Source: Escherichia virus TH44
Sequence record: MT446415.1
Length of the DNA: 64,000 nt
Strand: one strand, 5' to 3'
Position 1 is the stretch's first letter. Each line of letters begins with the position of its first letter. Shown in pieces: positions 1 through 64,000 of this stretch. The notes below the pieces were generated by a model. The model was not told the origin of the DNA. It did no database searches and was given only the letters and a program-made list of their open reading frames with translations. The position numbers and the translations under genes were made by a program.

Positions 1-7
1 AAGAATA

Positions 8-265
8 ATGGCTGTTGGATTTGCAAAAGATGGTGCTGAACAGTTAGAGATGGAAGCGGTTGTCCAAGCCGCTATCACCCACGCTCGTAAGCAAGTTGCA
101 GTTGAAAGGGAGTCTGCTGAATTCTGTTTTGACTGCGACGAAAAAATTCCTGAAGCGCGGAGACAAGCGATTAAAGGCGTGATATATTGTGTTGGTTGTC
201 AATCAATGCATGATGAAATTTTTAAACGTGAGCCACGAAATTGTTGGCACAGGAGCATGAGATGA
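8..265 (+). CDS. TraR/DksA-type C4 zinc-finger protein (may be truncated at window edge)
   Basis: 85 aa; C-x2-C-x17-C-x2-C spacing 'CFDCDEKIPEARRQAIKGVIYCVGC' typical of TraR/DksA zinc fingers. Confidence 0.5.
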   Translation: MAVGFAKDGAEQLEMEAVVQAAITHARKQVAVERESAEFCFDCDEKIPEARRQAIKGVIYCVGCQSMHDEIFKREPRNCWHRSMR

Positions 266-356
266 TTTACTATCTTGAATCTTGGGCTTGGTTAACAATG
301 ACCGTAGGACCTGTTTTAATTGGTTTATTCTTTTCATGGTTAGCGAGGAAACTGTA

Positions 357-554
357 ATGTTATATGACCCGAGTGGTAATTCTGAAGATGGTATTATTGT
401 CCTCTTGGCAGATGTTGAAGAATCCGACGATGACATCTTTGTTAAAGATTGGGAAGAAAAAGGTGGAATCACAATCCAGCAAGAAAATGATATGATTTGT
501 CTGAATGCAGACCAAGTCGAAGAGCTTTATAGTATTTTAAAACATAACCGTTGA
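357..554 (+). CDS. hypothetical acidic protein
   Basis: ATG with upstream GAGGA; in frame with track ORF 282..554. Confidence 0.4.
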   Translation: MLYDPSGNSEDGIIVLLADVEESDDDIFVKDWEEKGGITIQQENDMICLNADQVEELYSILKHNR

Positions 555-564
555 GGAACAGAAA

Positions 565-1125
565 ATGATTATTGAAACAACTGAATTGTTTGGCGAACTG
601 ACCGCTGAAGTAGTTAATAATGCAATTGAGCTTTGTCAAGAAGACGATAAAATCGTACTGACTATCCAAGATATTAAACCACTTTATGATTTAATGGTTT
701 TGGATAGACACGATTATCTTAATGGTCGTGCTAGTGCTCCTATTGATATCAATGATGATATGTATGCCTATATCTATAAAAATGAAGCTGGGTTTAATCT
801 GGAAAATGGTATTGAATGTCTGAGCATCAGCGATTCTGATAAATTCTTTGATTGTATCTTCAAACTCTTCCAGGAAGAATGCAAGCCAGAAGTTGAATGG
901 AAAGTACCAGGTCAAGATGCGCTGATTCGCTCCAGTGAAACCTTTGATGGCGACGAAGAAGAATTGAATTATAATACTGAACTGTCTGTTGTTCAACATG
1001 GCGGCCGTGACCAACTATGTATTACCCAAGTACACGATGGTTTTAATGAAGTGGTATTTACTAAAGACGAGCTAAAAGTTTTAGTCTCTTATCTGAACTC
1101 TGTTATCCCAACTATGAACGCTTAA
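565..1125 (+). CDS. hypothetical protein
   Basis: 186 aa ORF, tightly packed with neighbours, same strand. Confidence 0.55.
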   Translation: MIIETTELFGELTAEVVNNAIELCQEDDKIVLTIQDIKPLYDLMVLDRHDYLNGRASAPIDINDDMYAYIYKNEAGFNLENGIECLSISDSDKFFDCIFKLFQEECKPEVEWKVPGQDALIRSSETFDGDEEELNYNTELSVVQHGGRDQLCITQVHDGFNEVVFTKDELKVLVSYLNSVIPTMNA

Positions 1126-1135
1126 GGAAAATATT

Positions 1136-1588
1136 ATGATTATCAATGCAAACTCTTGGCACGTTAAATTACACGACCGTTTTTACGACCGTAATTCTCG
1201 ACCACACTCTCTGTGTGCTTATTTCTGGAAAATGGTTTGGGCTTGTTTTGCTTGTGCTGTTGTTGCAGGTAGTACGCTTTTTGGATTAACTGTTGCAGGG
1301 GCTGGGGTATTAGAGCATTTCTTTGTATTAAGTACTCCTGTTCTGTTGAGTCTCGGGTTTGTTTTAGGGTTGGCTACGATAGCTCTTATTATTGCGCTAT
1401 CCATTGGTTTGGCATTAGGTGCGATGAATTTACACGCATGGTATGATGCACGTATAGAAGAAAAGGAATGGCAACGTATTCTAGCCAAACGTGAAGGAAA
1501 GGAAATTAAAGAAAATATCGTCATTCAATATATCAAAGCTCGTAAATCTAAGATGTGTCCGGTAATCCATTTTGAGGCGAAGAAATGA
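1136..1588 (+). CDS. membrane protein
   Basis: 150 aa; two long hydrophobic segments followed by charged C-terminus; stop overlaps next start. Confidence 0.55.
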   Translation: MIINANSWHVKLHDRFYDRNSRPHSLCAYFWKMVWACFACAVVAGSTLFGLTVAGAGVLEHFFVLSTPVLLSLGFVLGLATIALIIALSIGLALGAMNLHAWYDARIEEKEWQRILAKREGKEIKENIVIQYIKARKSKMCPVIHFEAKK

Positions 1589-2595
1589 GAACAGTTATGA
1601 AAGGCTACTTCGGTAGCCATCTTTATGGAACAAGTACCCCGGAATCTGATGTCGATTTTAAAGAAATCTTTGTTCCGCATCCTCGTGATATTCTACTTGG
1701 GACGGCGATGAACCATACCAACCTGAATACGAATAACACGGCCACCAAAAATACAAAAGATGATGTTGACCATGAGCTTTACAGCCTGAAATATTTCTTT
1801 AAACTGGCGGCCGAAGGCGAAACCGTTGCTCTGGATATGATTCACACCCCGGCTGACCTGGTTGTCAAATCCGATTTACCGGATGTATGGAAGTTTATTC
1901 AAGACAACCGTTCGCGGTTTTATACAACTAACATGAAAGCCTATTTGGGGTATGTCCGTAAGCAAGCTTCCAAATATGGTGTTAAAGGTTCTCGTCTGGC
2001 TGCTCTGCGTGGTGTACTGGCAATCGTTAACCAGATTCCTGAACAGTGGGTCGACTATCAAGAAGGAATCCCTGATAGACTTCGTCGTACTAAGGTAGAA
2101 GATATCAAACACAGACTCCCTGAAAACGAGTTCTGTGAATGGGTATTCCATAACCATGAGAAAACAGGTCCACAAACGTTCTATACTGTTCTCGGACGTA
2201 AGTACCAAACAACGTTATCAATTACAGAGCTTAAGCAATCTCTGAATAAACTTGATGCTGAATATGGTGAACGTGCTCGTAAGGCAGAAGCCAATGAAGG
2301 TATTGACTGGAAAGCTCTGAGTCACGCTTATCGCGCAGGGTATCAATTGATGGAAATCTACCAAACAGGTGACTTGGTGTTCCCATTGCGCGAAGCCTCT
2401 ATCATTAAGCTGATTAAAGCCGGTGAATTACCATTTAAAGAAGTTCAAGAACTTCTTGAAGATACTGTTGATTTGGTTGAAGTTCTGGCTATCCAGGCTC
2501 ATAAGAACGGTATGCCTGAGAAGGTAGACATGAAGTTCTGGGACAAGTTCGTTGAAGAGGTATATCTTGACAACCACAACTCTTATTATCGATAA
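1585..2595 (+). CDS. putative nucleotidyltransferase (Pol-beta superfamily-like)
   Basis: 336 aa; N-terminal 'GSHLYGTSTPESDVDF' matches G[SG]-x9-13-D-x-[DE] NTase signature; helical C-terminal region. Confidence 0.55.
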   Translation: MRTVMKGYFGSHLYGTSTPESDVDFKEIFVPHPRDILLGTAMNHTNLNTNNTATKNTKDDVDHELYSLKYFFKLAAEGETVALDMIHTPADLVVKSDLPDVWKFIQDNRSRFYTTNMKAYLGYVRKQASKYGVKGSRLAALRGVLAIVNQIPEQWVDYQEGIPDRLRRTKVEDIKHRLPENEFCEWVFHNHEKTGPQTFYTVLGRKYQTTLSITELKQSLNKLDAEYGERARKAEANEGIDWKALSHAYRAGYQLMEIYQTGDLVFPLREASIIKLIKAGELPFKEVQELLEDTVDLVEVLAIQAHKNGMPEKVDMKFWDKFVEEVYLDNHNSYYR

Positions 2596-2790
2596 CCAGG
2601 AAATCAAGGTCTTCTTATCATATGGAAGACCTCATAAAGGTCGCCGCTGGTATCTCGAAGCAGTCTGTCGGGAAACTGGTCGTCGAGTCAATATTAAGTA
2701 CACATGCAAACCAACTCCCAAGCAAACTCGCAGGTTTGTCAACTGGGCTATCAATACTATAAGATTCCATAATTTTTGGAGTGCAATCTA

Positions 2791-2816
2791 AGGACCCTTC
2801 GGGGTCCTTTTTTATT
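2791..2816 (+). terminator. rho-independent terminator (UUCG tetraloop hairpin + T-tract)
   Basis: aggaccc-ttcg-gggtcct followed by TTTTTT. Confidence 0.75.
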
Positions 2817-2827
2817 TTAAAAAGTAG

Positions 2828-2856
2828 TGTACAACCAGATGGTCATGAGGCATAAT
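2828..2856 (+). promoter_or_regulatory. early-type promoter (TGTACA -35, 17-bp spacer, CATAAT -10) with conserved leader
   Basis: sigma70-like spacing; leader 'CCATACTGAGTTACCAAA' then GGAGA SD and ATG at 2898. Confidence 0.6.
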
Positions 2857-2897
2857 GATTCCATACTGAGTTACCAAATAAACAAACGGAGAATAAA

Positions 2898-3104
2898 ATG
2901 TTAGAATTAATCAAAGCTGCTGGTGAAAAAGGTCTGATGGTTAACACTCGTGACCCAGAACAACGTCAAGCATTTGGTGAGTTAAAAGCCAAAGGGCTGG
3001 TTAAAGCATCCCTTGGTATTGGTAATGCTTTGCGTGTGACTTTGACCCCTGCAGGTAAAGCAATGTTCTTCCCTAAACCATTACCAAAACGTCGTCGCAA
3101 GTGA
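2898..3104 (+). CDS. hypothetical protein, basic C-terminus
   Basis: 68 aa; preceded by promoter/leader/SD. Confidence 0.5.
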   Translation: MLELIKAAGEKGLMVNTRDPEQRQAFGELKAKGLVKASLGIGNALRVTLTPAGKAMFFPKPLPKRRRK

Positions 3105-3110
3105 GGAATT

Positions 3111-3413
3111 ATGAAGAAGTATGAACTTGACATGATTGATGCATGTCTGAAATCTGCTGACCATTTTAAGTTGAAAATGCACAAGTTAAGAGGAATGATC
3201 AAAACTCCAGAAGAGAAGAAGCGATATGCTCTGAAGGAGAAATGTAAAGCTCTTATCATGATGGATAAGCTGCAAATGGTCGCCGCAGAAGCCCACAGGA
3301 CACGTAAAGCTGAGGCCCTTGGTGTTTATATGGCAGAGCAGCTTCATCGCGCCCAGCAAGCTGTTAAGAGCGTCTGGTTCAGCGGTGAAAATACTGAAAG
3401 AACTTTTAATTAA
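3111..3413 (+). CDS. hypothetical protein
   Basis: 100 aa ORF with SD. Confidence 0.5.
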   Translation: MKKYELDMIDACLKSADHFKLKMHKLRGMIKTPEEKKRYALKEKCKALIMMDKLQMVAAEAHRTRKAEALGVYMAEQLHRAQQAVKSVWFSGENTERTFN

Positions 3414-3416
3414 ATG

Positions 3417-3445
3417 TGTACATAGTATGGGGATAGACGTATAAT
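3417..3445 (+). promoter_or_regulatory. early-type promoter with class-A leader
   Basis: TGTACA-17-TATAAT; -10 flanked by inverted repeat agtatgggga/ttcccatact. Confidence 0.6.
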
Positions 3446-3481
3446 GTTCCCATACTGAGTTACCAAATACTGGAGAATAAA

Positions 3482-4006
3482 ATGGAAGCCAAATCAATCT
3501 TTAATCTGATTAATTACAATAATGGTAATTTTAAATCAGAAGCACAAAGTAAGTTCTTTAATGATGTTGCTTGTGCAGGCGAGATTACAGTATCAGGTGG
3601 TCAGACTTATAAAAACGCCTGGAACTGGATTGTGACTGTTGATTCAGTTGGTATTGTTGATGTGTATAAAAACACCAACAAAAACCGCTCTTTGTTCTGG
3701 TCAAGAGAGACTAATGCAGAATATCAAGCGGCAAGAGCAAAGAAAAATATGCCTACTGAATCTGATGTACAAAACATCAAATCAGATATTCAATATTATG
3801 ATGGTCTGATTGCTGAACAACAAGCGGTGCTTGATAAGTTCAATGAAATCAAGGCGTGTAAAGAGATTCCTGAATTCATGAGGGAATCAGTTAATGAACA
3901 ATACAATCTCACTTCAGAGCGTATTGAAACCTATACCAAACAAAGAGCAGAGCGCCAGGTACTCCTTCAGAAGTTTGAAGAGCGTTTAAAGACGGTTCTC
4001 GCATAA
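3482..4006 (+). CDS. hypothetical protein with C-terminal coiled-coil
   Basis: 174 aa; C-terminal ~70 aa heptad-like helical segment. Confidence 0.6.
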   Translation: MEAKSIFNLINYNNGNFKSEAQSKFFNDVACAGEITVSGGQTYKNAWNWIVTVDSVGIVDVYKNTNKNRSLFWSRETNAEYQAARAKKNMPTESDVQNIKSDIQYYDGLIAEQQAVLDKFNEIKACKEIPEFMRESVNEQYNLTSERIETYTKQRAERQVLLQKFEERLKTVLA

Positions 4007-4069
4007 ACGCTTTATACCAAGGATGGTATAATGGTTCTGACCTTTGATTAATCTATTGAGGAAATTATT

Positions 4070-4918
4070 ATGTCACAAGCAATTAATGAAATTCGTTCTG
4101 AAGTTAAAAACGCTGTTAAATTCACAGGACGTATTCCAAGCACTAAAGATGTGGTTTTAAATGTTCTGTATATGATGTGGAATAAGTTCAATGTTTGTAC
4201 TAATTCTGCTGAATTCACTAAAATCTTTGAAAAGACCAAAGGTCTTCTTACATTAGAAGACCGAGTCATGAAATCTCTTCATCGTTCAGGTATGTTGTCT
4301 CGTGCTAATGCCAAAATTATTCTTAAAAAATATAACAAAGGCTATGACCTTTATGGTCGTGCGATTAGCACCATGACGTTTGATGAAGTGGTTAAAGACC
4401 TTTGGAAGAACCAACGTCGTTTACTGGCGCTTGGTGCGCGTCTTGCGAGTGGTCAAGATAAACAAATGACCTTTAAAACCAATAATTCTTTAGATTATAA
4501 ACTATTTAATGTTATTAAAGGTCAAAATGAAGGCGAATACAGTATTTCTTCTTTTAGTGGATGTCAATACGAAAACTGGAAATTCCATCTTCGTTTGGCG
4601 TTGTCTGTACTGGAATGCCACGGTGTTCTTACCTTTTATGATGTTCAAACTGGAGGCGTCCAGCGTATTAAATTATGTCAAATTAAAGACCAAGTTGAAG
4701 CCAGCCCTTCAGAACAAGCTCCTAAAATGGAACCTGTTCCAGTGCGAAGCAATGAAAAATATTCAGAGCAAATTGAGCTTTTCACTAAACAGATTGAAGA
4801 ACTTAACATCACCATCCAGCAACAAGATGATGAAATTTTCCGCCTGACAGGGTTGAACAGCGCAGCGAAAGCTGAACGTCAGAAACTGATGAACGTTATT
4901 GAATTGCTTAAGGATTAA
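4070..4918 (+). CDS. hypothetical protein with C-terminal coiled-coil
   Basis: 282 aa; globular N-terminal region, C-terminal amphipathic helix ending LLKD. Confidence 0.6.
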   Translation: MSQAINEIRSEVKNAVKFTGRIPSTKDVVLNVLYMMWNKFNVCTNSAEFTKIFEKTKGLLTLEDRVMKSLHRSGMLSRANAKIILKKYNKGYDLYGRAISTMTFDEVVKDLWKNQRRLLALGARLASGQDKQMTFKTNNSLDYKLFNVIKGQNEGEYSISSFSGCQYENWKFHLRLALSVLECHGVLTFYDVQTGGVQRIKLCQIKDQVEASPSEQAPKMEPVPVRSNEKYSEQIELFTKQIEELNITIQQQDDEIFRLTGLNSAAKAERQKLMNVIELLKD

Positions 4919-5002
4919 TAATGGAATGGCTTGCTGTTCTTGGTTATGTAATCATCGCCACAGGTATTCTGTGGCTGATATTCTCAAATATTGTAGGTTA
5001 AT

Positions 5003-5218
5003 ATGGAAATAGTAGGTTTTATTCTCCTTTACTTTGTGCTAGGATTCATAACGACCATTATCATTCATAAATCGGGTGATTGGAATCCAATCGAAATTGA
5101 ATCAAGCTATGACGCAGTATTCATTACACTAGTATGGCCTCTGCTTTGGTTTGTTTGGGCAATTATGATGGTGTTTTGGCCTATTGCTAAATTCTATGAA
5201 AAATTATTTGGACTATGA
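5003..5218 (+). CDS. small membrane protein
   Basis: 71 aa, two hydrophobic helices. Confidence 0.4.
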   Translation: MEIVGFILLYFVLGFITTIIIHKSGDWNPIEIESSYDAVFITLVWPLLWFVWAIMMVFWPIAKFYEKLFGL

Positions 5219-5219
5219 T

Positions 5220-6104
5220 ATGAAAATTAAAACTCGCGCTGAATATGCTAGTAGTTATGGACCATATGACGGTCGTGTGACTCGTCTTATCGCAATGAAT
5301 TCTTTGGTTAACTTTGGCAAAATCAAATCAGGTTCTGCTACCCAGGGGTATGGTCAACGTATTGTAAGAATTAACTCTCTGAATGATTACTGCCGTCGCC
5401 CGGCGTTTTTGTTTGGTGCCACGGTTCGTAAGAGTATCAAGGAAATCCTGGCTGCTGGATTTCGTATTCGCAAAGCTCCGGTTAACATCAAGAACTATAA
5501 TTTTAACTCTGACAACTTGATTATCAATATCAATTATGATGGTGTACAGATTAAGTTCAAACCAACCACTAAGGGTGATGTTGCTCTTTGTGATACCTTT
5601 AAAGAGGTTATGGGTATTGCTCTGTTTTATATGCGTCATGCCGTTGAAGCATACACGTTTGAAGAAGATACAAATTATATCCATCAAACAGAAAAATTCC
5701 TTAAAACCGTAACTATCGATATTAAACTGACAAAGGAATATCTTTTGTCTTATGCACCTTATCAAGAGAAAAAGGAACCAGAAATGGCGGAACGTATCCC
5801 TACTGCGACATATAACCCATCAGTTACAGGTCAGTTTAAATCTTACGACCAGGCTAAAATTTCACCGCTGGACGTTAAAAATATGTATCAATGGAAAATC
5901 CAGCCAAACAGCTCTCTTGAAATCTTTAACCCACCAATGAAGCCTATTGAGAGCTATCATGCTGATGCTATCCAGGAATCAGTCAACCGCTTAAATGGTC
6001 TGATTGAAGATGAGAAAAAGGGTATCCAGGATGTTCTGAATCGCATCAAGAACATGGAAAAACAACGCAATAAATTGCAAGCTGCAATCAAAGCATTAAA
6101 ATAA
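5220..6104 (+). CDS. hypothetical protein with C-terminal coiled-coil
   Basis: 294 aa; ATG overlaps upstream stop (TGATATG); C-terminal helix ending KALK. Confidence 0.6.
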   Translation: MKIKTRAEYASSYGPYDGRVTRLIAMNSLVNFGKIKSGSATQGYGQRIVRINSLNDYCRRPAFLFGATVRKSIKEILAAGFRIRKAPVNIKNYNFNSDNLIININYDGVQIKFKPTTKGDVALCDTFKEVMGIALFYMRHAVEAYTFEEDTNYIHQTEKFLKTVTIDIKLTKEYLLSYAPYQEKKEPEMAERIPTATYNPSVTGQFKSYDQAKISPLDVKNMYQWKIQPNSSLEIFNPPMKPIESYHADAIQESVNRLNGLIEDEKKGIQDVLNRIKNMEKQRNKLQAAIKALK

Positions 6105-6105
6105 T

Positions 6106-6135
6106 GTTTACTTCCAAGGATGGAGGGAGTATAAT
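6106..6135 (+). promoter_or_regulatory. promoter (GTTTAC ... CAAGGATG ... TATAAT)
   Basis: GTTTAC -35-like, TATAAT -10; 'CAAGGATG' spacer element recurs at ~4017, ~13052 and ~17995. Confidence 0.5.
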
Positions 6136-6162
6136 GAATTCCTACTTTATGAGGAGAACACT

Positions 6163-7152
6163 ATGACACGTAACGAATATATCCAGGCCTTTAACTCAAC
6201 TATCGACACAAAAGTAAAACCATTAATAGGTGAATCGGCTATCCTTTTAATTATCAATTACTGGTTAAATCAGATTGACTCGACGATTGTTGCATCTGGT
6301 CGCTTCAAGAAAGACATTGCAACTATTGCGAGTCGTGCTGGTAACGATGATATCAAGAAAACTTTTAAAAGTTCCCGAGTCCTGGCATACCTGGTTAATA
6401 AAGACCTTCTTAATAAGTTTGGTGTTGAATCCAGACGTGGTAAAGGTACAATTGGATATCATTGGTTTGGTGATGTTGAAAAATACTACCTTGATAAACA
6501 AGGCTATACTGTTTCTGAATTCGCACATTGCTGGGCTCGTGAATTCAGAGATAACAAAATGTCTATCATAAAATCAGCGACAAAATTGATGGATGGCGAT
6601 TATCGCACTATCTGTCATTTGGCAGAGCACATGGTCAAGGTTAAAGAGTCTGGTAAAAACCAGGTAATTATTACAGTTAATCATGAGTTCTTTACTCCAG
6701 TGGCTACTCCAGAAAATGTCAAAAAGTATTTTGATGCTGCGAGCACGCTTACTTCACAGATGCAGTGTGCCCTTAACTATATGCGCACTGTTGAAAAAAT
6801 TAAAGTAGACCCTATCACCAGTACTCGTGGTTGGAAAGGTTGGAAAATTGTGGTGACATTGCGTGAAGTTAAATGCGCAAAACAACCAACTGATGCAGAA
6901 ATTTATAAAAAGAAAAGTGAGGAAATTATGAATGCACCGCAAGAAACCACCCTTGAAGACCTGATTGATAATCTGAACAATGAGCCAGTGAAACAAAAAG
7001 CGCCTGAAATTATTGCTCTGGAAATGGCGTATAATAAAGCTCTTGCTGTTAATAAAAAGGCAACTGAAGATTATACAAAAGCCAAGCGACTTTGGGAAGA
7101 ATCAACTAATCGTCTGGATAAACTGGAACAGGCTCTGGAGCTGCTGAAATGA
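6163..7152 (+). CDS. hypothetical protein with C-terminal coiled-coil
   Basis: 329 aa; C-terminal helix ending ELLK. Confidence 0.6.
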   Translation: MTRNEYIQAFNSTIDTKVKPLIGESAILLIINYWLNQIDSTIVASGRFKKDIATIASRAGNDDIKKTFKSSRVLAYLVNKDLLNKFGVESRRGKGTIGYHWFGDVEKYYLDKQGYTVSEFAHCWAREFRDNKMSIIKSATKLMDGDYRTICHLAEHMVKVKESGKNQVIITVNHEFFTPVATPENVKKYFDAASTLTSQMQCALNYMRTVEKIKVDPITSTRGWKGWKIVVTLREVKCAKQPTDAEIYKKKSEEIMNAPQETTLEDLIDNLNNEPVKQKAPEIIALEMAYNKALAVNKKATEDYTKAKRLWEESTNRLDKLEQALELLK

Positions 7153-7463
7153 AACAACGTTTAGCTGAAGATATTGCTTCATCATCTAATACCGGTTTAT
7201 TGGAATTTATTAAAGCCGAGGATGTTGAAGCTGAATTGGTTGGTAAGATTCATGGCTGTGATGATTATAGCCAAGATATTCCCGATTGGAATGCTATTAT
7301 TAAAATTGTCGAACGTCGTGAAAAAGCTTCTAAGAACGTTCCGAACTGTCCTATGTGTGGAACTGAACAGGTCCAGTTGGTTCAATGGCGGCATAATCCG
7401 CTTCAGTATAAATGTCGCATGTGTAAACACAAATTTGAGCGAGACGAAAATGGCAAAGCGTAA
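7149..7463 (+). CDS. zinc-ribbon protein
   Basis: 104 aa; C-terminal CPMC...CRMC pair. Confidence 0.5.
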
Positions 7464-7695
7464 AGAATATGTTGAGACCGCCGAAAGGGTGGTCCGCGAA
7501 CTTGCTCTGGCTTATTATAAAGAACATGGTAAATTCCCGGATAGTTATTCGGTATTGAAATCTGCTTTAACTCGTTCGTATAATAATATCCTTACTGAAG
7601 TGCATGATATCAGAAATGCACACCTTAAAGAAACTGGAACAGAGCTTGACCGCTCTGAAGTATTCAAACAAGTATTAGGAATTCAAGATGTTTAA
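7450..7695 (+). CDS. hypothetical protein
   Basis: 81 aa, ATG in frame with track ORF 7174..7695. Confidence 0.45.
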
Positions 7696-7951
7696 AATTT
7701 ATGGTTACGATTCAAACATTCATCGTTGCGTTTTCTGCGATAATGCAAAACGTTTACTTGACGTTAAAAAACAACCTTATGAGTTCATCAATGTTATGCC
7801 GGAAAAAGGTGTGTTTGATGATGAGAAGATTGCTCAACTCCTGTCTGCACTTGGTCGTGAATCTCAAATTGGTTTGACCATGCCACAGGTATTTGCCCCT
7901 GATGGAAGTCATATTGGCGGCTTTGACCAACTGCGAGCATATTTCAAATGA
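7688..7951 (+). CDS. nrdC: thioredoxin/glutaredoxin NrdC
   Basis: 87 aa; strongly resembles T4 NrdC as recalled (MFK.YGYDSN...C..CDNAKRLL...[18 protein letters not shown]). Confidence 0.9.
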
Positions 7952-8111
7952 TTGAATTAATGTTGGGTGTTTTGTATCTTATCATCGGTATTGGTTATGC
8001 TAAGACCCTAGCTAAATTAGATGATTTCGGTGCAGGTGACTTTTGCTGGTGGCTGACGTCTATGATTTGTTGGCCTTTATTTCTGGTTGGTGCTTCATTC
8101 TGGAACTTTAA

Positions 8112-8300
8112 ATGACCGAATTTGATATGGCCTATGAAACCTGCGCAAGAGAGTTTGCAAGAGAGTTTGATACTCCTGCGCCTAGTAAAGAAACCGTATT
8201 GGCAAATCTCCCGGATTGGTTAAAAGAAGAAGCCAACAAATGGGGTTGGACTGATACTTGTGTACGTGACCAGCTATTTGAATTTATGGTGGAATTATGA
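8112..8300 (+). CDS. hypothetical protein
   Basis: 62 aa ORF. Confidence 0.4.
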   Translation: MTEFDMAYETCAREFAREFDTPAPSKETVLANLPDWLKEEANKWGWTDTCVRDQLFEFMVEL

Positions 8301-8605
8301 GTGAATTAGACGGACAAACAATTTATCTGGGTGACGGTAAAGAAGACGACCTGGAATATAAACTCTATGAATACATGGTAGCCCTGGCGAAAGAAGAAGG
8401 TATCGATTTTGCTGTGGCTAACCCGTATGGTGAGAACACTGTTGTAATTGGTGGCACTGCTTATGAAGTCCAATGGCAATATGTTGGACTTGAATCTGAA
8501 ATATACGAAGAAGATAAGCATGGCGATTGGCATCCGGTTGGTCCTTGGTACTGGGACGACGGCGAGCCTGATTTTGAAGTAAGCAGTTATTGGTGTGACC
8601 GTTAA
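8297..8605 (+). CDS. hypothetical acidic protein
   Basis: 102 aa; overlapping start/stop with neighbours. Confidence 0.5.
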   Translation: MSELDGQTIYLGDGKEDDLEYKLYEYMVALAKEEGIDFAVANPYGENTVVIGGTAYEVQWQYVGLESEIYEEDKHGDWHPVGPWYWDDGEPDFEVSSYWCDR

Positions 8606-8894
8606 GCCATGGTATACCGCTCGATGGGAAACTGTCGAGCCAGAGGAACCTGTTTACAACGATTCCGAAATAGATTATAATGAACCTTCAAACAATGATT
8701 TAATCGATATGAGGTTTGGATATGAGTACCAAAATTGAAGTTGGCCGTCACAAAGGCCGTCTGATTGAACATTCACTTTACGAATTGTCGGATTCTCGTA
8801 AGTTACCCGATGAAGAATCTGCTTTAATTTTTGCTGCAGCTGACTACATTCATTGGCTTGAAGCACAACTCCGCTTTTCTGATGAGGCCTTTTA

Positions 8895-9167
8895 ATGTTT
8901 TTAGAAATTGTTAATATTCATGCTGCTGCTCAATCAGGTTTTATGAAAGAGCTTCAAGACGCAGGATTTAAAAATGGCGATGTTATCCAGGCATTAAGAC
9001 AACGTTTTGACCCTGATGTTGAATGTAATGTTTGGGACGTTGTTGAAACAGATGAATACCTTTTTGATACCATAGAAATTGAAGGGTCATGGGCCTGTAT
9101 CACTGAGTATATGATAATTGATAATGGTAACGTTGAATGTCATTATCCTTGTTTTAGGATTGTTTAA
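8895..9167 (+). CDS. hypothetical protein
   Basis: 90 aa ORF. Confidence 0.45.
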   Translation: MFLEIVNIHAAAQSGFMKELQDAGFKNGDVIQALRQRFDPDVECNVWDVVETDEYLFDTIEIEGSWACITEYMIIDNGNVECHYPCFRIV

Positions 9168-9472
9168 TGAAAACTGCATTAGTCTATACCGAAAAGTTAA
9201 ACGGTGACAAGGTCTGGAAACTTCTTATTAAAGGAAGTCCTACTGACCAGTTTATGGCCACCTGTGTGGGATTGTATACTCGTCCTACCAAAAAGATGAT
9301 TCGACAATTTAAACGGTTACATCGCTCGTTCTATGGGGTCTGATATGGATGCTCTTATTACGGTATTTTGGGCCGGAGTTGCTTTATTCGGATTGTTGTT
9401 AGTGCTAAGTTGCACTGCTAAACTATTAGGATATTAATAAATACCCTTATCTAATAATGGTAAGGGTTGATT

Positions 9473-9946
9473 ATGTTGTTGACTGGCAAATTATACAAAG
9501 AAGAAAAACAAAAACTTTATGATGCACAAGCTGGTAAGTGTCCAATTTGCCACCGTGATTTGGACTCCGATGTTCAGGCCAACCATCTTGACCATGACCA
9601 CGAATTGAACGGGCCAAAAGCTGGTAAGGTTCGCGGGTTACTATGCAATCTGTGCAATGGAACAGAAGGACAAATGAAGCATAAGTTCAGCCGTTCGGGT
9701 CTAAAAGGTCGCAATGTTGACTACCTGGAATGGTTAGAGAGTTTGCTTGTCTATCTGAAATCTGATTATACCGAAAATAATATTCACCCTAATTTTGTGG
9801 CAGACAAAGCCAAAGAGTTCGGTCGCCTAGGGAAAGAAGAAATGATTCAGGAAATGCTTTTGAACGGCATGACTTATAATGAATCTGATACGAAGCCTAA
9901 ACTACAAGCTTCATTTAAAAAACAACTGAGGAAATCACTTAAATGA
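9473..9946 (+). CDS. 49: endonuclease VII (Holliday junction resolvase)
   Basis: 157 aa from ATG; 'MLLTGKLYKEEKQK...HLDHDHELNGPKAGKVRGLLCNLCN' matches T4 gp49 as recalled. Confidence 0.9.
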   Translation: MLLTGKLYKEEKQKLYDAQAGKCPICHRDLDSDVQANHLDHDHELNGPKAGKVRGLLCNLCNGTEGQMKHKFSRSGLKGRNVDYLEWLESLLVYLKSDYTENNIHPNFVADKAKEFGRLGKEEMIQEMLLNGMTYNESDTKPKLQASFKKQLRKSLK

Positions 9947-10067
9947 TTAATTTTTATGGAATTATTGTTTATTGTATTGGCGAAGCTATAAACAATTTAA
10001 TACGAGTGATGGGTGACGAGTATCCTTCTCAATGGCTATTCCTCGTAACCAATACAGGACCTTTCTA

Positions 10068-10283
10068 ATGAACAAATTTCGTAATGCTGTTTCTGATATC
10101 CTGGCCAATATTACATTTGTCCTGTTTATTGTATGCCTTTTAATCTTGGTCATCCCATTTGGATTGCTGTTTGTGATGATTGGCGCCCTGAGTACTGAAA
10201 AGGGCCTTGAAGGGTCTGAGTTCGACAAACGAATCCAGGCTGTCCATAGTGTTATTACTAAAATGATGAAGGTGAAAGAATGA
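10068..10283 (+). CDS. small membrane protein
   Basis: hydrophobic core LFIVCLLILVIPFGLLFVMIGAL. Confidence 0.4.
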   Translation: MNKFRNAVSDILANITFVLFIVCLLILVIPFGLLFVMIGALSTEKGLEGSEFDKRIQAVHSVITKMMKVKE

Positions 10284-10579
10284 AACGTTTTGAAGAATAT
10301 GTAGCTACTAATTGGACCGCGTGGGACAAGTTCGGTGATGAATGGTACTTCCACGACTGTGACTTGGACCCGGAATTCTTTGTCGGTAAGGAAGAAGACC
10401 TTAAAGACATCTATGCATTGTCTGAGATTCATGGAATCAAACCGACGGTTTATTTCTCTTTCGACGATACCGGATTTCTTATTCAGATTTATGTTCCATA
10501 CAAAACCGTTGATGATGAAGAAGTTATTAAAACCTGGAACTACCAAGGAGTGATTTCCTGTGGGCCAAAACTCGACTAA
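10280..10579 (+). CDS. hypothetical acidic protein
   Basis: 99 aa ORF. Confidence 0.5.
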   Translation: MKRFEEYVATNWTAWDKFGDEWYFHDCDLDPEFFVGKEEDLKDIYALSEIHGIKPTVYFSFDDTGFLIQIYVPYKTVDDEEVIKTWNYQGVISCGPKLD

Positions 10580-10877
10580 GATTGAAATCTATGGTATCCC
10601 CGAAGAAGTCGGTCGATGCCCTGGTTGTATGCACGTCAGGAGCCTTCTGGGCTCCTTAAACCTTCCTTATACATTCTATTCAGTCCTTAACAAACAAGGC
10701 TCTGAAATCGCTTATGACAGGCCTTTAATCGTGTCTCTGGCTAAGCGTGCTGGATATCCTACCCTTAACATTCGTTACCCGGTGATTTTTGTCAATGATG
10801 AAAAAATGACCAATATTCCTGCCTTTAAAACAAAACTGATATCCCTGGGGTATGACCAGGACTTAATTGAAGATTAA
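10560..10877 (+). CDS. nrdH: glutaredoxin-like protein (NrdH-like)
   Basis: 105 aa, GTG start with AAGGAG SD; 'YGIPEEVGRCPGC' CPGC redox motif, recalled resemblance to T4 nrdH. Confidence 0.6.
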   Translation: MGQNSTKIEIYGIPEEVGRCPGCMHVRSLLGSLNLPYTFYSVLNKQGSEIAYDRPLIVSLAKRAGYPTLNIRYPVIFVNDEKMTNIPAFKTKLISLGYDQDLIED

Positions 10878-10944
10878 AAAGGGGTGTACAAGCCCCTTTG
10901 AATGATGTATCATTATCCCATCAACTACTGATGAGGAAAACATA

Positions 10945-11121
10945 ATGACTATCCAAGATAAAGAAATTAAAGTCAACCAGTATTATTCAATCAACGGCAA
11001 AGCTGTTCTAGTGACTGGAATATCTAGCCTGGATGTGTGGTATACCATAATTGACCTTAATATTAAAATGATTTGTGACCGTGGTGTATTTTGTTCGATA
11101 GCTAAGGAAATCAAATTATGA
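10945..11121 (+). CDS. hypothetical small protein
   Basis: 58 aa; class-B leader 'ATCCCATCAACTACTGATGAGGA' upstream; stop overlaps next ATG. Confidence 0.45.
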   Translation: MTIQDKEIKVNQYYSINGKAVLVTGISSLDVWYTIIDLNIKMICDRGVFCSIAKEIKL

Positions 11122-11372
11122 GCCTGAAATTACATTCAATGAAAAATGTCGCCACCCTTAATCTTGATGATGAACGTTTGATTTTTATCACCGTCACTGA
11201 TAAGAATATTGAAATTGCAAATGGTCCTAAGACTTATTGTTGCCCAGTGAAGAATTGGAAACATGTAACCTTTTTGACCCTGGGCGAACGTCTGAAAGAC
11301 CTTAAGTTGGATTTGGATGTCAAAGATATCCAGTACATTAAAAATCTTATTGGATACAAACTGCTGAGGTAA
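11118..11372 (+). CDS. hypothetical protein
   Basis: 84 aa ORF. Confidence 0.5.
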   Translation: MSLKLHSMKNVATLNLDDERLIFITVTDKNIEIANGPKTYCCPVKNWKHVTFLTLGERLKDLKLDLDVKDIQYIKNLIGYKLLR

Positions 11373-11674
11373 CTATGGGTAAACTATTCGTCGCAAAGAA
11401 TTGTCTGTAAAAGATTTTTATTATTCAGGGCGTCGTCAGGCACCTGATGGTGTAAGTCAGGAACAAGTTGAAGAAAATATCTTCCGTTCAGACAAATGGA
11501 AGCGTATGCGTGGCGTTGATTCAGAAGTCAAGAATGAGATGAATCGTCAACTGCGTAAAGAAGTTCGTCAGTTGAAAAAAGATGTATACGTTGAGGATGA
11601 TTTGGATTATAATACTTCTCATCGTGTTGCAAAACGTAAATCAAACGAGTGTTATCGTTACAGCTGAGGAAAAT

Positions 11675-11872
11675 ATGAATCCTGAATCTAAATTATCACA
11701 GCGAATTGCTGAATCTCGTCGTCAGTTCTTTGAAAATATGATAGCTCAAGGTATTGATGATGAAGTTTTTCTGAACTGGTTTTGGAATCTCTATTATTCA
11801 AAATGTGCAGGAGCAATATTAATTTCCGCCGCAATGATGTATGAAGGTTGGAAAGGCGCTAAAGCGCAGTAA
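11675..11872 (+). CDS. hypothetical small protein
   Basis: GAGGA SD then ATG; hydrophobic C-terminal half. Confidence 0.45.
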   Translation: MNPESKLSQRIAESRRQFFENMIAQGIDDEVFLNWFWNLYYSKCAGAILISAAMMYEGWKGAKAQ

Positions 11873-11880
11873 AAACCAAC

Positions 11881-11903
11881 GGGGTCATGGTATAATGACC
11901 CCA
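11881..11903 (+). promoter_or_regulatory. -10 element (TATAAT) embedded in palindrome GGGGTCA/TGACCCC
   Basis: ggggtcatggtataatgacccc; same architecture as class-C promoters. Confidence 0.45.
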
Positions 11904-11944
11904 GGATAATAAAATTTTAATTGAATGAGACTGAGGAATATATC

Positions 11945-12271
11945 ATGACTGCATCTATCACTAACACCATCGCTAATTTCGCATTTGCTAAAGTTAACAC
12001 TCTGATGAAATCTGGTTTCGTTACCCCTGAGATTCTGGACCAGTGGGAAGGCGATGTACAGAAGTTGATTATTGCAGAAGGTCAGACAATGGGTAAAGCT
12101 CGCATTCGTGAAAGCCTTGTCCAGTATATCCTGAATGAATTTGATGTAGTAGCGTTTGGTCTGCCGCTTCCACGTGAAAACAAAGAAGTTTCTGACAAAG
12201 CCATCAAGCGTATGAACTCCCAGCGTAAGAAAGGTTTTGTTGACCTGAAAATTATTAAGGGTGCGAAATGA
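11945..12271 (+). CDS. hypothetical protein
   Basis: 108 aa from ATG with GAGGAA SD. Confidence 0.5.
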   Translation: MTASITNTIANFAFAKVNTLMKSGFVTPEILDQWEGDVQKLIIAEGQTMGKARIRESLVQYILNEFDVVAFGLPLPRENKEVSDKAIKRMNSQRKKGFVDLKIIKGAK

Positions 12272-12516
12272 ATAATTTACCAGAAGGTGTATCAGCCATA
12301 ATCGTCCTTAAAGCTTTGTCTAGCTTCCAACGTACATCTATGATGGTTAATAGTGAAACTATTATAAAAGAGGCTAAGATGCTAAGTGGAAGTCATCGTG
12401 ATTTCAGGATACTTCCTATAAGCTCTAAGACCACTTATATGCAAATGCCTGACCCTAAAATAGCCTGGGACGAAGGCATGACATTAGACGAATTCCTGGA
12501 CTACTTAAATGATTAA
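12268..12516 (+). CDS. hypothetical protein
   Basis: 82 aa ORF. Confidence 0.45.
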   Translation: MNNLPEGVSAIIVLKALSSFQRTSMMVNSETIIKEAKMLSGSHRDFRILPISSKTTYMQMPDPKIAWDEGMTLDEFLDYLND

Positions 12517-12775
12517 AATAAAACTCTCTAATTACGATAAAAACCTGGAAATGATTACTATGAAAGAAGAACTCCTGAATGATGTCCGCTTTACGGGTTA
12601 TGCAGTTCAATTTAATAATGCTGGCGTTCTCCAGATTGAAGGTGACCACTTTATTATTGAATACGAATTCCACCAGTATTGGTTGTATGCTAAAGATGAA
12701 GTTGGTGGGATTGATTATATTGACCAGTTTGATAAGCTTGATGATGTTTTAGAAGCTGCTCAATTGGTGTACTGA
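12509..12775 (+). CDS. hypothetical acidic protein
   Basis: 88 aa ORF; start uncertain. Confidence 0.4.
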   Translation: MIKIKLSNYDKNLEMITMKEELLNDVRFTGYAVQFNNAGVLQIEGDHFIIEYEFHQYWLYAKDEVGGIDYIDQFDKLDDVLEAAQLVY

Positions 12776-13041
12776 TGCACATCAATCATACAATGATATC
12801 CATCCAGGACCTGGGAACGTTTTGGGTGGATGAATTCATGAAAATAACATTCTTCCCACACGTAGAAGGGTATGGCTCTTGGGAGTCTCATATCGGCATG
12901 TTGAATGAAGGACAATACCGCAACGAGCATGACCGTCTGATGGAATTCATTAGTGATGCCGAGGTTATCCCTTATATTGACATCCATGAATTTAAGGCAA
13001 TTATGGAGAAGGTCTTCCAGGCTTACTGTTTACTTCGCTAA
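12775..13041 (+). CDS. hypothetical protein
   Basis: 88 aa ORF; start uncertain. Confidence 0.4.
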   Translation: MHINHTMISIQDLGTFWVDEFMKITFFPHVEGYGSWESHIGMLNEGQYRNEHDRLMEFISDAEVIPYIDIHEFKAIMEKVFQAYCLLR

Positions 13042-13089
13042 TGCTTTGTATCAAGGATGATATAATATTCATATACTAAGTGAGGCGAT

Positions 13090-13647
13090 ATGAACGAAAT
13101 TAAATTAACCAAGAATAACTATGTAAATAATAAAGAGCTTTTGAAAGCTATTTCGGAGTGGAAACAGAAGCTGAATGCGAACACTGACCCGAACAAAATT
13201 ATTCGCCAGAACGATGTTATTGGTCTGGCGATTATGCTTATAGCCGAAGGTCTTAGCAAACGTTTTAACTTCTCCGGATATACCCAATCCTGGAAGCAAG
13301 AAATGATAGCGGACGGAATTGAGGCCGCAATAAAAGGTCTTCACAACTTCGACGAAACAAAATACGATAATCCACATGCTTACATAACAATGGCTTGCTT
13401 CAATGCTTTCGTTCAGCGTATCAAAAAAGAACGTAAAGAAATGGCAAAGAAATATAGCTACTTCGTCCATAACGTATATGATTCACGTGACGACGATATG
13501 GTGGCTCTGGCTGATGAAACATTTATCCAGGACATCTATGACAAAATGACACAGTACGAATCCTCCTTAGTTAAAGTGCCAGGGTCTGATAAGAGCACCA
13601 AAGATAAAGAGGGTGATTTGGATTTTTTATATGGAACATCAATTTGA
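13090..13647 (+). CDS. 55: late-transcription sigma factor gp55
   Basis: 185 aa; 'YVNNKELL...[39 protein letters not shown]' matches T4 gp55 as recalled. Confidence 0.9.
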
Positions 13648-13865
13648 TATTACCGATTTTTTAGATAAAATCGAGGAAGACTTTACGGCTCTCCCATATT
13701 TCATTAAACTTTATCTGCGAGACATAAAAGGTCTTCCAATTGATATCGACCCTTTAAACGTCCGGAATCTGGAATTTACTTCACCGGATAATAACGTTGA
13801 TTATCGTTATCATGTGGATAATGCTAATCTATATTTTACAATTGAGTTAACTCCCAAGGATTAAT

Positions 13866-14177
13866 ATGCAAGCTCCAGATATTTCTCAACTGACCGATAA
13901 GCAGATTGAAGAAGCACAGGAACGTCTCGAAGAAGCGAACGCACTCGAAGCAACCAGTCAAGCAGCGAAGATTCTGAAAAAGAATGCTCGCGAAATTGCA
14001 CGACTGAATAAGCATGCTCAAGGGGCAGTGCTGGAAAACAATTTTGAAGCATACAAATACGCTTTAGTTAAACTGCGTGGGATTTACCGCCAACCCGTTA
14101 CGGAAGACCTGATTAAGTTGATGTGGGATTCTACTCGCAAACAAATTTGGGAAATCGTAAATGGCATTAGTAAATAA
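13866..14177 (+). CDS. hypothetical helical protein
   Basis: 103 aa ORF. Confidence 0.5.
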   Translation: MQAPDISQLTDKQIEEAQERLEEANALEATSQAAKILKKNAREIARLNKHAQGAVLENNFEAYKYALVKLRGIYRQPVTEDLIKLMWDSTRKQIWEIVNGISK

Positions 14178-14615
14178 ACCCTTTAAACGGCTTCTTATTG
14201 GAGCCGCTTTCAGACTTCGCTCATATGGTAATATCTGTATCAAGCAGACCGAAACCGAATACAAAATGATGGGCCAATATTCTGATGGTATTTTTAAGAT
14301 TGAGCCTGTAGCCAAGGTTTGGGTCGATTCTCATCAACTTAAGAAATGGTGGCAACGATGATAACATGGACAGGTGGCTAATGAAAGACGAACATCCTGA
14401 TTTTTAAAAGCTTATGAATGACGAATATGAAAAAGTTTAAGAGGCTGTATGAATGACGAATTCGACGGATTTTGATAAGATTAAATCTGACAAAAATGAG
14501 ATGATACTTCAATTTGAAGCCGCTCGCATTAAAGCAGAAAATGAAGGTACTATTACCTATAAGCCTATCAAGTTCAGGTCTTCTCATGAACCTCTGTACG
14601 GTGTATTAATTGGAA

Positions 14616-14638
14616 AGGAAGCCTAGCGCTTCCTTTTT
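14616..14638 (+). terminator. hairpin + T-tract terminator
   Basis: ggaagc...gcttcc followed by TTTTTT. Confidence 0.55.
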
Positions 14639-14662
14639 TGCTTTATATTCGAGATGATAAAA
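14638..14662 (+). promoter_or_regulatory. middle-type promoter (MotA box TGCTTTA, 12 bp, TAAAAT)
   Basis: matches T4 middle promoter architecture; motA is in the window. Confidence 0.5.
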
Positions 14663-14823
14663 TGAACCAACTGAGGAGAACATATGGAATTATTTTTAGG
14701 ATATGTCGTGTTATTCATGGCATTCTACACATTCACACGAGCTTGTTGGATAGGATTCTTTTCCACTCCTGACGGGTTCATTTCAATAATTTTATTTTGC
14801 ACTGCGATAACGGCGCTTGGCTT

Positions 14824-15843
14824 ATGAAAATTTTAAATTTAGGTGATTGGCACTTAGGTGTCAAAGCTGACGACCCATGGGCTCAAAACATTCAACGCGA
14901 TGGTATTTTACAGGCGATTGCATATTCCAAAGCGAATGGGATTAAAGTCTGGATTCAATATGGTGATATTTTTGACGTCCGTAAGGCCGTAACGCATAAG
15001 ACGATGGAATTCAGCCGTGAGATTATGGAACTCCTTCGTGAAGCAGGAATTACTATGCACACGATAGTCGGGAACCATGACATGAATCTGAAGAATAAGA
15101 TTCATCCTAATGCTATCACTGAACTCCTGAATAAGTATGACCATGTTAAAATCTACGATAAGCCAACGACTGTTGATTTTGACGGTTGTCAGATTGATAT
15201 GATTCCATGGATGTGTGACGAGAACGCAACTGACATTCACCAACATATCAAAACTTCTGGGGCTGAATATTGCATCGGTCACTGGGAATTAACCGGGTTT
15301 TATTTCTATAAAGGATTGAAATCCCACGGTCTTGAGCCTGATTTCCTTAAGAAGTACAAGCAAGTTTGGTCTGGTCACTTTCACACAATTTCAGAAGCTG
15401 CAAACGTTAAGTACATCGGGACACCATGGACATTAACAGCAGGTGATGAGAACGACCCGCGCGGGTTCTGGGAATTTGATACCGAAACCGAAGAGATGAA
15501 ATTTATTCCGAATGAAACCACCTGGCATCGGAAGATTTTCTATCCAAACGAAACTATTAACTACGACGACTTCAAAGACTTATCAGTCCGTGTTATTGTA
15601 GAAAAAGTCGATAAAGACCTGACCAAGTTCGAATCCGAATTAGAAAAGCGTGTACATGAATTACGTGTTGTCAATAAGGTTGATAACAGTGTTGATACGA
15701 CTGACTCCGAAGAAGAGTTAGATATAAAACGCTTAACTGATATGATGGCAGAATATATCGATGCATTACCTGACGCCAATGAGAAAGAATCAAAAGCTCT
15801 CAAAGCATTGGCCAACAAATTATATCTTGAGGTGCAACCATGA
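14824..15843 (+). CDS. 47: recombination endonuclease subunit gp47 (Mre11/SbcD-like)
   Basis: 339 aa from ATG; 'MKILNLGDWHLG' phosphoesterase motifs. Confidence 0.9.
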   Translation: MKILNLGDWHLGVKADDPWAQNIQRDGILQAIAYSKANGIKVWIQYGDIFDVRKAVTHKTMEFSREIMELLREAGITMHTIVGNHDMNLKNKIHPNAITELLNKYDHVKIYDKPTTVDFDGCQIDMIPWMCDENATDIHQHIKTSGAEYCIGHWELTGFYFYKGLKSHGLEPDFLKKYKQVWSGHFHTISEAANVKYIGTPWTLTAGDENDPRGFWEFDTETEEMKFIPNETTWHRKIFYPNETINYDDFKDLSVRVIVEKVDKDLTKFESELEKRVHELRVVNKVDNSVDTTDSEEELDIKRLTDMMAEYIDALPDANEKESKALKALANKLYLEVQP

Positions 15844-16103
15844 GACTTTATGATTTTAATGAAGCGGGACTTGAGCATATCCGTGAATGTGATGTGGTTG
15901 ACGACGATAATCAACCGAATATTATTAAGTATTGGTTTGAAGCTATCACTGACCGGGAAACCGGTCAACTTATCAAAGTCTATGTAGTCACCGATTGGGC
16001 CGTAGAATTTAGTTTTAATGTAATGGAAAGTGATACTCCAGAAACATTAATCCATATGGCTGAATCATGCATTAAGGATGCTTATAATGATGAAAATGTA
16101 TAA
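15840..16103 (+). CDS. hypothetical acidic protein
   Basis: 87 aa between 47 and 46. Confidence 0.5.
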   Translation: MRLYDFNEAGLEHIRECDVVDDDNQPNIIKYWFEAITDRETGQLIKVYVVTDWAVEFSFNVMESDTPETLIHMAESCIKDAYNDENV

Positions 16104-16302
16104 ACATGATTTTCATATTGGCGATGGCTGGTTCGGTAATGTAGAATGGGACGTGGATGGTTCTTGGTATACCGGAACTATGTATGTCACTTCTGAATAT
16201 TCTGAAGGTGTTTCATGGGCCATGGAACTTGACGACGTGTTTGCTTCTTCCGAAGAAATGCTAGAATATGCTGAACAAACAATTCGTGGGAACAATACAT
16301 GA
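16078..16302 (+). CDS. hypothetical acidic protein
   Basis: 74 aa ORF. Confidence 0.45.
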   Translation: MLIMMKMYKHDFHIGDGWFGNVEWDVDGSWYTGTMYVTSEYSEGVSWAMELDDVFASSEEMLEYAEQTIRGNNT

Positions 16303-17981
16303 AAACGTTTAAGCTAAAGAAAGTCATCTACAAAAATATTATGTCGGTAGGCCAGCAACCTATTACAATCCAACTTGACAAGGTCCAAAAAACTCTGGTC
16401 ACCGGTAAGAATGGCGCTGGTAAATCTACGTTCCTTGAAGCCGTTACATTTGCTCTGTTTGGAAAGCCTTTTCGTGATGTTAAGAAAGGGCAGTTGATTA
16501 ACTCAAGTAATAAGAAAGACCTTTTGGTCGAACTGTGGATGGAATATGATGGAAAAGAATACTATATCAAACGCGGGCAAAAACCCAATGTTTTTGAAAT
16601 CACTTGTGGCGGTAAACGTCTTGATGAATCTGCCAGCAGTAAAGACTTCCAAGCGGAATTTGAACAGCTCATCGGAATGTCCTATGCGAGCTTCAAACAA
16701 ATTGTCGTACTCGGCACAGCTGGATATACCCCTTTTATGGGCCTATCCACTCCTGCAAGAAGAAAACTTGTCGAAGACCTTTTAGAGGTTTCTGTACTGG
16801 CCGATATGGATAAGCTGAACAAATCTCTTATCCGCGAAGTCAATAGTCAAATCCAGGTGATGGATGTGCAGCATGACGGGATTGTTCAACAGATTAAAAT
16901 CTATCAGGACAACGAAGACCGTCAAAGAAAATTATCAGGTGATAATCTGTTGCGGCTGCAAACGATGTATGATGAACTTGCCACAGAAGCACGTGGAATC
17001 AAAACGACTATCGAAGAAGCAACGACAAGACTGACCGAGATAATCTTGGGAGAAGACCCTGAGCATGAACTCACGAAGTTAAAGCAGGAATCATTCCTGA
17101 TTAAATCGAAGATTGACGATTACCGAAAGGTGGTTGGTCTGTACGAGAAAGGTGGTTGTTGTCAGACTTGTGCCAGTCAGTTGCATCCAGGAGACCCTAT
17201 TGTCGCCAGGATTGAGTCAAAGATTGAAGAATGTAATGTATCAGCTGATAACCATAAAGCTCGCCAGAATGCTGTTCAGGAGCAATTTGATGAGTATTCT
17301 GCTGCAAGACAAAAGCAACGTACAATAGCTCAAGACATTCAAACTAAGAAACAAACCTTAGTCCAGACTGTCGAAAAAGCTAAAAAGGTTAAAGCATTAA
17401 TCGAGCAAGCTAAGTCAGAATTCATTGACCATGCAGCAGACATTAAAATGCTTCAAGACCAGCTTGATAAAATAGTCAAACAGAAATCTGACCTTGTGAT
17501 GGAAAAATATCAACGTGGCATCTTAACGGATATGTTGAAAGATTCTGGTATTAAGGGCGCGATTATTAAGAAATATATTCCTATCTTTAATAAGCAGATA
17601 AACGCTTACCTTAAAGTTATGGAAGCTGATTATAGTTTTACGTTAGATGAAGAGTTCAACGAAACGATTAAATCTCGTGGACGTGAAGACTTCAGCTATG
17701 CATCATTTAGCCAGGGTGAAAAAGCTCGTATCGATATTGCATTGCTGTTTACATGGCGTGATATTGCTGCGAAAGTATCTGGTGTTAATATTAACACATT
17801 GATTCTGGACGAAGTTTTCGATTCAGCTACTGATGTAGAGGGTGTTAAAGCAATTGCTACCATCCTGAACAAATTGGAAGACACCAACATCTTTATTATC
17901 AGTCACCGAGACCATGACCCGGAAGCATACGGGCAACATCTCCAGATGAAAAAAGTTGGTCGATTCACTGTTATGGAATAA
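16299..17981 (+). CDS. 46: recombination endonuclease subunit gp46 (Rad50/SbcC-like ATPase)
   Basis: 560 aa; Walker A 'GKNGAGKST', central coiled-coil, C-terminal 'LILDEVFD'. Confidence 0.92.
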   Translation: MKTFKLKKVIYKNIMSVGQQPITIQLDKVQKTLVTGKNGAGKSTFLEAVTFALFGKPFRDVKKGQLINSSNKKDLLVELWMEYDGKEYYIKRGQKPNVFEITCGGKRLDESASSKDFQAEFEQLIGMSYASFKQIVVLGTAGYTPFMGLSTPARRKLVEDLLEVSVLADMDKLNKSLIREVNSQIQVMDVQHDGIVQQIKIYQDNEDRQRKLSGDNLLRLQTMYDELATEARGIKTTIEEATTRLTEIILGEDPEHELTKLKQESFLIKSKIDDYRKVVGLYEKGGCCQTCASQLHPGDPIVARIESKIEECNVSADNHKARQNAVQEQFDEYSAARQKQRTIAQDIQTKKQTLVQTVEKAKKVKALIEQAKSEFIDHAADIKMLQDQLDKIVKQKSDLVMEKYQRGILTDMLKDSGIKGAIIKKYIPIFNKQINAYLKVMEADYSFTLDEEFNETIKSRGREDFSYASFSQGEKARIDIALLFTWRDIAAKVSGVNINTLILDEVFDSATDVEGVKAIATILNKLEDTNIFIISHRDHDPEAYGQHLQMKKVGRFTVME

Positions 17982-18016
17982 TGTTTTAAAACAAGGATGT
18001 TATAATAGAGGCTATT

Positions 18017-18208
18017 ATGGCTGACTTCTTAACCGGGCAGCATTTATTGGCTGTCCCTGAAATTAAACGGTATGTGTTAGTTAATACCTTTTCGAAAGAT
18101 GAACACCTTGTTACTGAACGTGACTTACAAAACGCTTTCGGTGAAGAATATGTTAAAATAATCGCGAACAGACATAATGCCTGGTTTGCATATGAATACT
18201 TTGATTAA
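18017..18208 (+). CDS. hypothetical protein
   Basis: 63 aa ORF. Confidence 0.45.
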   Translation: MADFLTGQHLLAVPEIKRYVLVNTFSKDEHLVTERDLQNAFGEEYVKIIANRHNAWFAYEYFD

Positions 18209-18232
18209 TTGATAATGAATAGAGAGAATATT

Positions 18233-18640
18233 ATGAACAACGTAACTGCTAAAGATATCCAAGTTAAAACCATTCGCACCGACGCTAACCCACATAACCA
18301 AAACCGCGTCCGCAAATCCTGGGTCCTGGCATGTGATGAAGCATCTGCTACCCGTCTGCAGTCTCTGCCGCAAGAAATTAAATTCATGCTGTATGGTGTG
18401 ATTGATACTGATGTATCTGATAAGTGGATTGAACTGATGCGCAATCACTACAACGATTCACTGGCTGCTGGTGCTAAACTGGTTATCGACCGTGACGGTT
18501 CCGAACGTCTTGAAGATGATTATTGTGTTAACTCTGACGACCATCTGGTGCAAGCTGGTTCTATTATTGCTGCACAACTTCCAGAGTATATTGAATCTCT
18601 TCCGGAAGCTATCCGCAAACAAATGGCAGTTGTTGCTTAA
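18233..18640 (+). CDS. rpbA: RNA polymerase-binding protein RpbA-like
   Basis: size and position immediately upstream of gene 45 as in T4. Confidence 0.55.
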   Translation: MNNVTAKDIQVKTIRTDANPHNQNRVRKSWVLACDEASATRLQSLPQEIKFMLYGVIDTDVSDKWIELMRNHYNDSLAAGAKLVIDRDGSERLEDDYCVNSDDHLVQAGSIIAAQLPEYIESLPEAIRKQMAVVA

Positions 18641-18670
18641 TTAATTTTGATTTGAATAAAAGGTAATTAA

Positions 18671-19366
18671 ATGAAATTCTCTAAAGACACCATCGCAGTT
18701 TTGAAAAACTTCACCTCCATCTACTCTGGCATTATGCTTAAACCAGGTAATACCATCCTGACTCGTTCCGTAACTGGAGCGTCATATGGCGAATCCGAAA
18801 TCAATGATACAATTGACTTTGAAGCTGCGATTTATGACCTGAACGGCTTCTTAAGTATTCTGGGCCTGGTAACTGACCAAGCTGAAGTATCTCTGGCTGA
18901 AGATGCATCGAATATCATTATCAAAGACCAACGTTCAACGATTCACTGGCCTGCGGCAGACCCGAGCACTATCGTGTTCCCTGCTAAGAAGATTCCTTTC
19001 CCGGTAGCTAAGGTTATCTTCGACCTGAAAGGCAGTGACCTGCAGCAGCTTCTGCGTGTGGCTGGCGGTTTGTCTCTGGATACTTTTGCAATCACCAACA
19101 AAGACGGTAAGATTGTTATCCATGGTTATAACCAGCTCGAAGATAAAGAATTAGCGCGTCCATTGTATTCCCTGGTGTGTGGCGATTACGAAGGCGATGC
19201 AGCGTTTAAATTTATCATTAACAAACTGAACATGAAAATGATTCCGGCTGATTACCGTGTTATGCTTTGGGCGAAAGATGATAAATTTGCTACGAAGTTT
19301 GAAGGCACACAAGCAAGCTATGTGATTGCAATGGAACAAGGCTCTAGCCACGAATTCCAAGATTAA
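18671..19366 (+). CDS. 45: sliding clamp gp45
   Basis: 231 aa; matches T4 gp45 as recalled (KDT..LKNF...SGIMLK...AIYDLNGFL...WPAADPST). Confidence 0.93.
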   Translation: MKFSKDTIAVLKNFTSIYSGIMLKPGNTILTRSVTGASYGESEINDTIDFEAAIYDLNGFLSILGLVTDQAEVSLAEDASNIIIKDQRSTIHWPAADPSTIVFPAKKIPFPVAKVIFDLKGSDLQQLLRVAGGLSLDTFAITNKDGKIVIHGYNQLEDKELARPLYSLVCGDYEGDAAFKFIINKLNMKMIPADYRVMLWAKDDKFATKFEGTQASYVIAMEQGSSHEFQD

Positions 19367-19369
19367 TAA

Positions 19370-19387
19370 ATGGGGCTTCGGCCCCAT
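19370..19387 (+). other. stable hairpin ATGGGGC-UUCG-GCCCCAT without U-tract
   Basis: core GGGGCTTCGGCCCC identical to copies at 49516 and 59293. Confidence 0.6.
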
Positions 19388-19422
19388 GGAGTACAAAGTA
19401 GAAACTAATATGAGGAAAATAT

Positions 19423-20382
19423 ATGTTAACGGTTAATGACAAAGAATTCATGTGGGAACAAAAATACCGCCCAGGTACATTATCAGAGTGTATTCTCCCG
19501 GCTCATGATAAAGAAACATTAGAGGCGATTGTTAAAAAAGGTTTGATTCCTAACTTGATTCTGGTCAGTAGTTCTCCTGGCACTGGTAAGACAACAGTTG
19601 CAAAAGCTATGTGCGCAGATACGAATTCTGATATGCTGTTTGTTAACGGCTCCGATTGTCGAATTGACTTTGTGCGTAATGAATTGACTCGCTTTGCATC
19701 ATCCAAATCAATCGAAGGTCGCCGCAAGGTAATCGTTATCGATGAGTTTGACCGTGCAGGTCTGGCTGAATCACAACGACACCTCCGTAGCTTTATGGAA
19801 GCTTATTCAAGCAACTGTTCAATCATTATGACCGCGAACAATATTGATGGTATCATCACTCCGTTGCAGTCTCGTTGTCGCGTCATTAAGTTCGGTGAAG
19901 CAACTCCGGCTGACCAGACTACCATGATGAAAGAGATGATTCATCGTGCAGTTGCGGTATGTAAAAACGAAGGCGTTGAAATCGAAGACCTGAAAGTTGT
20001 TGCTGCTCTGGTTAAGCATAACTTCCCGGACCTGCGTAAGACAATTAACGAGCTTGACCGTTACTCTGCAAAGGGTGTTATCGATTCTGGTATTCTGAGT
20101 ATCGTGACAAACAATCGCACACCAATTGATGATGTGATTGATGCCCTTAAGGACCGTAACTTTAAAGTTCTCCGTGGCCTGGCTCCTAAGCATGCAAATG
20201 ATTATTCAAGCTTCATTGCAAAGCTGGCTGATGAAATGTATGGTAAACTGACTGGTGCAAGTATCATCCGCATGTATGAGATTGTAGGTGAGAATAATCA
20301 GTACCATGGCATTGCGGCCAATACCGAAGTACACTTGACTTATCTGTTTGCTCAACTGGCTGGGGAAATGAAATGGCTGTAA
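19423..20382 (+). CDS. 44: clamp loader large subunit gp44 (AAA+)
   Basis: 319 aa; Walker A 'SPGTGKTT', Walker B 'VIVIDEFD'. Confidence 0.93.
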   Translation: MLTVNDKEFMWEQKYRPGTLSECILPAHDKETLEAIVKKGLIPNLILVSSSPGTGKTTVAKAMCADTNSDMLFVNGSDCRIDFVRNELTRFASSKSIEGRRKVIVIDEFDRAGLAESQRHLRSFMEAYSSNCSIIMTANNIDGIITPLQSRCRVIKFGEATPADQTTMMKEMIHRAVAVCKNEGVEIEDLKVVAALVKHNFPDLRKTINELDRYSAKGVIDSGILSIVTNNRTPIDDVIDALKDRNFKVLRGLAPKHANDYSSFIAKLADEMYGKLTGASIIRMYEIVGENNQYHGIAANTEVHLTYLFAQLAGEMKWL

Positions 20383-20951
20383 GTCTCTTTGATGATGACG
20401 TTCAATTAAACGAACATGAGGTTGCGTGGAAATCACGCGACTTTAACAAAATTCAGGAATTGTCCGATTCATACAAAGAGAAAGCAGAAAATGAATTGTT
20501 CGCGATTCTTAACGACATAACCGTTAGCAAAAAACCACGGAACCTGATTCAATCAGAAAACTACAATAAATTCTGGCTGGATAACGCATTGAGTCAACAT
20601 GTTGATTGCATCATGCAGGTGAACGTGATGAACTTAATCGGTTCCGGGTTAACAGACCAGCAGCATTATAATTATTTGCTGCATGCAGTTCCACAAGGCA
20701 AGCGTTATGGCAAATGGGCCAAGGCTGAACCGGATGTAGTCAACGTCCAGCTTGTGCTCAAGCTTTTAATGAAATATTATACAATTAATGCAGATGATGC
20801 TTTGATGTATATGGAAACATTGAAAGTCAAAGGTAGTCTTAAAGATGTTTTGAAAAAGACAAAAGGTCTGGTGACGGATGAATTCTTAAAGACCGTTACC
20901 AGTAATGTGAAAGAACAAAAAGAAATTAAAAAACAAATATTGGAATGGTAA
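20373..20951 (+). CDS. 62: clamp loader small subunit gp62
   Basis: 192 aa; overlaps 44 stop, directly upstream of regA. Confidence 0.85.
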   Translation: MAVSLFDDDVQLNEHEVAWKSRDFNKIQELSDSYKEKAENELFAILNDITVSKKPRNLIQSENYNKFWLDNALSQHVDCIMQVNVMNLIGSGLTDQQHYNYLLHAVPQGKRYGKWAKAEPDVVNVQLVLKLLMKYYTINADDALMYMETLKVKGSLKDVLKKTKGLVTDEFLKTVTSNVKEQKEIKKQILEW

Positions 20952-20952
20952 A

Positions 20953-21321
20953 ATGATTGAAATTACATTAAAGCAACCTGAAGACTTCCTGAAAGTTAAA
21001 GAAACTCTGACCCGTATGGGCATCGCAAATAATAAAGACCGTGTGCTGTACCAGAGCTGCCACATCCTCCAGAAGCAAGGTCGTTATTATATTGTTCACT
21101 TCAAAGAAATGCTGCGCATGGATGGTCGTCAGGTTGATATTGACGGCGAAGACTACCAGCGCCGTGATTCCATTGCTCAACTGCTCGAAGACTGGGGCTT
21201 AATCGCTATTAAAGAAGAAGAGCATAATGAATTGTTCGCAGTAACAAATAACTTCCGTGTTATCTCATTCAAACAAAAAGACGACTGGAAGCTCGTAGCC
21301 AAATATACAATTGGTAATTGA
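20953..21321 (+). CDS. regA: translational repressor RegA
   Basis: 122 aa; matches T4 RegA as recalled (MIEITLK.PEDFLKVKETLTRMGIANNKD). Confidence 0.9.
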   Translation: MIEITLKQPEDFLKVKETLTRMGIANNKDRVLYQSCHILQKQGRYYIVHFKEMLRMDGRQVDIDGEDYQRRDSIAQLLEDWGLIAIKEEEHNELFAVTNNFRVISFKQKDDWKLVAKYTIGN

Positions 21322-21538
21322 TATGAAGCATGAAATTGAAACATGTGAACGCCTTAAAGAAGTATACGGACTTTCCCCAACTCAAACTATTTTTGACCTT
21401 TCCGAAGAACTTCAAATAGAATTTCAAAAGGAACTCAATAAATTATTGCATCCTGGTCAGAGAGTCTTCCAGGCTATGGTTAGAACTAAAGATGAAACTG
21501 GTAATCCGACTATCGAACGTCGTACAATAGAAATTTAA
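21311..21538 (+). CDS. hypothetical protein
   Basis: 75 aa between regA and 43. Confidence 0.45.
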   Translation: MVIDMKHEIETCERLKEVYGLSPTQTIFDLSEELQIEFQKELNKLLHPGQRVFQAMVRTKDETGNPTIERRTIEI

Positions 21539-21543
21539 AGCAA

Positions 21544-21563
21544 AGGGACTTCGGTCCCTTTTG
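21544..21563 (+). terminator. rho-independent terminator
   Basis: agggac-ttcg-gtccct + TTTT, followed by TATAAT. Confidence 0.65.
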
Positions 21564-21623
21564 TAGTATAATAGCGTCAAGTCATAAAACAAAAGTCAAT
21601 CACTCGACTATAAAGGAAACCAA

Positions 21624-24338
21624 ATGCAAGAATTTTATTTAACTATCGAACAAATTGGTGACAATCTGCTCGAACGATACATTGACAAGAACGGTCATGA
21701 ACGTGTTCGTGAAATCCCTTATGCTCCATGCTTGTTTATGCACGCCCGGGAAGGTCAGGCTGCAAAGTATACAGACATCTATAATAAAGGTTGTGTGAAA
21801 AAAGAATTCGATTCCATGCGTGATGCGTCCCAGTGGATGAAGCGAATGAATGACATGGGTCTCGAAGCTATGGGTATGGATGACTTTAAACTCGCATACT
21901 TGTCCGACCGTTACCCGCACGAAATCAAATATGATTCAAGTAAAATCCGTGTTGCTAACTTCGATATCGAGGTGACATCTCCCGATGGGTTCCCTGAACC
22001 GTCTGAAGCACGTCACCCTATTGATGCCCTGACGCACTATGATTCGGTAGACGATAAATTCTATGTCTTTGACCTTTTGGGCTCACCATACGCCACTGTG
22101 GAGCAATGGTCTATTGATATTGCTGCTAAGCTACAGGAAGACGGCGGTGATGAAGTCCCTGAAGAAATCCTGGAAAAAATTGTTTATATGGCTTTCGATT
22201 CAGAAGAAGAAATGCTCCAGCAGTATTTGGTATTCTGGAACGAGAAAACTCCGGTTATGCTAACTGGTTGGAACATCGAGAAGTTTGATATTCCATATAT
22301 CTACAACCGCCTTAAAAATATATTTGGTGAAGCTACAGCAAAACGTCTGAGCCCACATCGTCGTACAAAAGTTAAGGTCATTAACAACGGCTTTGGTGAA
22401 GAACAAGAAATCATTCAGATTCTGGGTATCTCTGTTCTGGATTATCTGGACCTGTATAAAAAGTTCAGCTTCACAAACCAACCGTCTTATTCGTTGGATT
22501 ATGTTGCGGAATCTGAACTTGGTGTTGGTAAACTCCCGTATGATGGCCCGATTTCTAAACTGCGTGAATCAAATCACCAGCGGTATATTTCTTATAACAT
22601 CATCGACGTTTATCGTGTTGTGCAGATTGACCGTAAGCGGCAGTTTATTAACCTGAGCCAGTCAATGGGTTATTATGCAAAAATGCAGATTCAGTCTGTA
22701 TTCAGCCCAATCAAAACTTGGGATGCGATTATCTTTAACAGCCTGAAGACTCAAAACAAAGTCATTCCGGAAACCAAATCGCATGTTCGTCAATCGTTCC
22801 CTGGTGCATTTGTTAAGGAACCGATTCCGAACGCATACAAATATGTAATGAGCTGTGACTTAACATCTCTGTATCCGAGCATTATCCGACAGATTAACAT
22901 CAGTCCAGAAACGATTGCCGGTTCATTTGCACCAGCCCAGATGTATGAATACATCGCAGGAACTGCTGACCGTCCATCTGATACATTTAGTTGTGCTCCA
23001 AATGGTATGATGTATTTTAAAGATGTTGCGGGTATTATTCCGACAGAAGTCACCAAGGTGTTTAATCAGCGTAAAGAACACAAAGGCTATATGCTTGCGG
23101 CTCAACGTAATGGTGAACTGATTAAGGAAGCTCTGCGTAATCCAGGAACGGGTACAACCGAGCCTGAAGTTGATTATCGTTATGACTTTGATGACAATAT
23201 GAAAACGGCCCTGCATGGTCTGAATCAAACAGTCCTGAATGGTATGCTGTACAAAGCGCAGATGGAAGAAGTTGCAGGCATGACCGCACAGATTAACCGT
23301 AAACTGCTTATCAACAGTTGTTATGGCGCTCTGGGCAATATCTGGTTCCGTTACTTTGACCTGCGAAATGCGACCGCGATTACATCTTTCGGACAACTTG
23401 CATTGCAGTGGATTGAGCGTAAAGTTAACGAATACTTCGATAGTGTTTGTGGGACAAGCGGCGAAACTTATGTGTTCTATGGCGATACTGACTCCATTTA
23501 TATCCAGTGCGATAACCTTATTAAAAAGGTTGGTGGTGAATCTAAATTCCGTGATACAAACCACCTGGTTGACTTCATGGACAAGTTTGCGAAAGACCGC
23601 CTGGAACCGGCAATCGATAAAGCTTTCCGTGAGCTGGCTGAATACATGAACAACAAACAGCATCTTATGTTTATGGACCGTGAAGCGATTGCATGTCCTC
23701 CGCTGGGTTCTAAAGGTGTGGGTGGATTCTGGACGGCGAAGAAACGTTATGCGCTGAACGTGTACGATATGGAAGGCACACGTTATGCTGTTCCGAAATT
23801 GAAAATCATGGGTCTGGAAACTCAAAAGTCGAGTACTCCAAAGGCATGTCAGAAAGCTCTGAAAGAATGTATCCGCCGTATGCTGCAAGAAGGTGAAGAA
23901 TCCCTGCAGACATACTTCAAGGAATTCAATAAGGAATTTAATGAGCTTAACTATATGACCATCGCGGGTGTATCATCGGTTAACAACATCCAGAAATATA
24001 ATGAAGGTGGTTTCCCTGGATTTAAGTGCCCGGCTCATATCAAAGGTGTGCTTGCATATATGCGTGCAACTAAAGGTCTGAAGACTGTTCCGCAAATCAT
24101 GGAAGGGGAAAAGGTGTATGTACTTCCTCTTAAAGTCGGCAACCCGTTTGGTGAAACCGTGATTGCATGGCCATCTGGGATTGAACTCCCGATTGAAATC
24201 CGTGACCAGGTTCTGCAGTGGATGGATTACAGTGCTTTGTTCCAGAAGACTTTTGTTAAGCCGTTATCAGGTTTCTCTGAAGCTGCAAAGGTTGATTACG
24301 AAAAGAAAGCAACTCTTTTTGACATGTTCGACTTTTAA
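21624..24338 (+). CDS. 43: DNA polymerase gp43 (family B)
   Basis: 904 aa; exonuclease 'FDIE', polymerase 'YGDTDS' motifs; uninterrupted. Confidence 0.96.
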   Translation: MQEFYLTIEQIGDNLLERYIDKNGHERVREIPYAPCLFMHAREGQAAKYTDIYNKGCVKKEFDSMRDASQWMKRMNDMGLEAMGMDDFKLAYLSDRYPHEIKYDSSKIRVANFDIEVTSPDGFPEPSEARHPIDALTHYDSVDDKFYVFDLLGSPYATVEQWSIDIAAKLQEDGGDEVPEEILEKIVYMAFDSEEEMLQQYLVFWNEKTPVMLTGWNIEKFDIPYIYNRLKNIFGEATAKRLSPHRRTKVKVINNGFGEEQEIIQILGISVLDYLDLYKKFSFTNQPSYSLDYVAESELGVGKLPYDGPISKLRESNHQRYISYNIIDVYRVVQIDRKRQFINLSQSMGYYAKMQIQSVFSPIKTWDAIIFNSLKTQNKVIPETKSHVRQSFPGAFVKEPIPNAYKYVMSCDLTSLYPSIIRQINISPETIAGSFAPAQMYEYIAGTADRPSDTFSCAPNGMMYFKDVAGIIPTEVTKVFNQRKEHKGYMLAAQRNGELIKEALRNPGTGTTEPEVDYRYDFDDNMKTALHGLNQTVLNGMLYKAQMEEVAGMTAQINRKLLINSCYGALGNIWFRYFDLRNATAITSFGQLALQWIERKVNEYFDSVCGTSGETYVFYGDTDSIYIQCDNLIKKVGGESKFRDTNHLVDFMDKFAKDRLEPAIDKAFRELAEYMNNKQHLMFMDREAIACPPLGSKGVGGFWTAKKRYALNVYDMEGTRYAVPKLKIMGLETQKSSTPKACQKALKECIRRMLQEGEESLQTYFKEFNKEFNELNYMTIAGVSSVNNIQKYNEGGFPGFKCPAHIKGVLAYMRATKGLKTVPQIMEGEKVYVLPLKVGNPFGETVIAWPSGIELPIEIRDQVLQWMDYSALFQKTFVKPLSGFSEAAKVDYEKKATLFDMFDF

Positions 24339-24407
24339 GTGTTTACAACGGCAATGGATTGCCGTATTATTACCTCATCAACTGATGAATAACTTAAGGA
24401 TATTAAA

Positions 24408-24650
24408 ATGGAAACATTAATTGCGGGTACTGTTGTTCTTGGTGCAGGTTCTTTCTTCCTGGCTGCACTGGCATATTTTCTGCCGTGGATTATCGCGCTG
24501 CTGCGTGGTACCAAAAGTAATTGTGGAATCTTCTTTGTTAACCTCCTGATAGGTTGGACAATGGTCGGATGGTTTATTGCATTTATCTGGGCACTCGTTG
24601 CTGAACGTAAATCAAACGCACAAGTAATTATCATCAAGGAAGCAAAATGA
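24408..24650 (+). CDS. small membrane protein (position of T4 imm)
   Basis: 80 aa, two transmembrane helices; homology to Imm not established. Confidence 0.5.
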   Translation: METLIAGTVVLGAGSFFLAALAYFLPWIIALLRGTKSNCGIFFVNLLIGWTMVGWFIAFIWALVAERKSNAQVIIIKEAK

Positions 24651-24798
24651 AGATAATTACAATTATTGTACTGATTGCATTTTTTAGTATGTCAATCTAT
24701 TGGGCAATAATGACTCCACATATGATTCCAACTTTAATTTTGGGTTGGGTATTTTTGGGGCTCCAAGCCCGCTATGAATGTTTTAATTAGGAAGCAAA

Positions 24799-25302
24799 AT
24801 GAAAAAGTTAGCTATCGCAGCTGTTATGCTGCTATCTGGTTGTGCTTACCAGGGTGATGTTGTTAATGCCAACGAGATTGGTAAAGCGCGAATTGCTGCA
24901 GACCGTCAGGTGCATAATGGTTCCTTTGATTTCAAAGGTGGTACTGGACTTATCTACAAACGCGACAACAATCAATGTGGAAACAACTGCGCGAAATATG
25001 CTCAACAAGAAATTGAGTACAAACGCGAGCAAGCTGCGAAGCATGACGAAATCATTGCCAAGCTGGAAGCAGAAACCAAGCGACAAAATGACCTGGATAC
25101 TGTTAACCAGATTTCACAGGTCTGCATGTCATATATCAATATGCAGATAAACATCATGCGCGCAGAAGCTTATCAGGCAGCGGAGACGGGTTCTCCAAAA
25201 GCTAATGAGTACCGCGATATGTATCAGCGTTCTGCTCAAAACCGTCTGAGCTATATTAATAAATGTGTAGCTAAAGAGAAAGCACGCCAAGGTATTAACT
25301 GA
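24799..25302 (+). CDS. putative lipoprotein
   Basis: 167 aa; signal peptide with lipobox 'LLSGC'. Confidence 0.55.
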   Translation: MKKLAIAAVMLLSGCAYQGDVVNANEIGKARIAADRQVHNGSFDFKGGTGLIYKRDNNQCGNNCAKYAQQEIEYKREQAAKHDEIIAKLEAETKRQNDLDTVNQISQVCMSYINMQINIMRAEAYQAAETGSPKANEYRDMYQRSAQNRLSYINKCVAKEKARQGIN

Positions 25303-25566
25303 TGTTATTATTACTTCTGATTGTTGTAACAGTAATTGGTTTGTTGCTATTAGAAAAGCGTAATAAGCATTTGGCTGAAGAAAACTGGAAACGTGGTAAC
25401 GTTTACTAAATTACTCTGAACTGCGAGAAAAATATTATGATTGGTGCGCTATTGATTAGTCTGTGGCTGTTGTCTGCATTTGGTATTGGTTTTATGTACT
25501 GGTGGGACAAACGTCAGACCCGGAAGATTGTTGAACGTGCAATTAATCGTGGTTTCAATCGTTAAT

Positions 25567-25591
25567 TGCTCTAAAAATACAGTGATATAAT
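25567..25591 (+). promoter_or_regulatory. middle-type promoter upstream of uvsX
   Basis: TGCTCTA box, 12-bp spacer, TATAAT. Confidence 0.4.
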
Positions 25592-25644
25592 TATCCTATC
25601 TTAAACCTGTGAGAAAAATATAATGGTGCCTATGGAAAAAATGA

Positions 25645-26823
25645 ATGTCTATTGCAGATTTGAAATCCCGTTTGATTAAAGCTTCTACATCCAAAATGAC
25701 CGCGACTCTTACCAAGTCCAAGTTTTTTAATGATAAAGATGTAGTTCGTACAAAAATCCCGATGCTGAACATTGCAATCAGCGGTGCACTAGATGGTGGT
25801 ATGCAGTCAGGTTTGACTATTTTTGCTGGTCCGTCAAAACACTTTAAATCCAATATGGGTTTAACGATGGTCTCTGCATATATGAACAAATACCCCGATG
25901 CAATCTGTTTGTTCTATGATTCAGAATTTGGTATCACAGAAGCATATCTTCGTGCAATGAAAGTTGACCCGGAACGTGTTATCCATACACCAATCCAGTC
26001 GGTTGAACAATTGAAAGTTGATATGGTTAACCAGCTTGAAGCAATTGAGCGTGGTGAAAAAGTCATTATCTTTATTGACTCAATCGGTAACATGGCGTCG
26101 AAAAAAGAAACAGAAGATGCGATGAACGAAAAAGTCGTTGGCGATATGACCCGTGCTAAATCCTTGAAATCTCTATTCCGTATTGTTACTCCGTATTTTA
26201 GTATCAAGGATATTCCTTGTGTCGCGGTTAACCATACAATCGAGACGATTGAGATGTACAGCAAAACCGTTATGACTGGTGGTACTGGTGTTATGTATTC
26301 TGCTGATACCGTATTCATTATCGGTAAACGCCAGATTAAAGAAACCGGTAAAGAACTTGAAGGTTTCCAATTTGTTCTGAACGCCGAAAAATCTCGTATG
26401 GTCAAAGAGAAAAGTAAATTCTTCATTGATGTAAAATTCGATGGTGGGATTGACCCGTATTCTGGCCTGCTTGATATGGCAATGGAAATCGGATTTGTGG
26501 TGAAACCGAAAGTTGGTTGGTATAACCGTGAATATCTTGATGTTGAGACCGGTGAAATGGTCCGCGAAGAAAAATCATGGCGTGCAAAAGATACCAACTG
26601 TACTGAATTCTGGGGCCCGTTGTTCAAGCACGAACCTTTCCGTGACGCAATCAAACGTCATTACCAGCTGGGTGCAATCGATAGCAATGCTGTTGTTGAT
26701 GCCGAAGTTGATGCGCTTATTGCCTCCAAGGTTGAAAAATACTCCGCTCCTGAAGGTAAGACAAAACCGTCCGCGGCAGATATCGAAAACGATTTAGATA
26801 TGATGGAAGACCTTGATGAATGA
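25645..26823 (+). CDS. uvsX: RecA-like recombinase UvsX
   Basis: 392 aa; matches T4 UvsX as recalled (DLKSRLIKASTSK...GPSKHFKSN). Confidence 0.95.
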   Translation: MSIADLKSRLIKASTSKMTATLTKSKFFNDKDVVRTKIPMLNIAISGALDGGMQSGLTIFAGPSKHFKSNMGLTMVSAYMNKYPDAICLFYDSEFGITEAYLRAMKVDPERVIHTPIQSVEQLKVDMVNQLEAIERGEKVIIFIDSIGNMASKKETEDAMNEKVVGDMTRAKSLKSLFRIVTPYFSIKDIPCVAVNHTIETIEMYSKTVMTGGTGVMYSADTVFIIGKRQIKETGKELEGFQFVLNAEKSRMVKEKSKFFIDVKFDGGIDPYSGLLDMAMEIGFVVKPKVGWYNREYLDVETGEMVREEKSWRAKDTNCTEFWGPLFKHEPFRDAIKRHYQLGAIDSNAVVDAEVDALIASKVEKYSAPEGKTKPSAADIENDLDMMEDLDE

Positions 26824-27157
26824 TATCGATTTATCTGATTTAGATAATTTCGAGAAAGATGCGGAGGGAGCTAAGGCTCCTTCTGTACCTTACTACGAAA
26901 AAAGTTTGGAGATTATCCGGCAATCCATGGGAACCGTACGACAGGAAATTCTGTTATCACTCCCTGATGGGTCCAGTCACATTGTGTACGTAACCGGAAT
27001 TAAAATTGAACCATCTGGAAAAGTTTCAGTTGATTTCGGCACCCCTTCTGAAGACCGCAAAGCGGAGCTTGCAGTGCATGTAGAAAAGTGTGTTACAATG
27101 CAAATACAAGATGAAATTGATAAGATTAAAATGAAAAAGAGGTGGTGGAAGTGGTAG
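26813..27157 (+). CDS. hypothetical protein (position of T4 gene 40)
   Basis: 114 aa between uvsX and 41. Confidence 0.5.
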   Translation: MMNDIDLSDLDNFEKDAEGAKAPSVPYYEKSLEIIRQSMGTVRQEILLSLPDGSSHIVYVTGIKIEPSGKVSVDFGTPSEDRKAELAVHVEKCVTMQIQDEIDKIKMKKRWWKW

Positions 27158-28581
27158 AAACTATTTTATCCCAGCTACTCTTTAACAAGGAATATTTTGT
27201 TAAAGTCTGGCCATATCTGAATAACACATATTTTGAAAAGGGTCCTGCAAAGACCCTTTTTAATACGATTAACGAACACGTAAAAGAATATCAAGCGGTA
27301 CCAACTAAGACTGCACTTGATATCGCGCTCGACAGTTCTGACCTTTCTGAAGTCGAATATGAAGGCACAAAGAAACTCTTAGGAGTCCTGGCCGATACTC
27401 CAGAAGACCAGGAATGGTTGGTTAAAGAAACCGAGAAGTATGTGCAGAAGTCTGCGATGTTCAATGCCACATCCAGGATTATCGAAATCCAGAGTAATGC
27501 CGAACTTCCGAAAGACAAACGTGATAAACGAATCCCGGATATTGGCGCTATCCCCGACATCATGCGCGATGCATTGTCTATCTGTTTTGACTCTGCTCTG
27601 GGTCATGACTGGTTAAACGATTACGAAGCTCGATTCCAGACTTATCTGAACAAATCGAAGAAGGTTCCGTTCCGTATTAACATCCTGAATAAAATCACAA
27701 AGGGTGGGGTTGAGTACGGTACAGAGAACGTTTTACTGGCCGGGACAAACGTCGGGAAATCCCTTGGACTTTGTTCGTTAGCGGCTGACTATCTTCAGAC
27801 TGGCCATAATGTGCTTTATATAAGCATGGAAATGGCAGAAGAAGTATGTGCCAAGCGTATTGACGCCAACTTGCTGGATGTATCTCTGGATGATATTGAT
27901 GAAGGTCATATATCGTGGGCAGAATACAAAGCTAAGATGGAAAAATGGCGTGCAGCAGGGACTCTTGGGACTCTGAAGATAAAACAATATCCAACTGGCG
28001 GTGCTCATGCGGATACCTTTCGTGCATTGCTGAATGAATACAAACTGAAGCAAGGGTTTGTGCCGGATGTGATTATTGTTGACTACCTAGCAATCTGTGC
28101 AAGCTCAAGACTGAAAACGTTTACCGAAAACAGTTACGGTCTGATTAAGATGGTTGCAGAAGAACTTCGTGGTCTGGCGGTCGAGAAAAATGTGGTCCTG
28201 TGGACTGCAGCACAGACAACCAGGGGTGCGAACGTTGCAGCTGAGATTGATATGGCTGACATCGCAGAATCATTTGGTATTGCTCACACGGCCGACTTTA
28301 TGTTGGGTGTTGTTGAGACCGAAGAATTCGCTCAAATGGGACTACAGTTAATCAAACAGCTTAAGTCTCGTTATGGCGATAAGAACTACTATAATAAATT
28401 CAAGATGGGTGTTAAGAAAGGTAATCAGCGCTGGTATGAGGTTGATGATGATTCAGCTCCTAAACAAGGCCCTACGGTTAAAGAAGCCACTGGTGAGATG
28501 AATCGCCAGGCTGAAATGAATAGACAAACCAGGGTCAACAGGAGCGACCTGGACGACCTTGCTGCTCAAATGAAATTCTAA
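27142..28581 (+). CDS. 41: replicative DNA helicase gp41 (DnaB-like)
   Basis: 479 aa; Walker A 'GTNVGKSLG', RecA-like core. Confidence 0.94.
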   Translation: MVEVVETILSQLLFNKEYFVKVWPYLNNTYFEKGPAKTLFNTINEHVKEYQAVPTKTALDIALDSSDLSEVEYEGTKKLLGVLADTPEDQEWLVKETEKYVQKSAMFNATSRIIEIQSNAELPKDKRDKRIPDIGAIPDIMRDALSICFDSALGHDWLNDYEARFQTYLNKSKKVPFRINILNKITKGGVEYGTENVLLAGTNVGKSLGLCSLAADYLQTGHNVLYISMEMAEEVCAKRIDANLLDVSLDDIDEGHISWAEYKAKMEKWRAAGTLGTLKIKQYPTGGAHADTFRALLNEYKLKQGFVPDVIIVDYLAICASSRLKTFTENSYGLIKMVAEELRGLAVEKNVVLWTAAQTTRGANVAAEIDMADIAESFGIAHTADFMLGVVETEEFAQMGLQLIKQLKSRYGDKNYYNKFKMGVKKGNQRWYEVDDDSAPKQGPTVKEATGEMNRQAEMNRQTRVNRSDLDDLAAQMKF

Positions 28582-28600
28582 AGACCTTCGGGTCTTTTTC
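28581..28600 (+). terminator. rho-independent terminator
   Basis: agacc-ttcg-ggtct + TTTTT. Confidence 0.7.
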
Positions 28601-28670
28601 ATTTAGGGGGTTTACATCCTCATAAAAGGGGTGTACTATTATCCCATCAACTACTGATGAGGATAATAAA

Positions 28671-28919
28671 ATGTTATTAGTTAATGTGCATTACCAGTTC
28701 AAATCTGAAGAAGCTCTCCAAAAGTATGCTGACATTTGTGAGCATAATAAAAGAACAGCTGCCATTGTTGGTCTGAAGCCTTTTAAAATTTTGGATTGCT
28801 CCTTGAACAGAGCAAGGCGCTGGTGTAGTGTTGCCTGTCATGCTTCAGTTGAAGGGAATGATTATTTTTTCATTACTTTCAATGCACAAGATTTTCATTT
28901 AATTAATGAATTAAAATAG
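28671..28919 (+). CDS. hypothetical cysteine-containing protein
   Basis: 82 aa; class-B leader upstream. Confidence 0.5.
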   Translation: MLLVNVHYQFKSEEALQKYADICEHNKRTAAIVGLKPFKILDCSLNRARRWCSVACHASVEGNDYFFITFNAQDFHLINELK

Positions 28920-28948
28920 TGTACAAACCCCTTGTCTTAGGACATAAT
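28920..28948 (+). promoter_or_regulatory. early-type promoter with class-A leader
   Basis: TGTACA-17-CATAAT then 'CCATACTGAGTTACACAA'. Confidence 0.6.
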
Positions 28949-28998
28949 GATTCCATACTGAGTTACACAATAAACCAACTGTTAAAAAGGAAAACCAT

Positions 28999-29301
28999 AT
29001 GTTTAATCAAACCGATATGAACCGTTACTATTTTGGTCAGTTCGCTCGCCGTGATGAAAACTGTGCTGCTCTTATCGCATCAGGCATTCAAACTGGTAAA
29101 TTAATAAAGCTCAAAAGCGATGTTCAACCTTCATCTGTTCGCAGCTCTCTTCGTGAGTATCTGCTTGCAGGCGGTGAAGTGTACGTCATCGCTGAACCTT
29201 TTGTTAACGTGTGTGATGATTACACAATTAGTGTGACTGTTATGCACCCAACTACTGGGAAAATTCGTTGTCTGACTATGCACAACTATGAGTTGGCGTA
29301 A
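28999..29301 (+). CDS. hypothetical protein
   Basis: 100 aa ORF. Confidence 0.5.
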   Translation: MFNQTDMNRYYFGQFARRDENCAALIASGIQTGKLIKLKSDVQPSSVRSSLREYLLAGGEVYVIAEPFVNVCDDYTISVTVMHPTTGKIRCLTMHNYELA

Positions 29302-29310
29302 GTGAACAAA

Positions 29311-29332
29311 AGGGGCTTACAGCCCCTTTTTC
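29311..29332 (+). terminator. rho-independent terminator
   Basis: aggggc-ttaca-gcccct + TTTTT. Confidence 0.65.
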
Positions 29333-29370
29333 TTATGTTATAATGACTCTATCAACTACTGGAGAATAAA

Positions 29371-29688
29371 ATGAAAACCATTGATTGCAAGGCAGAATAC
29401 AAAGTTTATTATCATGGGTCAAGCTCTAATGCTGGAATCCAAAATATGCTTTGTCCTCCTGATGCAACTGGTGTTCTGTCAGAAGTTGGACGTAAGAAAA
29501 ATTTAGGGCGTGTGTTTTTTACTGAAGATATTGGTTTGGCGCGTATCTATGCAGGAAGAGCAGCTCGCTCATATGGAGGAGAACCCCGTCTTTATCGTGT
29601 GATTGCACCTGTTGACGTGGTTTGTTTAAATGACACTAAAGGCGCAACAGTTTATCACGCCGCATGGGCGTTTTGTGAGGAAATCTAA
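29371..29688 (+). CDS. small protein with ART/PARP-like 'YHGS' motif
   Basis: 105 aa; 'YYHGSSSNAGIQNM' and 'GRVFFTEDIGLARIYA' resemble the H-G-S and Y-region motifs of H-Y-E ADP-ribosyltransferase folds (recalled). Confidence 0.5.
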   Translation: MKTIDCKAEYKVYYHGSSSNAGIQNMLCPPDATGVLSEVGRKKNLGRVFFTEDIGLARIYAGRAARSYGGEPRLYRVIAPVDVVCLNDTKGATVYHAAWAFCEEI

Positions 29689-29892
29689 ATGTATAAATTA
29701 GAGAACGTAGTGTTTATTGGTTGGTTTGAAAATGGTAATATGTTTACCAAAGAAACCGCGCTGGATGTCAGTGACAAAAATATGATTGAATGGGTTACAG
29801 TGCAGTATGCAGAAGTGAATAATGCGCTGGTTAAAGCCTTTGTTAATGACAATAAAGTTTTTGAATATGATGCCCGCATTGAGGAAATCTAA
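29689..29892 (+). CDS. hypothetical protein, paralog of next ORF
   Basis: 67 aa; shares 'NALV.AFV.D' segment and 'GAGGAAATCTAAATG' junction with 29893..30234. Confidence 0.45.
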   Translation: MYKLENVVFIGWFENGNMFTKETALDVSDKNMIEWVTVQYAEVNNALVKAFVNDNKVFEYDARIEEI

Positions 29893-30234
29893 ATGACTTT
29901 TAATCCAGAAGACCGCGTAAAAGTAACAATCAAAGTGAGTGCCGTTGGCGTTCCATCTTTTGAGCGCTCAAGTATGTTCCATCCCGCAGGTATTCACTGG
30001 TATGTCCAGAAGACTGCTGATAACTATAATGCACTGGTTGAAGCTTTTGTTGATGACAAGCTAATTCATAAAGTAGACATGCGTAAGGGTACTGCATTGC
30101 GTAATCTGATTTTGACCGTTGAAGCTCAACTGGTAAATGAAGAAATCTGCCTTACTGATATTGAAGCGGCTCTTCATATTGCGCGTGCTGAATATTACAA
30201 CTTGACTGGTTTTTCAGTTGAAGGTGAAAAATAA
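29893..30234 (+). CDS. hypothetical protein, paralog of previous ORF
   Basis: 113 aa. Confidence 0.5.
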   Translation: MTFNPEDRVKVTIKVSAVGVPSFERSSMFHPAGIHWYVQKTADNYNALVEAFVDDKLIHKVDMRKGTALRNLILTVEAQLVNEEICLTDIEAALHIARAEYYNLTGFSVEGEK

Positions 30235-30235
30235 G

Positions 30236-30264
30236 TGTACATCAAAGGGATAATGCAGTATATT
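30236..30264 (+). promoter_or_regulatory. early-type promoter; -10 flanked by palindrome GGGATAAT/ATTATCCC
   Basis: TGTACA-17-TATATT, class-B leader. Confidence 0.5.
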
Positions 30265-30292
30265 ATCCCTATCAACTACTGAGGAGATTGAA

Positions 30293-30586
30293 ATGAAAAA
30301 GTTATTAATCGCAGCAATTCTTACCGTAGCATCATGTGGTACAGCTCCAGTTACTGCTGGACTTGATAAAGACCTTTGTGAGTGGTCTATGACTGCGGAC
30401 CAGACTGATGTTGAACACCAGATTTATGCTGACATCATGAACATTACTAAACGTGACCGCCCAGATATGGTTAAAGAAGTATCTGACCAACTGGCTTCTG
30501 GTGACGTTATGCAGTATAACTATGTTCTGTATTGCGATGCTTCATTTGACAACAGCAAGATTGTTCAATGGGTTACAGGTGAATAA
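30293..30586 (+). CDS. putative lipoprotein
   Basis: 97 aa; signal peptide with lipobox 'VASCG'. Confidence 0.5.
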   Translation: MKKLLIAAILTVASCGTAPVTAGLDKDLCEWSMTADQTDVEHQIYADIMNITKRDRPDMVKEVSDQLASGDVMQYNYVLYCDASFDNSKIVQWVTGE

Positions 30587-30587
30587 A

Positions 30588-31028
30588 ATGATTAACAGAA
30601 ATTTAGTTATCAAAAAACTTCGTTGTAAAAATCAAAATGCACAAGCATACAGGATGTTTTGGAGCGACGAGCCCATTCAATACCTGGGTTATTTTCTTGT
30701 TGATAGTGATAATAGAATTACGTTTGCTCATAAACTTCTTAACAAAGAATTAAACCATTGGCAAGAACTTATTGCGGTCAAGTCTAAATTATTTTCGCGC
30801 AATACAATACACCAATTGGTTTATTTTTTCGCTGATGGTATTCCTGACAAGGTTGAGTTTGACGGGTTTGAATTTAAAGACATCAACCCTGATAATGAAT
30901 TGAATGACAGTATTGTTAATATGGGTATCCCGGGTAAGTACATCAAAAACAGTCTTTTGAAACTTCTGGAAACCCCTGTATATTCAGTTGACGACCAGAT
31001 TTTTAATGCCTTCATGAAGCGAGATTAA
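30588..31028 (+). CDS. hypothetical protein
   Basis: 146 aa; C-terminus 'DDQIFNAFMKRD' lies in a 43-bp direct repeat. Confidence 0.5.
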   Translation: MINRNLVIKKLRCKNQNAQAYRMFWSDEPIQYLGYFLVDSDNRITFAHKLLNKELNHWQELIAVKSKLFSRNTIHQLVYFFADGIPDKVEFDGFEFKDINPDNELNDSIVNMGIPGKYIKNSLLKLLETPVYSVDDQIFNAFMKRD

Positions 31029-31032
31029 TATG
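30990..31032 (+). repeat. 43-bp direct repeat, copy 1
   Basis: gacgaccagatttttaatgccttcatgaagcgagattaatatg. Confidence 0.8.
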
Positions 31033-31184
31033 CATATTCAAAGTGATTTATCTTATCTGAATTTTGAATTAGTTAAAAATAATGATGGTAATGCTCATTA
31101 TGAATTCCGTGAACCCAGGTTTAATCAGGCGCGATTGGTTATATTATCGTTAAAGATGATGTTATCATAAAGGCTCGCTCATTT

Positions 31185-31400
31185 ATGGTAATGAATGGAC
31201 CGTATGAAGATACTCGTGGCTACCCATTTGATAAAAAGAATGTGCGCGATTGTGCAGTCTGGATAACTGGAAACCCTGAAATTGGGGTCATGTTATCTAC
31301 TGAAGCAAATGACATTCTGGAAGCGGGCTGGGTCAAAGCTCAAGAACCGCCTACTGATATTGATGACCAGATTTTTAATGCTTTCATGAAGCGAGGTTAA
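31185..31400 (+). CDS. hypothetical protein
   Basis: 71 aa; C-terminus 'DDQIFNAFMKRG' in repeat copy 2. Confidence 0.4.
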   Translation: MVMNGPYEDTRGYPFDKKNVRDCAVWITGNPEIGVMLSTEANDILEAGWVKAQEPPTDIDDQIFNAFMKRG

Positions 31401-31404
31401 TATG
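31362..31404 (+). repeat. 43-bp direct repeat, copy 2
   Basis: gatgaccagatttttaatgctttcatgaagcgaggttaatatg; few mismatches to copy 1. Confidence 0.8.
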
Positions 31405-31623
31405 TTTGTTTTGACACAATTCTCTAAAGCAATATATAGTTACACTTGTCAGTGGGAAGTCTTTATTGATACTCCATCTCCCAAGTATGGAGTTTTTGGA
31501 CGAGTAACTACTCAAGCCTACGTTGCACGACCGACTAAACGTCAGATTCGTAAACTTAAAAAGGCGCATCGTCAACTGATTAAAAGAAGGGAACAATATG
31601 AGTGCAATGTGTACGGGCTCTAA
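31402..31623 (+). CDS. hypothetical basic protein
   Basis: 73 aa ORF. Confidence 0.4.
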   Translation: MFVLTQFSKAIYSYTCQWEVFIDTPSPKYGVFGRVTTQAYVARPTKRQIRKLKKAHRQLIKRREQYECNVYGL

Positions 31624-31789
31624 GATTTCTGTCTTCCAGATTTTTGAAGAATATGAAATCGTGTCGCAAGACCAAGAAGCAATCCATGTTATCGCTGATG
31701 ATGGTGTTACCTGGATTATTCCGTTGTATCATGAAGACACTTATGAAGTGACTGATGCAAATGGTGATAAAGCTATCTTCGTTGTATAA
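31598..31789 (+). CDS. hypothetical acidic protein
   Basis: 63 aa ORF. Confidence 0.4.
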   Translation: MSAMCTGSKISVFQIFEEYEIVSQDQEAIHVIADDGVTWIIPLYHEDTYEVTDANGDKAIFVV

Positions 31790-32008
31790 ATAGCGGAAAG
31801 GGGGTGTTATGAAAACATTCAAAGATTTTATCAACGAAGATATGGTTGCTGGTGACGCAGGTGGAAACCCAACTAATATCGCAACAGGTACCACTTCCGG
31901 GGCAGTTGTCAATAAAGGCCCTGAACAAATCCCATCAAAAAAGCGTAAGAACAAAGACGATAAACCTACAGTATAATGGTCCTCCGGGACCATTGAAATG
32001 AGGAAACT

Positions 32009-33037
32009 ATGTCATATATTGATAGAGAATTTGCAGTCAGAGCTTTATCGTATCAACCACGTTATAGAGAAGTCACCGGGAGCACATTTAAAGCAAACTG
32101 TCGTTGCAAGGTTTGTGGGGACTCCCAGAAAGATTCACACAAGGCTCGATTCTGGGCGTATACTAATCCGGCTGATGGCGCGGTTTACGTGAAATGTTTT
32201 AACTGTGACTACTCCACGCATATAAGCAAATACATAAAAGAGTTTGAGCCGGATTTACACCGGGAATATATGGTCGAGAAGTATAAGGAGAATGCCTTTG
32301 GGCGGCAACGTACTGAAGTTACAGAAGCTCCGAAAGAACCAGAAAAAACTCCGGTTATTGAGCAGCTTGCTTTTTGTGAAAGACTCGATACTTTACCAGA
32401 AGCACATCCGATAGTTAAGTATGTAAAAAGTCGATGTATTCCGAGCAATGTTTGGAACCGACTATGGTTTACAAACCAATGGCCTGCATTAGTTAACTCC
32501 GTTAATCCTGGGACGTATAAGAATGAAACGAATGAACCACGCTTGGTTATTCCTATCTTCAACGGCAAAAAAGAAATCGAATCTTTCCAAGGACGAGCTC
32601 TTCGCAAAGATGCACCACAAAAATATATCACAATCAAAGCTCACCCAGAAGCTTCCAAAGTCTATGGCGTAGACAAGATTGATGAGCGTAAACGCGTATG
32701 GGTAATGGAAGGTCCGATTGATAGTTTGTTTATCCCTAACAGCATTGCGATAACCGGTGGAACATTAGCATTAGAAGCTGTTCCTTATCCAGAAACCAGA
32801 GTATGGGTGATGGACAACGAGCCAAGACATCCGGATACGATTAAACGTATGAAGAAGCTCGTTGAAGCTGGCGAAGCTGTTATGTTCTGGGACAATGCAC
32901 CATGGCATACGAAAGACATAAATGAGATGGTTAAATCAGAAGGGGCAACCCCTGAACAAATCGAATCATATATGGCCGATAACGTTGCTCAAGGATTGAT
33001 GGCGAGAATGCGACTTTCGAAGTACGCAAAAGTTTAG
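32009..33037 (+). CDS. 61: DNA primase gp61
   Basis: 342 aa; N-terminal zinc ribbon 'CRCKVCGDS...CFNC'. Confidence 0.92.
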   Translation: MSYIDREFAVRALSYQPRYREVTGSTFKANCRCKVCGDSQKDSHKARFWAYTNPADGAVYVKCFNCDYSTHISKYIKEFEPDLHREYMVEKYKENAFGRQRTEVTEAPKEPEKTPVIEQLAFCERLDTLPEAHPIVKYVKSRCIPSNVWNRLWFTNQWPALVNSVNPGTYKNETNEPRLVIPIFNGKKEIESFQGRALRKDAPQKYITIKAHPEASKVYGVDKIDERKRVWVMEGPIDSLFIPNSIAITGGTLALEAVPYPETRVWVMDNEPRHPDTIKRMKKLVEAGEAVMFWDNAPWHTKDINEMVKSEGATPEQIESYMADNVAQGLMARMRLSKYAKV

Positions 33038-33234
33038 GAAGGGATTCCGGTAAAGTAACCGATGATGGAATGGATATGTTCCATTGTGACCTGAGGTAAG
33101 TGTACCCCTTGTGTTGCAGCGATAGGCACAACCAGTAAGTTCCACAGGAAAACATCAAGAGCTAAAAAGCCCATGATGAGCTTCTTGTCTTTCTTACTGG
33201 TTAATTTCCAAATCTGATAGAATAATGTTCCCAT
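33034..33234 (-). CDS. small membrane protein, paralog A
   Basis: 66 aa; basic N-terminus then TM 'FLWNLLVVPIAATQG'; opposite strand to all neighbours. Confidence 0.45.
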   Translation of the reverse strand: MGTLFYQIWKLTSKKDKKLIMGFLALDVFLWNLLVVPIAATQGVHLPQVTMEHIHSIIGYFTGIPS

Positions 33235-33242
33235 AGTTCCAC

Positions 33243-33440
33243 CTATACAAGGCCGATTAATGCCAGTGAAACATCTACAACTGATTCGAGCGCGACGACT
33301 GGCAATATAATACCATGTGTCAATGCGACAGGGGCAACAATGAAGTTCCAGAGTAGAACTGAACAGAGTACCGAAAGGACCAGAATCGTTCGCTTACGAC
33401 TGCCTTTGATGGCTTGAATTAGACTAGATAGTTTTAGCAT
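33243..33440 (-). CDS. small membrane protein, paralog B
   Basis: 65 aa from ATG with AAAGGAGGA SD; TM 'LLWNFIVAPVALTHG'; 9 nt upstream of paralog A. Confidence 0.45.
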   Translation of the reverse strand: MLKLSSLIQAIKGSRKRTILVLSVLCSVLLWNFIVAPVALTHGIILPVVALESVVDVSLALIGLV

Positions 33441-33524
33441 ACATCCTCCTTTCTTGTATTTATGCTTCAAACCAATACGATATAATTAACATACAAACAA
33501 CATGAATTGATAAGGAAAAATATA

Positions 33525-34043
33525 ATGGCTCATTTTAACGAGTGTTCTCAACTGATTGCTGGTGTTGATAAAGCTCAAGGCGCTTATGATAATGCAATTT
33601 TTGAAGGCACTGACCCACTGCAAGTTATGCTTGATATGCAGAAATCATTGCAGGTTCGTCTGGCTAAAGAAAAACCAGAATATAACGAACATCCTGATAA
33701 CCTGGCGACTGCTGGTGAAGTTGTTACCTGGCTCCGCAACCAGAAAGATTATATTGATGATGAATTCCGTGAACTGATTACTGCATTAGGTGGCATGTCC
33801 AATGGCGAGAAAGCTGCCTCGGCCGTATGGAAACCGTGGAAAGCACAACATGGCGAAATGCAGCAAACCCTGATTAATGATTTATCTCCTGAAGACCAGC
33901 TCGAAATTAAATTCGAAATGATTGATATTCTCCATTTCGTTCTGAACATGTTCCATGGCCTTGGACTGACTGCAGAAGAAATCTTTAAACTGTATTACCT
34001 GAAAAACGCTGAGAACTTTGCTCGTCAAGACCGAGGCTATTAA
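33525..34043 (+). CDS. 56: dCTP/dUTP pyrophosphatase gp56 (MazG-like)
   Basis: 172 aa from ATG; matches T4 gp56 as recalled (MAHFNEC...DPLQVMLDMQ...EIFKLYYLKN.ENFARQDRGY). Confidence 0.88.
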   Translation: MAHFNECSQLIAGVDKAQGAYDNAIFEGTDPLQVMLDMQKSLQVRLAKEKPEYNEHPDNLATAGEVVTWLRNQKDYIDDEFRELITALGGMSNGEKAASAVWKPWKAQHGEMQQTLINDLSPEDQLEIKFEMIDILHFVLNMFHGLGLTAEEIFKLYYLKNAENFARQDRGY

Positions 34044-34086
34044 TACTAATAAATAAGTCATGTAATTAATAAAAATGGAGAATTGC

Positions 34087-34320
34087 ATGGCTTATGTTAA
34101 TATCAAAACAGCTACCCGTGATGTCACCGGTGGTACTGTCGAAGGCAAAGAAATTTCCATTGATTTTACTCTGTATTCAGATGTCCATAAAATTGCGGGC
34201 TCTCACTACCAGACTTTCCCTTCTAAAGATGCAGCATATTCTACCGTTTTTGAAAAGGCTGACAGGGAGGCATGGATTGCAGCAAACGAAGACATTTTTA
34301 AAGTAACCCCGGCGGCATGA
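34087..34320 (+). CDS. soc: small outer capsid protein Soc
   Basis: 77 aa; 'YVNIKT...EGKEIS..F.LYSDVHKI.G.HYQTFPS..AAYSTV...WIAANED' matches T4 Soc as recalled. Confidence 0.85.
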   Translation: MAYVNIKTATRDVTGGTVEGKEISIDFTLYSDVHKIAGSHYQTFPSKDAAYSTVFEKADREAWIAANEDIFKVTPAA

Positions 34321-34333
34321 TAGATTAATTATA

Positions 34334-34357
34334 GGGAACCTTCGGGTTCCCTTTTTG
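34334..34357 (+). terminator. rho-independent terminator
   Basis: gggaacc-ttcg-ggttccc + TTTTT. Confidence 0.7.
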
Positions 34358-34379
34358 CTTTTAATAGAGATGGTATAAT
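34356..34379 (+). promoter_or_regulatory. middle-type promoter (TGCTTTT, 11 bp, TATAAT)
   Basis: MotA-box-like element overlapping the terminator T-tract. Confidence 0.4.
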
Positions 34380-34404
34380 TATCTCAACTACAGAGGAGAA
34401 TACT

Positions 34405-34602
34405 ATGTTAAACCGTTGGATTAAACCGAATAAAACTTTAGACGAAGTTATTGCCCATGATGTACATTTTAAGTATGGTCTGGGTGCGTTTGATGAGGTT
34501 ATCGTGCACTCGTTCATGATGCACGATGATGATTCTTTAGAATTCAATATTGAAATCCGTTGTGATGATGGTAAAGTTGAATTTAAACGAGGTTTCTTAT
34601 GA
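34405..34602 (+). CDS. hypothetical protein
   Basis: 65 aa; leader variant 'CTCAACTACAGAGGAGA'. Confidence 0.45.
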   Translation: MLNRWIKPNKTLDEVIAHDVHFKYGLGAFDEVIVHSFMMHDDDSLEFNIEIRCDDGKVEFKRGFL

Positions 34603-34940
34603 TTAGTTGGCTCAAGAATTTATTCAAGACTAAACCGAATGAAGGTATGCTTCCTGTTAGCATACCGGATGTTAAACTAAGAGAATATGTTTACATGGGT
34701 GATGGCATGATGGAAGAAGTGGTCAAATCAAAATCAAAAGACCTATATTCTACAATGTCAGAAGAAGACTTACAAAAACGTTTAACTCGACTACAAGAAC
34801 AAAGAGCTCAAGCGCAAAGCAGTATCGATACTACTTCGATTGTGGTTACCGCCGCTGCAGTTAGTTCGTGGACCGGTGATTCGTCTTATTCCTCCTATGA
34901 TTCAGGAAGCTGCGATTCGTCTTCCAGCTCGTGTGATTAA
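34599..34940 (+). CDS. hypothetical protein with Ser/Asp-rich C-terminus
   Basis: 113 aa ORF. Confidence 0.5.
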   Translation: MISWLKNLFKTKPNEGMLPVSIPDVKLREYVYMGDGMMEEVVKSKSKDLYSTMSEEDLQKRLTRLQEQRAQAQSSIDTTSIVVTAAAVSSWTGDSSYSSYDSGSCDSSSSSCD

Positions 34941-35277
34941 ATGAGAATTACAAGTTGGCTTAAAGATTGGTTGGTTACTCCAGGGATTGATGATTCCTGG
35001 GTGGCCAGAGCTGAGGAAGAAATGCAGCGCGAAGCTGAAGAATGGGCCGCTACAGGGCTTAAAGCCATGCAGGAAAAGAAGACCGAAAGAGCTGCGCTTA
35101 AACTGATGCGTGATATCTACGGAGATAAATCATGACACAAGAAGAAGCTGAACGCCGGGCAAAAGAAGCACTGGATTTGCTTTTGAAAATTGGCAGTAAA
35201 ATGATGGAAGAAAATGAAAAGTACATCAAGGAAAATAAAATTCCCGATGGTCCATTAGTTGGTAAGAGGAAATCATT

Positions 35278-35760
35278 ATGAAAGTATACGAATTAGAATT
35301 CTACGTCCGTGATTCGGCAGGTCAAACACGACCTTACGATGCTACCGCATGTCTTATCATGGTTTACAATGGCATGGATTCGGTTACCGAATTGGAAACA
35401 AAATTAATGAACCTGACGATGCCGGAAAACGTTATGATGAAAGTATTTCATAGAAAAAACGTTAATGTGGCCGAAGGGTGTCCGTTTACTGTTTCTGAAG
35501 CTCTGCACATCAAAGGCTATCGTCACCCAGACCTTTATGGCGAAGATATCATTTTCTATAAAGATAGAGATAAAATGGCCACTGAACGTCTTCAAGGTCG
35601 CACATATCTGATTTCCACTACCGACGACCTTGCTGAAGTTGAACGTCAGATTTGGAAGCACTTTGATATCGGCTTGCGCTTTACTTTAACAGAAGAAGCT
35701 ATTCAAGATACTAAAATGCGCGCTCGTATGTATGGTTACGGTCCTATCGGTGGCTACTAA
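35278..35760 (+). CDS. hypothetical protein (mrh/srh region by synteny)
   Basis: 160 aa ORF between soc and the mod genes. Confidence 0.5.
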
Positions 35761-36225
35761 TGGATTTATTTGAACTTTTTGAAGAGCCTAAAGCTCCTAC
35801 AGAAGCCCGCGTGGACCTAGTTGACGAACTTGATGCGATTATACAGAAGCATGGTTTTAGTCTCCCAATGGAAGTTCTGCGCGACCTGGCCTCATATTAC
35901 GACGACCCACCTCCATGGGCACCATGGGTGAAACGATGAACTGGTTAACAAATATCCCAACATCGGCGCTGGATATCGACCGTAAACACGCTCATAAGGA
36001 AATTGAGCAACAAAAAATTAATCGCTTACAAAGGATTAAGACTGAATCCAAGACAATTAAAGTCGAACGTCCGACAGAATCGAAAAGTTCTTACTCACCA
36101 TATCAATCTCCGATTGGCATGGCTGCAGACATTGCAGTCTTTGGCGTCCCACTTGGAGTATTTAAGTAGTTTACTTACTCCCCTCCTAATGACATAATGG
36201 TCTTTCTTACAACAGAGAGACCATT

Positions 36226-36786
36226 ATGAACATCATCAAATCTGATACCGAACCCAACCAGTTAAAATTTAGTGAAATGGAGATAGCTTCATTATTTGAA
36301 TGCCGCACATCAAAGGTTGATAAGACCTTGCATTCAAACATCAACGCAATCATCAAGTCAAGGTTGTCTATACCTGATACAGTCTTGTATCGTGGGGTCA
36401 CCCAACAAGAGATTGATTTGTTAGATGAAGCAAAAGAATCAATGCAACCTTTTGAATTTGGACGGATAACCTCCTTTACAGAAGACTATGGTATTGCCAG
36501 GGATTTTGCTGCAATGGAATATGTGTCAAGGACTATCATCAGATTGAATCAGACCAAAGCTTTTTGTTACCATGATGCGATGCGCAAAATCGCGCTTGAC
36601 GTCCCACTGGAATTCTTCAATACTGCTTCTGGTTCCGAACAGGCAGCAACGTTAAGACGTGAAGAATACATGGACATGATTGATTCTGAGCTTGAATGGT
36701 TTGTTCCAGTTGACCAGAAATTCGTGGTGGTTGATGCTGGATTTGTTGGTGATTATTATGTTCTTGACTGTGTACAAGAGCTATAA
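36226..36786 (+). CDS. modB: Mod-type ADP-ribosyltransferase (R-S-E class)
   Basis: 186 aa; 'LYRG' Arg, 'ITSFTED' STS-like, 'ELEWFVP' Glu motif; position as T4 modB. Confidence 0.6.
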   Translation: MNIIKSDTEPNQLKFSEMEIASLFECRTSKVDKTLHSNINAIIKSRLSIPDTVLYRGVTQQEIDLLDEAKESMQPFEFGRITSFTEDYGIARDFAAMEYVSRTIIRLNQTKAFCYHDAMRKIALDVPLEFFNTASGSEQAATLRREEYMDMIDSELEWFVPVDQKFVVVDAGFVGDYYVLDCVQEL

Positions 36787-36830
36787 GACACGTTAAGATG
36801 TTCCTATCAACTACTGATGAGGATAATAAA

Positions 36831-37445
36831 ATGCTGTACACTGATGACGTTTTGAATGGAATTATTGATATTGCTGCTACTAGCGAGTCTTTTCGTAACC
36901 AATGTCAAGCGGAGATTGATGCTCTTTACACAGATAATGAGCAATCAGTACTCTGGCAGTGTATGGAAAATAAACCTGACCTGATTCAAGAAGACTTAAC
37001 CAGGATTATCCGCAACAATCTGAATACTGCACCGCCAGCGGCATTGTTCCGTGGTATATCAAAGAAAACTATGGAATACCTGGAAGATTTCAGATATGTT
37101 GGGGCGACAATTGAGTTCAATCGTGTGATGAGTTTTTCCAGGGACTGGCAGGTTGCAAGAAATTTCGCATCATATAGTTTCTATGGCACAAGGAATATTT
37201 TCTGCATAAACAATGCACCATATGCGTATAACTATCAGGAAGCAATCTTCAAAATGATTTGTGGTGCTCCTCCTGAAGAGTTCAATGGTGCATATCCAGA
37301 AGCAACCAGGAAATCAAACTTACACCTGGTTAATGATGAGGATGAGTTTATGTTTCCCGCTGGGACTACGCTCCGCGTAGACTTGATTGAAACTCACCCA
37401 TTGAATAACCTGTATACTGTTTGGCATTTGACTGTTTTGAACTAA
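36831..37445 (+). CDS. modA: Mod-type ADP-ribosyltransferase (R-S-E class)
   Basis: 205 aa from leader-supported ATG; 'LFRG', 'MSFSRD', 'DEDEFMFP'. Confidence 0.6.
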   Translation: MLYTDDVLNGIIDIAATSESFRNQCQAEIDALYTDNEQSVLWQCMENKPDLIQEDLTRIIRNNLNTAPPAALFRGISKKTMEYLEDFRYVGATIEFNRVMSFSRDWQVARNFASYSFYGTRNIFCINNAPYAYNYQEAIFKMICGAPPEEFNGAYPEATRKSNLHLVNDEDEFMFPAGTTLRVDLIETHPLNNLYTVWHLTVLN

Positions 37446-37504
37446 CCAAAGACCTTAGAACCATTATACACAGTAAAAATAAAAGCGTTAAAGGCAAAAA
37501 GTAG

Positions 37505-37532
37505 TGTACACACCCAATGGATGGTGTATAAT
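37505..37532 (+). promoter_or_regulatory. early-type promoter with class-A leader
   Basis: TGTACA-16-TATAAT; -10 flanked by ATGGAT/ATCCAT. Confidence 0.55.
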
Positions 37533-37579
37533 GAATCCATACTGAGTTACCAAATCGTCCGTAAGATGAGAAAAATATC

Positions 37580-38326
37580 ATGACTTTATCAAAAACCAAA
37601 ACGCTGAAAGTTAAACGTCGTCTGGAACACACTCAAGCTTCCGCTAAACGTCGCGGTAAAGACTTTAACCTGGATTTTGATTATCTGGTTAACATTCTTG
37701 ACCAAAAAGTTTGTGCTTATTCTGGTGAGACATTTAATAACTCTATTGAAGGTGAGAAGTTATCATTAGAGCGTTTTAACAATGATATTGGTTATATCAA
37801 AGGTAATGTTATTCCTGTTAAAAAGAAATACAATACCATGCGTTCTGATTGGTCCCTAGATGAGCTTAAACAACGTCGCGATGATGTTGCTGTAAAAATT
37901 GCTCGCCCGTCCGTCAAGAAGATTGAAAAGTTAAATCTGACTGCAGAGAAATGGGAACAGATTAAAAAGTCATATACCCATATTAAGAACATCCAGCACA
38001 AACGTGATAATCGCGTTAAGCATTATGCTCAAATGAGCAAATCAGAGCAGTCCAAAGAAAACCAATTAAAAATGGTTGCTCTGAAGGCTCGCATTGATGG
38101 TTCCCGTGTTGCGGAAGGTCATGAGCTTACTAAATTGAATGTCCTGCTCAAAGGTAATGACTGGAAGGTTACCAAGAAATTAACTAATGCTGAAACGCTT
38201 TTTGATTGCTATGATAAAATCATTCAAGGTCTTGAGCGTTTTGAGAAGATTGGTTTTATTGGTAAATTAAAACTGAAACGTGGTCTGCCTTTGAACGCGT
38301 CAATTTTTAAACTGATTAGAGGTTAA
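37580..38326 (+). CDS. hypothetical basic protein (position of T4 srd)
   Basis: 248 aa; lysine-rich. Confidence 0.5.
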   Translation: MTLSKTKTLKVKRRLEHTQASAKRRGKDFNLDFDYLVNILDQKVCAYSGETFNNSIEGEKLSLERFNNDIGYIKGNVIPVKKKYNTMRSDWSLDELKQRRDDVAVKIARPSVKKIEKLNLTAEKWEQIKKSYTHIKNIQHKRDNRVKHYAQMSKSEQSKENQLKMVALKARIDGSRVAEGHELTKLNVLLKGNDWKVTKKLTNAETLFDCYDKIIQGLERFEKIGFIGKLKLKRGLPLNASIFKLIRG

Positions 38327-38327
38327 T

Positions 38328-38627
38328 GTGATGTACTATGCATATGTGCTAGTCCACAAAGATAAAGATGGTTTTGAACGCCCATTGGAGTATAATGGAA
38401 AGGTTACCTTATACACCACAAAAGCGGGCGCAGAATATGAACTTGCCAACTATTCATATACTACAAACCGCTATTTACGCATGGGACGTATTGAAACACG
38501 GTATATTCCCAGAAAATGGTGGTTTGATAAGCGGGAATCAAAAACTGTTTTTCCTACTGAAGAACACGCCCGAGAATTGAAACAGGTTTTATATACTTTA
38601 TATGTTAAGCGAGTAAAATTGGCATGA
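38328..38627 (+). CDS. hypothetical protein (dda.1 position)
   Basis: 99 aa ORF. Confidence 0.5.
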   Translation: MMYYAYVLVHKDKDGFERPLEYNGKVTLYTTKAGAEYELANYSYTTNRYLRMGRIETRYIPRKWWFDKRESKTVFPTEEHARELKQVLYTLYVKRVKLA

Positions 38628-39952
38628 TTAAATTTGAAGACTTGAACACAGGACAAAAAGAAGCTTTTGATTATATCACTGAAGCTATTCAACGACGTTC
38701 AGGGGAATGTATCACTCTGAATGGTCCAGCTGGTACAGGTAAAACTACTCTGACAAAATTTGTCATTGACCATCTGGTGCGTAATGGAGTTATGGGAATT
38801 GTGCTTGCTGCACCAACTCACCAGGCAAAAAAGGTTCTATCTAAATTGTCTGGTCAAACGGCGAATACAATCCATAGTATCTTGAAGATTAACCCGACCA
38901 CATATGAAGACCAAAACGTTTTTGAACAGCGCGAAATGCCTGATATGTCAAAATGTAATGTTCTGGTTTGTGATGAAGCAAGTATGTATGACGGGGCTCT
39001 GTTTAAGATTATTCTTAACTCTGTTCCTGAATGGTGTACTATTCTTGGGATTGGTGATATGCACCAGCTGCAGCCAGTTGACCCAGGAAGCACACAACAA
39101 AAAATAAGCCCATTCTTTACGCATCCTAAGTTCAAACAGATTCATCTGACTGAGGTCATGCGAAGCAATGCTCCTATCATTGAAGTGGCGACAGAAATTC
39201 GTAATGGTGGCTGGTTCCGTGACTGTATGTATGATGGTCATGGCGTACAAGGTTTTACCTCACAAACCGCTTTAAAGGATTTCATGATAAACTATTTCGG
39301 TATTGTAAAAGATGCTGATATGTTGATGGAAAACCGGATGTATGCGTACACGAATAAATCAGTTGAAAAACTGAACAATATTATTCGTCGTAAGCTCTAT
39401 GAAACGGATAAAGCATTTTTACCGTATGAAGTCCTGGTTATGCAAGAGCCACACATGAAAGAGCTGGAATTTGAAGGTAAGAAATTCAGCGAAACCATTT
39501 TTAATAATGGTCAGTTGGTTCGCATCAAGGATTGCAAATACACTTCCACAATTCTCCGTTGTAAAGGTGAATCGCACCAGTTAGTGATTAATTACTGGGA
39601 CCTGGAAGTTGAGTCAATTGATGAAGATGAAGAATATCAGGTTGACCGCATTAAAGTTTTACCAGAAGACCAGCAACCAAAATTCCAGGCATATCTGGCT
39701 AAAGTTGCTGACACATACAAACAGATGAAAGCCGCTGGTAAACGTCCAGAGTGGAAAGACTTCTGGAAAGCTCGCCGGACCTTCTTGAAAGTTCGTGCTC
39801 TTCCGGTCAGTACAATCCACAAGGCCCAAGGCGTTTCAGTGGACAAAGCATTTATCTATACTCCATGCATCCATATGGCTGAAGCTTCATTAGCGAGCCA
39901 GTTGGCTTATGTTGGAATCACACGAGCGAGGTACGACGCATATTATGTATAA
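38624..39952 (+). CDS. dda: Dda DNA helicase (SF1B)
   Basis: 442 aa; 'NGPAGTGKTTLTKF', 'AAPTH.AKK.LSKLSG', 'YVG.TR.RYD' match T4 Dda as recalled. Confidence 0.93.
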   Translation: MIKFEDLNTGQKEAFDYITEAIQRRSGECITLNGPAGTGKTTLTKFVIDHLVRNGVMGIVLAAPTHQAKKVLSKLSGQTANTIHSILKINPTTYEDQNVFEQREMPDMSKCNVLVCDEASMYDGALFKIILNSVPEWCTILGIGDMHQLQPVDPGSTQQKISPFFTHPKFKQIHLTEVMRSNAPIIEVATEIRNGGWFRDCMYDGHGVQGFTSQTALKDFMINYFGIVKDADMLMENRMYAYTNKSVEKLNNIIRRKLYETDKAFLPYEVLVMQEPHMKELEFEGKKFSETIFNNGQLVRIKDCKYTSTILRCKGESHQLVINYWDLEVESIDEDEEYQVDRIKVLPEDQQPKFQAYLAKVADTYKQMKAAGKRPEWKDFWKARRTFLKVRALPVSTIHKAQGVSVDKAFIYTPCIHMAEASLASQLAYVGITRARYDAYYV

Positions 39953-40184
39953 AGTACATAAAGAAGATTTAGATAATCTTATCTATGGTATTCAGGACGC
40001 GGTTGAATTTTTCGAAGATAATCCGACTATCGTCGTGCAGGGTAATTACGTTTTACTGGAACTGAATCTTATTCGGAAACGTATGGCCGCGATTGAATAT
40101 TTTAACAATGAAGAGCCGGGGATTTTTATCTCTGATTATGTTGCTGGTGAAATTCAGAAATTAAAAGAGATGTGCGATGATTGA
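39945..40184 (+). CDS. hypothetical protein
   Basis: ATG overlapping dda stop. Confidence 0.45.
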   Translation: MYKVHKEDLDNLIYGIQDAVEFFEDNPTIVVQGNYVLLELNLIRKRMAAIEYFNNEEPGIFISDYVAGEIQKLKEMCDD

Positions 40185-40866
40185 TGCTATTATTGACTTT
40201 GAAACTCTGGGAAACGGCTCGAAGGGAGCCGTTATTGACCTGGCCCTGATTACATTCGAATCTGACCCTGCTATTGTGGAATCGTTCGAAACCCTGGTTA
40301 ATCGCGGCAAACGCATTAAGTTCAGTCTCGAATACCAAAAAGGAAAACGTCTGTTTGACACAACAACCATGGGTTGGTGGAAAAAGCAATCAGCGGAAGC
40401 ACGTGTTAACCTGGCTCCTTCTGCGCATGATGTTGATACTCTGACCGGTATCCAACAGGCGATTGACTATCTGAATGGCAATGGAATTAACAAATACGAA
40501 AGCCTTATGTGGTGCCGTGGGATGTCTTTTGACTTCCCGTTGTTTGTCGACCTTATCCGCGACCTACAGCGCAATGAGGGGATTCCTGAGCGCGAATTGA
40601 ATACCTATGACCTGGAGCCGGTCGTATTCTGGAACCAGCGTGATATCAGGACAGCAATCGAAGCCTTGTCACTCGTCCGTAAGATGTGTGAAACCCCATT
40701 ACCGAAAGGGACTTTAGATGGATTTGTGGCGCACGATTCGGTACATGACTGCGCGAAAGATATTTTGATGTTGAAGTATGCCCAGCGCTATGCTCTTGGT
40801 TTAGATGAAGTTCCTTCCGAAGAAGATGCAGACCCGTTATCTTTACCGAAAAACGATAAAAAGTAG
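40177..40866 (+). CDS. dexA: exonuclease A DexA (DnaQ-like)
   Basis: 229 aa; 'IDFETLG' Exo I motif; position next to dda. Confidence 0.85.
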   Translation: MIDAIIDFETLGNGSKGAVIDLALITFESDPAIVESFETLVNRGKRIKFSLEYQKGKRLFDTTTMGWWKKQSAEARVNLAPSAHDVDTLTGIQQAIDYLNGNGINKYESLMWCRGMSFDFPLFVDLIRDLQRNEGIPERELNTYDLEPVVFWNQRDIRTAIEALSLVRKMCETPLPKGTLDGFVAHDSVHDCAKDILMLKYAQRYALGLDEVPSEEDADPLSLPKNDKK

Positions 40867-40895
40867 TGTACAAGGCCAATGGAAAGAGACATAAT
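40867..40895 (+). promoter_or_regulatory. early-type promoter with class-B leader
   Basis: TGTACA-17-CATAAT then 'CATCAACTACTGATGAGGA'. Confidence 0.55.
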
Positions 40896-40926
40896 CATCT
40901 CATCAACTACTGATGAGGATAACAAA

Positions 40927-41184
40927 ATGATTACTTCTTTTGAAATTGGCCAACAATATGAAATGTCTGCTCTTCAAGCTGCTGAAGCAGGTCTGACCAA
41001 AGCGTTTGAATGTGCATTTGCAAATATTCGTGGTAAAATCTTTACTGTCAATAAAATTGCGGTATATGATAAAGAAACAGATATGAACAAAGGCATCTAC
41101 CTGAACGTGTCAAATGCAAAAGGTCGTCGTGAAATTATGGTTGTACAACCTAATCAACTGGCGATGTTCAATAAGGTTGCATAA
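40927..41184 (+). CDS. hypothetical protein
   Basis: 85 aa from leader-supported ATG. Confidence 0.5.
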   Translation: MITSFEIGQQYEMSALQAAEAGLTKAFECAFANIRGKIFTVNKIAVYDKETDMNKGIYLNVSNAKGRREIMVVQPNQLAMFNKVA

Positions 41185-41933
41185 TGAAACCAGAATTTAT
41201 TGACTTTGATGTTGTAAGTATGTATGTTCGCCCAATTAAACCATTAAAACTTGAGAAACAAAATATGACTATTGAAATTAACAAAACTTATCAACTGATT
41301 GAACCTATTATTCAAAACGCAGCTATGGTTTCTGGATATAATATTCTGACTGATGTTTTAGGTGAAGGTGAATTTATTGTTGAAACTTTTGTAAAAAGTA
41401 ACTGGTTTGATAAAGCATATATTTTGCGTGCACGTCGCCTTGATACAAATGAAGTAGAAAAAATTATGGTTTATGAAGCTGAGATTGAACTCTTCAAAGA
41501 AGTTGAAGAAACTCCTATCAAAGTTGACAAAACCTATCAACTTGTTGGATATGGTGATTTTGATAATACTAATGCATTGAATGCTGGTTGGCGTGTACTG
41601 AAAGGTATTTTTGGATTTGCTCCATTTACCGTTAAAACAGTTAAGTACCACAATCACCAAAGCATCTTTGAATTTACTGCAGTCAATGAATCAGGTGACA
41701 ATCTTGAAGCTATCCTTTATCCGCGCGAATCTGTACTGCTGGAAGAAGTTAGCGTACTGGGCGACCCTATTGACTTGCTATGTAAACCAGTTCAAATCAA
41801 ACGCCCGTTTAATAGTTCCATTTGTGGTTGGGTAACAGACCAGTGGATTGAAGATGGTGTTGAACTCCTGAACGTTGTCCATGCTGGTGAATTTACTGTT
41901 GTACCACGTTCCATGGCTGTTGAAATTTTTTAA
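41184..41933 (+). CDS. hypothetical protein with internal repeat; paralog of 42014..42568
   Basis: 249 aa; two 'KTYQL' modules; C-terminus 'WVTDQWIEDGVELLNVVHAGEFTVVP'. Confidence 0.55.
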   Translation: MKPEFIDFDVVSMYVRPIKPLKLEKQNMTIEINKTYQLIEPIIQNAAMVSGYNILTDVLGEGEFIVETFVKSNWFDKAYILRARRLDTNEVEKIMVYEAEIELFKEVEETPIKVDKTYQLVGYGDFDNTNALNAGWRVLKGIFGFAPFTVKTVKYHNHQSIFEFTAVNESGDNLEAILYPRESVLLEEVSVLGDPIDLLCKPVQIKRPFNSSICGWVTDQWIEDGVELLNVVHAGEFTVVPRSMAVEIF

Positions 41934-41942
41934 TTAAATTTG

Positions 41943-41971
41943 TGTGCAAACTCTTGGGTCCAGAGTATAAT
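41943..41971 (+). promoter_or_regulatory. class-C promoter (-10 inside palindrome)
   Basis: tgtgca..cttgggtccagagtataatggtccc. Confidence 0.55.
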
Positions 41972-42013
41972 GGTCCCGCTGGAGAATAAACTTATTAATC
42001 AAGAGAGAAAATT

Positions 42014-42568
42014 ATGAAAGTTGAAGAAGGTGATATTGTACGTGTTTCTAAAGAATCTCGTTCTAAAGCTGCTGGTCGTTTTGTTGAGGTTGTGAGTCTT
42101 CGCACTAATTTAGTAGGCGGAATTAAAGAAGTTAAAGTGCGTATTATTCCTAAACATGGTCAGGCTGAAACTCAATTGGCTTATGTACATCCTAAATTCC
42201 TGGAATCAACTGAATTTACTGGATATATCGCTCCAGTAGTTGAAGAAGTTGAATCCCATGATGGGTATGTGTGCGAAAGCAATGATATTCGTGGTGTAAT
42301 TGCTCAAGACGTTGAAACCATTGACCAGTCTCATGTTGGGGTTGATTTTAAATGGAAATTGGGTAAAGGTGTCTTTTTCGTTTCACCTAAACCGTTTGAA
42401 TACAATTGCAAGTATGGTCCGACTTATGAAACCACTAGTATGTCCGGTTACATCACCGACCAGTGGGTTGAAGAAGGCGTCAAACTGTATAATATCGTAT
42501 TCCTTGGAACCTTTAAGGTTGTTCCTGAGAGCTTTATCGTTGAGTATGCTGATATTCATTTTGCCTAA
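42014..42568 (+). CDS. MotB-region protein with KOW-like N-terminus (tentative)
   Basis: 184 aa; N-terminal 'GDIVRVSKESRSKAAGRFVEVV'; C-terminus 'YITDQWVEEGVKLYNIVFLGTFKVVP'. Confidence 0.5.
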   Translation: MKVEEGDIVRVSKESRSKAAGRFVEVVSLRTNLVGGIKEVKVRIIPKHGQAETQLAYVHPKFLESTEFTGYIAPVVEEVESHDGYVCESNDIRGVIAQDVETIDQSHVGVDFKWKLGKGVFFVSPKPFEYNCKYGPTYETTSMSGYITDQWVEEGVKLYNIVFLGTFKVVPESFIVEYADIHFA

Positions 42569-42831
42569 ATTATAAAAATGATAGGGTTTTTGCCCTATCA
42601 ATGAGGAGAATATTATGTTTAATGAAGATTGTGTGACCACTTCCCTGACCGCTGAAGAGTTCTGGGAAACCGCTGAAAGTGATAAAGTGATTGTTAAGAA
42701 AAATATCAATGAATTTCTTTGCACCACTGATATCATTTATGTGTATGCGTATGAAGGTGCGGAATTACCTAGCTATGCGCTGTTCCGCGAAGAATCAGAA
42801 GATGGTACAGATTTTTGGAAGGAGACTTATC

Positions 42832-43209
42832 ATGTTGAAATTTGAAACTGATAAATGGTATTATTTTAAAGATAATGTTGCTGAAAGCAGATTCCGTTTG
42901 TTATGCTCTGATAATGATAATATAGCTGATGCTATAATCAATGGTGAAGGATTTAGACCAGTCGGAATTGAAGGCGGTGATGTATATCGGATAGAATTTT
43001 CGACCGGTGGAATAGAGAGAATATTCATAAAGGAAGATGAGCGTCGTTTCTTTGAAGAAGAAAAAGATGACGATACTGAAGATGAATGCGAAGACGCTGA
43101 TGAAGGTCAATTTGAACCCGGTGAATTCCCTTTGACCAAAATCACCATTTCTAATAACTCTGAAGCCTGGACCGTTTACCAGATGTTGAAAGCACACTTT
43201 AAGGAATAA
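42832..43209 (+). CDS. hypothetical acidic protein
   Basis: 125 aa; run of D/E residues. Confidence 0.5.
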   Translation: MLKFETDKWYYFKDNVAESRFRLLCSDNDNIADAIINGEGFRPVGIEGGDVYRIEFSTGGIERIFIKEDERRFFEEEKDDDTEDECEDADEGQFEPGEFPLTKITISNNSEAWTVYQMLKAHFKE

Positions 43210-43210
43210 C

Positions 43211-43387
43211 ATGCCACTTTATGACTACAAATGTCAATCCAATGACTGCGCAAAAGAATACGAAAAAATCAAGAAAATCTCTGAAAGAGATAATGATGTT
43301 TGTCCTGATTGCCATCGGCTGGCTGTTCGGTTAGTCTCGGCTCCTAAACATGTTAATGGCGGTTTTTACGACCTGCTCACTAAGTGA
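43211..43387 (+). CDS. FmdB-like zinc-ribbon protein
   Basis: 58 aa; 'MPLYDYKCQSNDC...CPDC'. Confidence 0.5.
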   Translation: MPLYDYKCQSNDCAKEYEKIKKISERDNDVCPDCHRLAVRLVSAPKHVNGGFYDLLTK

Positions 43388-43393
43388 GGAATT

Positions 43394-43654
43394 ATGAAAT
43401 ACATTAATCGTTCTATTGCAGCACTGGTACTGGCGGTTTCATTGGCTGGTTGTACTGATGCAGATAATGCCATTCGTGTATTAGATGCAAACGGCTATGA
43501 GCAAATCCAAATCACCGGATATAACTGGTTCTCTTGTGGTAAAGATGATTTCCAACATACTGGTTTTACGGCCGTCGGGCCAACTGGTAAGAAAGTTGAA
43601 GGAACTGTTTGTTCTGGATTATTGTTCAAGAACAGTACCATCCGATTTGAATAA
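43394..43654 (+). CDS. putative lipoprotein
   Basis: 86 aa; signal peptide with lipobox 'LAGC'. Confidence 0.5.
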   Translation: MKYINRSIAALVLAVSLAGCTDADNAIRVLDANGYEQIQITGYNWFSCGKDDFQHTGFTAVGPTGKKVEGTVCSGLLFKNSTIRFE

Positions 43655-43672
43655 GGCCTTCGGGCCTTTTTG
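43653..43672 (+). terminator. rho-independent terminator
   Basis: aggcc-ttcg-ggcct + TTTTT. Confidence 0.7.
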
Positions 43673-43695
43673 CTTTAAAATATGTGACTTATAAT
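43671..43695 (+). promoter_or_regulatory. middle promoter upstream of gene 39
   Basis: exact MotA box TGCTTTA, 12-bp spacer, TATAAT. Confidence 0.55.
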
Positions 43696-43717
43696 ACCTC
43701 CATACACAAGAGGAAAG

Positions 43718-45550
43718 ATGATGATTAATAATGAAATTAAAGTACTCTCGGACGTCGAGCATATCAAAAAACGCTCCGGGATGTATATTGGTTCCAGTTC
43801 AAATGAAGCGCATGAGCGATTCTTGTTTGGTGAATATAAGTCCGTAAGCTATGTTCCTGGTATTGTAAAACTGATTGATGAAATTATCGATAACTCTGTT
43901 GATGAAGCAATTCGCACCAGTTTTAAATTTGCCAATAAAATTGATGTTCAAATTAAAGATAATCAGATTTCGGTTTCTGATAATGGCCGTGGTATTCCAC
44001 AGGCAATGGTTACAGACCAAAACGGTGAACAAATCCCCGGCCCTGTTGCAGCATGGACTATTCCAAAAGCTGGTGGCAACTTCGGCGATGATGCTGAACG
44101 TAAAACTGGCGGGATGAATGGTGTCGGGTCTTCTCTGACCAATATTTTCTCTGTATTGTTCACCGGGATTACCGCTGATGGTGCAAATGAAATCACCGTT
44201 AACTGCTCCAACGGTATGGAAAACAAAGGTTGGTCGACCAAGAAATCTAAGGGCAAAGGTACAACTGTTATATTTGTTCCAGATTTTAGTCACTTTGAAG
44301 AAAATAGTCTGTCCCAGATTTATCTGGATATTACATTGGACCGTCTGCAAACTCTTGCGGTTGTTTATCCGGATATTCAGTTCACCTTTAATGGTAAAAA
44401 GGTTGATGGTAATTTCAAAAAGTTTGCCAAGCAATTCGGAACCGAAGTTGTTATCCAGGAAACTGATACAGTATCGATGGCCTTTACGACTAGTCCGGAT
44501 GGTTTCCGTCAGCTGACTTATGTCAACAACATTCACACAAAGAATGGCGGACACCACGTTGAATGTGTTATGGATGATATCTGTGAACACCTTCAGCCGG
44601 CGATTAAGCGCAAATATAAAGGCATCGAGGTGACCAAGGCACGAGTTAAAGAATGCCTCACCATGCTTATGTTCATCCGCGATATGAGCAACATGCGATT
44701 TGATTCCCAGACCAAGGAGCGATTGACTTCTCCGGCCGGTGAAATCCGAAATCACATTAAGATTGATGCTAAGAAAATCGCGCAAGCTATTCTGAAAAAT
44801 GAACCGCTGATTATGCCGATTGTTGAAGCTGCATTAGCCCGTAAATTGGCTGCAGAGAAAGCAGCAGAGACTAAGGCAAATAAGAAAGCTTCGAAGGCCA
44901 AGGTACAAAAGCATATCAAGGCCAACGAATGGGGTAATGATAAGCTGGAAACGACTCTGTTCCTGACCGAAGGGGATTCTGCAACTGGTCCATTTATCAA
45001 GGTTCGTGACCGTGAATTGCAAGGTGCTTATCCGTTACGTGGTAAGTTTAAAAACACATGGGGTCTGAAAGCTGTCGAAGTTATGAAGAACGCTGAAGCC
45101 TTTGATGTGTGTGCGATTACTGGTTTAACGATTGGACAACCGGCCGAGAATATGAATTACCGAAACATTGCTATCATGACAGATGCGGATGTGGATGGTG
45201 TCGGTAGTATCTATCCATCATTATTGGCGTTTTTCAGTAACTGGCCAGAGCTATTCCATGAAGGACGAATTCGCTTTGTGAAAACTCCTGTTATTATTGC
45301 GCAGCTCAAAGATAAACAAGAATGGTTCTATTCTCTTCCTGACTATGAAGAAGCTAAGGATAAACTTCCGAAGCACACCATCCGATATATTAAGGGACTT
45401 GGTTCTCTGGAAGATGCCGAGTACAAACGCGTATTGCTCGAACCAGTATTCGAAGTTGTTCAATTGCCCGACAACTGGAAAGAACTGTTCGAAATGCTAT
45501 TCGGTAAAGATTCCCAGCAGCGTAAAGACTGGATGAATGCGACGCTATAA
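43718..45550 (+). CDS. 39: DNA topoisomerase II large subunit gp39, contiguous 39+60
   Basis: 610 aa; GyrB-like ATPase; no stop or split where T4 separates gene 60. Confidence 0.94.
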   Translation: MMINNEIKVLSDVEHIKKRSGMYIGSSSNEAHERFLFGEYKSVSYVPGIVKLIDEIIDNSVDEAIRTSFKFANKIDVQIKDNQISVSDNGRGIPQAMVTDQNGEQIPGPVAAWTIPKAGGNFGDDAERKTGGMNGVGSSLTNIFSVLFTGITADGANEITVNCSNGMENKGWSTKKSKGKGTTVIFVPDFSHFEENSLSQIYLDITLDRLQTLAVVYPDIQFTFNGKKVDGNFKKFAKQFGTEVVIQETDTVSMAFTTSPDGFRQLTYVNNIHTKNGGHHVECVMDDICEHLQPAIKRKYKGIEVTKARVKECLTMLMFIRDMSNMRFDSQTKERLTSPAGEIRNHIKIDAKKIAQAILKNEPLIMPIVEAALARKLAAEKAAETKANKKASKAKVQKHIKANEWGNDKLETTLFLTEGDSATGPFIKVRDRELQGAYPLRGKFKNTWGLKAVEVMKNAEAFDVCAITGLTIGQPAENMNYRNIAIMTDADVDGVGSIYPSLLAFFSNWPELFHEGRIRFVKTPVIIAQLKDKQEWFYSLPDYEEAKDKLPKHTIRYIKGLGSLEDAEYKRVLLEPVFEVVQLPDNWKELFEMLFGKDSQQRKDWMNATL

Positions 45551-45750
45551 ATAGATACGGGAGAATATTCTCCCGTCTTATAGGAGAAGTCCATGAAAAA
45601 GTGGTGGGTTACGTTGTCAAATGGCGAATACGGTTATCTGTGGGCCGATACTAAACCCCTGTTTGCATCCTTTGTCACCATTATGTGCGAGACCTGGGAT
45701 GGTGAATACTATACTGCATATGGGCAAGTCTATAAAGTTGAGTAGCCAAA

Positions 45751-45772
45751 AGGACCTTCGGGTCCTTTTTTA
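45751..45772 (+). terminator. rho-independent terminator
   Basis: aggacc-ttcg-ggtcct + TTTTTT. Confidence 0.75.
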
Positions 45773-45775
45773 TTA

Positions 45776-45804
45776 TGTACAAGCCATAAAAATTGCGTTA
45801 AGAT
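45776..45804 (+). promoter_or_regulatory. early-type promoter (TGTACA-17-TAAGAT)
   Basis: same -10 variant 'GTTAAGATG' as upstream of modA. Confidence 0.5.
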
Positions 45805-45821
45805 GTCCTTGAGGTGAAAAT

Positions 45822-46106
45822 ATGATTATGTCTGATGGAAGTTTAGTTAATCTACAGAATGTTGCTCGTTGTATTATGGAAGCAGGCCTGAGGAAGGTGC
45901 AGGAGCTCCCAGATAGTGACAGGAAGCGAAGTTACTTGTTGGCTGTAAGAGCATCAGCCATGAGCATTAAGGCTGGCCAGAAGGTCCCTGAGGAGCGAAT
46001 TGAAGCACTCCTTGCATTGATATACCATGACCAAGAACATAAAGCTACCATGCGTAGTATGAGAAAAATATTACAGGAGATTGGAAATGACGAACTTCAA
46101 AGTTAA
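45822..46106 (+). CDS. hypothetical protein (rIIA.1 position)
   Basis: 94 aa ORF. Confidence 0.45.
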   Translation: MIMSDGSLVNLQNVARCIMEAGLRKVQELPDSDRKRSYLLAVRASAMSIKAGQKVPEERIEALLALIYHDQEHKATMRSMRKILQEIGNDELQS

Positions 46107-46297
46107 TATGGAACTGTTTGATAAGGCTATCCATAAAGAATACCGTGTTATCCAACGATTTTTTGATATAAGAGAAGCTGAAGAGTTTAAAGAACGCTTC
46201 AAAGAAATCCGTATTAAAATAGCTTCAGACACCGCAACAAAGGATGAACTTCTTGAAGTTGCAGAATTAATCAAACGTAACATAAAGTGAGAAAAAC

Positions 46298-48532
46298 ATG
46301 ATTTTAGAAACTGAAAAGGAAACAATCCTTGGTAATGGCGCCAAGGCATCAGCATTCACAATCCAGGCATCTCCGAAGGTGTTTAAGATTCTGACCAGCG
46401 ACCTTTATACAAACAAGGTGCGCGCGGTTGTCCGTGAGCTGATTACCAATATGATTGATGCTCATATGCTCAATGGCTGTCAGGATAAATTCATTGTGCA
46501 AGCTCCTGGTGAACTGGACCCACGTTTTGTATGCCGTGACTTCGGTCCGGGTATGAGTGATTTCCAGATTCGTGGTGATGAAAATACCCCAGGTCTGTAT
46601 AACAGTTTCTTTGCATCATCCAAGGCTGAATCCAACGATTTTATTGGTGGCTTTGGTCTGGGTTCTAAATCTCCGTTTAGTTATACAGAGACGTTTAGCC
46701 TGATTTCATATCATGATGGACAAGTTAATGGTTATGTCGCTTATATGGACGGCGATGGTCCACAGATTAAGCCAACCTTTAGCGAACCAATGAAACCTGG
46801 TGACCGCACAGGGATTGAAGTTGTTGTCCCGGTTGATAGTAATGATTTCGGTAAGTTCCGTTATGAGATTGCATATATCATGCGTCCATTTGCTGGGCTG
46901 GCTGAAGTGCAAGGCGTGAACGAAATTGAATACTTCCCGGAATTTGATGATTATTATGCTCCAGCGCGTATTAATTATAGCAGTCCAGAACGTTATGGAC
47001 TTTATGCAATTTACGGCGGTATTGTTTATCCGATTGGTGACGGTTATACAAAGAAAACCTGGATGACTGCCAAAAATGATGTTGTCTTTATTAAGTTCCC
47101 GATGGGTTCGTTGGATATTGCACCTTCTCGCGAAGCATTATCGCTGGACAAACGTACGGTCGCAAATATCGTTGAACGTATTGAATCGCTTGATAAGAAG
47201 GTCATGGAAGATGATTGTAAGAAATGGCAGGAATCAGAATGTCTCCGCCATACATATCGCGAATTGCAGAGTCTGAATTATGAAGCTCGTAATTTTCTGA
47301 AAGCTCGTAATGCTGAAACGAAATTTACGAAATCACAATTGACCTTTAACCAGATGTACGAAATGTTCGAGCTGGACAAAGACCTTATTAATGCCGGGGT
47401 TGTCTATGATATCTATAGCACTACTCGTCTGAAACGTCTGCGTAACTCAAGCTCGAACACGAATACTGCAAGCCTGACAAGCATGTTTGGTATTCATAAT
47501 GATACCTTGAATATTGTTATTGACGATGCTAAAGGGCGAATTGCGATGATTCGGGGCATCAGTTCAATGCTGTATGACACCAGCGCGAAAGCCAAAAAGC
47601 TCAAAGCATCTGGTAAAGTCCCGACTGTACAAGGTAGTAGTCTATTGTTCGTTGACCCAACCAGCGAAATTCAAACACGGTTGATGGTTCAACTCCAGGA
47701 ACGATTTAAAGGCGATACGGTTAATATCTATCGTACGTCTGAACTGACTGCCCTTGTAAAAGACTGGATTCCGGTTGCGGACCCGAAAGAGCGTGTTAAG
47801 TCAAAGACTCCATCGGTGATTCGTTGGACTAAAACCAATGGTCGCTGGCAGTCTGTTGAAGAATTTACATGTGCAGCTGATGCAGAGGAAATCGATGGTT
47901 ATGCTGTATTCATTAACCGCAGTAGCATTTCCCCTTTGAATCAAGAATATGGCACCACGACCTTCGGTACCCAGACATTGTGTAAACTGGCGAATCTATT
48001 GGAAATCAATGAATTCTGTGTTATTCGTCCACAGCTTCAGAAAAAGGTTACAAAGCTGGCGCAGTGCGATTGTCTGATTGAAGCTGCAGTCAATCGTTAT
48101 GTGGAATTGATTGATGCGGTTGATGCGGACCAGTACATTGCCGCTTCAAGCCGTTCGCGTTATTATATTCCTATCCTGTCTGAATATGCAGAACTGAATT
48201 TTATGTTCAAGTATTTTTATGCGAAAGATGTTCAGAAAGATGTGAATACTGATTATGCCGAACTAATGCAGTTCAATAAGTTCTTTGCTTATAACGCATA
48301 TAACAGTGGAACGGTTGATAAGACCATGCAGGAAACGCTGGTCCTTTGTAATAAGATTTATGACGACCTGACCAAAAACGCTTCGGTAACAAGCGATAAA
48401 ATGGTTTTTGAATTTGAAAAGAATCACCCGATTGTTTCACACTTTTTATATAACCGTAACGCTATGTCAACTGAACAAGTACAGAACGTTGCTCAAATCA
48501 TGAAGGCCGTGGAAGCGGCCAATAAGGAATAA
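46298..48532 (+). CDS. rIIA: rIIA membrane-associated protein
   Basis: 744 aa; N-terminal GHKL-type ATPase-like region; followed by rIIB. Confidence 0.88.
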   Translation: MILETEKETILGNGAKASAFTIQASPKVFKILTSDLYTNKVRAVVRELITNMIDAHMLNGCQDKFIVQAPGELDPRFVCRDFGPGMSDFQIRGDENTPGLYNSFFASSKAESNDFIGGFGLGSKSPFSYTETFSLISYHDGQVNGYVAYMDGDGPQIKPTFSEPMKPGDRTGIEVVVPVDSNDFGKFRYEIAYIMRPFAGLAEVQGVNEIEYFPEFDDYYAPARINYSSPERYGLYAIYGGIVYPIGDGYTKKTWMTAKNDVVFIKFPMGSLDIAPSREALSLDKRTVANIVERIESLDKKVMEDDCKKWQESECLRHTYRELQSLNYEARNFLKARNAETKFTKSQLTFNQMYEMFELDKDLINAGVVYDIYSTTRLKRLRNSSSNTNTASLTSMFGIHNDTLNIVIDDAKGRIAMIRGISSMLYDTSAKAKKLKASGKVPTVQGSSLLFVDPTSEIQTRLMVQLQERFKGDTVNIYRTSELTALVKDWIPVADPKERVKSKTPSVIRWTKTNGRWQSVEEFTCAADAEEIDGYAVFINRSSISPLNQEYGTTTFGTQTLCKLANLLEINEFCVIRPQLQKKVTKLAQCDCLIEAAVNRYVELIDAVDADQYIAASSRSRYYIPILSEYAELNFMFKYFYAKDVQKDVNTDYAELMQFNKFFAYNAYNSGTVDKTMQETLVLCNKIYDDLTKNASVTSDKMVFEFEKNHPIVSHFLYNRNAMSTEQVQNVAQIMKAVEAANKE

Positions 48533-48533
48533 T

Positions 48534-49508
48534 ATGTTTAATATCAAATGTATGTCTAAAGCCGAACAAGAACGAGTTGTCTCTCTTTATGAATCTGGTA
48601 ACTATACGCAAGACGAACTTGCACTCGGTTTCGGTGTATCGGTTGACACCATTCGCCGCGTTTTGAAAAATGATAAAGAATCAAAATTAGCTAAAACCAT
48701 TTCTGCATCATTGAAAGCCGCTGTCGGGGTGGCGATTAATGCTCCAGTGACAGTAACGGTTGAAGTTCCGATTGTTGAAGATACAATCGGCGGTAGCCGT
48801 CCAGAAATCGTATGGAACGCATCAAGCAAATTCGTTTCCATCACTGAAGGTCGTACAGTCTGGAACGCAACAAAAGACCATAAACACTTTGATGATATTA
48901 TTCAGGCATTGATTGAATTCCGTTATGAAGATGCTATCGAGTTTATCTCAATCAAAGCTGCAGTACAAAAATATGTGAAAGGTGATGTGCGTATTGAAGG
49001 TGGTAGTCTGTTCTATCAGGGAATTGAACTGCGTTCTGGCCTGGTTACTCGTATCATTGATTCAATGCAAAATGGCGAAGACTTTGAATTCTATCTGCCG
49101 TTCCTTGAGAATCTCCTTGAGAACCCGAGTGAGAAAGCCGTACAGCGTTTGTTTGACTTCCTGGTTGCGAACGATATCGAAATCACCGAAGACGGTCATT
49201 TCATCGCATGGAAAATGGTTCGTGCAACTTACAAAGATTGCCACTCAAACACATTCGACAACAGCCCTGGTCAATATGTTAAAATGCCGCGCTCTCGTGT
49301 GAATGACAATGACGAACAGACCTGTTCAACCGGGTTGCATGTTTGCTCTAAAGGCTATATCGGAAGTGGTTTTGGTCATGGTGATGGACGCATCGTATCC
49401 TGTAAAGTTCACCCGCGTGATGTTGTAAGTATCCCGGTTGATTATAACGATTCCAAAATGCGGGTCTGTGGTTACCTGGTTCTTGATGATGTAACTGAAC
49501 AATTCTAA
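48534..49508 (+). CDS. rIIB: rIIB protein
   Basis: 324 aa; directly downstream of rIIA. Confidence 0.85.
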   Translation: MFNIKCMSKAEQERVVSLYESGNYTQDELALGFGVSVDTIRRVLKNDKESKLAKTISASLKAAVGVAINAPVTVTVEVPIVEDTIGGSRPEIVWNASSKFVSITEGRTVWNATKDHKHFDDIIQALIEFRYEDAIEFISIKAAVQKYVKGDVRIEGGSLFYQGIELRSGLVTRIIDSMQNGEDFEFYLPFLENLLENPSEKAVQRLFDFLVANDIEITEDGHFIAWKMVRATYKDCHSNTFDNSPGQYVKMPRSRVNDNDEQTCSTGLHVCSKGYIGSGFGHGDGRIVSCKVHPRDVVSIPVDYNDSKMRVCGYLVLDDVTEQF

Positions 49509-49515
49509 ATTAATC

Positions 49516-49529
49516 GGGGCTTCGGCCCC
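49516..49529 (+). other. hairpin GGGGC-UUCG-GCCCC without U-tract
   Basis: identical to 19372..19385 core. Confidence 0.6.
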
Positions 49530-49742
49530 TAATGAGGCTTTATGTTAGGTTTCCAAGCACGTGTAGTTGAAGAACATGACCAGTTGGTTTTGAAAATTAA
49601 TGCTCTTGAAGAATTTATTAAAGGCGGTGTTTTTGAAACTCTCGATGCTCGTCAACAAGGTCTTTTGATTGCACAACTCGATGCGATGGGTGCTTATGCT
49701 CATGTACTGGCAGTCCGTATCTCTTATTTTGGTGAATAAATT

Positions 49743-50063
49743 ATGATTAACTATATGAACGTTGGCGATGAATCTATTAACGAAATTCGATTGCATGGTA
49801 ATCATGTTGCGGATATTGTTTATTGTGTTGATTGTCATTATGCTTCTACAAAGTCAACTGGCCGGTTATATGCGAGAGACATCATTCTTGCAACGAAAGA
49901 AGAACTTCGTAGTCTGGACCATTCTACTCTAGCCGAAAGTGTCAGAATTTATTATGGCGTCGTTCATGTAGACAAAGTTTATATTGGCAGTGATTATCAA
50001 GAGCAAGCTGAGCAAAATTCTTTGGATACTGTCGAAAAATCCGATATGTATTTTAAAGGATGA
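49743..50063 (+). CDS. hypothetical protein
   Basis: 106 aa ORF. Confidence 0.45.
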   Translation: MINYMNVGDESINEIRLHGNHVADIVYCVDCHYASTKSTGRLYARDIILATKEELRSLDHSTLAESVRIYYGVVHVDKVYIGSDYQEQAEQNSLDTVEKSDMYFKG

Positions 50064-50067
50064 GCTG

Positions 50068-50661
50068 ATGATTCAGAAGAGTAAAACATGGGAGCATCTG
50101 AAAAAGATGCCCTCCTTCCTTTATACAAAGGAAGACTTAACCCCCGAATCCCTGCAAAAGATTGTAGACACTGCCAGGTATTCATTGCGTAAAGACCCAG
50201 GTCAGGACCGTGAGCAAGTCATGCAAAGATGTATGGTAGCCACAATGGCTGAACAAGCTATTGCTAAATGGACCTCCGGTTTTTTATGTGGCGGTGATGA
50301 AGATTACGATAATCCTTACTCCTTTGCATTTGATGTAGTTTCGAAGGAAGGGGTAAGAATCGAAGTCAAGACTCATCAGTCTGGTTCCAAATGGATATCC
50401 GTACATACTGGCCACCAGGGCGATTATCCACATGGTTACGGGGTTAATCTTGGTCCCTTTATGCAGCACAAGCTTGCTGACCTTATGATTATGTTTAATG
50501 TAAAAGAGACTCTCAAAGGTTATAGATTTAAACCAAAATTCCTTGCTGGGCCTGGTGCTTTCGTTCCTGAGTCTGGTCTTGTGCAGAAGTCACAAGGGGA
50601 TGGTTGGTACCTCCGTTCTTGTTCAGAAGAAAAATTTCCCTATCACCGGTTTACAAGCTGA
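50068..50661 (+). CDS. putative PD-(D/E)xK-like nuclease (position of T4 denB)
   Basis: 197 aa; 'FAFDVVSKEGVRIEVKT' gives D...E-x-K spacing. Confidence 0.45.
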   Translation: MIQKSKTWEHLKKMPSFLYTKEDLTPESLQKIVDTARYSLRKDPGQDREQVMQRCMVATMAEQAIAKWTSGFLCGGDEDYDNPYSFAFDVVSKEGVRIEVKTHQSGSKWISVHTGHQGDYPHGYGVNLGPFMQHKLADLMIMFNVKETLKGYRFKPKFLAGPGAFVPESGLVQKSQGDGWYLRSCSEEKFPYHRFTS

Positions 50662-50708
50662 ACCAACCATGTAATAATGTCCTCACACCAACAAATGAGG
50701 ACATTATC

Positions 50709-50984
50709 ATGGAACACGTTACTACTCACAACATCAAACAAATTCTTATCCAAGCACTCAAAAACAACAACATCAATTTTCCAACCCATGAAATTTTTGA
50801 TGTGGCATTCAACGAAGTCCAGGGTCAAGTTGCATATTATGACGTTATCGTTTATCTTTCAGAATTTGAAGTCTACCACCTGACTGAAATTGCTTTCTAT
50901 CTCTATCGTGGAACAGCAGATTTCACTGGGGTTGTGAATGCAGTTGGTGCATATAAAGAAGTTAAAGAACAAATGCACAATTAA
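50709..50984 (+). CDS. hypothetical protein
   Basis: 92 aa ORF. Confidence 0.5.
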   Translation: MEHVTTHNIKQILIQALKNNNINFPTHEIFDVAFNEVQGQVAYYDVIVYLSEFEVYHLTEIAFYLYRGTADFTGVVNAVGAYKEVKEQMHN

Positions 50985-50995
50985 TTAAAAAGTAG

Positions 50996-51024
50996 TGTAC
51001 ATCAGTATGGAGTCTATGTATAAT
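50996..51024 (+). promoter_or_regulatory. early-type promoter with class-A leader
   Basis: TGTACA-17-TATAAT; perfect 9-bp inverted repeat CAGTATGGA/TCCATACTG around -10. Confidence 0.6.
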
Positions 51025-51228
51025 GATTCCATACTGAGTTACCAAACAGACTGGAGAATAAAATGAAACCTGCTCAATATGCAATGACTTTATACCTTGA
51101 AGTTAATGGCGATATTACTGAATTTTTTAAATTAATGCAACAGCGCGGAAAAAGTTTTGCAGTTACTGAGCGTCAATTTTACGCTTGCCGTAAAAATACA
51201 TACAATCGTTATGCGTGAGGAAAACAAA

Positions 51229-51489
51229 ATGGATATCAAATTATATTACGCCAAGCACAAAGTTACAGGTAAAGTTGTTGCTGCCATGTATGATGCATCG
51301 GGTGAAGATGTTATTACGGAATTATCCCTTTCTAATTGTAGATTTCTTCGTCCTTTGATAGCGTCAAAAAAAGATTTACAAAAACTTATCGACGGTAAAT
51401 TAGATAATGTCGATGGTATAGATATCCATTATGAACTCCGCCATGCACTGAATGATGGGTTTATGGAAATAAAAGAGATAGTATTATGA
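51229..51489 (+). CDS. hypothetical protein
   Basis: 86 aa ORF. Confidence 0.45.
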   Translation: MDIKLYYAKHKVTGKVVAAMYDASGEDVITELSLSNCRFLRPLIASKKDLQKLIDGKLDNVDGIDIHYELRHALNDGFMEIKEIVL

Positions 51490-51761
51490 GCAGCAAAACC
51501 TGGTGTCTTATCTGGATATTGTGTATCCCAGTAATTTGCGTTTGTTTTAGTTTATTATTAATGAAACTTGCATAAAAAAGTGTACATCTCCAGTGGTTGT
51601 AGTATAATGAACCTATCAACTACTGGAGATGATTATGAAAAAGTTACTTAAAGCTATTTGGAACATGTTTGTGCTGTTTGTTGTCCTGAGCATTTTCCCA
51701 ATTGTTTTTATGATTGACCATGTGCGTGTTTACTTTAACTATTTCTTTTGAGGATAATATT

Positions 51762-51968
51762 ATGAATTACAATTCACACTTTCAGAAATCCAATCGTCGC
51801 TTTGACTTTATGTTCAAGTTTATTGTAGCAATGATTATCCTGATTTTCATTGGTGCCATTGCAATGATTGGTTTCCAGGTCTGGATTGCTGCTGAAGTAT
51901 TCACCCAAATCCAGGATAATGGTTTGAAGTCTGTTGTTGATGTAATTTGGAATGGAGCTAAGCAATGA
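51762..51968 (+). CDS. small membrane protein
   Basis: 68 aa, hydrophobic core. Confidence 0.4.
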   Translation: MNYNSHFQKSNRRFDFMFKFIVAMIILIFIGAIAMIGFQVWIAAEVFTQIQDNGLKSVVDVIWNGAKQ

Positions 51969-52210
51969 AACTTTTTAAAGACATTGCAGTTGGTGAAAAA
52001 TTTGTCCTGGGTAATGGTCAACAACTGATTCGCATTTCGCCTTTAATGGATAACAGTGAACGCCCTGTGCGCACTGAAAACTGTTTGGATTATCCTTTTT
52101 ATCAGAAGCGTTTTGCAATTGAAAATAATACTGAGTGTTTCACAGTTGATGAACTGATGGAATCATCAGAAGAAGTTGACTTGTGGGATGGCGCAGTTGA
52201 TGTAGAATAG
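51965..52210 (+). CDS. hypothetical protein
   Basis: 81 aa ORF. Confidence 0.45.
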   Translation: MKLFKDIAVGEKFVLGNGQQLIRISPLMDNSERPVRTENCLDYPFYQKRFAIENNTECFTVDELMESSEEVDLWDGAVDVE

Positions 52211-52239
52211 TGTACAAACTCTTGGGAGCAGAGTATAAT
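52211..52239 (+). promoter_or_regulatory. class-C promoter (-10 inside palindrome)
   Basis: tgtaca..cttgggagcagagtataatgctcccag. Confidence 0.6.
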
Positions 52240-52278
52240 GCTCCCAGTGGATAATAAAATTTAACTGAGGAAATCATT

Positions 52279-52623
52279 ATGTCTAAAGTATTTTTTGGTA
52301 ATCGCAACATTATGTTCTTTAAACAGATTAGCGTATCAGAAGCATTTGATTTAAGTTATTCGGGCGGCACAAAAGCTGTTAACCTTAAAAATTTGATGTC
52401 TGCAGAATTTGCATTCTATCAGGACCCTGAAACTGGTTTCTACAAATTTATTAAGTTCCGCATGACTATGGACCGCGATTATCGTGATGTTTATTATACA
52501 AGTTATGAAAGTGTTGTGAATGCAATTCGTGAAGCTTATGGATTGGATTCGTTATCTCTTGACCGCCTGTATAATGCAAGCCTTTACACCAGCGGATTTA
52601 TTTTAGAACAGCTTCAAAAATAG
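52279..52623 (+). CDS. hypothetical protein
   Basis: 114 aa ORF. Confidence 0.5.
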   Translation: MSKVFFGNRNIMFFKQISVSEAFDLSYSGGTKAVNLKNLMSAEFAFYQDPETGFYKFIKFRMTMDRDYRDVYYTSYESVVNAIREAYGLDSLSLDRLYNASLYTSGFILEQLQK

Positions 52624-52652
52624 TGTACAAACTCTTGGGGTCAGAGTATAAT
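52624..52652 (+). promoter_or_regulatory. class-C promoter (-10 inside palindrome)
   Basis: tgtaca..cttggggtcagagtataatgaccccac. Confidence 0.6.
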
Positions 52653-52696
52653 GACCCCACTGGAGCACAAAACTTTAACTTACTGAGGAAATTAAT

Positions 52697-53146
52697 ATGA
52701 ATACTTACATGACCCGTCGTGACGTACTGAATGCTGGCGCTACCACTGTTGCTTACATCCATAATGGTAATTATGTCGCCGGTCGCCCAACTAAAGAAGC
52801 TATCACCCAACCGGGTTTTTATTTTGTAGTTAAGGGTGAAGGTGAATCGCGTATTGTTGCGGCACGTTTTTACGTTGGTAACCAACGTTCACAACAAGGG
52901 TTTGACACTGTATTAAGTCACATCCGCAAACAGCGTTCACAACTGTCGCGCACAATGGCGAACAATGGTGTTATCTATGAAGTTCTGTTTGTTCCGGTTT
53001 CTAAAATGAAGCCTCTGACAACTGGTTATGGTAAAGGTCAAATTGCAATGGCGTTCACTCGCTCACATAGTTCTGATTGCCAGACCCTTTCAGAAATGAA
53101 TCGCATGCTTGCTGATAACTTTAAATTCATTCTGCAGAGCTATTAA
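52697..53146 (+). CDS. ndd: nucleoid disruption protein Ndd
   Basis: 149 aa; '[28 protein letters not shown]...[17 protein letters not shown]...[12 protein letters not shown]' matches T4 Ndd as recalled. Confidence 0.8.
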
Positions 53147-53147
53147 T

Positions 53148-53321
53148 ATGAGACATTTCTTTACAATGGGTTACTTATTTGTTTTAGCACTATTTGTTAT
53201 TACAGGAGCCTTTATAGCCTTTGGCGCTCCATTTAATGATAAAGTTGCTGTTACTATGTGCTTTAGTGGCGGATTTATCTGTTTTGAACGTTTATGTAAA
53301 ATGTGTGGTATATATGAGTAA
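53148..53321 (+). CDS. small membrane protein
   Basis: ~58 aa, hydrophobic. Confidence 0.4.
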
Positions 53322-53705
53322 TTTCCATAATGAACATGTGATGCAATGGCATCGCCATAATCTGAAATTAACTGGCGTCTTTGGACGCCCTTGAGGAAAA
53401 TATGATTATTCTGGCTTTTATCGAACTTATTATTGCCGTGGTTTGTTCAGTCTGCTTCTTTTTAGGAGTCTGGACTCCAAGCACATTTTTCATGGGCGCG
53501 ATGTTTATTGCATGGGTTATTTCTGGAATTGTAAGTCTGGCGCGGTATGCGAAAAAATGATTAAGAAAATCTTGGGCTACTCGTTAGCCCTTGCTGCCTT
53601 ATTGGTAGCGCTGTATTATGGAGTTGTATTTGCATTAGTGCAGGTTGTGCTTTTTATTTCTGATGCTATAATGGCAGTACATTCGTTAATCTGGTAAGGT
53701 GATAT

Positions 53706-55085
53706 ATGTCTGACGTTTTAAGTATGATGTCCAAACAGTTCAGTGATTCCATGGGGACCCTTAACCCACGCAGTCTAAAAGACATTATTGATGTGGAAGC
53801 ATTATCATATGCTATCTACACTGTGGAAGGTCGCGCAATCCCAAACATGATTGATGGTTTTAAACCAGTTCACAGATTTGTTATGGCGAGAGCATTAGAC
53901 CTGGCACGTGGTGATAAGAATAAATTCCATAAGGTTGCATCCATCGCAGGTGGCGTAGCTGATTATGGTTATCACCATGGCGAAGCATCAGCGGAAGAAG
54001 CAACTTCTGGTCTGGTCGCAACATATAAAAATGAATACCCCATGTTTGATGGACAAGGCAACTTTGGTTCCAGAATGGTGCCAGAAGCATCATCAGCTCG
54101 TTATGTATTCGCACGGGTTTCAAAGAACTTTTATAACTTGTTTAAGGATACAGAATATGCTCCGGTCCATCCTGATGAAGAACATAAGCCTCCTGCTTTT
54201 TATCTTCCTGTTATTCCTACTGTATTACTTAACGCCACTTCTGGGATTGCTGTTGGCTTCGCTACTGATATTCTGCCTCATTCGTTCCAGGACGTCAAGG
54301 AAGCTGTTAAAGCTATCGTGGAAGGTCGGGAGCCGGTTGCTCCGAAAGTAAAATATCCAGAATTCCGCGGTAAAGTTGTTGAGCTGGAAGAGCCTGGTAA
54401 GTATGAGCTTCATGGCACGTACAAAATGACTTCCAGGACCCAAATGGAAATTACTGAAATCCCGGTCCAATGGAACCTGGAAAAGTATACAAGTAAAATC
54501 CTGGACCCGCTGGAAGAGAAAGGTTTTATCACCTGGAAAGATAACTGCGGCGAGCATGGTTTTGGGTTTAAGATTAAATTCCGCAAAGAATACAAGCTGG
54601 ATGGCACCGAAGAAGAAAATCATGAGAAAATCATGAAAGACTTTGGTCTGATTGAGAAGCTCTCCCAGAACTTAACAGTGCTTAATCACAAAGGCAAGCT
54701 GGCTGAATACACCAACACGCTTGACCTGATTCGTGATTTCGTTGATGTCCGTAAGACTTATGTTCAAGTGCGAATTGACAGTAAGATTAAAGAAACTGAA
54801 GCGGCATTTAAACTGGCCCGGGCAAAAGTCTTCTTTATTAAAGAAGTGATTGATGGTAAAGTTGTTATCCAGGGGAAACCTCGTAAGAAGTTGATTGAGG
54901 AACTCCAGGCGAGTGAAATATATGGCGATTATGCAGAGAAGTTAGTGGCGATGAACATCTACCATATGACCTCTGATGAAGCTAAGAAGCTTGCGGATGA
55001 AGCTAAGGCTAAGAAAGCTGAGCATGAGTACTGGAAGACAACTGACGTTAAAACTGAATATCTTAATGATTTGGAGGCTCTATGA
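53706..55085 (+). CDS. 52: DNA topoisomerase II medium subunit gp52 (GyrA-like)
   Basis: 459 aa; 'AIPNMIDGFKPVHRF' GyrA-like N-terminus. Confidence 0.93.
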   Translation: MSDVLSMMSKQFSDSMGTLNPRSLKDIIDVEALSYAIYTVEGRAIPNMIDGFKPVHRFVMARALDLARGDKNKFHKVASIAGGVADYGYHHGEASAEEATSGLVATYKNEYPMFDGQGNFGSRMVPEASSARYVFARVSKNFYNLFKDTEYAPVHPDEEHKPPAFYLPVIPTVLLNATSGIAVGFATDILPHSFQDVKEAVKAIVEGREPVAPKVKYPEFRGKVVELEEPGKYELHGTYKMTSRTQMEITEIPVQWNLEKYTSKILDPLEEKGFITWKDNCGEHGFGFKIKFRKEYKLDGTEEENHEKIMKDFGLIEKLSQNLTVLNHKGKLAEYTNTLDLIRDFVDVRKTYVQVRIDSKIKETEAAFKLARAKVFFIKEVIDGKVVIQGKPRKKLIEELQASEIYGDYAEKLVAMNIYHMTSDEAKKLADEAKAKKAEHEYWKTTDVKTEYLNDLEAL

Positions 55086-55176
55086 GCATAGAAAATGAAT
55101 ACGCAGTGATTTGTGCTGCTGTAGCTGGCCTGTTGATTGCCTGGGTTATTGGCAAAGTGATTGATTCTTAAAAACT

Positions 55177-55200
55177 AGGACCCTTCAGGGTCCTTTTTTA
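55177..55200 (+). terminator. rho-independent terminator
   Basis: aggaccc-ttca-gggtcct + TTTTTT. Confidence 0.75.
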
Positions 55201-55214
55201 TTTTAAAAAAGTAG

Positions 55215-55243
55215 TGTACAATCCCCTTGTCTTAGGACATAAT
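55215..55243 (+). promoter_or_regulatory. early-type promoter with class-A leader
   Basis: near-identical to 28920..28948 cassette. Confidence 0.6.
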
Positions 55244-55292
55244 GATTCCATACTGAGTTACACAATGAATCACAAAAACTTTGGAGAATAAA

Positions 55293-55508
55293 ATGTTTAC
55301 TGCACAACAGAATGAAGGTCAAGAATACATCAACGCTAAATTCAAATCTAACAAAGAAGCTTGCTATTACTACTTTGATATGTTCAAACTGGCGAATTCT
55401 AAAGAAGAACGTAAACAAGCGATTGATGTGATTGTTTCTACTTCCCATATGAAACGTACTGTAGTACAATCATATGCATCAAATTACATGAAATCTATTA
55501 AGGGATAA
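55293..55508 (+). CDS. hypothetical protein
   Basis: 72 aa; GGAGA SD. Confidence 0.5.
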   Translation: MFTAQQNEGQEYINAKFKSNKEACYYYFDMFKLANSKEERKQAIDVIVSTSHMKRTVVQSYASNYMKSIKG

Positions 55509-55510
55509 TT

Positions 55511-56119
55511 GTGAACAAGTTAAATTATATCGTTAAATGCTCCCAGAACGCGCTGCATGAGACTGATGTTAATGCTCTGGTGTTTGTATACAAAAACAAC
55601 TTCGTGAGTCCAGAGGTTGTTTTAGACCAGCAGAATACATCAATTGATAGTGTGCAGACATTGTTGAATAACAACTATGTTGAAGCTTCTGGTGATGGTT
55701 TGATGGTTACAGAAAAGGGTGTTGACCTTATTCTGGATGCAGCTGAACTTTGGGCGAATGAAAATAATCCTGACCTTCTGGAAGTGAAGAAGACAAGAAC
55801 AAAACGCGGTGTGACTGATGAAATGGAAGCGACTGCAGAATATATCAAAGAGCAATTGTTGTCTATTGGTATTGACTTTAAGAGCATTTCAGAAGACCGC
55901 AGCAATCTGATTGTGAAGTTCAAGCGTGTCAAGACATTAAAACAGATTGATGTTCGTCGTGATGGTCAGATTCGCGTACATGCGTATAATACTGAACAAA
56001 AGATAGTAAAACAGTTTACAGACGTGGGATTTAGCGTTAAAGTAGGTGGATTGAATACCTACATTGACAACGTTATGTCAACTGAAAACATTCAACATGT
56101 TATTAACATCTTAAAGTGA
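55511..56119 (+). CDS. motA: middle-transcription activator MotA
   Basis: 202 aa, GTG start; 'EASGDGLMVTEKG' resembles T4 MotA 'EKSGDGLIITGE' as recalled. Confidence 0.8.
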   Translation: MNKLNYIVKCSQNALHETDVNALVFVYKNNFVSPEVVLDQQNTSIDSVQTLLNNNYVEASGDGLMVTEKGVDLILDAAELWANENNPDLLEVKKTRTKRGVTDEMEATAEYIKEQLLSIGIDFKSISEDRSNLIVKFKRVKTLKQIDVRRDGQIRVHAYNTEQKIVKQFTDVGFSVKVGGLNTYIDNVMSTENIQHVINILK

Positions 56120-56126
56120 GGAAATT

Positions 56127-56459
56127 ATGAATAAGCTGAATATTGTTAATGAATTGCGTGCTTGTGTAGAACCTACTCAAGAGGGTTGGGATGTTTGGTA
56201 TCATGGCGCTTACCTTGGAACTATTGTCAAGGTCAAAGCTGGTCAGTATCTTATCCATCGTCAGGATGATGCAGTAGCTCCGTTTGGTGCACGCAAGAAC
56301 TTCATGGCAGCGATTGGTGCCTTTGTTCCAGCAGCATATGAAGTATATAAAGCTGACTACAAAGAATATCAGGAATCACAACCAGTTATTCGCTCAATTG
56401 GTGTTAATAAAGCTCAACAGAAAAGTCTGTGGCAACGTGTTAAAGGTTGGTTCAAATGA
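56127..56459 (+). CDS. hypothetical protein
   Basis: 110 aa ORF. Confidence 0.5.
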
Positions 56460-56944
56460 ATCCATTAAAAGGTAAAGAATTATCCTTTAAAGACCGTATG
56501 GCCTTATTGGATAAAGCTCTTTCTCGCGAGACTCCCGAAAGTCTCGCTGCTAAATTACGGGCATATGGTGATTACACCGAATATACTGAAGAAGATGTTC
56601 TGGAAGAGGTTCCGGAAATCTGTTGGCAGATTGCTCATTGGAACAACAATGAAAAATATCAGCGCCGGATTGTATGCGCTGCCAACCGCTTTAAGTTAAA
56701 AGATGGTGGGACTCTGGTTATTCCTGGTGCCAGACATTATTCCAAGGATATGGCAGAAGTGCTTGACCAGGTAAGTGATAAACTTGTGTCAGACCATGTT
56801 TGTGGTGATAACCAAGGGTTTATTGACCAATACAGCAATTACTGGACCCGTGAAGAAGCAATGATTATTGCGACTTATGCAAATCAGGTGCGTATTGAAC
56901 GTGGCGGTAGTGAGAAAGAACTTTATTCAGAGGACCTTTATTAA
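56447..56944 (+). CDS. hypothetical protein
   Basis: 165 aa ORF. Confidence 0.5.
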
Positions 56945-57222
56945 TGAACCTTAAACAACTCCAAATTGATGCAATCGAAAACCATATCAATCATATCAAA
57001 CGTCTGAACACCATGATGGAAGACAACTGGGGAACTTATGTTAACCAGCCGGCTTGGGATGCGTTAGACCATGAATATATAAAGGATATTAGTGATAACA
57101 CGTATAGAGTTAGAGAAGGTCTGAAACCCTTCCTGCGTGATATGTATATTGCAACAAATAAAGCAATTATTAACTATCTTGAATACAAATTAAGGGAATT
57201 GCATGAACAACCTGGTAGCTAA
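56944..57222 (+). CDS. hypothetical protein
   Basis: 92 aa ORF. Confidence 0.5.
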   Translation: MNLKQLQIDAIENHINHIKRLNTMMEDNWGTYVNQPAWDALDHEYIKDISDNTYRVREGLKPFLRDMYIATNKAIINYLEYKLRELHEQPGS

Positions 57223-57534
57223 GCACGATTTCAATAAGGCGTCTGTCCATAAGGATAAGAAGAAAACTGAAATGCAGTCCAAACGTAAGCAGAAGCACAA
57301 GGGGAATCACTATGAGTCATAACTTAGAGAACACCATCACTGGTCAGCGTACACGCGAGCAGGCTTGCTTTGAGGAATTCCTTGGAGCTGATTTTAAGTT
57401 CCAGGAACCAGTTGAACAGATGTATCAGGAATATGTTGTACAGATGGAAAATCATGTGTACAACCCAGAGGAATAATAGTACAATATCCTTACTGAATAA
57501 TTGAATGTCTTATTGAATACTTGAGTAAATTAAA

Positions 57535-57810
57535 ATGACTAAATTTGAAATCGTTTCTGAAATTGTTACTGTAACTTCAATTTTGATTAAAACCGACCGG
57601 GAAGATATTACGATGAAGCGTGATGTGTTTATCGCGTTTTTGAATGAGTTGGGATTGAGGAATGAGAATGGTAATGAGTTAAACAATGTATCGTTTAACA
57701 AGTTGTTTAAAAGTTTATCTGAAGATGAAATTGAACAAATCATTGAACAATTTAACGAAGGATTCGAAGATATACACCGTTATCTTATGATGTATACCTC
57801 CGGATTCTAA
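57535..57810 (+). CDS. asiA: anti-sigma70 factor AsiA
   Basis: 91 aa; 'REI.TV.SILIK..REDI......FIAFLNE.G...E...L...SF.K....L...........FNEGFE...RYL.MYT' matches T4 AsiA as recalled. Confidence 0.9.
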   Translation: MTKFEIVSEIVTVTSILIKTDREDITMKRDVFIAFLNELGLRNENGNELNNVSFNKLFKSLSEDEIEQIIEQFNEGFEDIHRYLMMYTSGF

Positions 57811-58460
57811 CGTGTACGCCCGAGCGTACGACCTGCTTGTCCACACATAGCAGAAAGCCTATCAAAACTAAGGTTAGGTTTTTGCTTATACCAGTACAGC
57901 GAAACTGTGCCTGCATAAACGTTTTCCAAATTAAAGAATGGGCAGCTAAACATATATGCGAAGCTGCTTTTTTTCTTTGTTGGTAAGAATACAGATTCCG
58001 TACTGGATTCAAAATAATTACCATTAACCCCCGCCAAATATTCCGCCGAAGTTTTATCTATTGGAAACCCACCTAAATTTTTTTCGTCGACTGTATCAGG
58101 CAATATCCCCTCATATCCCACCATATCCACAAAGTAGTTAAGGTTAGTTGGTCTAAAAGAATATATTGCTGTAAAGTCTGCCCCACTTGACGAGTGGACT
58201 ATCTGGATTTGCTCGATAGCTGCAATTTTAAATCTGTTATCCTGGTCTTGCCTTATCATTTCAGTGTATGAGGCATATGAAGCATCCCTGTACGCATCTA
58301 AAAGTGCATCACCTTTATACCAGATTACCGCCATTAAAAATAATAGAACAATAACTAGTACCCGGGAAAAAACAACTTTCCCGGTCGCATTATCTTTAAA
58401 AATTCTATCAAGAAGTCCAAAAAGTAGGTCGGGTATTGATATTCCTACTTTTGGTTCCAT
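57807..58460 (-). CDS. t: holin T
   Basis: 217 aa; 'DLLFG.LDR.FKDNATGKV', 'Y.G.....Y.......Y.E.I', 'CP.FNL.N.YAGT...YWY' match T4 holin as recalled. Confidence 0.9.
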   Translation of the reverse strand: MEPKVGISIPDLLFGLLDRIFKDNATGKVVFSRVLVIVLLFLMAVIWYKGDALLDAYRDASYASYTEMIRQDQDNRFKIAAIEQIQIVHSSSGADFTAIYSFRPTNLNYFVDMVGYEGILPDTVDEKNLGGFPIDKTSAEYLAGVNGNYFESSTESVFLPTKKKSSFAYMFSCPFFNLENVYAGTVSLYWYKQKPNLSFDRLSAMCGQAGRTLGRTR

Positions 58461-58478
58461 ACTTTTCTCCTTTAAAGA

Positions 58479-58486
58479 TATTTATA
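58479..58486 (-). promoter_or_regulatory. late promoter TATAAATA for t
   Basis: exact TATAAATA on minus strand ~20 nt upstream of the t start. Confidence 0.6.
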
Positions 58487-58497
58487 GCGCTTATGTA

Positions 58498-59280
58498 CTA
58501 TAGCCAAGACCCATAGATAGTGCCTGTGGCGCCCCATGAAGGGGAACTTCCGAATACCGCGCGTCCGGCTCCGCCCTGCGAGCCGTATGTAACGCTTCGT
58601 CCATAAGCGCCTCCACCAGCCCCGCCCGCGTCGCCACCATTACCACCACCCCACTGTCCGCCAAAGCTACCACCGCCACCTGGTCCGGTATAACTAGCGT
58701 TGCCACCTGGGTTTACGGCACCATTAGTACCACCTAATCCATATGGTCTACCGCCACCGCCACCAGCAGTACCAGCTTCAAGCCAAGAGTTATTTGAAGC
58801 ACATCCGGCACCACCGCCGCCACCTGAAGCTATAACACCATAGTTCCAAATACGGAGTCTGCCTCCAATGTCGTTTTGAATTACATCACCACCATTTGTA
58901 TCGGCTATCCAAACACGGGTCCCACCATTACCGCCGCGTCCCCACATATGAACACCACCATGAATATTCAAAGTAACGTATTCATTAGGAGTATCGCCGT
59001 ACATAAAGAACAATGGAACATCTTTAGTATAAGATACTAAATCACCTGTGATATTAAACACAATAGGTGCAGCACCGGCTTCAAAACAACGGTCTCTAAA
59101 CCATTGTCCGTTAAAGTTGTGGTCCGCCCCAAGTGTATGAATTACTTCAACAGACCGACCTATCATATTACTCATCCAAAACGGAATACCCATTCTCAAT
59201 CGTTGGGCCGCGCCGCCCATCCAATTTTGTCCGGTATTAACTGCTGCAGACCATCCTACCCACGGTCCTTCAACTGCCAT
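58498..59280 (-). CDS. 38: T2-type gp38 receptor-binding adhesin with glycine-rich motifs
   Basis: 260 aa from ATG with GGAGG SD; multiple poly-Gly blocks typical of T2/K3-type gp38. Confidence 0.8.
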
Positions 59281-59292
59281 ATAAACCTCCAA

Positions 59293-59306
59293 GGGGCCGA
59301 AGCCCC
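59293..59306 (-). other. hairpin GGGGC-UUCG-GCCCC between 37 stop and 38 SD
   Basis: third identical copy of the 14-nt hairpin. Confidence 0.6.
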
Positions 59307-59311
59307 TCTTA

Positions 59312-62300
59312 TTATTTTAACAATGATTTAATTAATGCTTTAAGTTCTTCAATCTCTGATTTCAATTCTGCTATTTCTGCAGTGTGCTCATTGATTGCAG
59401 CTGTATTTAAACCAATTACACCGTTATAGTTTAAACGAAGTAAAGCTTCACCATCAGGGTCACCTTCAACCAATTCAGGTAAAATAGCTTGAACTTCTTG
59501 AGCAATTAAACCAGCATTGGGTTCCCATTTCTGATTACCTTCTTCATCCAGCCCACGTTTCTGCATATAAGTGTAACCGTTAATTTTAGAAAGCTTCTGA
59601 GAAGCATTTTCAAATTTAACAAGGTCTTTTTTAACACGAATATCAGAACGAACATAAACGTCACGAACAAATGTTGAATAGCTATCGCTCTGTTGGATTA
59701 AATGACCGAAAGAAATAATAGCTCTTCCGGTTTCAGTCCAAAGCGCACCATTTGTACCCCATAACCCAGTATGTTCATGATAAGCAGATGACCATGAAGC
59801 AATATGCATTCCATTTGCAACCATATTGATTCGGCCATCACCACCATGTGATAATCCTGTGTCGTTATCACCAATAGCAATACTAGGAGAGCCTAATCCA
59901 TTAACAGTACCAACACCAATTGCAGGAGTCTGGACTAAAGTCGGGGCATAAAATAAACCACTAGAGTGGAATTCGAAAATACCTACAGGACCATCACCCG
60001 TATCGGCATTACCAACACGAATTATGGCTTGTCCCCATGCTTGAGGAGTACGACGCGTACCTAATTCAACAGAAGTAGTATAACCCTGGCCATTAATTAC
60101 AGATTTGCCTTTAATAATAGGATAATAACAGTCTTCACCTACGCCACCGAAATCAAGGAAATAAGGTGCTTCTTCTCGCCATTGGTCACCCCAGCCACCA
60201 CCGTGACGTGCAATCCAGTTAGCACCGTTCATATGAATACGGTCGCGGTTTATATTGAATATTGAAACACCTTGTGGAGATAAAATAACCTCACCATTCG
60301 GGTTAATATTGATACCGCCTTGGGATTGGAAGCTCCAGAAGGCTAAACCGTTATCAGCGCCGTCATTACCTACATACCAGTTATCAACGCCACCTTTTTT
60401 ACCCTTAACATAACCTGCTTCATCTGCCGGATAATCAATAACCACAGCGTCTGAGTTGGTTTTAAGAGTTAAGCGGCCTGTCATCGTGTCGCCTTCTTTA
60501 GAAACACGAGTAGCAACAGCATCAAGAAGGTTAGTTATATTACCTGCACCATTAAATCCGTTCCAGATATCAGAGAAAATGTTACCATTTCGGGCAATAG
60601 AAGCTTCGCCACCACCAACCACAACGTTATCCGGGAAATGCGGAATGCAGTTACTATCAAATTTAATAATTTTGTTTTCATCACCGGCGGCATTAATTCT
60701 ATGGATTACAAAATCACCAGAATTAAGTTCGGTTCCCATAGACCACATTATACCGCCATTTAAGTATTTCTGTTTTATAATTGGAATATAAGCAGAAGCG
60801 GAATCATTATCAATTTCTTGATAAATAGGTGCCGCTTGTCCGTACTGATTAATATACAGCTCGGTACCATTACCATGGCCTGTGAACTTAATAGAACCAT
60901 TTGCGTTCATATCCAAATTAGTATTATCCATATTAGGAATACTTACTTTACCTGTATCAAGGTCCATACGGAACGGGCGAAGGGGTCCGATATTTCCAGT
61001 TTTACCTTGTCCAAACTCGGTAGGAATAATATGAAGACTGTTTTCTGAGCGACGGAAAATGACACCGTAATCATCGTTCCAAATTCTAAGAGCATTGACA
61101 GCATTACCAGCAATAGTGCCAGAGGCGTTAACTTCTTTACCGACATTTATGCTTTCGTTTACATTCATACCACCATTTAAATGGGCTTCAACGTTATTAT
61201 CAGTCTTACGCTGAATATAATGCATCCAACCAACGTCATCAGATATTTCCATTACGTTTTTGCGGTCACCGGCGACATTAGTAAAGGTGTTACCCCAAAC
61301 GTTAATAGTCATGTTATCAACTGAACTATTTCCTGTAGTATTTCCTCTGAACATCAGAGTAGATGCATTGTTGCGACCGTCAATATTAACCGAACCACCA
61401 GCCACATCTATATTACCGGGGGTAACTAACAGACCACCTGCAGTGTTAACGTTTGTAGTACCCTTACCACGGAAATAGTGATGATAATTACCGCCTTGAT
61501 AATATCCTAAAAGTGTTTGACCGTCACCATATGCGTTATTATCATGGTAAGTAACAACAGTAGCCAATGCATAGTTTTCTGACGGAGGTGTGGTCAAATC
61601 TGTGCCGTTTACGGAGTAGCCCATGACCATTTTTCTAAGACTGGTTGTTTCTGCAGGGCCGGAAAGGAAAGTTCTTGTTCCGTTGTTTACATTAAAGAAA
61701 TATCCGTCTTGGTACCATTGTAAGCCGGTATCATTATCGCCAAGAGCAATTGAAGCCGTTCCTAATTCAGAATATCCTTTAGGGCCGTTCGGAAGACCTA
61801 TAGAAACAGAATGATTGGCTTTCAATCCACCCGACCAAGTAAACGACCAAAGATAAGCGTCTAGGCCATCTCCGGCATACCAGGTTATCCCGTCATTATC
61901 TTTAACTTCGTGGAATATACCTGCTCCTACAGCATTTCGCATAACACGGAGGTGGTTAATAGCTGTTTCACTTTCTGCCAATGGGCTATTATCGGCCATT
62001 GAATAGATATCATAATCGCCAGCCTTCTTCCCGTTTGTAATAACTTTATCGGTCAGAATTTGTGGAGACGAAATAGATTTCCATGCCGATACTTCAGGTG
62101 AAGTGAACAAACCATTACCTGAAAATGCATAAGTGCTTTCACTACCAGCGGCATAATCTTGAACACGGATATTAACTACCTGAGTTGTCAAACCTGCGTT
62201 ATTAGGAGAAAAGATAATGCCACGTTCACGTGATGCACCGTCAAAGAATCTCAAATGAGAAGTTGAAGCACTCTTAGAAATAAGTTCTCCGCCTTCAGTC

Positions 62301-62614
62301 ATTATCTGACCTGCAGCAATAATATCACGAGTTACACGAGCAATACCGGTTAAATTAAAATCACCTGTTTGGGTAAAGGTACCATTTAGGGTGTAATCAC
62401 CGGTCTGGTTGTAATTTCCTTTATGAATAACGTTACCATCAATATTACCGCCTTTAGCAAAGCCAAGGTCGATGATGGCGCCAGTGTCATCTTTAGTAAA
62501 AAGTAAGCGGTCTTTCAGGTTGATAGCCAGTTCACCTTCAGCAAGAACTGTTGGCGCCGGGCGAACGCCGGCAACCTTACTTCTTTTAAATTGTATTTGT
62601 TTTAAAGTAGCCAT
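59312..62614 (-). CDS. 37: long tail fiber distal subunit gp37
   Basis: 1100 aa; N-terminus '[32 protein letters not shown]' matches T4 gp37; C-terminus carries chaperone-like motif. Confidence 0.92.
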
Positions 62615-62622
62615 AATGCCTC

Positions 62623-63270
62623 TTAATAATATCCAAAATCTTGTACGGAGTCTTTAAGAACGATTTGGTCAAAACGGGGCACGTGAGCCGGGTCTGATGC
62701 TGGGTTCCTAGAGAAGAAATTAGGTGCTGACAAGTTACCTGTCATTGTTTGCAATGTACTATTATTTAGTTCTACCTGTTGCTGGTTAGTTACATTACCA
62801 AGACCAACTTGAGCTTTTGATGGAGTATTTCCTGGAGAAAATACACGACCTGTTTCATCATAAATTTGTCGAGCTAACGTATCACCCATAACAGTAAGAC
62901 GTTTTGCTCCTGTTGTAGTGTCAGGGTCAAAAATAACGAATGGTGTTCCCGTTTCAGTCTCAAATCCAAACGGCCCCTTAATACGGAAAGATGCGGTAAA
63001 TGGTGTGCCGCCTGTTCTCGCTCCCAACTTAATCCCGTAACCATTTGAATCATTAAATGTCAGGCCTTGTTCGAAATATACGTTTGCTTTATAATTACCA
63101 CCAAGAGCTTTAGAAACGAAATCGTTATCGACTGCTTGTGGCTTGTTATATTCGGAATAAATTTTATAAGTTTTGAAATATAAGTCATTACTGACTGGTG
63201 TTAATGGGAAATTACCTTGGTGCCAGAGGACCGAACCTCCGGCTGTTGAGCCTAGTTTTAAATCTGCCAT
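62623..63270 (-). CDS. 36: long tail fiber distal connector gp36
   Basis: 215 aa; position between 35 and 37. Confidence 0.85.
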   Translation of the reverse strand: MADLKLGSTAGGSVLWHQGNFPLTPVSNDLYFKTYKIYSEYNKPQAVDNDFVSKALGGNYKANVYFEQGLTFNDSNGYGIKLGARTGGTPFTASFRIKGPFGFETETGTPFVIFDPDTTTGAKRLTVMGDTLARQIYDETGRVFSPGNTPSKAQVGLGNVTNQQQVELNNSTLQTMTGNLSAPNFFSRNPASDPAHVPRFDQIVLKDSVQDFGYY

Positions 63271-63305
63271 TTATAAGTCCTCTTCAACCGGCATATGATA
63301 TTTTG

Positions 63306-63313
63306 TATTTATA
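63306..63313 (-). promoter_or_regulatory. late promoter TATAAATA upstream of gene 36
   Basis: exact TATAAATA on minus strand, just downstream of the gene 35 terminator. Confidence 0.6.
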
Positions 63314-63314
63314 A

Positions 63315-63338
63315 CGAAAAAAGGACTCCGAAGAGTCC
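63315..63338 (-). terminator. rho-independent terminator after gene 35
   Basis: minus-strand ggactc-ttcg-gagtcc + TTTTTT. Confidence 0.7.
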
Positions 63339-64000
63339 TATTGTTTTTCCCGTAGTTCGGCTGCATATATCTTGCCGGCTCTCGGAGCTTGCGCATCTGG
63401 TAATGTTACAATTGTATTGCCTGTATTTGCTGCATCGTTTGCGTATGACATCCTTATGCCGTTGACACCAAATTCAGCTGGTTTGAATGCCGAGTCACCT
63501 CTGGTTATCTCACCAATAACAATATTACGTATTGACCCAGTTCCCACAGCTACAGTCCTTGATGTTACTACTGTAAAGCCATCGGCTCCCGCCGGAATCT
63601 CGACATATCTTTCGAAACTCGCCCAAGCACCAGCTGGAACGTTTGTTGCAATATCGATGTTTGTATTTGATATTGGAGAAGTGCTAGGACTTTTAAAGAA
63701 TCGAACCGAAGTCCTTACAGTCCCGATGGCTTTCAGTTCAGCGTCAAATGACATCTGAAACTTCAGGTAAAGCACATCCAAAGGTAAAAGGTTATAGGTG
63801 CTCATAGGAGTCACCAGGTCCTCTGTGGGGAACCTTCTAATTGCGGTTGATGTTCCATCACCTGTTGATGAATACGTGCTCTCGTCTTCCGTTATGCGCA
63901 CAGGATAGCCTGTTGCTCCTATATCACTAAAGGTATCATAAATTACTTCAAGTGGAGTCGAAACATCCTCAACTAACTTCCCGTCATTATACTTAACATG
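63338..64000 (-). CDS. 35: long tail fiber hinge protein gp35 (C-terminal part; N-terminus beyond window)
   Basis: reading frame stays open to the window edge; position upstream of 36. Confidence 0.75.
   Translation of the reverse strand, partial: HVKYNDGKLVEDVSTPLEVIYDTFSDIGATGYPVRITEDESTYSSTGDGTSTAIRRFPTEDLVTPMSTYNLLPLDVLYLKFQMSFDAELKAIGTVRTSVRFFKSPSTSPISNTNIDIATNVPAGAWASFERYVEIPAGADGFTVVTSRTVAVGTGSIRNIVIGEITRGDSAFKPAEFGVNGIRMSYANDAANTGNTIVTLPDAQAPRAGKIYAAELREKQ

Follow-up and report, generated by a model that had tools for sequence, protein, structure and literature searches.

The g37-g38 locus encodes the distal tip of a long tail fibre of T2/S16 type, a reading to which we give a probability of about 90%. 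It lies on a stretch of 64,000 nucleotides (the window hereafter) from a genome that is of the Gaprivervirus/Dhakavirus-like T-even type. Taken as a whole, the reading draws on domain identities, catalytic and docking residues, predicted folds and gene order, all of which are present here. By analogy with S16 and T2, gp37 would be cleaved, the two proteins would assemble at a 3:1 stoichiometry and gp38 would bind the receptor. The feature is already known and well described in related phages, and the arrangement is not unusual; indeed, it predominates among T-even phages (PMC3157838, PMC6851490). The T2-type pairing of a self-cleaving chaperone on gp37 with a polyglycine gp38 has been known from genetics since 1986-87 and from structure since 2018, near-identical copies of the module exist in deposited phage genomes, and the present data leave its biology unchanged.

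The mechanism that we propose is as follows. gp37 would be synthesised as a precursor of 1100 aa, the last 111 residues of which would form an S74-type intramolecular chaperone that nucleates trimerisation and folding of the beta-helical fibre. The chaperone domain would then cut itself off between Arg989 and Ser990 by means of a Ser990/Lys995 dyad, and its removal would bare the hydrophobic end of the gp37 trimer. One gp38 monomer could then dock there via W7, W20 and W35 of its N-terminal helical domain, whilst its C-terminal part would fold into a polyglycine-II sandwich made from the glycine-rich motifs, with hypervariable loops that would bind an outer-membrane receptor and thus set host range. 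In S16, one gp38 sits on each gp37 trimer by way of its tryptophans and carries a polyglycine-II sandwich with loops of hypervariable segments (HVS) (PMC6851490).

Gene order and the start of g38

The genes run in the order g36-g37-g38-t on the minus strand. The ORF at 62623..63270 (minus strand) is assigned to g36, encoding the small distal long-tail-fibre connector, from the gp36 annotation at the homologous position in JS98, WG01 and IME281; it gave no Pfam match. It is followed by g37 (59312..62614, minus strand), an ORF of 1100 aa plus stop encoding, in precursor form, gp37, the distal subunit of the long tail fibre, and by g38 (58498..59280, minus strand), the product of which, gp38 (260 aa plus stop; Pfam GP38 and Gp38_N), is the adhesin for receptor recognition. 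The T holin gene t (57807..58460, minus strand; Pfam Phage_holin_T, E=1.2e-66) lies directly downstream of g38. The same layout, with g38 immediately after a chaperone-ending g37 and before t, is seen in T2, JS98, WG01, EAWsc9, P8 and IME281. Over its full length gp37 is 84.8% identical to that of WG01 (tblastn), and 260 phage records reach at least 80% coverage. The interval 58498-59700, which spans all of g38, the 31-nt g37-g38 spacer, the chaperone domain in full (59315-59647) and the 18 codons before it, shows 81-100% DNA identity to the deposited phage EAWsc9. Scans of the whole window for tRNAs and Rfam families found nothing.

Both ORFs are present on the minus strand at the place given by the original prediction; the start of g38 is revised from 59292. 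The g38 ORF covers 58498-59292 and contains a candidate ATG at 59280 (MAVEGPW...). This ATG is most likely the true start because Gp38_N begins at ORF residue 5, homologues all start with MAV and a GGAGG lies just upstream. That Shine-Dalgarno sequence (59286-59290) is directly preceded, within the spacer, by a GC-rich hairpin with a UUCG tetraloop (59291..59308, minus strand; MFE -13.0 kcal/mol), the stem of which IME281, AlbertHofmann, T2 and JS98 preserve through compensatory changes.

The chaperone domain and predicted cleavage of gp37

The g37 product ends as the original prediction had quoted it, with SDIRVKKDL, INGYTYM and two further blocks (of 16 and 12 residues) followed by a last stretch of 22 residues. 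The proposal that this C-terminus is an S74-type chaperone is borne out. Peptidase_S74 (PF13884) matches gp37 aa 990-1049 with 47.5 bits (E=2.3e-12) over profile positions 1-57 of 58, compared with a gathering cut-off of 22 bits, and the domain occupies the last 111 of 1100 aa (aa 990-1100; 59315..59647, minus strand), at the extreme C-terminus as in trimeric fibres and spikes. The profile search that had been suggested for this region did recover S74 and intramolecular chaperone domains, namely S16 gp37 (6F45_A, 1e-38), the MyRF ICA (7DC3, 2e-9) and the GA-1 chaperone domain (3GUD, 0.002), and it also reached tail fibre 8JOV. Moreover, the last 150 aa of gp37 match 6F45_A (E=1.4e-37) across the cleavage site as well as the chaperone domain. 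The word-indexed homologue search with these 150 aa returned 14 short or truncated ORFs, a set suited to building a profile rather than to a broad survey.

An AF2 model of the domain adds structural agreement. Treating a trimer-acting domain as a monomer, the model has a mean pLDDT of 63, with ~65-91 per 10-residue block over aa 51-150 of the 150-aa fragment; the first 50 residues (fibre tip) fall below 50, and the chaperone part alone was used. In Foldseek it matched MyRF ICA 7DC3 at E=9e-7 with probability 1.0 (MyRF ICA chains E<=5e-6) and, weakly, the endosialidase chaperone 3GW6 (E ~0.05, probability 0.85; chains at E 0.05-0.12), all remaining matches being at E>=0.5. A long C-terminal amphipathic helix at gp37 aa 1063-1099 (59318..59428, minus strand) corresponds to helix 113-149 of the modelled fragment (pLDDT 83-91), and its hydrophobic residues show 3-4 (heptad) spacing when read by eye, so that the coiled coil of the original prediction is plausible and would probably be trimeric. 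The S74 domains of K1F endosialidase (3GW6), GA-1 (3GUD) and MyRF (ICA 7DC3) share the Ser/Lys spacing, the AGLIAQEV core motif and the terminal helix, and each chaperone, as here, forms the very C-terminal end of a trimeric fibre. They are distant in sequence (profile E=0.002 to 2e-9) and fold other passengers, a sialidase, a neck appendage and a transcription factor, whereas the passenger here is a tail-fibre beta-helix.

Within the domain the catalytic Ser990 and Lys995 lie five residues apart at its start (SDIRVK). Together with Asp991 they correspond to S40, D41 and K45 of the fragment and are invariant in 9/9 aligned sequences, that is, the query and eight homologues that are 32-93% identical to it. 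Cleavage is predicted at Arg989-Ser990 (59645..59650, minus strand; VYVR^SDIRVKK, with ^ marking the cut), releasing 111 aa, because the catalytic residues Ser990, Asp991 and Lys995 align with the proven S16 site, quoted in PMC7917993 as DLNVS^SDRRIKK. The predicted mature gp37 would therefore comprise aa 1-989 (59648..62614, minus strand), its last ~80 aa forming the putative distal tip on which gp38 docks. Residues 906-1100 of gp37 align with 6F45_A, a construct of the S16 gp37 tip (E=1e-45), and the released chaperone chain of GA-1 (3GUD) begins at a Ser aligned with Ser990. The motif R^SD.R.K is present in T2, JS98, WG01, EAWsc9, P8 and IME281, with predicted released fragments 99-111 aa in length. 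Autocleavage in S16 removes the last 113 aa and thereby bares the gp38 docking surface, according to a statement in PMC7917993 citing Dunne 2018; likewise, a passage of PMC3157838 citing Drexler 1986 has the gp37 of T2 and T6 cleaved and then capped by gp38.

It might be argued that the S74-like domain has degenerated into a structural C-terminal knob that stays attached and does not cleave, and that gp38 binds at another site or fails to bind. The residue before the cut (P1) is Arg here and Ser in S16, and cleavage at this locus is a prediction from sequence. However, Arg is also found at P1 in T2, which shares R^SDIR.K and the gp37 of which is proteolytically processed, as a passage of PMC3157838 reports. 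Ser990, Asp991 and Lys995 are moreover intact and invariant, the whole Peptidase_S74 profile is matched, and several viable phage isolates have a chaperone domain that is 96-99% identical. We therefore regard a dead knob as very improbable and retain a self-cleaving chaperone.

gp38 as the virion adhesin

The identification of gp38 as a glycine-rich adhesin of T2 type held in Pfam, in PDB sequence searches and in the model. Pfam GP38 (PF05268) matches it over profile positions 1-218 of 218 (267.7 bits, E=1.2e-79) and Gp38_N (PF21721) over 1-40 of 40 (71.8 bits, E=4.7e-20), and no T4-type assembly-protein family was matched in Pfam at E<=0.01. Sequence matches in the PDB were PP01 gp38 (9V85, 1e-74) and S16 gp38 (6F45_D, 4.8e-49, end to end). 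The AF2 model (pLDDT 83.8) superposes on 9V85 with a target-normalised TM of 0.93 and an rmsd of 1.4 A over 217 columns at 65% identity, and on 6F45_D at E=6.6e-20; beyond these two, Foldseek returned nothing at E<1. The model thus has the three-domain fold with a polyglycine-II sandwich.

Three parts can be distinguished. The N-terminal attachment domain (aa 1-40; 59161..59280, minus strand) is Gp38_N and contains Trp7, Trp20 and Trp35, which in the S16 structure are the docking prongs (PMC6851490); among 44 adhesins W7 never varies, and conservation of W20 and W35 is at least 90%. The core (aa 41-113; 58942..59160, minus strand) is a conserved beta-helix with strands predicted at pLDDT >90, and it is 87-99% identical across JS98, IME281, AlbertHofmann, T6, M1 and wV7 versus 34-38% to T2 and S16. 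In the specificity domain (aa 114-238; 58567..58941, minus strand), glycine-rich motifs alternate with four hypervariable segments (HVS1, 58765-58809; HVS2, 58684-58728; HVS3, 58645-58668; HVS4, 58576-58614; minus strand), an alternation seen in a conservation map of 89 adhesins.

Phage T4 offers a contrast. It has the same locus position and the same proximal and middle fibre parts, and gp34-like trimerisation domain matches extend to gp37 here (Pfam Gp34_trimer at aa 447-548; gp34 PDB chains at aa 418-560). In T4, however, the receptor-binding tip is part of gp37 itself, and the T4 gp38 is a chaperone unrelated to the gp38 here (PMC3157838, PMC6851490). We considered a T4-type tip, with a gp37 needle of repeated HxH motifs and a chaperone gp38, and rejected it. 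As the original prediction had noted, the gp37 C-terminus does not resemble the His-box of T4: there is a single HxH motif (HEH at 946), the T4 tip chain is absent among the five PDB chains listed at E<=0.01 for full-length gp37 (S16 gp37 and four gp34 entries), and gp38 matches adhesin families only.

Could gp38 nevertheless be a T4-style assembly chaperone that stays outside the virion, with the receptor-binding site on gp37 itself? Homologues in JS98, JS10, IME281, UPEC01 and others are labelled 'distal long tail fiber assembly catalyst', and porin-predictive k-mers have been reported in Straboviridae gp37 (bioRxiv 10.64898/2026.04.02.716166). Yet the label is a name transferred from T4 gp38, which is unrelated in sequence (PMC6851490), whilst gp38 here belongs to adhesin families PF05268 and PF21721 and to no assembly-protein family, resembles the PP01 and S16 virion adhesins in sequence and model, and keeps its docking tryptophans. 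Its partner gp37 likewise has no T4-like tip, by its lone HxH and among the PDB chains listed. Such a role for gp38 is thus barely conceivable to us, and in annotation the protein should be called an adhesin, not an 'assembly catalyst' or a 'peptidase'.

The tip instead resembles those of S16 and T2. The S16 tip, (gp37)3-gp38 (PDB 6F45; Dunne et al. 2018), has the same tryptophans, the same layout of glycine-rich motifs and HVS and the same gene order, with a gp38 that is ~46% identical and a released fragment of 113 aa versus 111 aa here. Its HVS loops are unrelated (0-20% identity), and it binds Salmonella OmpC. In T2 (Drexler, Riede, Henning 1986-87), gp37 contains R^SDIRLK and its C-terminus is of S74 type, and a gp38 with glycine-rich motifs is encoded directly downstream. 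T2 gp37 is longer (1341 aa), with a chaperone domain 32% and a tip 25% identical to those here; its gp38 attachment domain is of another allele type (MAIVGVPGWIG), and its HVS are 20-35% identical, the receptor being FadL (PMC8594841).

Mosaic structure and receptor specificity

The loops of gp38 are of JS98 type, 85-100% identical to those of JS98, with HVS1 and HVS3 identical. The original prediction had likened gp38 to adhesins of T2, K3 and Ox2; the adhesin type is correct, but the loops are not T2, K3 or Ox2 alleles. Against JS98, vB_EcoM_PhAPEC2, MN01, EAWsc9 and vB_YenM_P8 the specificity domain is 89.5-99.3% identical (98.7% for P8, a Yersinia phage), and whole gp38 is 96.5-96.9% identical to those of MN01, EAWsc9 and P8. 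A full-length specificity domain of this type occurs in only 8/50,697 phage records, one of them from a phage of Yersinia enterocolitica. The attachment domain, on the other hand, is an IME281/PP01-type allele (84-89% identity, versus 53% to JS98), and the gp37 tip and chaperone domain are 38% and 61% identical to those of JS98. The JS98 attachment domain, tip and chaperone thus differ whilst its loops match, and therefore, judged from these identities, the locus is a recombinant of two module types, a mosaic in which the gp37 tip and the attachment domain of gp38 are IME281/WG01-like and the specificity domain is JS98-like. Nucleotide identity switches from attachment to specificity module within the gp38 core (aa 41-113), which places the predicted recombination junction in 58942..59160. 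Across seven phages the sequence type of the gp37 tip co-varies with that of the gp38 N-terminus, and on this comparison the two are co-inherited. The predicted end of mature gp37 at residue 989 and the location of the start of the exchangeable specificity module are of use in annotation and phage engineering.

The known receptors of gp38 adhesins are Tsx, OmpA, OmpC, OmpF, FadL and OmpW, and swapping gp38 switches the receptor (bioRxiv 10.64898/2026.04.02.716166). As the original prediction had proposed, we compared the variable segments (HVS1-4) with those of typed adhesins, namely T2 (FadL), T6 (Tsx), M1 (OmpA), wV7 (assumed to be of PP01 type, OmpC), S16 (OmpC), and IME281 and AlbertHofmann (OmpF). 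Identities were 0-60%, and with loops of JS98 type that are at most 60% identical to any of these, no receptor could be transferred. The best match was IME281, with 15-60% per segment, too low to transfer OmpF, and assignment by loop similarity was accordingly abandoned. The PP01 gp38 receptor-binding domain (9V85), an OmpC binder (PMC12892980), is the best structural match. With the wV7 allele as an assumed stand-in for the PP01 type, the attachment domain is 89% identical, but OmpC specificity is not transferable because HVS identity is 12-47%. A literature search found no receptor for JS98, PhAPEC2 or P8.

The receptor is most likely an outer-membrane protein that E. coli and Yersinia enterocolitica have in conserved form, to which the specificity domain of P8 is a clue; given HVS identities of 0-60% to receptor-typed adhesins, this part of the reading is weak. 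The primary receptor might instead be LPS or another glycan, or a protein outside the Tsx/OmpA/OmpC/OmpF/FadL/OmpW set. The HVS are, after all, <=60% identical to those of any receptor-typed adhesin compared, the literature yielded a receptor for none of the eight phage records with the full-length loop set, and the use of LPS by gp38-bearing relatives is mentioned in passages of PMC10194368 and PMC3157838. All large screens, however, place gp38 adhesins on a few porins (PMC8594841; bioRxiv 10.64898/2026.04.02.716166), and the nearest characterised alleles, IME281 and AlbertHofmann, use OmpF (PMC6499177, PMC8594841), even though the similarity is too low to make that call here. We consider a non-porin or novel primary receptor unlikely, and continue to favour a shared outer-membrane protein. 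It is a doubtful prospect that JS98-type loops bind a receptor beyond the six known proteins or represent a loop variant shared between E. coli and Yersinia; if so, this would be a new specificity class in the gp38 'code'. The receptor of this loop set would also be of value for receptor-prediction models.

The specificity module also stands out in base composition. gp38 contains 17 runs of at least two glycines, with Gly making up 36.6% of aa 116-260 compared with 13% of aa 1-115, and it is because of this glycine richness that G+C rises locally to 55% at 58500-58999 versus ~40% around it.

Layout of the locus and the gp37 chaperone domain

ORF calling placed four minus-strand genes in the final 6 kb of the window: g36 (62623-63270), g37 (59312-62614, 1100 aa), g38 (ORF 58498-59292) and holin t (57807-58460, Pfam E=1.2e-66). 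Beyond these, the plus strand carries asiA and early genes, and nearly all ORFs of at least 150 aa within 1-52000 are also on the plus strand. Whole-window scans of the 64 kb found no tRNA genes and no Rfam families at gathering score. At the DNA level the backbone shares ~94-95% identity with two Gaprivervirus phages of Escherichia, MN01 and EAWsc9, and with Yersinia phage vB_YenM_P8 (P8); the tail-fibre region is matched by Dhakavirus phages (e.g. WG01, JS10 and JS98).

The original prediction was that this locus encodes a T2-type tip, in which gp37 ends in a chaperone-like domain and is joined by a glycine-rich gp38 adhesin. Both the observation and its interpretation are right, and all the peptide strings quoted were found in the translated ORFs. 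Among T-even phages such a tip is the usual arrangement (PMC3157838, PMC6851490). This tip is already known, its mechanism having been characterised in T2 and S16 and nearly unchanged copies being present in deposited genomes.

Pfam identified Peptidase_S74 at gp37 aa 990-1049 (47.5 bits, cut-off 22; E=2.3e-12), with positions 1-57 of the 58-position profile covered, together with a gp34-like trimerisation domain. The last 150 aa matched the S16 gp37 construct of PDB 6F45 (E=1.4e-37) in an alignment spanning the cleavage site, with weaker PDB matches to MyRF ICA and to a further tail fibre. A profile search against S74 domains had been proposed as a check; using an alignment of the query and eight homologues (32-93% identical to the query), it recovered S16 gp37 (1e-38), MyRF ICA (7DC3, 2e-9), tail fibre 8JOV (3e-9) and, at 0.002, the chaperone domain released from the GA-1 neck appendage (3GUD). 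The predicted catalytic residues Ser990, Asp991 and Lys995 and the G-IAQEV core are invariant across this alignment, and the 3GUD chain opens with the Ser that aligns to Ser990. An AF2 monomer of the 150-aa fragment was confident in the chaperone part alone (pLDDT ~65-91 in ten-residue blocks over fragment aa 51-150, with a helix at 113-149). Foldseek matched this part to MyRF ICA (E=9e-7) and, more weakly, to the endosialidase intramolecular chaperone 3GW6 (E ~0.05), with no other PDB match below E=0.5. Taken together, Pfam, profile search and AF2/Foldseek all agree on an S74-type chaperone.

S16 gp37 is cleaved at DLNVS^SDRRIKK, releasing the last 113 aa and exposing the gp38 docking surface (PMC7917993, citing Dunne 2018). 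The aligned site in TH44 is VYVR|SDIRVKK, which predicts a mature gp37 of 989 aa and a released fragment of 111 aa. The P1 Arg is of no concern, since T2 gp37, reported to be proteolytically processed and then capped by gp38 (PMC3157838, citing Drexler 1986), has YIR|SDIRLK. R|SD.R.K is also found in JS98, WG01, EAWsc9, P8 and IME281. The proposed difference from the His-box tip of T4 gp37 holds as far as testable: gp37 contains a single HxH motif, and the T4 tip chain is absent among the five PDB chains listed by a full-length gp37 search (S16 gp37 and four gp34 entries).

The gp38 adhesin

Translation of g38 almost certainly begins at the ATG at 59280 (MAVEGPW...), because Gp38_N begins at ORF residue 5, MAV opens all homologues and GGAGG sits just 5′ of this codon. 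The evidence agrees with the prediction of a glycine-rich adhesin with variable segments. Pfam detected GP38 (E=1.2e-79) and Gp38_N (E=4.7e-20). There are 17 glycine runs, and Gly makes up 36.6% of aa 116-260; this glycine richness accounts for a G+C peak of 55% at 58500-58999. A conservation map of 89 adhesins shows conserved glycine-rich motifs alternating with variable segments, as expected. The AF2 model (pLDDT 83.8) superposes on PP01 gp38 at 1.4 Å (target-normalised TM 0.93) and matches S16 gp38 in Foldseek (E=6.6e-20), with nothing besides these two at E<1 in the structure search. Against PDB sequences, gp38 matched PP01 gp38 (9V85, E=1e-74) and, end to end, S16 gp38 (6F45_D, E=4.8e-49). 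Across 44 aligned adhesins W7 never varies, while conservation of W20 and of W35 is at least 90%. These three tryptophans, in the S16 structure, each insert into one of the gp37 trimer's three equivalent pockets (PMC6851490).

GenBank names on gp38 homologues (e.g. JS98, IME281 and vB_YenM_P8) are widely wrong. 'Tail protein and peptidase' is one; two others, 'long tail fiber assembly chaperone' and 'distal long tail fiber assembly catalyst', were inherited from T4 gp38, which is unrelated. The gp38 of Escherichia phage vB_EcoM_RZ is 97-98% identical to that of TH44 to ~aa 210; beyond that point its sequence is unrelated and it ends differently, apparently through a frameshift in the record. 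A 303-aa database protein from a 25.7-kb E. coli assembly contig combines Peptidase_S74, Gp38_N and GP38 in one ORF, and may be a gene call running from the g37 end into g38 or a genuine fusion.

Specificity loops and receptor

The gp38 attachment domain (the N-terminus) is closest to IME281 and wV7 (84-89% identity; JS98 53%), and the core (aa 46-113) is near-identical in six of eight references (87-99%; T2 and S16 34-38%). The four hypervariable segments of the specificity domain are closest to JS98 (85-100%). Comparing these segments with receptor-typed adhesins (PMC6499177, PMC8594841, PMC3157838, PMC12892980), as had been suggested, yielded at most 60% identity and assigned no receptor: 15-60% to IME281 and AlbertHofmann (OmpF), 20-35% to T2 (FadL), 0-25% to T6 (Tsx), 13-23% to M1 (OmpA), 12-47% to wV7 (OmpC; stand-in for the PP01 type) and 0-20% to S16 (OmpC). 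Among 50,697 phage records the specificity domain occurs at full length only in eight, representing six phages (MN01, EAWsc9, vB_YenM_P8, TH40, JS98 and PhAPEC2), for none of which did we find a receptor in the literature. As a weak prior for the receptor of this JS98-type loop set, we favour a porin that E. coli and Yersinia have in conserved form.

Mosaic structure and candidate regulatory elements

Sliding nucleotide identity (150-nt windows, 57800-62700, five related genomes) shows that the tail-fibre locus is a patchwork whose best-matching phage changes along its length. EAWsc9, P8 and JS98 share 90-100% identity with TH44 across holin t and the 3′ half of g38. The g38 5′ end and the chaperone part of g37, up to 59599, are 91-100% identical to EAWsc9 and WG01 and only 53-77% to JS98; identity to EAWsc9 drops to 81% in 59600-59749. 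From 59900 the g37 shaft is mostly closest to WG01 (80-94%), with P8 comparable (83-92%) in 59900-60499 only. The most divergent stretch of g37, 60650-60950 (gp37 aa ~555-655), does not exceed 64% identity to any of the five genomes. Over its full length, gp37 has its best match in the collection in WG01 (84.8%). One crossover falls within the conserved gp38 core.

In the phages compared, the type of gp37 tip (last ~80 aa of mature gp37) is always paired with the type of gp38 N-terminus (first ~45 aa): the TH44-type tip with MAVEGPWVG... and the JS98/T2 tip with MAVVGIPGWIG.... This fits the docking model, being expected if both form the docking interface. It also represents modular exchange as previously reported for the locus (PMC3157838).

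The 31-nt g37-g38 spacer (59281-59311, minus) consists almost entirely of a hairpin (59291-59308) with a 7-bp GC-rich stem and a UUCG tetraloop (-13.0 kcal/mol), which abuts the g38 Shine-Dalgarno. Compensatory base changes preserve its stem in IME281, AlbertHofmann, T2 and JS98. It resembles stable hairpins of the C(UUCG)G type that have long been known between genes of T4, and might serve as an mRNA stabiliser, as an attenuator or in translational coupling. Within the g38-t spacer (58461-58497), TATAAATA lies at 58479-58486 (minus), ~20 nt 5′ of the t start codon; this is the T4 late-promoter consensus and would suggest that holin t has its own late promoter.
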